Assembly: GCA_012521575.1 (NCBI GenBank)
Contig: JAAYMD010000048.1
Location: 1 to 40,061, forward strand
Reading direction: 5' to 3'
Origin: Mollicutes bacterium
Lineage (GTDB): Bacteria > Bacillota_I > Bacilli_A > RF39 > UBA660
DNA: 40,061 bases
Under the pieces are notes generated by a model that saw nothing but the letters and a program-made list of their open reading frames with translations, did not search any database and was not told the origin of the DNA. The translations under genes and the position numbers were made by a program. Positions 1-40,061 of this stretch are shown here, one piece after another (the stretch's first letter is position 1; the number at the start of each line of letters is the position of its first letter).

Positions 1-2
1 AA

Positions 3-461
3 GAAATATATAAAAATGTTGATAATAGTTATATTATTACCATTATGCGAAGAATGATGTATCGAATAGCAGAAAAAGTGGCTAAAAAAAGAGGATGCAA
101 AGTAATAATTAATGGCGAAAGTATAGGACAAGTTGCTAGTCAAACTTTAGATAGTATGGTTGCAATAAATCATGTTACTAATATGCCAGTTATCAGACCA
201 GTTGCTTGTATGGATAAAATAGAAATTATCGATTTAGCACGTAAAATTAACACTTATGAAACAAGCATTTTGCCCTACGAAGATTGTTGTACGCTTTTTA
301 TTCCTAAACATCCAGTAATTAATCCTGTGCTTGAAAAATGTATAAATATGGAAAAGAATTTTGATTATGAATCGTTAATTGAAGAATGTATTAATGATAT
401 GGAGACTATTACTAATTTAAAAACAGATTTTAAATTAGATAATATTGATGATCTGTTATAG
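3..461 (+). CDS. thiI: tRNA 4-thiouridine synthase ThiI, C-terminal part (5' truncated by window edge)
   Basis: Frame is open from position 3; motifs GESIGQVASQTL, RPVACMDKxEII and PYEDCC; no rhodanese tail (Bacillota type); thiI-ssp adjacency as in Bacillus. Confidence 0.93.
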   Translation, partial: EIYKNVDNSYIITIMRRMMYRIAEKVAKKRGCKVIINGESIGQVASQTLDSMVAINHVTNMPVIRPVACMDKIEIIDLARKINTYETSILPYEDCCTLFIPKHPVINPVLEKCINMEKNFDYESLIEECINDMETITNLKTDFKLDNIDDLL

Positions 462-475
462 GAGAAAATTACCAT

Positions 476-504
476 GTATTTTTTCATCATCCGTACACAA
501 GGTA
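476..504 (+). promoter_or_regulatory. Putative sigma-G (forespore) promoter of first SASP gene
   Basis: GTATT(476-480)-N17-CAAGGTA(498-504) vs consensus GnATR-N17/18-CAtnnTA; upstream of RBS AGGAGG. Confidence 0.45.
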
Positions 505-527
505 ATAGTGTACAGGAGGTGAAATGT

Positions 528-752
528 ATGAATAATGCAAAACAAACTGGAAACACTAATCGTTTAGTTGTACCAGGAGCTAGACAAGCAATTGATCAAA
601 TGAAGTATGAAATTGCTAATGAATTTGGTGTTAATCTTGGACCAGATACAAGTGCACGTATGAATGGTTCTGTTGGTGGTGAAATTACTAAGAGATTAGT
701 TCAAAGAGGACAACAAAACATCAGTAATTCAGCAAATTTTCAAACAAAATAA
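528..752 (+). CDS. alpha/beta-type small acid-soluble spore protein (copy 1)
   Basis: [40 protein letters not shown]; GPR cleavage motif EIAxEF; start moved to ATG 528 behind AGGAGGTG. Confidence 0.95.
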
Positions 753-760
753 ATAAAAAT

Positions 761-785
761 GGACAGATAAACACTGTCTTTTTTC
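761..785 (+). terminator. Intrinsic terminator after SASP1
   Basis: GGACAG-loop-CTGTCT followed by T-run. Confidence 0.7.
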
Positions 786-881
786 ATAAAAAAACTTATT
801 TTTATTGCCATAACTTACCGATGTAAAAATTACATTATTTATGACAATTTGTACAATCTATTAGTAAAGGTGGTGAGAAGC

Positions 882-1100
882 ATGAATAATACAAATGTAA
901 GTTCAAGAAACACAAATAAATTAGTCGTGCCGGGTGCAAAACAAGCACTTGAGCAAATGAAATACGAAATAGCACGTGAATTTGGTGTTAGTCTTGGACC
1001 AGATACAAGCGCTCGTTTAAATGGTTCTGTTGGTGGCGAAATTACAAAAAGATTAGTTCAATTAGGCCAACAACAAATTTCAAATAGCCAAACTCAATAA
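882..1100 (+). CDS. alpha/beta-type small acid-soluble spore protein (copy 2)
   Basis: Same SASP motifs ([19 protein letters not shown]); start ATG 882 behind AAGGTGGTG. Confidence 0.95.
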
Positions 1101-1110
1101 TAAAAATTGA

Positions 1111-1141
1111 AAGTTAAGTTGGTTTTCCAACTTAGCTTTTT
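1111..1141 (+). terminator. Intrinsic terminator after SASP2
   Basis: AAGTTAAGTTGG-TTTT-CCAACTTAGCTT stem plus T-run. Confidence 0.8.
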
Positions 1142-1267
1142 GTTTTAAATAACATATATAAATCATGTAAAAATGATTTTAGATAAAAGTAGATAAACGA
1201 AATGAAATAACTTCTATATTATTTTTCATTAGTGCACAAAAAAAAGATGAAGAGGAAAAATTTTTAA

Positions 1268-1849
1268 TTACTCTTCATTTTCTAAAATTTTATCAATAAT
1301 ACCATATTCTAAAGATTCTTTGGCATTCATAAAATTGTCACGTTCAGTATCCATCTCAACCTTTTTTAATTCTTGACCGGTATTTTTAGCAAGCATAATA
1401 TTTAATTTATTTTTTAATTTTAATATGCGTTCAGCAGCAATTTTAATATCAGTTGCTTGACCTTGAACTCCTCCTAAGGGTTGATGGATCATTATTTCTG
1501 AGTTAGGAAGGGCGTATCGTTTCCCTGGAGTACCACTAGAAAGTAGTAGAGCTGCCATGCTTGCTGCAATACCAACACAAATAGTTGAAACATCACTTTT
1601 GATATGATTCATAGTATCATAAATGGCAAGACCACCATTAACACTTCCTCCTGGGGAATTGATATATAAACTAATATCATCATTATTTATTGAATCTAAG
1701 TATAAAAGTTGAGCAACAATAGTATTAGAATTAACATCGGTAATTTCACCTGATAAAATGATGATTCGATCTTTTAATAATCGTGAATAAATATCATATG
1801 CTCGTTCTCCGTTATTTGTTTTTTCAATCACTGTCGGAATTAGGCCCAA
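1268..1849 (-). CDS. clpP: ATP-dependent Clp protease proteolytic subunit
   Basis: [15 protein letters not shown], catalytic AASMA / MIHQP / ERDNF; TTG start behind GGAG. Confidence 0.97.
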
Positions 1850-1906
1850 AATATCATCTCCTAATATTATAATAAGTGTAAACTATAAAAATATGTATTA
1901 AAAAAT

Positions 1907-1935
1907 GTGACAAAAACTTGTTTATTTGGTAAAAT
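1907..1935 (+). promoter_or_regulatory. Putative sigma-A promoter for nucleoside kinase-gap
   Basis: GTGACA-N17-TAAAAT with extended -10 TG. Confidence 0.5.
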
Positions 1936-1964
1936 ATAATTATAAAAGAATAGAGGGATGATAT

Positions 1965-3632
1965 ATGGATAAAACAGTTGTAGTAAATTTTCGTAATATG
2001 ATTTCTAAATCATTTCCGATTGGAACTACTTTATATGAAGTAAGCAAAAGTTTTCAAAAACATTTTAATTATCCTATTTTAGTTGCACGTGTTAATAACG
2101 ATATTATGGATTTAAGTGAAAAATTAACCCAAAATTGTAATATTGATTTTTATGATCGAAGTAGTACCATAGGTAATGGTGTTTATGCTAGAAGCCTTTA
2201 TTTTATGCTCGTTTTAGCTGTCAAAAAAATTTTAGGAAATAATGCTGATGTAATTATTGAACATTCAATTGATAAAGGCGTTTATTGTGAAATAACAGGA
2301 GAGGATATTGATAAACCAATTATTGAAAAAATTGAAAATAAAATGCATGAAATTGTGCAGGAGGGACATTTATTTACTAAAATAAATGTTTCTAGATACG
2401 ATACAATTAGATATTTTAAAAAAATAAAAAGAATGGATAAAGTTAATGCTTTGAAGTATATTAGTAATAGTTACATCAATTTGTATCGTCTAGATAATTT
2501 ATATGATTATTTTTATAGTGAAATGGCTTATAGTACTAAAGACATTAATGATTTTAAATTAACATATATTAAAAATAATGTTTTTGTGTTAAGTTATCCT
2601 GATATTTATAATCCCGAATGTACATTAGATTATGTACATCATAAAAAGTTGTTTGATGCTTTTTTAGATTATACAAAATGGGGGCGTGTTTTAAACATTT
2701 CAACTGCAGCTGATTTGAATAAAGCAGTTTCAACGGGAAAATATGATGATTTAATTAGATTAGCTGAAGCATATTTTAACAGCCAATTAACTAGAGTAGC
2801 TGATGAAATCGCGTCACGTCGAAAAGATATAAAAATTGTTTTAATTGCGGGACCAACATCAAGTGGGAAAACCACAACTTCTAAAAAATTAGAAATTTAT
2901 TTGCAAAGTCATGGTTTAAAAACGCATCAAATTTCATTAGATAATTATTTTTTAAATCGTGAGGACACCCCTAAAGATAAAAATGGTAATTATGATTTTG
3001 AATCAATTCGTGCAATTGATTTGGAGCTTTTTAATCAACATTTAGTTAAATTATTAAATAACGAAAAAGTTCTATTACCAGAATTTAATTTTGTAACTGG
3101 TAAACGTGAATATAAAAATAATTGGTTACAATTAGGGGAAAATGACATTATTATTATTGAAGGTTTACATGCCCTAAATGAGGAGTTAACAATGTCGATT
3201 GAAAGAAAACACAAATATCATATTTATATAAGTCCTCTTACTCAATTAAACATTGATATTCATAATCGTATTCATACAAGTGATACGAGAAAATTAAGAA
3301 GAATTGTTCGCGATAATAAGTATCGTGGTTATAGTGTTTCTGATACATTAAAAATGTGGGATAAAATTAGAGATTCTGAAGAAAAACATATTTTCAAATA
3401 TCAAGATTTAGCAGATGTCATCATTAATTCTGCTTTAGTATATGAATTAGGAGTATTAAAAACTTATGTGGAACCACTTCTATTTTCAGTAGATGAAGAT
3501 GATGAGGTTTATCCTGAAGCAATAAGGTTAATTAATTTTTTGAGAAGTTTTTTACCAATACCAAGCGATAATGTGCCAAACGATTCAATTTTAAGAGAGT
3601 TTATAGGTGGCAGTTGTTTTTATGAAAAATAA
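1965..3632 (+). CDS. Uridine/nucleoside kinase family protein with N-terminal ThrRS-like (TGS/editing-like) region
   Basis: P-loop AGPTSSGKTT, SLDNYF, IIEGLHALN, REFIGGS; N-terminus with ARVNN and YARSL.F resembles the ThrRS N-domain. Confidence 0.8.
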   Translation: MDKTVVVNFRNMISKSFPIGTTLYEVSKSFQKHFNYPILVARVNNDIMDLSEKLTQNCNIDFYDRSSTIGNGVYARSLYFMLVLAVKKILGNNADVIIEHSIDKGVYCEITGEDIDKPIIEKIENKMHEIVQEGHLFTKINVSRYDTIRYFKKIKRMDKVNALKYISNSYINLYRLDNLYDYFYSEMAYSTKDINDFKLTYIKNNVFVLSYPDIYNPECTLDYVHHKKLFDAFLDYTKWGRVLNISTAADLNKAVSTGKYDDLIRLAEAYFNSQLTRVADEIASRRKDIKIVLIAGPTSSGKTTTSKKLEIYLQSHGLKTHQISLDNYFLNREDTPKDKNGNYDFESIRAIDLELFNQHLVKLLNNEKVLLPEFNFVTGKREYKNNWLQLGENDIIIIEGLHALNEELTMSIERKHKYHIYISPLTQLNIDIHNRIHTSDTRKLRRIVRDNKYRGYSVSDTLKMWDKIRDSEEKHIFKYQDLADVIINSALVYELGVLKTYVEPLLFSVDEDDEVYPEAIRLINFLRSFLPIPSDNVPNDSILREFIGGSCFYEK

Positions 3633-3649
3633 GAAAGAGGGGATGATAC

Positions 3650-4663
3650 ATGAAGAAAGTTGCAATTAATGGTTTTGGAAGGATTGGAAGATTAATTTTT
3701 CGTTTGCTACAAGGTGATGAAAATTTAGAAGTTGTTGCTATTAATGATTTAACTGATGCTGAACAACTAGCTTACCTATTAAAATACGATACTAGTCATA
3801 GAAACTATATGCCTGATAAAATAAGTTATGACAATGACTACATTATTGTAGATGGTAAAAAAATAAAAATATTTTCAGAAAAAGATCCGAAAAATTTACC
3901 ATGGCAAGAGCTTGATATTGATTTAGTATTTGAATGTACAGGAATATTTAGAAGTAAAGAAAAAGCTATGGCCCATATCGAAGCGGGTGCTAAAAAAGTG
4001 ATTATTTCTGCACCAGCAAAAGGGAATGAAAAGGTAAAAACAATTGTTTATAATGTTAATCATGATATATTAGATGGTAGTGAAGAAGTAATAAGTGCGG
4101 CAAGTTGTACAACTAACTGCTTAGCACCAGTTGTCAATTTGTTAGATAAACATTTTGGAGTAAAAAAAGGATATATGACAACTGTTCACGCTTATACTAA
4201 TGATCAATCAATACTAGATCTTCCACATAAAAAAGGCGCAAATTCAAGGCGTGGGAGAGCTGCAGCGGCTAACATTATTCCATCATCAACGGGTGCTGCA
4301 AGTGCAATTGGGTTAGTTATACCAAAATTAAATGGAAAATTAGATGGAACTGCTCTTCGTGTTCCAACTACTACTGGGTCAATTGTTGATTTAACCGTTG
4401 AATTAGAAAAAAAAGTAAGTGTTGAAGAAGTAAATGAAATGTTTAAAGAGAATCAAAATGAAACAATTGCTTTTACCATGGATCCAATTGTATCAAGTGA
4501 TATTATTGGCTCGCATTTAGGTGCTCTTGTTGATGGTCAATTAACAAATGTGCTTGATGTTGATGGAAAACAATTGGTAAAAGTAATGGCTTGGTATGAT
4601 AATGAGATGGGTTATAGTGCTCAAATGGTTAGAGTTGCTAAACATTTATTAAGTTTAAAATAG
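3650..4663 (+). CDS. gap: Type I glyceraldehyde-3-phosphate dehydrogenase
   Basis: AINGFGRIGR, catalytic ASCTTNC, WYDNE. Confidence 0.98.
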   Translation: MKKVAINGFGRIGRLIFRLLQGDENLEVVAINDLTDAEQLAYLLKYDTSHRNYMPDKISYDNDYIIVDGKKIKIFSEKDPKNLPWQELDIDLVFECTGIFRSKEKAMAHIEAGAKKVIISAPAKGNEKVKTIVYNVNHDILDGSEEVISAASCTTNCLAPVVNLLDKHFGVKKGYMTTVHAYTNDQSILDLPHKKGANSRRGRAAAANIIPSSTGAASAIGLVIPKLNGKLDGTALRVPTTTGSIVDLTVELEKKVSVEEVNEMFKENQNETIAFTMDPIVSSDIIGSHLGALVDGQLTNVLDVDGKQLVKVMAWYDNEMGYSAQMVRVAKHLLSLK

Positions 4664-4687
4664 ATTGGAATTATCCAATCTTTTTTT
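4663..4687 (+). terminator. Intrinsic terminator after gap
   Basis: GATTGGA-ATTA-TCCAATC plus T7. Confidence 0.8.
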
Positions 4688-4692
4688 AATAC

Positions 4693-4721
4693 TTGAATAT
4701 TATAACAAAACAAGATAAAAT
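4693..4721 (+). promoter_or_regulatory. Putative sigma-A promoter for pilin-pgk-GT4-tpiA
   Basis: TTGAAT-N17-TAAAAT. Confidence 0.55.
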
Positions 4722-4745
4722 AATAATTAGAAGATAGGTGGTTTA

Positions 4746-5801
4746 ATGAAGGAAAAAAAAGCGTTTACATTAGTTGAATTGCTTGGAGTAATAGTTATTT
4801 TAGGATTAATAGCAATAGCTACTTTTCCTAATATTATTACTTTATTAAAAAAATATGGAGAAAAAGATTATGAAAGATTTGTGAAAGATCTGCAACTTGT
4901 TACTGAAAGTTATGTTAATGATAACATTGATAAATTAAATTTAAAAGAACCTGGTGATGTAGAATTTATAGAATTAGGGGATTTGGTAAACGCTGGGTAT
5001 CTAAGTAAAAAAAAGATTAATCCAAAAACGGAAAAAGAAATTGAATTAAACACGACAATGATGGTAACAGTTTTAAATGATAAAACAAGAAATTATGAGT
5101 ATACAGGTGTAGTTAATGGTATTCAAAATTATCGAATTAATAATTTAAAAGTTATGTATGATGGATATAATAAATTAAAAGAAAATAATGGTCAAATTAT
5201 TTGGGAAGATGTAATGGGTAATATTGCTGGTGTTTTAATAAATGGAGCCGGTGTTGAAGATTGGTATGACAATCGAATTAAGTTATATGATATAGCTAAT
5301 TATATTCAAATTCCAGGATCATCTTCGTTAATTCCGTATGATTCAGATGTTACTATTGAAATTGTTTATGAAATACCTTCTGAAGGACAAGATTTAACAT
5401 TTAGGAATCAAGGTTTGGGACTTTATTATTTTGATTTGTATACTGATGGTTTAATTCTTTCAATGGTTAGAAATAGTACTGATACAGCCAATTATTGGCC
5501 AGCTGCTACTAGTTTGGCTATGCGTCAAATTAATAAAGTTCATACATTAGCAGTTACAATGAAAAAAAATGAAGATTTAATTAATTTTAATTATTATGGA
5601 GATGGTAAAGCTCTACAAATGAGTAGTGCCACCGGTTTAAAATATAATAATGATGATTTTACTATTGGAAAAGACTATACAACTGAAGCATCGGTTGTTA
5701 ATATATATGGCTTTAGGTTATATGATGCTGCGCTTACCGAAGAAGAGATTGCTAAAAATCATGAAATCGATATAAATAGATATAGTTGGAGGGGAAAATA
5801 A
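4746..5801 (+). CDS. Prepilin-type N-terminal cleavage/methylation protein with C-terminal LamG/ConA-like domain
   Basis: KKA|FTLVELLGVIVILGLI class III signal peptide; C-terminal IYGFRLYDAALTEEEIAKN is typical of LamG-like jelly rolls. Confidence 0.8.
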   Translation: MKEKKAFTLVELLGVIVILGLIAIATFPNIITLLKKYGEKDYERFVKDLQLVTESYVNDNIDKLNLKEPGDVEFIELGDLVNAGYLSKKKINPKTEKEIELNTTMMVTVLNDKTRNYEYTGVVNGIQNYRINNLKVMYDGYNKLKENNGQIIWEDVMGNIAGVLINGAGVEDWYDNRIKLYDIANYIQIPGSSSLIPYDSDVTIEIVYEIPSEGQDLTFRNQGLGLYYFDLYTDGLILSMVRNSTDTANYWPAATSLAMRQINKVHTLAVTMKKNEDLINFNYYGDGKALQMSSATGLKYNNDDFTIGKDYTTEASVVNIYGFRLYDAALTEEEIAKNHEIDINRYSWRGK

Positions 5802-5804
5802 AAA

Positions 5805-6989
5805 ATGAAAAAGACAATAAAAGATTATGATTTAAAAGGGAAAAGAGTTATTATTAGATGTGATTTTAATGTACCAATTAAAGATGGAGTTATAACTGAT
5901 GATAATAGAATAATTGCAAGTTTAAAAACAATTAATTATGCCCTTGATAATGGCGCTAAAGTTATTTTGATGTCACATTTAGGCAGGATTAAAAGTGAAG
6001 AAGATAAAATGAAAAACTCATTGAAAGTAGTAGCAGATCGACTAAGTGAATTTTTAAATAAAGAAGTTATTTTTATTCCGGAAACAAGAGGAAGTAAGTT
6101 AGAAAATGCAGTTAAAAATTTAAAAGAAGGAGAAGTAATTTTAATTGAAAATACCAGATTTGAAGATTTTCCGCAAAAGCGTGAAAGTGGAAATGATCCA
6201 AAACTGGCCAAATATTGGGCCAATTTAGGGGATATTTTTATCAATGATGCTTTTGGAACTTCGCATCGCATGCACGCATCTAATGTGGGAATAGGTAGAC
6301 TTCTACCAAATGGTGTTGGATTTTTAGTAGAAAAAGAAATAAAAATGATAGGAGAAGTAATTAAAAATCCTAATCGTCCATTTATAGTTATTTTAGGTGG
6401 TGCCAAAGTTAGTGATAAAATAGGGGTTATTAAAAATTTAGTTAATATTGCTGATTATATTTTAATTGGTGGAGGAATGGCATATACTTTTTTGTGCGCT
6501 AAAGGTTTGGAAGTTGGAAGATCTATTGTAGATAAAGATAGTATTGATTTTTGTAAGGAAATTATGGAAAAATATAGCGAAAAAATAATTTTACCTGTTG
6601 ATGTTGTTTGTGGAAAAGAAATCGATGAAAATACGCAAACTACTCTTCGTTTAGTAGAAGAAATCGAAAATTCAGAAATGGGATTAGATATTGGACCAAA
6701 AACAGTTGAGTTATTTAAAAAATATTTAGAAAATTGCAAAACTGTTGTTTGGAATGGGCCGGTAGGAGTTTTTGAAATTGAAAAATTTAGTCACGGAACA
6801 AAAGCTCTTGCTGATATTTTAGCAAATCAAAATATAACAACAATTATTGGTGGTGGAGATACTGCTGCAGCTGTAATTCAAATGGGTTATAAAGATTCAT
6901 ATACTCATATTTCAACTGGTGGCGGAGCTTCGCTTGAAATGTTAGAAGGAAAAATTTTGCCAGGGATAGATGTTATTAACGAAAGATAG
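5805..6989 (+). CDS. pgk: Phosphoglycerate kinase
   Basis: RCDFNVP, SHLGR, LGGAKVSDK, STGGGASLE. Confidence 0.98.
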   Translation: MKKTIKDYDLKGKRVIIRCDFNVPIKDGVITDDNRIIASLKTINYALDNGAKVILMSHLGRIKSEEDKMKNSLKVVADRLSEFLNKEVIFIPETRGSKLENAVKNLKEGEVILIENTRFEDFPQKRESGNDPKLAKYWANLGDIFINDAFGTSHRMHASNVGIGRLLPNGVGFLVEKEIKMIGEVIKNPNRPFIVILGGAKVSDKIGVIKNLVNIADYILIGGGMAYTFLCAKGLEVGRSIVDKDSIDFCKEIMEKYSEKIILPVDVVCGKEIDENTQTTLRLVEEIENSEMGLDIGPKTVELFKKYLENCKTVVWNGPVGVFEIEKFSHGTKALADILANQNITTIIGGGDTAAAVIQMGYKDSYTHISTGGGASLEMLEGKILPGIDVINER

Positions 6990-6999
6990 GAAATGACAA

Positions 7000-8241
7000 A
7001 TGAGAATAGGAATGTTTACTGATACTTATCCTCCGTTTATTAATGGGGTATCTACCAGTATTGTAGTTTTAAAAAAAGCTTTAGAGAAAAAAGGTCATGA
7101 GGTTTTTATTGTAACTGTTAATAATGAAAAAATTGGGTATGATTTATCCGATAAAAAAATTATTAGAATTCCTGGCATCCCAGTTGGTATTTATGATTAT
7201 CGATTATCAGGAATATACCCAATTAAAGTTATTAAAAAAATCAAAAAGCTTAATTTAGATGTTATTCATTCTCATACTGAATTTGGTGTTGGAACTTTTG
7301 CCCGACTTATATCCAAACAATACGATATACCTTTAGTACACACTTATCATACGATGTATGAAGATTATATTTCATCTGTAACTAAAGGATATCTTGACTG
7401 GCCAAGCAAACCAATAATTGCAGAATTAACTAAATTTTATTGCGATAAAACATCTTCTGAATTAATTGTTCCAACGAAAAAAACATATGATTTATTTAAG
7501 AAAAAATATAAAGTAGATCGTGATGTGCACATAATACCTAGTGGTATTGAAATAGAAAAATATTTTCGAGAAAATTATAATAAAGAAGATATTGAAGCTT
7601 TAAGAAAAAAAATGGGAATTAATAAAGAGGATTTTGTTATTTTATATGTTGGACGTTTAGGACAAGAAAAAAATGTAGAGTTTTTAATTGATGCCCATGT
7701 CGCGCTTGCAAGACAATATCATAATTGTAAATTATTAATTATTGGGGATGGACCGTTAATGGAAAAATTACAAAAAAAGGTTAGGTGCTATCGAATTGAA
7801 GAGTCTGTTATTTTTGGAGGAAAAGTTCCTTATGAAGAAGTAGGAATTTATTACCAGTTAGCTTCGGTTTTTGCAACGGCCTCAACTGCCGAAACGCAAG
7901 GATTAACAGTTATTGAAGCGCTTGCTGCATCGCTTCCAATAATTGTTATTAATGATGAAAGTTATGAAAGTGCTGTAGAAAATGAATATAATGGTTTTGT
8001 TTTTAAAAATAAAAGAGAATATCACAAACGAATTAAATTCTTAATGCAAAATCCTGATATTTTAAAAATAATGAAAGTTAATGCGCGAAACAGCTCCTTT
8101 AAACATTCCGCTGATTATTATGCTGATAGAGTGTTAGAAGTATATAAAATAGCTGTTGGAGATCGAAAAGTTAATGAAAAGAAAACTTATTTTAGTCGAT
8201 TGAAAAAGGTGGTGAGTGATAGTTGGAAAATAAAAAAATAG
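7000..8241 (+). CDS. Family 4 glycosyltransferase, probably 1,2-diacylglycerol 3-alpha-glucosyltransferase-like
   Basis: MRIGMFTDTY.P..NGVSTS, HTYHTMY, VGRL..EKN, ETQGLTVIEA (EX7E). Confidence 0.85.
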   Translation: MRIGMFTDTYPPFINGVSTSIVVLKKALEKKGHEVFIVTVNNEKIGYDLSDKKIIRIPGIPVGIYDYRLSGIYPIKVIKKIKKLNLDVIHSHTEFGVGTFARLISKQYDIPLVHTYHTMYEDYISSVTKGYLDWPSKPIIAELTKFYCDKTSSELIVPTKKTYDLFKKKYKVDRDVHIIPSGIEIEKYFRENYNKEDIEALRKKMGINKEDFVILYVGRLGQEKNVEFLIDAHVALARQYHNCKLLIIGDGPLMEKLQKKVRCYRIEESVIFGGKVPYEEVGIYYQLASVFATASTAETQGLTVIEALAASLPIIVINDESYESAVENEYNGFVFKNKREYHKRIKFLMQNPDILKIMKVNARNSSFKHSADYYADRVLEVYKIAVGDRKVNEKKTYFSRLKKVVSDSWKIKK

Positions 8242-8957
8242 TTGTTGGTAATTTAAAATCAACGATGAATATAGAAGATGTAAGCAAATATTTACAGGTA
8301 ATAAATAAAGAAATTGCTAGCAAAGAAGTTATTATTTGTCCATCTAGTATTTATATTCCTTATTTTTTAAAGAAAAATTATCAAGTGGGTCTACAAAATA
8401 TTTTTTTAGATGAAGGGGGTCCATATACTGGTGAAATAACACCCACACAAGCTGTTAGTCTAGAAATAAGATATGCAATTGTAGGCCATAGTGAAAGAAG
8501 AATTCACTTAAATGAAACAGATGAAATAATTAATAAAAAAATAGTTGCAGCAATAAACAAAAATATGTATGTCATTTTATGTATTGGTGAAACTTTAGAA
8601 GAAAAAGAAATGCTTAGAACAGATATGGTAATTAGAAGACAGCTTGTTAATGCTTTAAATGGACTTTCAATAGATATGCTTTATAATGTTATTATTGCCT
8701 ATGAACCAGTTTGGGCGATTGGTACAAATAATATTCCAAGTATTAAAGAAATTGAAAAGACGGTTGAATATATAAAAAATGTTGTAAAGCAAATAAGTGG
8801 TTATGAAGATATTAAAGTCTTATACGGTGGAAGTGTTAATGAACATAATGTTAAAGAATTAAATAAAATAAATAATATTTCAGGATTTTTGGTTGGTGGT
8901 GCATCTACCAAAGCAGATAGTTTTTTAAAAATAATTGATGAAGTCATTCAAAAGTAA
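8223..8957 (+). CDS. tpiA: Triosephosphate isomerase
   Basis: GN(L)K, GHSERR, AYEPVWAIGT, YGGSV, LVGGAS; TTG start behind AGGTGGTG. Confidence 0.96.
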   Translation: MENKKIVVGNLKSTMNIEDVSKYLQVINKEIASKEVIICPSSIYIPYFLKKNYQVGLQNIFLDEGGPYTGEITPTQAVSLEIRYAIVGHSERRIHLNETDEIINKKIVAAINKNMYVILCIGETLEEKEMLRTDMVIRRQLVNALNGLSIDMLYNVIIAYEPVWAIGTNNIPSIKEIEKTVEYIKNVVKQISGYEDIKVLYGGSVNEHNVKELNKINNISGFLVGGASTKADSFLKIIDEVIQK

Positions 8958-8968
8958 TGACTTTTTTT
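8941..8968 (+). terminator. Intrinsic terminator after tpiA
   Basis: AAGTCATT-loop-AATGACTT plus T-run. Confidence 0.75.
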
Positions 8969-9243
8969 GCTTTTTATGATTTTTTTTAAATATTTAATAC
9001 CTAGTTAAAAACACAAAATTTATATTTTTTTAATTTTAGGTAAAATAAATTTTAAAATGCAAAGATTTTTTTAAAATGATTTATAGAATAAATTATAGAT
9101 TTCAATAAATTCATTATTATAATTGTCATATTAGATAATAAGTATAAATTAGAAATATATGATTATATTAAAATTAGGGATTGAAATGTATGAAAAATGC
9201 ATATTTTTATAATAACATAATGCAAAATATTTTGATTATCACG

Positions 9244-10062
9244 GTGAAATACATTAAAAATATAAAAAGTAGAGCGCTTTATTATTATGATAGTAATAGT
9301 AGTGCTAGCAATAATTATGGCAATAACTGTACCATTAGTATTAAATACAATAGAAGAAGCGAAAAAAGGAGCTTTTAAAAGTTCAGTATATGCAATGGTA
9401 AAAGCCGTAGAATTAGAATATATAAAGCAAGTATTACAAGGTGTAAAAACAAATGAGATAATTTACACCTATGAAAATGGAGAAGAAACATCTAGTATAG
9501 GTAAGCAGTTAGGAATAAAAGGAACAAAACCAAAAAACGGAGAAATAAGAATAAACAATGAAGGAGAAGTTGCATTAGCAATCCATGATGGGACGTATTG
9601 TGCTTTACATTCATATAATGTATATCCCATTTTGCAAGTACAACCCATAATATTTATGGAATATATGATATGAGTGACGGAGCTTGGGAAAGAGTAGCAG
9701 CATATATAGATAATGGAAATAGTTATTTATCAAATGGCCAAAGCATAATAAATGCCAATTCAAAATATAAGGATGTATATATAATGGGAACAAGTGATAC
9801 TCAAGCAGATAATTATTTAACAAATGCCAATAAATATGGAGAGGCTATATACGAAACAAGTAATGGAAATGATAGTTCTAATTCGTGGTATAATGATTAT
9901 TCACGCATGCCGTATTCTGGATATTCATGGTTTCCGCGTGGCGGCCGTTATGACAGTGATGTGAGCGGTGGTGTGTTTAGCTTCAGCCTAAACGATGGTG
10001 ATGTATTCTCATATTACAGTTTTCGCCCGGTAGTTATTGCTACTACAATTTCTGCACCATAG
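9244..10062 (+). pseudogene. Disrupted type IV pilin-like gene fused to a CLec/FGE-like C-terminal domain (DGR-target type)
   Basis: 9287-9630 encodes a pilin helix (IVIVVLAIIMAITVPLVLNTIEEAKKGAF) with the G|FTLxE site degraded; a second frame open from 9619 reads ASTTHNIYGIYDMSDGAWERV...SWY.DYS..P....WF.RGG.Y......GVF.F....G......SFRPV; one extra T in the run at 9630-9633 would fuse the two frames. Confidence 0.7.
9901..10035 (+). other. Candidate DGR variable region (VR)
   Basis: Hand counts: 9901-10030 is 23/130 A and 64/130 GC, vs 55/120 A and 32/120 GC in 9721-9840; A-free scaffold codons interleaved with NNC/NNT codons; ends in SFRP. Confidence 0.65.
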
Positions 10063-10281
10063 CTAAAGCATAAAAGGTTTTTTCTTGTTTTTTTGACAAA
10101 AGCCCTGCCGTTTAGTAGGTGGTGTGTATTGAGTAGTGGTGAATAAGATCATGAAATTTGAAACTATGATGGTACATGCGATTGGCATAAAAAGGTCTAA
10201 ATGATGAAAATTTTGTAAATATATTTTTGAAACGAATAATATTTTTTGGAATATTAAGTAAGCTTCGTATATAATGATTAG

Positions 10282-10316
10282 GAGACTAAAATAAATTTTT
10301 TTAGTCTCATTTTTTT
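10282..10316 (+). terminator. Intrinsic terminator upstream of spo0A
   Basis: GAGACTAAAA...TTTTAGTCTC followed by a T-run. Confidence 0.65.
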
Positions 10317-10361
10317 GTAAAAAATTGATGAAAAAATTTTGTTTCTAAAAGATATTTTAAA

Positions 10362-10418
10362 TCCGACAAAAAAAGATAAATTATTCTCTAGTCAAAAAAT
10401 GTAAAGGTGTGTTATAAT
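10362..10418 (+). promoter_or_regulatory. spo0A promoter region: 0A-box-like site and extended -10
   Basis: TCCGACA (reverse complement TGTCGGA, 6/7 to TGTCGAA) at 10362-10368; TGtTATAAT at 10410-10418. Confidence 0.45.
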
Positions 10419-10456
10419 TAAGATACGTGAGTGCAGTACTTTGAAGGGAGAATGAT

Positions 10457-11221
10457 ATGGAAAAAATACGTGTTTTAATGATTGACGATAATGTCAATCT
10501 AGTTGGAATGATTAAGGAGTACTTTGGCAGTCACGATTTTATTAGTATCGATTTTGAGGCCTATGATGGGGCAGAAGGAATCGATCTGATTGAAAAAAAA
10601 CAGGAGCAGTATGATGTAATCATTTTAGATTTGATCATGCCTAATAAGGATGGAATGTATGTTTTAGAAGAAATGAAAAAAAGGGGGATCGATAAGAAAG
10701 TTATTGTTGCCACTAGTTATAATGCAAATGAGATTATTAGGGAAGTATCTGAATATGGTGTTAGTTACTTTATCTTAAAACCATTTGATTTAGCTGATTT
10801 GGAAAAACGAATTATCGAATGTCAAAATAAAGAAAAAACCAGAAAAGCAATTGACTTTCACCATAACAATTTACAAATATCGATTAGCAGAATTTTGCAC
10901 GAATTAGGTATACCTTCCCATATAAAAGGATATCAATACATCAGAGAGGCAATTACAATTATATATGATAATCCTGAGATAATTGGTGGCATAACTAAAG
11001 AACTCTATCCTGAATTAGCAGAAAGGTTCGACACTATTGTTTCAAGAGTCGAACGTGCTATTAGGCATGCCATAGAAGTAAGCTGGAATAGGGGCAATTG
11101 GGAGATGATGGAAGAAATTTTTGGGCATAGTGTTGATATTGATAAAGCTAAGCCCACTAATTCTGAGTTTATCGTTACCATTGCCGATAAGTTAAGATTA
11201 GAGTATCACAAAGTAGGGTGA
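10457..11221 (+). CDS. spo0A: Sporulation master regulator Spo0A
   Basis: Receiver domain (DD, LDLIMP, KPFD) plus the Spo0A C-domain [38 protein letters not shown]. Confidence 0.97.
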
Positions 11222-11230
11222 TTAACTTTA

Positions 11231-11255
11231 GGCATGAATAAATCATGCTTTTTTT
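11231..11255 (+). terminator. Intrinsic terminator after spo0A
   Basis: GCATGA-ATAAA-TCATGC plus T-run. Confidence 0.75.
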
Positions 11256-11259
11256 CAAT

Positions 11260-11287
11260 TTGACACATTTTTTTAAAGAAGTATAAT
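11260..11287 (+). promoter_or_regulatory. sigma-A promoter
   Basis: TTGACA-N16-TATAAT. Confidence 0.65.
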
Positions 11288-11304
11288 AGATTTGGGTGAT
11301 TTTT

Positions 11305-12189
11305 GTGAAACGAATTTTTATTGTTAATCCTATTTCAGGTAATGGCAAAGCATTGAAAATTGCTAAGGTAATTAAAGAAATATGTAATAGTGAAAACCTT
11401 GAACATGAAATTATATATACTGCTGGGCCAAAGGATGCAACAGAGATTGCAAAAAAATTTCGAGGGGAACTGGGACAATATATTGTTTATAGTGTAGGAG
11501 GCGATGGAGTTTTAAATGAAGTTGTAAATGGGATTATTAATAGTGGTACAATTTTAGGGGTTATTCCTGCCGGAACGGGAAATGATTTTTCACGAATGAT
11601 TAGGCCAACTAGCGAAACTTTATTTCGTAAAATAGATGTAGGCAGAGTTAATAACCGTTATTTCATTAATATTGCGTCACTTGGACTTGATGCTAAAATT
11701 GCTGAGTGTGCAAATAATTTAAAAGGAAAAAAGATACCTACAGAACTAGTTTATTATTTGAGTATAATTAATGAATTTATAAAATTAGATAGTGTCAAGT
11801 TAAAAGTTGATAAAAGAGAAAATTTTGATGATTATACTTTATTATCCGTTTGCAACGCTACTTATTATGGTGGAGGTTTAGCCCTTGCTCCCAAAGCTTC
11901 TTTAAATGATGGTCTTTTTGATGTTTATGAACTTCCAAAAGTAAATAGAATTAAACTTTTAAAGATGTTTAGTTTATTATTAAAAGGGCTACATGAAAAA
12001 TCAAAGCTAGTTAATTACTGGAAAACTGATTATTTTGAAGTTGAGTCACCACAAAAAATAATATGTAATATAGATGGTGAAATAATAATGGATAAAAAAT
12101 TTGTTTTCGAAAATATCAGGAAAAGTTTATATTTAATAAATAATGATCATCCTAAATTAAAGAGTTTAAATAAAAATTTCCAAAAATAA
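11305..12189 (+). CDS. Diacylglycerol/lipid kinase family protein (YegS/BmrU type)
   Basis: IVNPISG, GGDG..NEVVNG, IPAGTGNDF, YYGGG, DGE; start GTG 11305 or 11296. Confidence 0.9.
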   Translation: MKRIFIVNPISGNGKALKIAKVIKEICNSENLEHEIIYTAGPKDATEIAKKFRGELGQYIVYSVGGDGVLNEVVNGIINSGTILGVIPAGTGNDFSRMIRPTSETLFRKIDVGRVNNRYFINIASLGLDAKIAECANNLKGKKIPTELVYYLSIINEFIKLDSVKLKVDKRENFDDYTLLSVCNATYYGGGLALAPKASLNDGLFDVYELPKVNRIKLLKMFSLLLKGLHEKSKLVNYWKTDYFEVESPQKIICNIDGEIIMDKKFVFENIRKSLYLINNDHPKLKSLNKNFQK

Positions 12190-12235
12190 TAAAAAAGTAA
12201 TAAATGTATGTTACAATAATATTGGAGATGATGAT

Positions 12236-13741
12236 ATGAAGCCGATAGTTCTTTGTATTTTAGATGGTGTTGGAATTAGAAAAGAAAAAAAAGGTAATGC
12301 TTTTTTACTCGCAAACAAACCTAATTTTGATTACTTATGGAATAATTTTCCTCACACATTGATTGAAGCAAGTGGGGAAATGGTTGGTTTACCACCTGCT
12401 CAAATGGGAAATAGTGAAGTAGGGCATATGAATATAGGTGCTGGAAGGATTGTTTATCAACCACTTCCATATATTAATATGCAAATTAAAAACAAACAAT
12501 TTTTTAACAATGAAAAAATTTTAGACGTTATTAATCATGTTAAAAATAATGATACTAAATTACATATAATGGGTCTTGTTAGTGATGGTGGTATTCACTC
12601 ACACATTGATCATTTAATGGCTTTAATAGATATGGCTGCTTTAAATAATGTCAAAAATTTATATTTACATTTATTTTTAGATGGCCGTGATACACTACCC
12701 GCTGTTGCGCCAAAATATTTAGAGCAAGTTGAAAAAAAGCTTAAGGAAACAGGTATTGGTGTAATTGCCACGGTATCAGGTCGCTATTATGCGATGGATC
12801 GTGATAAAAGATGGGATCGAACTAAAAAGGCTTATGATGCACTTGTTTATGGTATTGGTGAAGAATATGAAAAGGTTGAAAAATTAATTGAGAGTAATTT
12901 AAATAGGGGTATTACTGATGAATTTGTTATACCTGCTGTTTTAGATAAAAATGGTGTGATTGAAGAAAATGATGGAATTATTGTGTTTAATTTTCGTCCT
13001 GACCGTTTAAGACAATTATTAAGAGTTTTTTCTGATTCTACTTTTAATGAGTTTGAATGTGAAAAATTTAATAATTTAAAAATTGTAACAATGATGCCAA
13101 CAGGTTATAAAATTGAAAGTGCTTTTAAACAGGAAGAATTGAATAATACTTTAGGGGAATATATTAGTGATTTAGGTTTAAAACAACTTCGAATTGCAGA
13201 AACAGAAAAGTATGCCCATGTTACTTACTTTTTTGATGGAGGGGTAGAAAAGAATTTAAAAGGGTGTAAGAAGTTGTTAATATCTTCACCTAAAGTGGCA
13301 ACTTACGATTTAAAACCAGAAATGAGTGCTTATGAAGTAACAGAAGCTTTACTAAAAGAATTGGATAAGGATTATGATTTAATTGTTTTAAACTATGCCA
13401 ACGGTGATATGGTTGGGCATACTGGTGTGCTTAAGGCAGCCATTAAAGCAGTTGAAGCAGTTGATGAGTGTTTAGGTAAAGTTTATGAAAAAGTTAAAGA
13501 AAAAGGAGGAACTTTAATAGTTACAGCTGATCATGGTAATTGTGAGTATATGATTGATGAAAATGATAATATTTTAACATCTCATACTACTAATAAAGTG
13601 CCATTTATTATAACTAATAAAAATTATGAATTAAAAAAAGAAGGTTGTTTAGCAGATATTGCACCAACTATTTTAGATATTTTAAATATTGACAAGCCTA
13701 AGGAAATGGACAGAGAAAGTCTATTAGTTAAAAAAGAGTGA
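12236..13741 (+). CDS. gpmI: 2,3-bisphosphoglycerate-independent phosphoglycerate mutase
   Basis: ILDG, QMGNSEVGH, GRYYAMDRD, AETEKYAHVT, DMVGHTG, TADHGN. Confidence 0.98.
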   Translation: MKPIVLCILDGVGIRKEKKGNAFLLANKPNFDYLWNNFPHTLIEASGEMVGLPPAQMGNSEVGHMNIGAGRIVYQPLPYINMQIKNKQFFNNEKILDVINHVKNNDTKLHIMGLVSDGGIHSHIDHLMALIDMAALNNVKNLYLHLFLDGRDTLPAVAPKYLEQVEKKLKETGIGVIATVSGRYYAMDRDKRWDRTKKAYDALVYGIGEEYEKVEKLIESNLNRGITDEFVIPAVLDKNGVIEENDGIIVFNFRPDRLRQLLRVFSDSTFNEFECEKFNNLKIVTMMPTGYKIESAFKQEELNNTLGEYISDLGLKQLRIAETEKYAHVTYFFDGGVEKNLKGCKKLLISSPKVATYDLKPEMSAYEVTEALLKELDKDYDLIVLNYANGDMVGHTGVLKAAIKAVEAVDECLGKVYEKVKEKGGTLIVTADHGNCEYMIDENDNILTSHTTNKVPFIITNKNYELKKEGCLADIAPTILDILNIDKPKEMDRESLLVKKE

Positions 13742-13761
13742 TTTGGAAAATCACTTTTTTT
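13734..13761 (+). terminator. Intrinsic terminator after gpmI
   Basis: AGTGATTT-loop-AAATCACT plus T-run. Confidence 0.8.
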
Positions 13762-14030
13762 ATAAAAAAACATTTTGTTTTTTTAATTTATAATATTATT
13801 TTTATTGCTAAATGTATAATGCTAATGCAAAAAATGCTAATAAAATTAAAATAAAATAGATAGCAAAGTTTGACAAGTAAAATAAAATATGTTATTGTTT
13901 GACATAAATGTTTTAAAAACATTAAAAAGTAGAGGTTGTACTTTAAGACAATAACAAAAGTAAAATCACATGAGATTTTAACTTCTTGTTTTATAGGATT
14001 ATTTATAATATAATTATTAAAGGTGATACT

Positions 14031-15003
14031 ATGTGGAAAATAGGTAACGTGGAGATTAAAAATCAAGTTGTATTGGCACCAATGGCAGGGATTTCCAATA
14101 GTGCATATCGCCGCATCGCCAAGGAGATGGGCTGTGGATTAATGTATGCTGAAATGGTTAGTGATAAAGCAATTGTATATGAAAACAAAAAAACGCTTGA
14201 CATGTTATATATGACAGAAGAAGAAAGACCTATCGCTCAACAAATTTTTGGAAGTGATGTTGAATCATTTGTGAAAGCTGCTAAATTTATATATGAAACA
14301 ATGAAAGTAGATATTATTGATATTAACATGGGGTGTCCTGTTCCTAAAGTTGCCCTTCGTGCTAAAGCAGGAAGCGCTCTTCTTAAAGATCCACAAAAAA
14401 TATATGATATTGTGTCAAATGTTGTAAAAAGTGTGCCAATTCCCGTTACCGTTAAAATTAGAAGTGGATGGGATAGTAAAAGTATTAATGCTGTTGAAGT
14501 AGCTAAGATATGTGAAAAAGCAGGTGCTAGTGCAATAATCATTCACGGTCGAACACGTAGTCAAGGATATGGAGGAGTAGTTGATTTAGATATTATCAAA
14601 AAAGTTAAAGAAAGTGTTAATATTCCGGTTATTGGTAATGGTGATATAAAATCGTGTTATGACGCTAAAAAGATGCTTGATTATACAGGGTGTGATGCTG
14701 TTATGATTGGACGAGCAGCACTAGGCAATCCTTGGATTTTTAAAGAATGTGTTCTTTATTTAGAAAAAGGTGTGGAACCTAAACCAGTAAGCTTATCAGA
14801 AAAAATAGAAATGATAAAAAAGCATGTTAATTATTTACTGGAATTTAAGGCGGAAAAAGTAGTTATGCTGGAAATGCGCAGTCATGTTGCATGGTACCTA
14901 AAAGGGGTGCCAGGTAGCAGTGAAGTGAAAAAGAAGTTGAATGATTTAAAAACAGTATCGGAGTTATTTAAACTTTTAGATGAGTTTTTAGAGGGGAAGG
15001 TAA

Positions 15004-15023
<20 letters not shown>
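14031..15023 (+). CDS. dusB: tRNA-dihydrouridine synthase B
   Basis: LAPMAG, DINMGCP, VTVKIR, HGRT, GNGD, MIGR; start ATG 14031 behind AAGGTGA. Confidence 0.95.
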
Positions 15024-17086
<2,063 letters not shown>

Positions 17087-17101
17087 AAAAGAGGGATATA
17101 C

Positions 17102-18280
17102 ATGAAGATTTTAGCTATCAACGCAGGAAGTTCATCTTTAAAATTTAAAATGTTTGAAATGCCTGAAGAAATAGTAATTGTATCAGGTTTATTTGAACGG
17201 ATTGGTATTGATGGAAGCGGTTATACAATAAAAATTAATGGTGAAAAAATAAAAAAAGAAGTAGAATTAAAAAATCATGAAGATGCAGTTAAATATTTAA
17301 TTGAAGAATTAATAGAAAATGAAATTATATCATCATTAGATGAAATTGAAGCAATTGGGCATCGTATAGTACACGGTGGTGATAAATATGCTGATTCAGT
17401 GATTATAACTGATGAAGTTTTAAATGATATTGAATCTTTTTCATCACTGGCACCCCTTCACAATCCAGCCAATGTTTTGGGAATTAAAGCTTTTCAAAAA
17501 CTTGTTCCAAAGGCAACGGTAGTAGGAGTTTTTGACACAGCATTTCATCAAACTTTAGAAGAAAAAGATTTTTTATATGGAGTACCATACGAATGGTATA
17601 CCAAGTATAAGGTAAGAAAATATGGTTTTCATGGAATTAGTCATAAGTATTTAGCTAATTACATGGAAAAAAAATTAGGTAAAAAAGAATTTAAACTTAT
17701 CACTTGCCATTTAGGAAATGGTGGAAGTATAAGTGCTATTAAAAATGGTAAGTGTATTGATACATCAATGGGGTTTACTCCTAATGCAGGTATTTTAATG
17801 GGTACTCGTGCCGGTGATATTGACGCATCAATCATTCCTTATATTATGGAACAAACAGGTATGAGTTTAGATGAAGTAATGAACAGTTTAAATAAAGAAA
17901 GTGGTTTTTTAGGAGTTAGCGGTGTTAGTAGTGATTCAAGGGATATTGAAGAAGGGATACTTGAAAATAATCAGAGGTGTATTTTAACTCATCAAATGTT
18001 TGTTAAAAGTGTTGTTAGCTATATTGCTAGTTATTATGTATTGCTTGGTGGCGTAGATGCTATTTGTTTTTCTGCAGGAATTGGAGAAAATTCTAGTAAG
18101 GTAAGAAAAGATATCATTGAAGCATTAAGTGTTTTAGGAATTAAATTAGATGAAGAAGCTAATAATGTAAGAGGAAAAGAAGCGTTAATAACGACTAGTG
18201 ATTCTAAAATTTCTTGTTATGTTATACCAACTAATGAAGAATTAATGATTGCCAAAGACGTTTATAATCTTGTAAAATAA
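17102..18280 (+). CDS. ackA: Acetate kinase
   Basis: INAGSSSLK, HRIVHGG, APLHN, YGFHG, HLGNG, PTNEE. Confidence 0.98.
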   Translation: MKILAINAGSSSLKFKMFEMPEEIVIVSGLFERIGIDGSGYTIKINGEKIKKEVELKNHEDAVKYLIEELIENEIISSLDEIEAIGHRIVHGGDKYADSVIITDEVLNDIESFSSLAPLHNPANVLGIKAFQKLVPKATVVGVFDTAFHQTLEEKDFLYGVPYEWYTKYKVRKYGFHGISHKYLANYMEKKLGKKEFKLITCHLGNGGSISAIKNGKCIDTSMGFTPNAGILMGTRAGDIDASIIPYIMEQTGMSLDEVMNSLNKESGFLGVSGVSSDSRDIEEGILENNQRCILTHQMFVKSVVSYIASYYVLLGGVDAICFSAGIGENSSKVRKDIIEALSVLGIKLDEEANNVRGKEALITTSDSKISCYVIPTNEELMIAKDVYNLVK

Positions 18281-18301
18281 AAATAGGAAGTGTGGGGTAA
18301 A

Positions 18302-19282
18302 ATGAGTCGAAGAATAATAAGAAAAATATATCGAAAAATAAAAAAATACGATACAATTGTTATTGCACGTCATGTGGGACCAGATCCCGATGCTATATCA
18401 AGTCAAATTGCTCTTCGTGATGTTATTTTAAATACATTTCCTAAAAAAAAGGTTTATGCTGTTGGGGCACCTGCTTCTAAATTCAAATATTTAGGGTCAC
18501 TTGATAAATTTCATGAAGATATGTATAAAGATGCTTTGTTAATTGTTTTAGATGTTCCTGATAAAGCAAGAGTTGATGGTGTTAATCCAGATCTTTTTAA
18601 AGAAAGAATTAAAATCGATCATCATCCTTTTGTTGAAAAGTTTTGTGAAATTGAATGGATTGATGATAACGCCAGCAGTGCCGCCCAAATGGTAATTGAG
18701 TTAATTTTAACAACTAAACTTCGGATGACAAAAGAGGCTGCAGAAAAATTGTTTATTGGTGTTGTTGCTGATACTAATCGCTTTTTATTTTATTACACAA
18801 CACCAAAAACTTTTGATTTAGTATCAACGATGATAAAAAAAACAAATATAGATTTTACCAATCTTTATGAAGATTTATATATGCGTCCATTAAAAGAAAT
18901 AAAGTTTCAAGGTTATATTATTAATAATTTGCAAGTAACGGAAAATGGACTTGGTTATATAAAACTAAGTGATGAAATATTAAAAGAATATAATGTTGAT
19001 CCAGCATCAGCTGGTAATATGGTTAATAATTTTAATTATATTGAAGAGTTATTGGTCTGGGTAGTTTTTTCAGAGGATAAAGTTAATGGAAATATTCGAG
19101 GTTCGATTAGATCTAGGGGACCAGCTATTAATGAGGTTGCAACTAATTATAATGGTGGTGGTCATGTTTATGCTAGTGGTGTTCGCTTAACTACTGAAGA
19201 GGAAATTGACAAATTAGTTAAAGAGTTGGATAAAGTTTGTTTTCTTTACAAACAAAAGCAAAGTGAGGAACTTGAAGCGTAA
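18302..19282 (+). CDS. nrnA: DHH/DHHA1 phosphoesterase (NrnA-like oligoribonuclease/pAp phosphatase)
   Basis: RH..PDPDA, IDHH, DT.RF, SIRS, GGGH..ASG. Confidence 0.88.
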   Translation: MSRRIIRKIYRKIKKYDTIVIARHVGPDPDAISSQIALRDVILNTFPKKKVYAVGAPASKFKYLGSLDKFHEDMYKDALLIVLDVPDKARVDGVNPDLFKERIKIDHHPFVEKFCEIEWIDDNASSAAQMVIELILTTKLRMTKEAAEKLFIGVVADTNRFLFYYTTPKTFDLVSTMIKKTNIDFTNLYEDLYMRPLKEIKFQGYIINNLQVTENGLGYIKLSDEILKEYNVDPASAGNMVNNFNYIEELLVWVVFSEDKVNGNIRGSIRSRGPAINEVATNYNGGGHVYASGVRLTTEEEIDKLVKELDKVCFLYKQKQSEELEA

Positions 19283-19371
19283 AAATGCGCTTTTTTTATT
19301 TTTGGTAAAATTTAGTTAAAAAATATATTTTTGGGAATTGATAATATTTTGATTAGTATTAAAATAGAAAA

Positions 19372-19755
19372 TTAAGGAATTAGAATATTAGGTTGTTCTT
19401 CGTCATCATCAGGAAAAATAAATGGAAGTATAGTTATAACAATAACTAATATTAATTGAGCTTCATTGACTATTAAATTGATGAAAGAAACTTTAGTAGA
19501 ATTAATTTTTCCTTTTGTTCGGTTAATTTTATATTCCCGATAAGCTGTATAAACAAAAACTAGTGCAATTACTAATAAGATGAAATTGCTAATATTAGTA
19601 ATTGTTTTTTCATTTTCTTTATTAAAAAGGGGTTTTTTATTTAAAAGTTTTAATTTATCATTATATGTAAGTAAAATAGATATAACGATTTTAAATATAA
19701 AAATAATTGAGCCATATAAATTGATATCTATTAATCGAACTTCTTCTTCTTTCAT
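19372..19755 (-). CDS. Hypothetical membrane protein (about 3 TM segments)
   Basis: 127-aa ORF filling the intergenic space with three hydrophobic stretches; no clear SD. Confidence 0.6.
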   Translation of the reverse strand: MKEEEVRLIDINLYGSIIFIFKIVISILLTYNDKLKLLNKKPLFNKENEKTITNISNFILLVIALVFVYTAYREYKINRTKGKINSTKVSFINLIVNEAQLILVIVITILPFIFPDDDEEQPNILIP

Positions 19756-19793
19756 AATAAATTATATATTTATTAGTACTAAATAATTACAAT

Positions 19794-19822
19794 GCATAAA
19801 CTTTTTAAAACAAATCATAATA
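19794..19822 (+). promoter_or_regulatory. Putative sigma-G promoter (also resembles sigma-E)
   Basis: GCATA-N17-CATAATA matches consensus GHATR-N17/18-CATAHTA. Confidence 0.6.
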
Positions 19823-19839
19823 AAATTAGGGAGGCAAAT

Positions 19840-20394
19840 ATGAAACGGTTAGAAATAATAATAGGAATTTGTATAATTGTTTTTTTAGTAGCGGCGTGCA
19901 GTATGAATGATATGAATAATACCCCTACAAAACAAGTAGAAATTTTTTTTAAAAAATATCAAATGCTTGATGAAAGTGTGTTAAATGATTTAAATCGTGT
20001 GGTTGCAGAAGAAGAACAATTCAATAATGAGCAACGAGAAAAATATAAAGACATTATGAAAAAACATTATCAAAATTTAATTTATAATATTAAAGATGAA
20101 GAAGTTAATGGAGATATTGCTATAGTTAGTGTGGAAATTGAAGTTACAGATTATTCTCGTATTTTAAGGGAAGCTGAACTATATTTACAACAAAATCCAG
20201 AAGAATTTCAAACTGAAGATGGTGAATTTGATATTCAAAAATATTCTGAATATCGCTTAAATAAATTAGAAGATGCTAGTGAAACGGTAAAATATACATT
20301 AGATATCGGTTTAACTCGTATTGATGAAGAATGGAAAGTAAATCAAATAAGTGAAATTGATGAAGAAAAAATTCATGGGGTATATGAATATTAA
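19840..20394 (+). CDS. Hypothetical lipoprotein
   Basis: Start ATG 19840 behind AGGGAGG; MKR + hydrophobic core + lipobox VAA|C; acidic body. Confidence 0.75.
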   Translation: MKRLEIIIGICIIVFLVAACSMNDMNNTPTKQVEIFFKKYQMLDESVLNDLNRVVAEEEQFNNEQREKYKDIMKKHYQNLIYNIKDEEVNGDIAIVSVEIEVTDYSRILREAELYLQQNPEEFQTEDGEFDIQKYSEYRLNKLEDASETVKYTLDIGLTRIDEEWKVNQISEIDEEKIHGVYEY

Positions 20395-20414
20395 GGACTT
20401 TGTCCTTTTTTTTA

Positions 20415-20442
20415 TTCTAAAATTCTTTTATTTTCATAAGAT
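20415..20442 (+). promoter_or_regulatory. Possible sigma-E promoter of dacB-spmAB
   Basis: TTCTAAA-N13-CATAAGAT; the operon is sigma-E dependent in B. subtilis. Confidence 0.4.
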
Positions 20443-20457
20443 TAACTAGGTGGTTAG

Positions 20458-21531
20458 ATGAAAAAAATAATAATCATATTATTATTCATTCTTATATTCC
20501 CGTTTAAAATCAGTGCTTTAGAAACAAGTGCAGAATGCGCGATTTTAATGGATCAAAAAAGTAAAAGAATTATGTATGCAAAAAATATTCATAAAGTAAA
20601 AAGTGTGGCTAGCATTAGTAAAATTATGACTGCTATTATTGCTATTGAAAGTGAAAAAATAAATGATAAAGTAATAATAGGTGATGAAGTGTTAAGTGCT
20701 TATGGTTCATCTATATATATAAAACCAGGTGAAGAAATAATTTTACTTGATTTGGTATATGGTTTAATGCTTCGAAGCGGAAATGATGCGGCATTATCTA
20801 TTGCTAAATATGTTTCAGGAAGTGTTGATAATTTTGTAAAATTAATGAATAAAAAAGCAGAAGAAATAGGAATAAAAAATACTGTTTTTAATAATCCAAG
20901 TGGTCTTGATAATGAAACTGGTAATTATTCTACCGCATATGATATGGCACTTCTCACCAGTTATGCAATGGAAAATGAATTATTTAAAAAAGTTACAGGA
21001 ACAAAAAGACATGTTGTTAAAACTAATATGAATACATATGAATGGTTTAATAAAAATAAACTTCTTTTTATGTATGAATATGCAACAGGAGGAAAAACAG
21101 GATTTACGGAAAAAGCTAGACGAACTTTAGTGACAACAGCTAGTAAAGATAATTTGGATTTAGTGGCGGTCACACTTAATGATGGTAATGATTTTTATGA
21201 TCATCAAAAGTTATTTGAAGAAGGATTTAATAGTTATAAGAATTATCAAATTCTTAAAGCTGATAAAATTAATATTTTAAATGAAACTTATTATAAAAAA
21301 TCTTTTTATTTAAAAAGAAGTTTTAGTTATCCATTAACAGAAATGGAGGTAGATAATATTTATTTAAAATTTGAATTAGAGAAAAAAAGAGAGTATCAAA
21401 ATGGTGATAAAGTAGGAATTGTTAAAGTAATGCTTGGAAATGAAAGTGTATATGAAGATAATGTTTATATCGGCGAAGAGAAAGAAAAAAAGAAATTTAA
21501 TATCTTAGAATGGTTGAAAAGTTTATGGTAA
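20458..21531 (+). CDS. dacB: D-alanyl-D-alanine carboxypeptidase (spore cortex DacB type)
   Basis: Signal peptide; SISK (SxxK), SGN, KTG; directly upstream of spmAB. Confidence 0.88.
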   Translation: MKKIIIILLFILIFPFKISALETSAECAILMDQKSKRIMYAKNIHKVKSVASISKIMTAIIAIESEKINDKVIIGDEVLSAYGSSIYIKPGEEIILLDLVYGLMLRSGNDAALSIAKYVSGSVDNFVKLMNKKAEEIGIKNTVFNNPSGLDNETGNYSTAYDMALLTSYAMENELFKKVTGTKRHVVKTNMNTYEWFNKNKLLFMYEYATGGKTGFTEKARRTLVTTASKDNLDLVAVTLNDGNDFYDHQKLFEEGFNSYKNYQILKADKINILNETYYKKSFYLKRSFSYPLTEMEVDNIYLKFELEKKREYQNGDKVGIVKVMLGNESVYEDNVYIGEEKEKKKFNILEWLKSLW

Positions 21532-22109
21532 ATAAAATTTGGAGTTTCTTTATTGTAGTAGGGATCGGTTTTGCTCTGCTTACAGGACAATTCGAAAAAA
21601 TAAATCAGATTTTTTTTGAAAGTACTAAAGTTAGCTTTGATTTAACAATGCAAATATTTCCGGTAATTGCACTATGGCTTGGCATTATGAATATTGCTTC
21701 TGTTTCTGGCATGCTAAAAAGAATGTCAGAAATTTTATCTCCATTTTTAGGAAAAATTTTTCCGGAAATACCTCGAGGTCATGAATCACTTAGTTTAATT
21801 GCTTCAAATATTGTTATCAACATGCTTGGGCTTGGAAATTCGGCAACGCCTTTTGGACTTAAAGCCATGCAATCTTTACAAGAATTAAATGATAAAAAAG
21901 ATACAGCAAGTAACAGTATGGTAACATTTTTAATTATCAATACAAGTGGTGTGACAATTATTCCAACGACTGTCATTACTATGCGAATGATGTATGGAAG
22001 TGCTCATCCAACAGAAATTGTAGCAGCGTGTATTATTTCAACATTAATATCTTCATTAAGTGGAATTTTTATTGATTATATTATTAGAAAAAGGAGGGGC
22101 CGTGCTTAA
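21525..22109 (+). CDS. spmA: Spore maturation protein A
   Basis: MVNKIW, LWLGIM.IA, NMLGLGNSATPFGLKAM, IPTTVI..R. Confidence 0.93.
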   Translation: MVNKIWSFFIVVGIGFALLTGQFEKINQIFFESTKVSFDLTMQIFPVIALWLGIMNIASVSGMLKRMSEILSPFLGKIFPEIPRGHESLSLIASNIVINMLGLGNSATPFGLKAMQSLQELNDKKDTASNSMVTFLIINTSGVTIIPTTVITMRMMYGSAHPTEIVAACIISTLISSLSGIFIDYIIRKRRGRA

Positions 22110-22626
22110 TTTAATTTCAGAATTAACAATACCATTATTAGTTGTAATAATTATTCTTTATGCTCTACGAAAAAAAGTTAATATTTATGATGCCTTTGTT
22201 GAAGGTACAACGGAAAGCTTTCAAATGATTTTAACCATTTTTCCTAGCATTTTGGCCATGATTTTTGGAATAAATATTTTTTTAGGAAGTGGTGTTTTAA
22301 CTAGTGTTTTAGATTTTATAAAACCTTTTTTATTGAGTTTGAAAGTACCAGTTGAAATAGTGCCAATGGCTTTAATGAGACCAATTTCTGGAAATGCCAC
22401 TTTAGCGATTTTAAATAATCTTCTTCTTGAATTTGGACCCGATAGTATGATTGGAAGAATGGCTTCGGTAATTCAAGGTTCAACAGAAACAACTCTTTAT
22501 GTTTTAACTTTATATTTTGGAAGTGTAGGAATAAGAAAAATAAGACATGCTATGTGGACCGGACTTGCTGTTGATTTAATAGGTATAATAGCAAGTATTG
22601 GAGTAGTACTTTTCATTTTTGGTTAA
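22102..22626 (+). CDS. spmB: Spore maturation protein B
   Basis: YDAFVEG, MRPISG, GPDS.IGR, GSTETTLYVLTLYFGSVGI; GTG start behind AAGGAGG. Confidence 0.93.
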   Translation: MLNLISELTIPLLVVIIILYALRKKVNIYDAFVEGTTESFQMILTIFPSILAMIFGINIFLGSGVLTSVLDFIKPFLLSLKVPVEIVPMALMRPISGNATLAILNNLLLEFGPDSMIGRMASVIQGSTETTLYVLTLYFGSVGIRKIRHAMWTGLAVDLIGIIASIGVVLFIFG

Positions 22627-22655
22627 ACATCATGTGAAATTCACATGATGTTTTT
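22625..22655 (+). terminator. Intrinsic terminator after spmB
   Basis: AAACATCATGTG...CACATGATGTTT perfect stem plus Ts. Confidence 0.8.
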
Positions 22656-22832
22656 GTAATAATTTAGTAAAGTAGTTTTAAGTCCATCATTAAAAAAAGA
22701 ATTATTATATAATATACTAATATAACAAATGTAAAAAAACAGCGAATATGTTTTTTCTATTTAAATTTGAAGTATAATATTTTTGTGGTAAAATTATATA
22801 GTAATATGGTAAATTAATGGAGGAGAGGTCTA

Positions 22833-23549
22833 ATGGAAAGATTATCAAAAGTTATGTCTAATTATGGTTATTGTTCGAGGCGAAAAGCAGAACAACTTAT
22901 TGCAAATGGGAAAGTTAAAGTAAATGGTAAAGTTGTAAAAGAGCTATGGACGCGTGTTGAAGAAAGTGATCTAATTGAAGTAGAAGGTAGACCTTTAGAA
23001 AAACCAGAAAAAATATATATAATGCTTAATAAACCAAGAGGAGTTATAACGTCAACTAAAGATGATAAAAATCGTAAAACAGTTATTGACCTCATTCCAA
23101 TTGAAAAAAGAATTTATCCAGTTGGAAGATTGGATTATAATACAACTGGACTACTACTTTTAACTAATGATGGAGAGCTTGCTAATTTAATTATGCATCC
23201 AAAAAATAAGATTGAAAAAGTTTATATTGCAAAAATTAAAGGAATTTTAACTAAGGAAAGTATAAAAAAATTAGAAAAAGGAATTGTAATAGAAGGAGTG
23301 AAAACTTCTCGTGCAAAGGTGAAAGTGCGAAAAGTTAATAAAAAGAAAAATAATAGTATCGTAGAATTAACAATTTATGAAGGACGAAATCATCAAGTAA
23401 AAAAAATGTTTAAAGCGGTTGGTCATGAAGTATTAAAATTAAAAAGAGAAAGAATTTCTTTTTTGGAGTTGGGCAACTTAAAATCAGGTGAGTTTAGGTT
23501 TTTAACACCAAAAGAGGTGAAAAAAATATATAATGAAGTTAAAAAATAA
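22833..23549 (+). CDS. rluB: 23S rRNA pseudouridine synthase RluB
   Basis: S4 domain (SRRKAE), NKPRG, PVGRLD, EGRNHQVK; dacB-spmAB-rluB order as in B. subtilis. Confidence 0.9.
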   Translation: MERLSKVMSNYGYCSRRKAEQLIANGKVKVNGKVVKELWTRVEESDLIEVEGRPLEKPEKIYIMLNKPRGVITSTKDDKNRKTVIDLIPIEKRIYPVGRLDYNTTGLLLLTNDGELANLIMHPKNKIEKVYIAKIKGILTKESIKKLEKGIVIEGVKTSRAKVKVRKVNKKKNNSIVELTIYEGRNHQVKKMFKAVGHEVLKLKRERISFLELGNLKSGEFRFLTPKEVKKIYNEVKK

Positions 23550-23562
23550 AGGGTGATTAGGT

Positions 23563-24795
23563 ATGAGAGAATATATTGATAATTTAACGGGTTTGTATGA
23601 TTTATATTACTTGAAAGAACATTATAATGAATACATTGACAATAAAGAGGAGTGTTATTTAATTTCGATTGATTTTAAAAAATTAAAATATATTAATGAT
23701 AATTTTGGTCATGCAAGTGGTGATAAAAGTATTATTACTTTTGCTAATATTGCTAAAGATGTATTTGAGAAATCTTTAGTTGTTAGAAGAAGTGGAGATG
23801 AATTTGTTATTGTTACCGATTTTTCTGTTGAAAAAATTATTAATTGTTTACAATTAATTGTCCAAAAAATTAATGAAGCTCATCAAAAGGGAATAATTCC
23901 AATTAATTTTGAATTCAATAGTGGAATTAAATTATGCGAAAATGATTTTAAAGAAACTCTATATAAATCAGATCTTACTATGTATCATGCAAAGAACAAC
24001 GATTTGTTATATACTTGTTATACACATGATTTATTATTTAAAGTTAAAAATAATAAAAGGTTTATTAGTAAAATTGATGAATTAATTGAAAATAATAATT
24101 TAAATTATGTTATTCAAACTGTTTATGATATTGATGGAAGAAAAACCAATATTAATCAAATTTATACGCGTGATAATAATAACGAATCTATTTTTAAGGA
24201 TGGAAAACTTGAAATTTTAAAAAAATATTACCGTATTAAGCGTATTGATACGAAAAATATGGAATTATTATTAAAGTATGTATTACCAAAGAGTAATAAC
24301 GATGCCAAGTATATGATAAATGTTTATTATGATACAATAATGTCAAGAGAATGTAATTTTTTAAATTATATGAAAAAATTAAAAAGCGAAACTACTTTTA
24401 ATTTTGAAAATTTAATTTTAAATATTAATATTACCGATTACAATGATTCATTATATAAATTAATCGCGGTTATTATTAAATTAAAGGAGACTGGTTTTTC
24501 AATATGTTTAGATAATTTAGATTTCAGCAAACAAGATGTTATTATCTCGCTTTCATCAATGATTACTTTTGAGTATGTAAATGTTTATCGAAAATTGTTA
24601 ATTAAAGCAATGAATGAAAAAAGATATAAAATTGTTTTAGATAGAATTATTAATTTATTATTAGATTTAGGGATTACTCCAATTTTTGTAAATGTTGAAA
24701 AACCAAGTGAAGTTAAGTTTATTAAAGAAATGAGTGACAAATGTTTAATTAGGGGCTATATTTATGGGAAAGAAGAGCAATTAAAGAAAGGTTAG
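23563..24795 (+). CDS. GGDEF-domain protein (SGDEF) with degenerate EAL-like domain
   Basis: D.LTGL, K.IND.FGH..GD, RRSGDEF, DL.MY.AK; the C-terminal half has an EAL-like layout but lacks EAL and DDFG. Confidence 0.75.
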   Translation: MREYIDNLTGLYDLYYLKEHYNEYIDNKEECYLISIDFKKLKYINDNFGHASGDKSIITFANIAKDVFEKSLVVRRSGDEFVIVTDFSVEKIINCLQLIVQKINEAHQKGIIPINFEFNSGIKLCENDFKETLYKSDLTMYHAKNNDLLYTCYTHDLLFKVKNNKRFISKIDELIENNNLNYVIQTVYDIDGRKTNINQIYTRDNNNESIFKDGKLEILKKYYRIKRIDTKNMELLLKYVLPKSNNDAKYMINVYYDTIMSRECNFLNYMKKLKSETTFNFENLILNINITDYNDSLYKLIAVIIKLKETGFSICLDNLDFSKQDVIISLSSMITFEYVNVYRKLLIKAMNEKRYKIVLDRIINLLLDLGITPIFVNVEKPSEVKFIKEMSDKCLIRGYIYGKEEQLKKG

Positions 24796-24826
24796 TTAAA
24801 AGCATAAAAATTATGCTTTTTTTATT
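24792..24826 (+). terminator. Intrinsic terminator after GGDEF gene (repeat copy 1)
   Basis: AAAAGCATAA-AAA-TTATGCTTTT plus T-run; near-identical to 39324-39358. Confidence 0.75.
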
Positions 24827-24966
24827 ATCATAGCAAAAAGTTGATGAAAAATTTTATTATCACCCAATATTAAAACAAAAAAATCAGCATTATATGATAT
24901 CTAGATCATGAAAAATATAGCACAAAAGGATGGGGTTAGAATAAAATAAATAACTCAATTTATTAG

Positions 24967-25008
24967 AAAAAAAAGACAACCCCAAAATAAAAAAAGTTTG
25001 TGGTTGTC
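24967..25008 (-). terminator. Intrinsic terminator for ferredoxin
   Basis: Minus strand GACAACC.CAAA...TTTG.GGTTGTC plus T8. Confidence 0.7.
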
Positions 25009-25048
25009 AACAATTTGTAAAAAAAAAGAACATGTGATTGTTCTTTTT

Positions 25049-25240
25049 TTATTCTTCAACCCACGTAATTGCCTCAGTCGGACAAGCTTCAATTGCTTCT
25101 TCAACAGCTTCAACTAATTCTTCACTTACTTCATCTACTATTACTTGCGCAACATCATCAACTGCAAAAACATCACTAGCAATTGATTCACAAAGTCCAC
25201 AGGCAATACATTTTTCTTCATTAATTTGTGCTTTTTTCAT
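25049..25240 (-). CDS. fer: Single-cluster [4Fe-4S] ferredoxin
   Basis: CIACGLC...ACP; acidic 63 aa; SD GGGAGG. Confidence 0.92.
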   Translation of the reverse strand: MKKAQINEEKCIACGLCESIASDVFAVDDVAQVIVDEVSEELVEAVEEAIEACPTEAITWVEE

Positions 25241-25346
25241 GTTACCTCCCTAAATAATTATAGTTAAAATAAACAGAAAATGCAATATAATGTTCAAAAA
25301 AGTTTTAAATTGTGATATTATAGTAATAAGTGATGAGGTGTTTAAA

Positions 25347-26159
25347 ATGAGAAGTAGAATGGAAAGGTATTATAAAACGGGTAAATATAGAAGTCGCATG
25401 GAAAAAAATCAGGAGTTGTATCGCACCATGTATGATGTTGGTGAATATACCAATATTGAAGGAATTGCTAGTATTGAAAAAACTAATCAAATAGATTTAA
25501 AACAAATTCAAGAATTACTTAGGAAAGTGAATAATGAAGAAAAAAAAGAAATTCAAGAATCTGTAGCAACAAAAGAACCAACCAGTATAAGCACCACTAT
25601 AGAATCCATTTTTGATGATGAGGAAAAAAGTTATGATATTAAAGATGTGTTAAATAAGGCTAAATCGGAAAGAAAAGACACTTCCAGCAAACACCACAAT
25701 TTAGATAATACACAATATAATATTTTGAAAAAATTAAAAATAAATGAAAACAAGGATTATAGTGATGATGAAAAACATGAGTTAAAAGAATTAATTCACA
25801 CCATTGCTAATACTGATATATTGAATAAATTAGAAGATCGGGAATTAAGTTTAGATTTGATTTCTTCATTAAAAGCTGGTGAAGAAACTTTAATTAGAGA
25901 ACGGGAAGAAATGGAAAAAGAATTAAATAAAGAAGATTCAACACAATCAGAAAAAACTGCACAGTTAGATAATATTGATAACTCTTTTTTTACATCAAGT
26001 TTAAATTTTAGCGAAGAAGATTTTGAAGATTTGAAAGACATTGGGAAAACGTTAAAGAAAAATAATCTTTTAATTAAGATATTAACAATTTTGTTGGTCG
26101 TTATAATTATTTCAGTTGCGGGATATGTTGCATATACTTTTTTTGGATTAGGAACTTAA
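25347..26159 (+). CDS. Hypothetical tail-anchored membrane protein
   Basis: ATG 25347 behind GAGGTG; charged low-complexity body; single C-terminal TM; N-terminal SRMER/SRMEK repeats. Confidence 0.75.
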   Translation: MRSRMERYYKTGKYRSRMEKNQELYRTMYDVGEYTNIEGIASIEKTNQIDLKQIQELLRKVNNEEKKEIQESVATKEPTSISTTIESIFDDEEKSYDIKDVLNKAKSERKDTSSKHHNLDNTQYNILKKLKINENKDYSDDEKHELKELIHTIANTDILNKLEDRELSLDLISSLKAGEETLIREREEMEKELNKEDSTQSEKTAQLDNIDNSFFTSSLNFSEEDFEDLKDIGKTLKKNNLLIKILTILLVVIIISVAGYVAYTFFGLGT

Positions 26160-26201
26160 AGGTTCCTAATTTAATTGTTAAATAATGTAGTGAGGTATAA
26201 A

Positions 26202-27257
26202 ATGGATGTACTTGTTGAAAAAATAAAAAAGAAGATGTTAGAAGGTATAAAAGAAAAAGTATTTCCTGGTGCAGTATATGCAATTATTTATAAAGAGAAA
26301 ATATTAACTATTGAAGCAGTTGGTAATAAATCGTTATATCCTAAAAAAGAAGTTAATACTATTGATACTATATATGATTTAGCTTCTTTTACCAAAGTAA
26401 TAGTTACTAACACTTTAATTAGTAAATTATACGAAGAAAAAAGAATTAATTTAATGGATAAAGTAAAAAAATACATTCCAGAATTTAAACATGATGATAT
26501 AACTATTTTTGATTTATTAACTCATTCATCTGGTCTTCCTGCTTTTGTTAATTGGGAAGGAATTAAAACCAAAGAAGAATATATTAATTTAATTTTCAAA
26601 GTAGATAAAGAAGTTTTTCGACATACAAAAGTTATTTATTCCGATATAGGTTTTATTTTGTTGGGTATATTAATAGAGAAAGTAACAGGAGAAACATTAG
26701 ATGAATTAGCCCAAAAAGAAATTTTTGAAAAACTTGGGATGGATAATACAATGTTTAATCCGATTGATAAAAAAAGATGTGCCCCAACAGAAAAAGAAGG
26801 GGATATATACATAAAAGGAGTGGTGCATGATAAAAAAGCTCGACTTTTTAATGGGGTTGCTGGGCATGCCGGCCTTTTTAGTACCATTTTTGATGTTATG
26901 AATTTTGCTTTAATGGTGAAAAATGATGGTAAATTTGGTGGTAAACAATTTATTTCGAAAAAAATAATTGATTTATGGTATAAACCGTTTTTTAAAGATG
27001 ATGATGGAAGATTTCGCACTCTTGGTGGTTGGCTTTATGGACCAACTTCACAAGTGTGTGATAAAATTTCTAAAAAAGCTCTTTTTCAACAAGGCTTTAC
27101 AGGAAGTAGAATGATTATTGATAAAGAAAATGATTTAATCATAATTATGCTTACAAATCGAGTTCATCCAACAAGAGAAAATAAAAAACTGGGGCCATTT
27201 TGGAAAAACTTTGCAACCTTTGTTTATCATGAATTAATTGCTGAAAAAGTAAAATAG
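26202..27257 (+). CDS. Serine hydrolase, beta-lactamase family (AmpC/AmiE-like), no signal peptide
   Basis: ASFTK (SxxK), LLTHSSGL, YSD, G.VHD..A, GHAGLFS, LTNRVHP. Confidence 0.85.
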   Translation: MDVLVEKIKKKMLEGIKEKVFPGAVYAIIYKEKILTIEAVGNKSLYPKKEVNTIDTIYDLASFTKVIVTNTLISKLYEEKRINLMDKVKKYIPEFKHDDITIFDLLTHSSGLPAFVNWEGIKTKEEYINLIFKVDKEVFRHTKVIYSDIGFILLGILIEKVTGETLDELAQKEIFEKLGMDNTMFNPIDKKRCAPTEKEGDIYIKGVVHDKKARLFNGVAGHAGLFSTIFDVMNFALMVKNDGKFGGKQFISKKIIDLWYKPFFKDDDGRFRTLGGWLYGPTSQVCDKISKKALFQQGFTGSRMIIDKENDLIIIMLTNRVHPTRENKKLGPFWKNFATFVYHELIAEKVK

Positions 27258-27266
27258 GTGGTGATT

Positions 27267-29012
27267 ATGAAAGATTTAGTAAGTTTAATAAAATATTTAA
27301 AACCATATAAAAAATGGGCGCTTCTGGCGCCACTATTAGTTTTATTGGAAGTAGTCATGGAATTGATGTTACCTAAAATTATGGCTAATATTGTTAATAT
27401 TGGAATTGGCGGAAGTAACATAGATTATATTTTATGGAATGTCTTTTTAATGATTATTTTATCTATAGTAGGAATTATAGGTGGAATAGGTAGTATTTAT
27501 TTTGCTACGATGGCTAGTGAATCAACGGTAGCGGATATTCGTGAAGATTTATTTACCAAAATTAATAGTTTGTCACTAGTTAATTTTAGTAAATTGAAAA
27601 CAGGACAACTAATTACTATTCTTACTAATGATACTTATTCTGTTAGTAATTTAATAACGATGGTTCTTCGTTTTCTTTTTAGAGTACCAATTATTTTAGT
27701 TGGAAGTATTATTATGGCATTAATTATAAGTCCCCAATTATCATTAATTTTACTTTTTATGACACCAATTTTATTAATTGTTGCTATTTTAATCATAAAA
27801 AAAGTATTTCCTTATTTTACAATTATTCAAAAAACAGTTGATGATGTAAATGCTGTTGTTCGTGAAAATATAGGTGGTATTCAAGTTGTTAAATCATTTG
27901 TCATGGAAGATTATGAAATTGAAAAATTTGATAAGATTAATAAAAAAATGATGGATGTAGTAATTCGTGCTATGCGTTTTGTTGTGCTTGCTATGCCGCT
28001 TATGATGTTATTTATCAATATGGCAACAGTACTAGTGCTTTGGTATGGTGGAAAACTAGTTATGATAGGTGATTTGGAAATAGGAAGTATTATAGCTTTT
28101 ACACAATATTTAACTAACATTTTAATGTCACTTTTAATGATTTCAATGGGCATTGCTGTTACAACAAGAAGTGTAGTTAGTGCCAAAAGAATTAATGAAA
28201 TTTTTGCTTTAACTGAAGATGTTAAGGAATTGGATAATCCAATTAAAAAGGAAAAAATAGAAGGTAAAGTTGAATTTAAAAATGTTAGTTTTTCATATGA
28301 ACAAGGAAGCGGTGACGCTGTTTTAAATGATATTAACTTTGTTGTTGAAAAAGGAAAAAAGGTAGCAATTTTAGGACCAACGGGAAGTGGAAAATCCACT
28401 GTTGCCGCTCTCATTGCGCGATTTTATGATCCAACTGAAGGTGTTGTTTTAATTGATGATATTGATATTAGAAAGTACTCATTAAAAACCCTTAGAAAAA
28501 ATATAGCTGTTGTTTTTCAAAAAACAGTTCTTTTTTCCGATTCTATAAGAAACAATATTAAATATGGTAGGAGAGATGCAACTGATGATGAAGTTGTGAA
28601 GGTAAGTAAAATTGCCCAAGCTCATGATTTTATTACAAAAAAAGAAGAAGGTTATGATTATGTTGTTGAACAGGGTGCGGTAAATTTAAGTGGTGGTCAA
28701 AAGCAAAGACTTTCACTTGCTCGTGCTCTTATTATGGATGCGCCAATTCTTATTTTAGATGATACGACTAGTGCTTTGGATCTGAAAACAGAAAAGAAAA
28801 TAAGAACGACTTTAAAAAAAGAATTAGCAGATAAAACCGTTTTTATCATTACCCAAAGAATCGCAACTGCACTAGATGCTGATATGATTATTGTTCTTGA
28901 TGATGGTAAAATTTCTGGAATTGGTAATCATGATACATTAATTAAAACAAATGAAGTTTATAAAAGTATATATGAATCACAGATAAAAAGTAAAAAGGAT
29001 GTGGTTGCATGA
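27267..29012 (+). CDS. Heterodimeric ABC exporter subunit A (TM287/EfrA-like)
   Basis: TMD + NBD; GPTGSGKS, LSGGQ, degenerate Walker B LDD and switch Q (ITQR). Confidence 0.92.
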   Translation: MKDLVSLIKYLKPYKKWALLAPLLVLLEVVMELMLPKIMANIVNIGIGGSNIDYILWNVFLMIILSIVGIIGGIGSIYFATMASESTVADIREDLFTKINSLSLVNFSKLKTGQLITILTNDTYSVSNLITMVLRFLFRVPIILVGSIIMALIISPQLSLILLFMTPILLIVAILIIKKVFPYFTIIQKTVDDVNAVVRENIGGIQVVKSFVMEDYEIEKFDKINKKMMDVVIRAMRFVVLAMPLMMLFINMATVLVLWYGGKLVMIGDLEIGSIIAFTQYLTNILMSLLMISMGIAVTTRSVVSAKRINEIFALTEDVKELDNPIKKEKIEGKVEFKNVSFSYEQGSGDAVLNDINFVVEKGKKVAILGPTGSGKSTVAALIARFYDPTEGVVLIDDIDIRKYSLKTLRKNIAVVFQKTVLFSDSIRNNIKYGRRDATDDEVVKVSKIAQAHDFITKKEEGYDYVVEQGAVNLSGGQKQRLSLARALIMDAPILILDDTTSALDLKTEKKIRTTLKKELADKTVFIITQRIATALDADMIIVLDDGKISGIGNHDTLIKTNEVYKSIYESQIKSKKDVVA

Positions 29013-30775
29013 TAAATGAAAGTGATATTAAAAATATTAAAGCCACAAATCCGATAAAAACAATAAAAAGATTGTGGAAATATTTAAAAGATTACAGAAT
29101 AAGAATTAATTTAGTAATTATTTTAGTTGTTTTGACTACGATTATACAAATTTTTACACCAGTTATAATTCTGATTGCTATCGATGACTTTATTGCTAAA
29201 AATTATTTAGAAAATTTAAAAATCATTTTAATATTGCTTGGAACTTTTTATATTTTAACATCATTATTTAATTATTTATCAAGCTATATTATGACATCCG
29301 TTTCGGAGAAAGCGCTTTACATTATTCGCAAAGATTTATTTAATCATTTAGAAAAGTTATCATTAAGTTTTTTTGATAAACATAAAAAAGGAGATTTAAT
29401 GAGCCGTTTTACTAATGATATTAGTGTTATTAGCGATACTTTAAGTGATGCTGTTATTCAAATTATTAGTAGTTTCTTGCTTTTAATAGGGGTTACTGTA
29501 ATTATGTTTGTAATAAACCCTATTTTAGCTGTTACTACTATTTTAACGGTTCCTTTATTTTTTATAATTGTTGTAAAACTTGGAGAAAAAATTAATAAAT
29601 ATTATAAAGTAAGACAAGATACAGTTGGTAAATTAAACTCTTTTGCTGAAGAGCGAATAAGTGGGATCGAAGTAGTTAAAAGTTATGGAAAAGAAAATGA
29701 GACATTAGATCAATTTAAAGTGCATAATCAGAAATTAAAAGATGTATCCGTTAAAGCTTATATGTATTCTAGTTTAATTATGCCAACCAATATTATTGTT
29801 TCTAATATTAACAATATTTTATTGATTGCTATTGGTTCAGTCTTAACACTTAAAGGGATGGCGACAGTAGGAAGTATTTTGGCATTTCTTAACTATTCAA
29901 AAATGTTTAGACGTCCGATTAATCAGCTTGCCTCAATTTATTCATCAATCCAAACTTCTCTTGCTGGAGCAGAAAGAATTTTTGATATCATTGATCATCC
30001 GATTGAAGTAAAAGATGTAGAAAATCCAATTACAATGAAAGAAATTAAAGGTGAAGTAGAATTTAAAAATGTATGTTTTGGTTATACACCAGAAAAAATG
30101 GTTTTAAAAGATTTTAATTTAAAAGTAAAACAAGGAGAAAATGTTGCTATTGTGGGGCCTACTGGAGCAGGAAAGACAACAATAATTAATTTATTATCAA
30201 GATTTTATGATATAAATTCTGGACTAATTACTATTGATGGTATAGATATTAGTAAAGTTAAGAAAGCAGATTTAAGAAAGAAAATAGGAATAGTTCTACA
30301 GGATACTTATTTATTTAAAGGAACAATTTTAGAAAATATAAAATATGGTAAGATGGATGCTACTATTGAAGAAGTTATTGAAGCGTGTAAAAAAGCCCAA
30401 GCTCATTCATTTATTAGAAGATTACCAAACGGATATGATTCAATGATTGAAGAAAGTGGAAGTAATTTATCACAAGGTGAACGCCAACTTATTTCCATCG
30501 CGCGGGCAATATTGGCTAATCATGAAATTTTAATATTAGATGAGGCTACAAGTAATGTTGATACTAGGACTGAAGTAAATATTCAAAAGGGAATGAAAAA
30601 ATTGATGGAGGGAAAAACATGTTTTATAATCGCACATCGTCTATCAACGGTTAGAAATGTTGATACCATTGTTGTACTTAATCATGGTAAAATTGTTGAA
30701 AAGGGAAATCATGAAAGTTTAATGCAAAAGAAAGGTTTTTATTATAATTTATATAATAGTCAATTTGAAGATTAA
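29009..30775 (+). CDS. Heterodimeric ABC exporter subunit B (TM288/EfrB-like)
   Basis: TMD + NBD; GPTGAGKT, deviant signature LSQGE, canonical LDE and AHR; ATGA overlap with subunit A. Confidence 0.92.
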   Translation: MINESDIKNIKATNPIKTIKRLWKYLKDYRIRINLVIILVVLTTIIQIFTPVIILIAIDDFIAKNYLENLKIILILLGTFYILTSLFNYLSSYIMTSVSEKALYIIRKDLFNHLEKLSLSFFDKHKKGDLMSRFTNDISVISDTLSDAVIQIISSFLLLIGVTVIMFVINPILAVTTILTVPLFFIIVVKLGEKINKYYKVRQDTVGKLNSFAEERISGIEVVKSYGKENETLDQFKVHNQKLKDVSVKAYMYSSLIMPTNIIVSNINNILLIAIGSVLTLKGMATVGSILAFLNYSKMFRRPINQLASIYSSIQTSLAGAERIFDIIDHPIEVKDVENPITMKEIKGEVEFKNVCFGYTPEKMVLKDFNLKVKQGENVAIVGPTGAGKTTIINLLSRFYDINSGLITIDGIDISKVKKADLRKKIGIVLQDTYLFKGTILENIKYGKMDATIEEVIEACKKAQAHSFIRRLPNGYDSMIEESGSNLSQGERQLISIARAILANHEILILDEATSNVDTRTEVNIQKGMKKLMEGKTCFIIAHRLSTVRNVDTIVVLNHGKIVEKGNHESLMQKKGFYYNLYNSQFED

Positions 30776-30850
30776 AACTATCTTTTTATTAAATTATTTG
30801 GTATAATTAAATATAGATAAAGTATGTTATGGATAAGGAGATGAAAACTC

Positions 30851-31285
30851 ATGAATAATAAAAAAGAAAATTTTGATGAGATAGAAATCCTTGATGAAAA
30901 TTTAGAAGCAAAGCCTATAACTAGTGAAGATTTGATTGCTACTGATTGGTTATCTGATTTTACCAATGTAGAAACAAAAACACTAGTTCAATCACAAACG
31001 GAAGATATTATAGAAATTATGGATGAGGATATAATAATTGAAGAAAAAGACGATGCTGATGAGAAAAAAACGACAGAAGTATTAAATAGTATTGAAGCTG
31101 TTGAGCCAAATAATGACACTACTTTTCAAAAACCACCAATACAAGAAGCAGACCATATTCCTGAAATTGATATCGAGGAAGAACTTAATAACAATCGTAG
31201 CGTTGCTTTTATTGCTACTTTGTTTGCTATATTAATTATCTTTATATTATTTTTACCAACAATTACTAAAATGATGGAACAATGA
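30851..31285 (+). CDS. Hypothetical acidic tail-anchored protein
   Basis: SD AAGGAG; D/E-rich body; C-terminal TM (VAFIATLFAILIIFILFLP). Confidence 0.7.
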   Translation: MNNKKENFDEIEILDENLEAKPITSEDLIATDWLSDFTNVETKTLVQSQTEDIIEIMDEDIIIEEKDDADEKKTTEVLNSIEAVEPNNDTTFQKPPIQEADHIPEIDIEEELNNNRSVAFIATLFAILIIFILFLPTITKMMEQ

Positions 31286-31303
31286 TAAATTGCGGTAAAT
31301 GAT

Positions 31304-31328
31304 AAGATACGAAATTGTATCTTTTTTT
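31304..31328 (+). terminator. Intrinsic terminator
   Basis: AAGATAC-loop-GTATCTT plus T-run. Confidence 0.65.
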
Positions 31329-31388
31329 ATTACAACATTTGTAATTTTCTTCTAGTTGATTTTTATAATACATATTAACTAGAAAACA

Positions 31389-31426
31389 ACAAAACCTATC
31401 ATGCGTTTGGACAAGATAGGTTTTGT
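31389..31426 (-). terminator. Inverted repeat, probable terminator for the YbaK-family gene
   Basis: ACAAAACCTATC-N14-GATAGGTTTTGT (12-bp perfect stem). Confidence 0.6.
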
Positions 31427-31440
31427 ATAAATTAATTTTC

Positions 31441-31902
31441 TTATTCAATTGTTGTAACGTTTATCCATGTTCCCTTTGTTAGGGACGCTAAATCATCCAC
31501 ACTGATTTTTAAAGCAAGATTGAAGTCACCCGCTGCCGGATAAACATATTTTAATTGTTTTAGCGATTGGTCTAAATAAATTTCAATATTTTCTTTTAAA
31601 CCAAACGGACATACTCCACCAACAGGATGATTAGTTATGGTTTCAACTTGTTCAAATGGGATCATTTTTGCTTTTTCTTTAAAATATTCTTTATATTTTT
31701 TATTATTTATTTTAGCATCTCCACTTGTAACAATAACAATGTTTTTATCTTTTAACATAAACGCTAGAGTTTTGGCGATTTCATTTGTTGTTACTCCCAA
31801 CTCGGTTGCAGCTTTCAACACTGTTGAACTATCTTTTAATTCAATGATATTTATGTCATAATTGTGTTTTTGAAAAAAATTAATGACATGTTGTTTTGCC
31901 AT
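31441..31902 (-). CDS. YbaK/EbsC family aminoacyl-tRNA deacylase
   Basis: IAKTL, HPVGGVCPFG, YLD.SL, PAAG. Confidence 0.9.
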   Translation of the reverse strand: MAKQHVINFFQKHNYDINIIELKDSSTVLKAATELGVTTNEIAKTLAFMLKDKNIVIVTSGDAKINNKKYKEYFKEKAKMIPFEQVETITNHPVGGVCPFGLKENIEIYLDQSLKQLKYVYPAAGDFNLALKISVDDLASLTKGTWINVTTIE

Positions 31903-32016
31903 AATATCTTCTCCTTTACTATTAGAATTATACTATTATTTAAAATTGATTTCAAATATTTCAAAAGAGGTGTTTAAATTTGAGAATAAGTGCCAATAAT
32001 AACAAAAAAAGAAAAA

Positions 32017-32043
32017 TTAGCAGTCATATATTGACATTGCTAA
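32017..32043 (+). promoter_or_regulatory. CIRCE operator 1 (overlaps -35)
   Basis: TTAGCAGTC-N9-CATTGCTAA vs TTAGCACTC-N9-GAGTGCTAA. Confidence 0.75.
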
Positions 32044-32059
32044 AATATAATAGTATAAT
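32031..32059 (+). promoter_or_regulatory. sigma-A promoter of hrcA operon
   Basis: Perfect TTGACA-N17-TATAAT. Confidence 0.85.
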
Positions 32060-32062
32060 GAA

Positions 32063-32089
32063 ATAGCATTCAGCAATTGACAGTGCTAA
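32063..32089 (+). promoter_or_regulatory. CIRCE operator 2
   Basis: ATAGCATTC-N9-CAGTGCTAA directly downstream of -10. Confidence 0.8.
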
Positions 32090-32129
32090 TCTGGTTTTGC
32101 TAGCGAAAGTATTAAAAGGTGGTGTTATA

Positions 32130-33153
32130 GTGTCATATAACGGTGCTTCACAAAATGCTGTGCTAACAGAAAGGCAAAAAATGATATTAAAATTGATTGT
32201 TGAAGAATATATCAAAACAGTCAAACCAGTTAGTTCAAAATCGCTTTGTGATGTTTTTGATTGTTCTAGTGCAACAATTAGAAATGAAATGGCAGTTTTA
32301 GAAGATATGGGACTTATTGAAAAACACCATATTTCTTCTGGTCGAATTCCTAGCGAACAAGGTTATAATTATTACATCAACAATATAATGGAACCAAAAG
32401 AATTAACTGGTGAAGATATGTTAAAACTACAAACAATTTTTCATAATCAATCATTAATGTTAAATGATGTTATTGTCAAAAGCATGGAGATTATATCAGA
32501 ACTTACAAATTATACATCAATTGTTCTTGGTAGTTCATCAAAAGATAATCGCTTAAGTAAAGTTGAGGCAATTCCTGTTAATGAGAATCGGGTTGTAGCC
32601 ATTGTTATAACTGATAAAGGACATGTCGAGCATAAACATATTTTTATTGAATCACCAGTTAGTAGTGAAGAGGTTCAAAAAACAATTGATTTGATTAATA
32701 AATTAATTGTTGGAACCCCAATTTCCGAAATAAGTATGAAGTTGGAGTGCGAAATTAAGCCAATTATTGCCAAGTATGTTAAGCAGTATGAAGCATTATA
32801 TAACGCCTTTTATACAGCATTTAGTGACTTTTCAAATGATGCTAAAATTAGAATAACAGGAGCTAGCAATATATTAAAGCAACCAGAGTTTCAAGACACT
32901 GGAAAAATTGCTGAAATTTTAGAAAAATTTGATGATAAAGAATTTATTAGAAGTATTATGAAAGAAGGTAATGGTATTAACATATATGTTGGTAGTGAAA
33001 GTGAGTTTGACCAAGATGTTGGTTTGATAAAGACTAGTTTTGAAGTTGGTGGTGAAGTTGGAACAATTGCCATTATTGGTCCAAAAAGAATGGAGTATAG
33101 TCGTGTTCTAGCACTCCTAGAATACGTTAAGAAAAACATAGAGGAGGGGGACT

Positions 33154-33170
<17 letters not shown>
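32130..33170 (+). CDS. hrcA: Heat-inducible transcription repressor HrcA
   Basis: LTERQ..IL..IVEEYI, SSATIRNEMA, SSGRIPS, IIGPKRM.Y; GTG 32130 behind AGGTGGTG (alternative GTG 32160). Confidence 0.96.
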
Positions 33171-35678
<2,508 letters not shown>

Positions 35679-35681
35679 AAA

Positions 35682-35710
35682 AATGTAGAAGTCGTTATGA
35701 CTTCTACATT
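35682..35710 (+). terminator. 12-bp stem-loop after dnaK (no U-tract on + strand; possible stabiliser or partial terminator)
   Basis: AATGTAGAAGTC-GTTAT-GACTTCTACATT. Confidence 0.6.
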
Positions 35711-35740
35711 CTACTATAAATTAAAAAAAAGGAGAAAAAT

Positions 35741-37543
35741 ATGGCAATTAAAGAACAAACCCGAGCGGAAATTGATGAAAAATTTAAATGGGATTTGTCA
35801 GTAATGTATTGTTGTGATGAAAAGTGGTATGAAGAATACAAAAAGGTAAAAGAAAAAGTTAGTGAATTTAGTAAATATCAAGGTCATATTTTAGACAGTT
35901 CTCAAAGTTTATATAATACTTTAAAAGATTATGTGAATTTAGAACGTGTCTTATCAAAATTATATGTTTATGCATGTATGAAAAGTGACGAAGATACAAG
36001 TAATACTCATTATCAAAAAATGAAAGGTGAGGTACAAAACTTAAGTGTATTAGTGTCTAGTACCACATCTTTTGTTGTGCCTGAATTAATCCAAAGTGAT
36101 TATTCTTTAATTGAACAGTATATTGCTGAATTACCTGAACTAGCTTGTTATAAACGCATGCTTAAAGATATTTATCGTTTTAAAAAGTATACATTATCAA
36201 AGAAAGAAGAAAAGATTATTTCAAAATTGTCAAAAGTATTAGATTCATCTAGTTTAACAGCAAATTTGGTTCGTAATTCAGATTTAACTTTTGGAACTAT
36301 AACTGATGAAGAAGGAAGAGAAGTTGAACTTACTAATAGTAACTTTACTAAATATATGGAATCTAGTAATAGAGATGTTCGTAAGCAAGCATTTTATACT
36401 TTGTATCAAGGCTATGAAAAAGTAAAAAACACATTAGCGTCTACTTTAGCATCACAAGTTGAAACTAATGTGGCGATTGCTGATATTAGAGGATATAAAA
36501 GTGCACTTGAAATGTCCTTGTTTGGAAGTAATGTTGATGTTAATATTTACCATAATTTAATAAAAGTTGTTAATGACAATTTACATGTTTTACATAAATA
36601 CTATAATTTAAAAAAAGAATATTTAAAGTTAGATGAATTAAATTTATATGATGTTTATGCTCCATTAGTAGAAGAGGAAAATAATGTATATAAGTTTGAA
36701 AAAGCTAAAGAAATTGTCATCAATGCTTTAAGTGTTTTGGGTGAAAAATATATTAATGATTTAAAAAGAGCTTTTGATGAAAAATGGATAGACATTTATC
36801 CTAATAAAGGTAAAAGAAGCGGCGCTTATTCTTGGGGATGCTATGATAGTTATCCATATATTTTATTAAATTATCATGAACGTTTTAATGATGTTTCAAC
36901 ACTTGCGCACGAACTTGGTCATTCAATGCATAGTTTTTATTCAAGAAAACATAATGAATACCAAGATGCACATTATGAAATTTTTGTTGCTGAAGTTGCC
37001 TCAATTGTAAATGAACTTTTATTGTATCGTTATATGATAGATAATAGTAATGATAAAAAACAAAAATTAAATATCTTAAACAACATTTTAGAGCTTTTCC
37101 GTGGCACTTTGTTTCGCCAAACAATGTTTGCTGAATTTGAGTTAGAAATATATAATTTAGTAAATAATAATGAAGTTTTGACCCATGATACTTTATCAAA
37201 AATATATTATGATTTAAATAAAAAATATTTTGGTGATAATGTTGTTGTTAATGAAGAAATTAAATATGAGTGGGCAAGAATACCACATTTCTACACAAGT
37301 TTTTATGTTTATCAATATGCTACAGGAATGGCAGCGGCATGCGCAATAGTTAATGATATAATTAATAAAGGTGAAGATGCCATAAATAAGTATTTAGAAT
37401 TTTTAAAAACAGGTGGTCGTGATTATCCAGTAGAACTTTTAAAAATTGCTGGCGTTGATTTATCAAAGCCCGAACCTATAAAAGAAGCTATTAAACTTTT
37501 TGAAAAAACTATAGATGAATTTATAAAATTATCCCAAAAATAG
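35741..37543 (+). CDS. pepF: Oligoendopeptidase F (M3B)
   Basis: KWDL, GKRSGAYS, HELGH (HExxH), AEVAS, RQTMFAEFE, WARIPHFY..FYVYQY. Confidence 0.95.
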   Translation: MAIKEQTRAEIDEKFKWDLSVMYCCDEKWYEEYKKVKEKVSEFSKYQGHILDSSQSLYNTLKDYVNLERVLSKLYVYACMKSDEDTSNTHYQKMKGEVQNLSVLVSSTTSFVVPELIQSDYSLIEQYIAELPELACYKRMLKDIYRFKKYTLSKKEEKIISKLSKVLDSSSLTANLVRNSDLTFGTITDEEGREVELTNSNFTKYMESSNRDVRKQAFYTLYQGYEKVKNTLASTLASQVETNVAIADIRGYKSALEMSLFGSNVDVNIYHNLIKVVNDNLHVLHKYYNLKKEYLKLDELNLYDVYAPLVEEENNVYKFEKAKEIVINALSVLGEKYINDLKRAFDEKWIDIYPNKGKRSGAYSWGCYDSYPYILLNYHERFNDVSTLAHELGHSMHSFYSRKHNEYQDAHYEIFVAEVASIVNELLLYRYMIDNSNDKKQKLNILNNILELFRGTLFRQTMFAEFELEIYNLVNNNEVLTHDTLSKIYYDLNKKYFGDNVVVNEEIKYEWARIPHFYTSFYVYQYATGMAAACAIVNDIINKGEDAINKYLEFLKTGGRDYPVELLKIAGVDLSKPEPIKEAIKLFEKTIDEFIKLSQK

Positions 37544-37558
37544 GAAGTAGGTGATAGT

Positions 37559-38668
37559 GTGAGTAAGCGTGATTATTATGAAATTTTAGGAGTTAGTCGT
37601 GATGCAAGTGAAGCTGAAATTAAAAGTGCATTTCGACGCCTTGCTAAGAAATATCATCCTGATGTATCAAAAGACCCCAATGCATCAGAAAAATTTAAAG
37701 AAGCGCAAGAAGCTTATGCTGTTTTAAGTGATCCGGAAAAAAGACGTCAATATGATCAATTTGGACACTCTGCCTTTTCAAATGGTCAAGGTGGATTCCA
37801 GGGATTTGATTTTTCTGATTTCGATTTTTCGGATATTTTTGATGATATATTCGGTAGTGGTTTTGGTAGTTTCTTTTCAGGTTCAAGAACAAATAGTAAT
37901 CGACCGCGCAAGGGTCGCGACGTGTTAATGGAAATGAAGTTGACTTTTGAAGAAGCTGTTTTTGGGACTAAGAAAACAATTAAATTAGATGTTGCCGAAG
38001 ATTGTAAAGATTGTAATGGACATGGTGGTCATGGTGAAAAAACATGTTCAACATGCCGTGGTAGCGGATATGTAACTACGGAACAACGAACTTTATTTGG
38101 TACTTTTATGTCAAGAAGTACTTGTAGTGACTGTGCTGGAAAAGGGAAGACTTATGAGCGCCGATGTTCAACATGTCATGGAACTGGAAAAGTTAGTCGT
38201 ACGCAAACAATTGAAGTTAAAATACCAGCAGGTGTTGATACCGGCAATCAATTAAGTATTCCTGGCAAAGGTGAAGCAGGAATTAATGGTGGTCCCAATG
38301 GTGATGTTTATTTAGAACTTATTGTTGAAAAACATCCATTATTTGAAAGAAAAGGAAATGATATTTATTTAGAGCTTCCAATAACTGTTGCCGATGCTGC
38401 GCTAGGTGCAAAAGTTGACATACCAACATTAACTGGTAAAGTTAAATTAATAATTCCACCGGGAAGTCAAACTGATGATAAACATCGTTTAAAGGATAAA
38501 GGAGTCCCGCATTTAAATTCTAATCGTAAAGGAGATATGTATGTTATATTGAAAGTTGTGACCCCTAAGAAGTTAACTAAAGAACAAAAGAAAATTTTTG
38601 AAAGTTTAAGAAAAACTAAATTAGATGATAGTGAAGAATTTAAAAGATTTTATAAGTATTTAAAATAA
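37559..38668 (+). CDS. dnaJ: Chaperone DnaJ
   Basis: J-domain HPD, G/F region, four CxxCxGxG repeats. Confidence 0.98.
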
Positions 38669-38677
38669 AGATTATTG

Positions 38678-38706
38678 TTGAAAAAAAGAAATTTATATTT
38701 TATAAT
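38678..38706 (+). promoter_or_regulatory. sigma-A promoter of frr
   Basis: TTGAAA-N17-TATAAT. Confidence 0.65.
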
Positions 38707-38733
38707 TATTAGTAGTATGGAAAGGATGAAGAT

Positions 38734-39276
38734 ATGGACGATATTTTGTTGTATGCTGACAATAAAATGAGTGAAGCTATTGACGTTTTAGAGTCTCGAT
38801 TTAACAATGTTCGTGCAGGACGTGCTAATCCGGCTTTATTAGATGGGGTGAAGGTATCTTATTATGGTGTTGATACGCCGTTAAAACAACTAGCCACTAT
38901 TTCTGTTCCAGAAGCAAGAGTATTATCAATTAAACCTTTTGATCCAAATACTTTATCTGCCATTGAAAAAGCTATTTTTGAAGCTAATATTGGTTTAACA
39001 CCTAATAATAATGGGGAAGTGATTATTCTCAATATTCCACCATTAACTGAGGAAACTAGAAAAGATTTAGTTAAACAAGTTAAAGCAATGGCTGAAGAAT
39101 GTCGCGTGATTCTTCGAAGAATTAGACAAGAATCAAACGACAAAATTAAAAAGCTGGAAATATCAGAAGATGAAATTAAAGCTGGAATGGATGAAGTTCA
39201 AGAATTAATTAACAAGTATAACAAAATTGTTGATGAAAAATTAAAAGAAAAAGAAGAAGAATTAATGACTATTTAA
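38734..39276 (+). CDS. frr: Ribosome recycling factor
   Basis: VRAGRANP, YYG..TPL.QLA, PPLTEE.R, KEEELM. Confidence 0.97.
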   Translation: MDDILLYADNKMSEAIDVLESRFNNVRAGRANPALLDGVKVSYYGVDTPLKQLATISVPEARVLSIKPFDPNTLSAIEKAIFEANIGLTPNNNGEVIILNIPPLTEETRKDLVKQVKAMAEECRVILRRIRQESNDKIKKLEISEDEIKAGMDEVQELINKYNKIVDEKLKEKEEELMTI

Positions 39277-39323
39277 AAAGATCCATATAAAATAGTAAGG
39301 AAATAAGATTTTATGGTAAATGT

Positions 39324-39358
39324 TTAGTTAGGAGCATAAAAATTATGCTTCTTTTATT
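39324..39358 (+). terminator. Intrinsic terminator after frr (repeat copy 2)
   Basis: GGAGCATAA-AAA-TTATGCTTC plus T-rich tail. Confidence 0.7.
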
Positions 39359-39573
39359 TTGGATTGAAGCAAGTATATATAAATCTTTTTTTGTTCAATA
39401 TTAATTTTACGTTAAAAATAGCGGTTGGTGTAAAGGGGTTTGGGGATTTTTTAGAAGTCTAAAATAAAAAGTGTAACATATGATTGATTTCTCTAGATCT
39501 TTTTTGTCAAATATTAATGTCTGTAATGGAATTTTGTTGATAAGTTTGATATAATATTTCTATGAGGTGGTAG

Positions 39574-40061
39574 ATGATGAAGAAACTTGCTTACATAATG
39601 TCAATGATTGTTTTATTGATACCAATGTTGATGTTCCCATTAGAAGTTAAGGCTGAGGCGAAAACCTTAAAAGATTTATATGATGAATTATCAAAATTAG
39701 AAAATGAGTTAAAAGAAATAAATAATGATAAAAGTTTAACAGAAGAACAAATTCAACAAATTCAACAAAATATTAAAAGTATTGATCGGGAAGTTATTGC
39801 CATTGAAAAAACTATTGCTGAAATTGAAAAAGAAATTAAAAGATTAGAGCAAGATATTATTACTAGAGATAAAGAAATGAAGGAATTAATGAAGTATTAT
39901 CAATTTTCAATTGGTGAAAATTTGTATCTGGAATATGCTTTTGGAGCGGCCAGTATGACTGATTTTATATACCGTTTAGCAATTGTTGAGCAATTGATGA
40001 AACACAATGAACGATTAATTGATGATATGAATAATATGATTGTTGAACAAGAGAAAAAATC
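39574..40061 (+). CDS. Secreted coiled-coil protein, PcsB/CwlO-like N-terminus (3' truncated by window edge; not in ORF track)
   Basis: SD GAGGTGG; MMKKLAY...VKA signal peptide; heptad coiled coil; YLEYAFGAASMTDFIYR resembles the YLdvil.a.sfsDfi.R motif; no stop before window end. Confidence 0.75.
   Translation, partial: MMKKLAYIMSMIVLLIPMLMFPLEVKAEAKTLKDLYDELSKLENELKEINNDKSLTEEQIQQIQQNIKSIDREVIAIEKTIAEIEKEIKRLEQDIITRDKEMKELMKYYQFSIGENLYLEYAFGAASMTDFIYRLAIVEQLMKHNERLIDDMNNMIVEQEKK

Follow-up and report, generated by a model that had tools for sequence, protein, structure and literature searches.

The segment at positions 9901 to 10035 of the window (the whole 40,061-nt stretch of DNA analyzed here) is poor in A and rich in GC, and the first-pass annotation proposed that it is a DGR variable region (VR) at the tip of a pilin-associated lectin-like domain. 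Does this segment descend from a DGR template, and if so, is it still being rewritten? We conclude, with a probability of about 0.85, that positions 9911 to 10062 are a retired (fossil) DGR VR at the 3' end of a pseudogenized member of a multicopy gene family. Five observations carry this reading: homology to a template repeat (TR), the pattern of decay, the breakage of the gene, invariance across populations, and the fold of the family. The features discussed below are collected in Table 1.

Table 1. Features of the window and of related contigs, contigs that span the gene in other samples, and core comparisons of each family copy with the TR
Feature	Position	Strand	Basis or result
Two alpha/beta-type SASP genes	474-752, 849-1100		Named by reading translations
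N-terminal piece of broken gene; pilin-type hydrophobic helix and first beta-sheet region	9287..9673	+	128 codons; ORF and paralog comparison
C-terminal piece of broken gene; last ~147 residues of putative FGE-type lectin-fold domain	9619..10062	+	Different frame; first ATG at 9670
Probable fossil VR, mutable core (TR positions 1-126)	9911..10036	+	Gapless alignment to L042 TR
Probable eroded counterpart of GC-rich tail (IMH-like VR end, through stop codon)	10037..10062	+	13/25 non-adenine positions differ from TR
Probable decayed remnant of the GC-rich element (two hairpins and further sequence) that trails fresh VRs	10063..10175	+	Alignment, DNA folding
Spo0A	10457-11221		Named by reading translation
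Peptidase_A24 (prepilin peptidase)	C55:9150-9479		57 bits
T2SSE (PilB-type) ATPase	C55:9825-10961		406 bits
Run X1 contig	8200-10683		7 differences
Run X2 contig	8685-10666		5 differences
Run X3 contig	9063-11300		4 differences
Run X5 contig	9343-11300		8 differences, one gap at 10296
C25 vs TR			14/34 adenines, 1/89 non-adenines changed
L042 VR vs TR			17/34 adenines, 4/89 non-adenines changed
C53 vs TR			17/34 adenines, 5/89 non-adenines changed; 18-nt in-frame duplication
C55 vs TR			11/34 adenines, 8/89 non-adenines changed, the latter mostly at the 3' end
C6 vs TR			0/34 adenines, 0/89 non-adenines changed
Window vs TR			19/34 adenines, 28/89 non-adenines changed
C36 vs TR			18/34 adenines, 25/89 non-adenines changed
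C44 vs TR			15/33 adenines, 35/88 non-adenines changed
C93 vs TR			18/34 adenines, 45/88 non-adenines changed

The shift in composition is real, and the counts reported for it in the first-pass annotation were exactly reproduced. Positions 9901 to 10030 contain 23 A, 27 C, 37 G, and 43 T (GC, 64/130), compared with 55 A and 32 G or C among the 120 nt at 9721 to 9840. The assembly that contains the window is 936 kb in 95 contigs, with a GC content of 27.7% and a completeness of 97.8%. When all of it was divided into 92,413 sliding 130-nt intervals, 0.40% had a GC count of at least 64, 0.22% had no more than 23 A, and only 0.024% combined at most 23 A with a GC count of at least 60. After overlapping intervals were merged, there were 28 islands genome-wide with GC of at least 62/130, and 9901 to 10031 is among them. 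The island on contig C1 reads as rRNA.

The codons tell the same story as the base counts. The 45 codons of 9901 to 10035 have a GC3 of 0.42 and an A3 of 0.16; the corresponding values are 0.17 and 0.38 for the 77 same-frame codons upstream and 0.16 and 0.40 for long ORFs across the genome. The claim that the third positions are unusual is thus borne out, and the composition signal is a synonymous-site signal. The scaffold motifs that had been named were also found in frame: IYGIYDMSDGAWE, followed by WFPRGG...SFRPVV.

A DGR origin predicts a template, and the first-pass annotation suggested searching the genome for a noncoding near-copy. Nothing that matches the segment's own scaffold was found: a repeat search within the window left the segment without a partner, BLAST against the assembly gave no template-like repeat and matched only contigs C44 (68%) and C25 (69%), and an adenine-tolerant scan of the assembly returned only A-rich junk, with 31 to 37 adenine mismatches per 60 nt. 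We also searched contig collections for a TR with a degenerate pattern made from the GC-rich copies of the family. This pattern matched two metagenome loci and had no match in the viral_contigs and genome_contigs collections; a search of same-genus DNA with the TR-like stretch gave a single weak match.

The TR is a noncoding sequence of 152 nt (stops lie just upstream) on the related metagenome contig L042, and it has 13 AAY codons in the VR frame. Read on the reverse strand, L042 carries the end of a target gene with its VR, a GC-rich element of ~180 nt, an AT-rich spacer with a TTGACA/TATAAT-like promoter, the TR, ~190 nt ending in a terminator-like hairpin, and the start of a small MutS-like (MSL-like) gene. 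The TR, the second copy of the VR sequence on this contig, has A wherever the VRs vary. The full TR thus comes from another organism's contig, and its flanks on L042 had no match in the window's own assembly (G000). That assembly does hold a stretch identical to the TR, at positions 1 to 126 of contig C6 (126/126). The C6 stretch was at first read as a nearly unmutated VR; its identity to the L042 TR, its first bases, which are TR-like and not VR-like, and its eroded tail weigh against that reading. The assembler may have mis-joined TR reads to the decayed tail of a target, an explanation at least as likely as its being a VR.

Positions 9911 to 10062 align to the TR without a gap over all 152 nt, with 91/152 nt identical. 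Every one of the 13 AAY codons of the TR is replaced in the window, 12 of them by codons that still end in C or T, and from this we infer that the segment descends from adenine-specific rewriting. On this point the first-pass annotation was correct. The alignment also shows a great deal of change that adenine mutagenesis does not produce. In the core, 19/34 TR adenines are changed, and so are 29/92 non-adenines, 15 of them C>T and 6 of them G>A. The changes in the scaffold are often synonymous third-position transitions (TAC>TAT, TCC>TCT, TTC>TTT, GGC>GGT, TCG>TCA, AGC>AGT, and GTG>GTA). The excess of changes at adenines is modest (19/34 versus 28/89; one-sided Fisher's exact test, P = 0.012), which counts somewhat against a DGR past for this copy. 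At non-adenine scaffold positions, the VR in the window is ~69% identical to the TR, and the upstream flank is 71 to 81% identical to its paralogs. Because the scaffold is no closer to the TR than the flank is to its paralogs, the TR is not homogenizing the VR in the window.

The other copies in the genome put these numbers in context. With tblastn we found eight C-terminal domains of the family, in the window and on contigs C36, C55, C93, C53, C25, C44, and C6. Four of the eight sit at contig starts, and several of a dozen prepilin-type N termini sit at contig ends; evidently, repeats of this family broke the assembly. We scored each copy against the TR over 34 adenine and 89 non-adenine positions of the core (Table 1), and by these scores the copies appear to fall into two classes. 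C25, C53, and C55 look like near-perfect, adenine-only derivatives of the TR and make up a fresh class; the window, C36, C44, and C93 make up a decayed class. The tail of the TR is identical in the L042 VR, has one difference in C25, and is matched by C53.

What follows the VR has decayed as well. The fresh VRs are trailed by two perfect hairpins, and these are gone from the window. By DNA folding, the post-VR element has a free energy of −19.9 kcal/mol in C25 (z = −5.56) and −23.0 kcal/mol in L042 (z = −6.5), and the corresponding sequence in the window has one of −3.2 kcal/mol (z = +0.83), with 165/200 shuffled sequences folding as well. The IMH and a downstream hairpin are reportedly needed for target recognition, according to work with BPP-1 and Legionella. 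The GC-rich element belongs to no Rfam family at an E value of ≤1, and the window had no Rfam matches at gathering thresholds. RNAalifold applied to four copies of the element gave just three pairs with double changes, and the copies are too alike for a claim of covariation.

The gene that carries the segment is broken. The first-pass annotation placed the shift in composition within one ORF; that ORF is only the 130-codon tail (9670 to 10062) of a gene split across two frames, and the two surviving pieces are out of frame with each other. The N-terminal piece is 78% identical to a paralog on C45 and 71% identical to one on C40. These paralogs start with KKGFTLIE and RGFTLIE, respectively; the piece in the window has no prepilin leader (M..KKGFTLIE), with a stop codon seven codons upstream of its ATG, and a test for a class III signal peptide (G|FTLIE) found the motif absent. 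Between the two pieces ~260 central codons are missing, equivalent to residues ~115 to 377 of an intact 520-aa paralog on C93, which begins MIKKRNLGFTIFDL. Of the FGE-type domain, roughly the C-terminal half is retained. In an alignment of 33 family members, the conserved HPAFTFG...GKFE block and most of the invariant residues have no counterpart in the window copy. Judged from its sequence, the window gene is a truncated, frameshifted pseudogene of a multicopy family. Thus, placing the segment at the tip of a pilin-associated lectin-like domain describes the architecture of the family and not an intact gene at this locus, where the leader and ~260 codons have been lost.

Variation among strains bears directly on activity. 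The region from 8200 to 11300 was present in at least 20 runs from 12 studies among the matches listed, all from anaerobic digesters, biogas fermenters, landfill, and compost. In four runs from four studies a single long contig spans the gene, with 4 to 8 differences over 2.0 to 2.5 kb (Table 1). Among the differences listed, only two fall within 9901 to 10035, 10027 C>T and 10033 G>A, both in run X2, and neither is the type of change that adenine mutagenesis makes. No indels within the gene are among the differences listed, and the broken arrangement is the same in all four runs. The gene is no more conserved across the four samples (99.7% identity) than its flanks are. These comparisons are of contigs, from which rare variants are lost, so VR variants at low frequency may have been missed; a further 66 differences with less support exist beyond those listed. 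The first-pass annotation had proposed looking for strain variation confined to the NNY codons; the segment is instead nearly invariant in contigs of four studies. A pile-up of depth at 9240 to 9863 was considered as a signal of copy number and was rejected; it arises from short contigs of paralogs.

At least one sister copy behaves differently. Metagenome contig L043 is the ortholog of C55, 99.67% identical over 13,668 nt (45 differences). Ten of these differences lie in the ~105 nt of the VR, versus 33 in ~13.3 kb of flank, and in the core (C55:241-272) eight of nine fall at TR adenines. This concentration at TR adenines indicates that one or more sister VRs have been rewritten since the split between two very close strains.

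The rewriting machinery was not found in the window's assembly: RVT_1 had no match there at an E value of ≤1 (97.8% completeness, 95 contigs), and orthologs of avd and MSL were not found. What remains is an N-terminal stub of a reverse transcriptase (RT) gene at C16:105-278, homologous to residues 38 to 97 of the RT of genome G011 (E = 2e-8). This stub sits between a copy of the GC-rich element, which it follows directly, and clpC; C46 ends in a shorter stub. Among longer proteins, 0/12 candidates were full-length close relatives of the stub at an E value of ≤1e-3, which is weak evidence.

Relatives do have the machinery. Intact homologs of the G011 RT are found in 35/200 other genomes of the same family (one per genus) and also in G001, of the same genus; RVT_1 matches occur in 15 of 24 sampled genomes of the family, and an RT lies within 6 kb downstream at 7 of 80 fetched family loci. 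G001 has a complete cassette of target, TR, MSL, avd, and RT, and its MSL is identical to the L042 fragment at 31/54 residues. G104 has target, TR, avd, and RT, and an adenine-tolerant scan of this genome identified the TR-VR pair. In G011, the locus with target, avd, and RT has no TR within 3.2 kb, and the ends of its VR match ~20 other places in that genome. Because L042 runs from the TR into MSL, and because repeats fragment this metagenome-assembled genome, the cassette seems more likely to have escaped assembly or binning than to have been lost. Relatives, L042, and the strain variation in C55 together suggest that a working DGR may still exist in this organism. The first-pass annotation named the lack of both TR and RT as evidence that would count against it; of the two, the RT is absent from the assembly, a stretch identical to the TR is present, and relatives have complete cassettes.

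The family to which the broken gene belongs was examined through its intact members. An AlphaFold model of the C93 protein, computed with the 33-sequence alignment (pLDDT, 90.3; pTM, 0.80), has a long N-terminal helix (residues 11 to 58) and a beta-sheet, followed by globular domains. Its best matches in the PDB are TaqVP (5vf4; E = 8.5e-10), Mtd (1yu0; E = 6.4e-4), PvdO (5hha), TvpA (2y3c; E = 2.9e-3), and FGE (6xtp). A profile of seven family sequences also matches 5vf4 (E = 4.1e-4). Pfam sees less: FGE-sulfatase matches two of the seven members (best E = 3.4e-5) and N_methyl one of the seven, and on C93 itself FGE-sulfatase scores 11.7 bits versus a cutoff of 23.3 (E = 0.21). The family is therefore predicted to have an FGE-type C-type-lectin fold whose C-terminal face carries the VR, as modeled for the intact C93 paralog. 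In intact members, a type IV prepilin leader and helix are followed by a conserved middle domain and then by an FGE-type head, the last ~45 residues of which are the VR.

The GFT motif occurs in 9/12 N-terminal matches in the genome and in 25/35 of the relatives' N termini examined, and C55 encodes a prepilin peptidase and a PilB-type ATPase (Table 1); the genome encodes two further such ATPases. The family is widespread: among species-representative genomes, relatives are encoded in at least 594 stretches. The 80 that we kept are mostly from "Bacilli bacterium" assemblies and also from "Mollicutes" and "Tenericutes" MAGs, and they include Clostridium sp. CAG:762, Coprobacillus sp. CAG:605, and Ca. 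Fimihabitans. The label "spore-forming" that had been given to this lineage fits its gene content, which includes Spo0A, SASPs, and a SpoIIGA-like protein, all named from translations. The SpoIIGA-like gene is on C25, together with a sigma-factor-like start, also named from its translation; we take the latter to be sigE, following the spoIIG operon.

How did the copy in the window come to its present state? In a working DGR, the TR of ~152 nt would be transcribed from its own promoter, and the DGR reverse transcriptase, aided by Avd and the MSL protein, would copy it while misreading adenines. The cDNA would then replace the VRs of targets that bear the matching GC-rich tail and hairpins. This mechanism is established DGR biology, and we infer that it applies to this lineage. 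The copy in the window would once have been written in this way, or duplicated from a copy that was, and such an origin would explain its A-poor, GC-rich, NNY-codon makeup. It would then have lost the GC-rich tail and hairpins, at which point rewriting would have ceased, and C>T and G>A changes, synonymous for the most part, would have accrued under the AT pressure of the genome. The predominance of synonymous changes in the scaffold suggests that the protein, though frozen, was for a time still functional and under selection. The loss of the leader and the ~260 central codons would have come last. This order of events is our reconstruction and is offered as probable.

If the segment were instead a VR that a chromosomal DGR is diversifying from a distance, as the first-pass annotation had it, its homology to a real TR and the replacement of all 13 AAY codons, 12 of them by NNY codons, would be expected. 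Sister VRs are fresh, C55 varies between strains at TR-adenine sites, and passages of PMC5758913 describe DGRs that act on remote targets. However, homing would have reset the non-adenine differences, which number 29/92 in the core and 13/25 in the tail; the hairpins are eroded, the same sequence recurs in contigs of four studies, and the gene is a truncated remnant whose pieces lie in different frames. Current diversification of this segment is accordingly very improbable and already largely refuted. The adenine-specific origin that the first-pass annotation proposed stands, and so does its chromosomal DGR as far as the family of prepilin-leader proteins and the cassettes of relatives are concerned; the RT is missing from the assembly, and this copy is not an active target. 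The segment might also be the target of a second TR, diverged, AT-richer, and missing from the assembly. A T-ending scaffold is partly shared by the window, C44, and C36, with AGTTTTCGCC / GGTTTTCGCC where fresh copies have AGCTTCCGGCC. C55 and L043 have non-adenine differences from the TR in common but are unlike each other at adenine sites, a hint that the template may exist in more than one version, and the assembly is fragmented. But neither BLAST nor the adenine-tolerant scan found such a repeat in the assembly, the VR is invariant across four studies, and the shared changes are C>T and G>A, as AT pressure predicts. We consider a second template very unlikely.

Two further explanations deny either the DGR or the death of the gene. 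The segment might owe its composition to constraint on the amino acids of a lectin fold, since the scaffold residues W, F, R, G, and P favor codons rich in G, C, and T, or it might be a GC-rich patch acquired horizontally; that the assembly has no RT would fit. Against this, the gapless nucleotide homology to a noncoding TR runs through the stop codon into the downstream element, the difference in GC3 within the same ORF (0.42 versus 0.17) is at synonymous sites, and the family repeatedly adjoins DGR cassettes. An origin apart from DGRs is thus extremely unlikely. It is just as improbable that the gene is alive, with ORFs of 128 and 130 codons expressed separately or joined by a frameshift into a short pilin-lectin protein. 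In favor of a living gene, the arrangement is kept without listed indels in four studies, and both frames are open for ~130 codons. But the leader and the GFTLIE motif are gone, about half of the FGE-type domain is absent (including the HPAFTFG...GKFE block and most of the invariant residues), and the conservation across four samples does not exceed that of the flanks.

A broader interpretation, which we hold tentatively and at somewhat less than even odds, is that a multitarget DGR in a spore-former-type Bacilli genome of ~0.94 Mb gains and loses pilin-tip adhesins as targets in a birth-and-death process. Competence for rewriting would travel with a portable module of ~340 nt, in which a VR and the GC-rich tail are followed by two hairpins and by a stub of the 5' end of the RT gene. 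Copies of this module would have reached no fewer than five loci (C25, C53, C16, the end of C46, and L042), and erosion of the tail and hairpins would freeze the copies. If this is correct, the graded series from fresh (C25, C53, and C55) to fossil (the window, C36, C44, and C93) could be used to time the decay of VRs.

For the window itself these results have little significance, since it holds a dead copy. They do show that reading composition (loss of A, high GC3, and NNY codons) can spot DNA written by a DGR despite ~30% decay of the scaffold, and also that calls based on composition need comparison with a TR and a check of populations before a site is named active. At the level of the genome, they point to an MSL/Avd-type DGR whose targets have prepilin leaders and FGE-type lectin heads, in very small genomes of the Bacilli type from digesters, landfill, and compost. 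Fresh and fossil VRs found together are material for studying how DGR targets are retired.

The architecture of the DGR, the dispersal of its targets, and their fold have already been described; targets with a prepilin leader are barely mentioned in print. Our literature search for such targets, which did not extend to supplementary tables, found no paper that describes them. The passages of PMC11661182 that bear on the subject list a G-type pilin domain among the scarce target domains of DGRs, and those of PMC10221324 mention DGRs and type IV pili in separate contexts.

In its organization the system resembles the Treponema denticola DGR, for which passages of PMC5758913 describe TvpA and seven nonadjacent targets: both have one template, several dispersed paralogous targets, and a C-terminal VR on an FGE-type CLec fold. 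Unlike in T. denticola, the targets here have a type IV prepilin leader and helix, the genome is of the Bacilli type and ~0.94 Mb, the window's copy has decayed and its gene is broken, and the RT was not found in the assembly. In the same source, Wu et al. count MSL among the accessory genes of DGRs, where it is found together with avd ("Architecture D"), and they also report DGRs with up to seven nonadjacent targets. G001, with its order of TR, MSL, avd, and RT, and L042, with a TR followed by an MSL-like start (31/54 identical), fit the part of this description concerned with MSL; the window's own assembly differs, since MSL, avd, and RT were not found there.

The family head is closest to TaqVP (5VF4), which passages of PMC6328139 describe as a DGR variable protein of Thermus aquaticus with an FGE-subtype CLec fold and a C-terminal VR. 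TaqVP gave both the best profile match (E = 4.1e-4) and the best fold match (E = 8.5e-10), and in both proteins the VR is at the very C terminus. However, TaqVP is a single-domain prophage protein, whereas the family here adds a pilin N-terminal module and a middle domain of ~150 residues, and identity is only ~15%. In the modular type IV pilins of Streptococcus sanguinis, a binding domain is grafted onto a pilin N-terminal module. The C93 model, with its predicted helix at residues 11 to 58 and beta-sheet followed by globular domains, resembles them, although the S. sanguinis system is not known to include a DGR and its grafted domains have other folds. A parallel comes from Bacteroides, for which a preprint reports DGRs that act on type V pilus adhesins. 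There, as may also be the case here, a DGR would diversify the binding tip of a pilus-borne protein; the Bacteroides pilus is of type V and from another phylum, and the proteins here carry the leader of a type IV prepilin.

A GC-rich element of about 180 nt follows fresh variable regions (VRs), those that differ from the template repeat almost only at adenines. At least five copies were found, and the start of the element always coincides with the stop codon of a fresh VR. It contains two perfect hairpins, one with an 11-bp stem and the other with a 6- to 7-bp stem closed by a GAAA or TTTT loop. None of the families in Rfam matched the element, and its copies are too alike for a covariation test. 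Two of the copies lead directly into N-terminal stubs of a diversity-generating retroelement (DGR) reverse transcriptase (RT), and on contig C16 the next gene after the stub is clpC. The position of the stubs right behind the elements suggests one of two histories: target ends were duplicated together with everything downstream of the VR as far as the start of the RT, or these sites hold the decayed remains of an older cassette.

Locations of the GC-rich elements, RT stubs, and sporulation genes
Feature	Location	Strand	Remark
GC-rich post-VR element copy	L003:157-345 (C25)
GC-rich post-VR element copy	L011:272-462 (C53)
GC-rich post-VR element copy	L042:932-1118	minus
GC-rich post-VR element copy	L010:3520-3705	minus
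GC-rich post-VR element copy	L009:1-105
DGR RT N-terminal stub	G000 C16:36-290 (L009)		directly after element copy
DGR RT N-terminal stub	G000 C46 end (L010:3520-3627)	minus	directly after element copy
Alpha/beta-type small acid-soluble spore protein gene	window 474-752		translation
Alpha/beta-type small acid-soluble spore protein gene	window 849-1100		translation
Spo0A	window 10457-11221		translation

The VRs of C53 and of the related metagenome contig L042 are otherwise changed almost only at adenines, but both have changed in length. In C53 (C53:155-200, L011), 18 nt of a GGC-NAC-TAC-NNC-NAT-type stretch are duplicated in frame, and the L042 VR lacks one GGC codon. On another contig of the window's assembly, C6:1-126 (L012) is identical to the L042 template at 126 of 126 positions, its first bases being the template's own; downstream lies an eroded VR tail without hairpins. 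This stretch is either a mis-join of template reads onto a decayed target or a VR left unmutated.

At position 9677, the window has A and all aligned contigs of the four metagenome runs, counting both long bridging contigs and short paralog contigs, have G (GAC to GGC, Asp to Gly), which brings back the family motif YDMSGG. In the same assembly, the N-terminal piece of the broken gene in the window has close paralogs at C45:852-523 (78% identical) and C40:1149-2235 (71% identical). Because both have in-frame stops (after about 150 residues in C45 and at "QVL*GT" in C40), either several family members are broken or these sites contain assembly errors.

A direct repeat of 172 nt (82% identical) in the window corresponds to two tandem small acid-soluble spore protein genes. 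With these and Spo0A, the genome carries sporulation genes at a size of about 0.94 Mb.

Two same-genus genomes carry a DGR of a different kind (L023, G002:C115; L024, G005:C13), the template of which encodes an N-rich "...SVRCV" end and continues in frame into the RT ORF. The genus thus harbours at least two types of DGR. In the relative G011, target, avd, and RT lie together on one contig, with no template found within 3.2 kb of the locus. About 20 further sites in the G011 genome match the two ends of its VR; therefore, G011 too probably has many dispersed targets.
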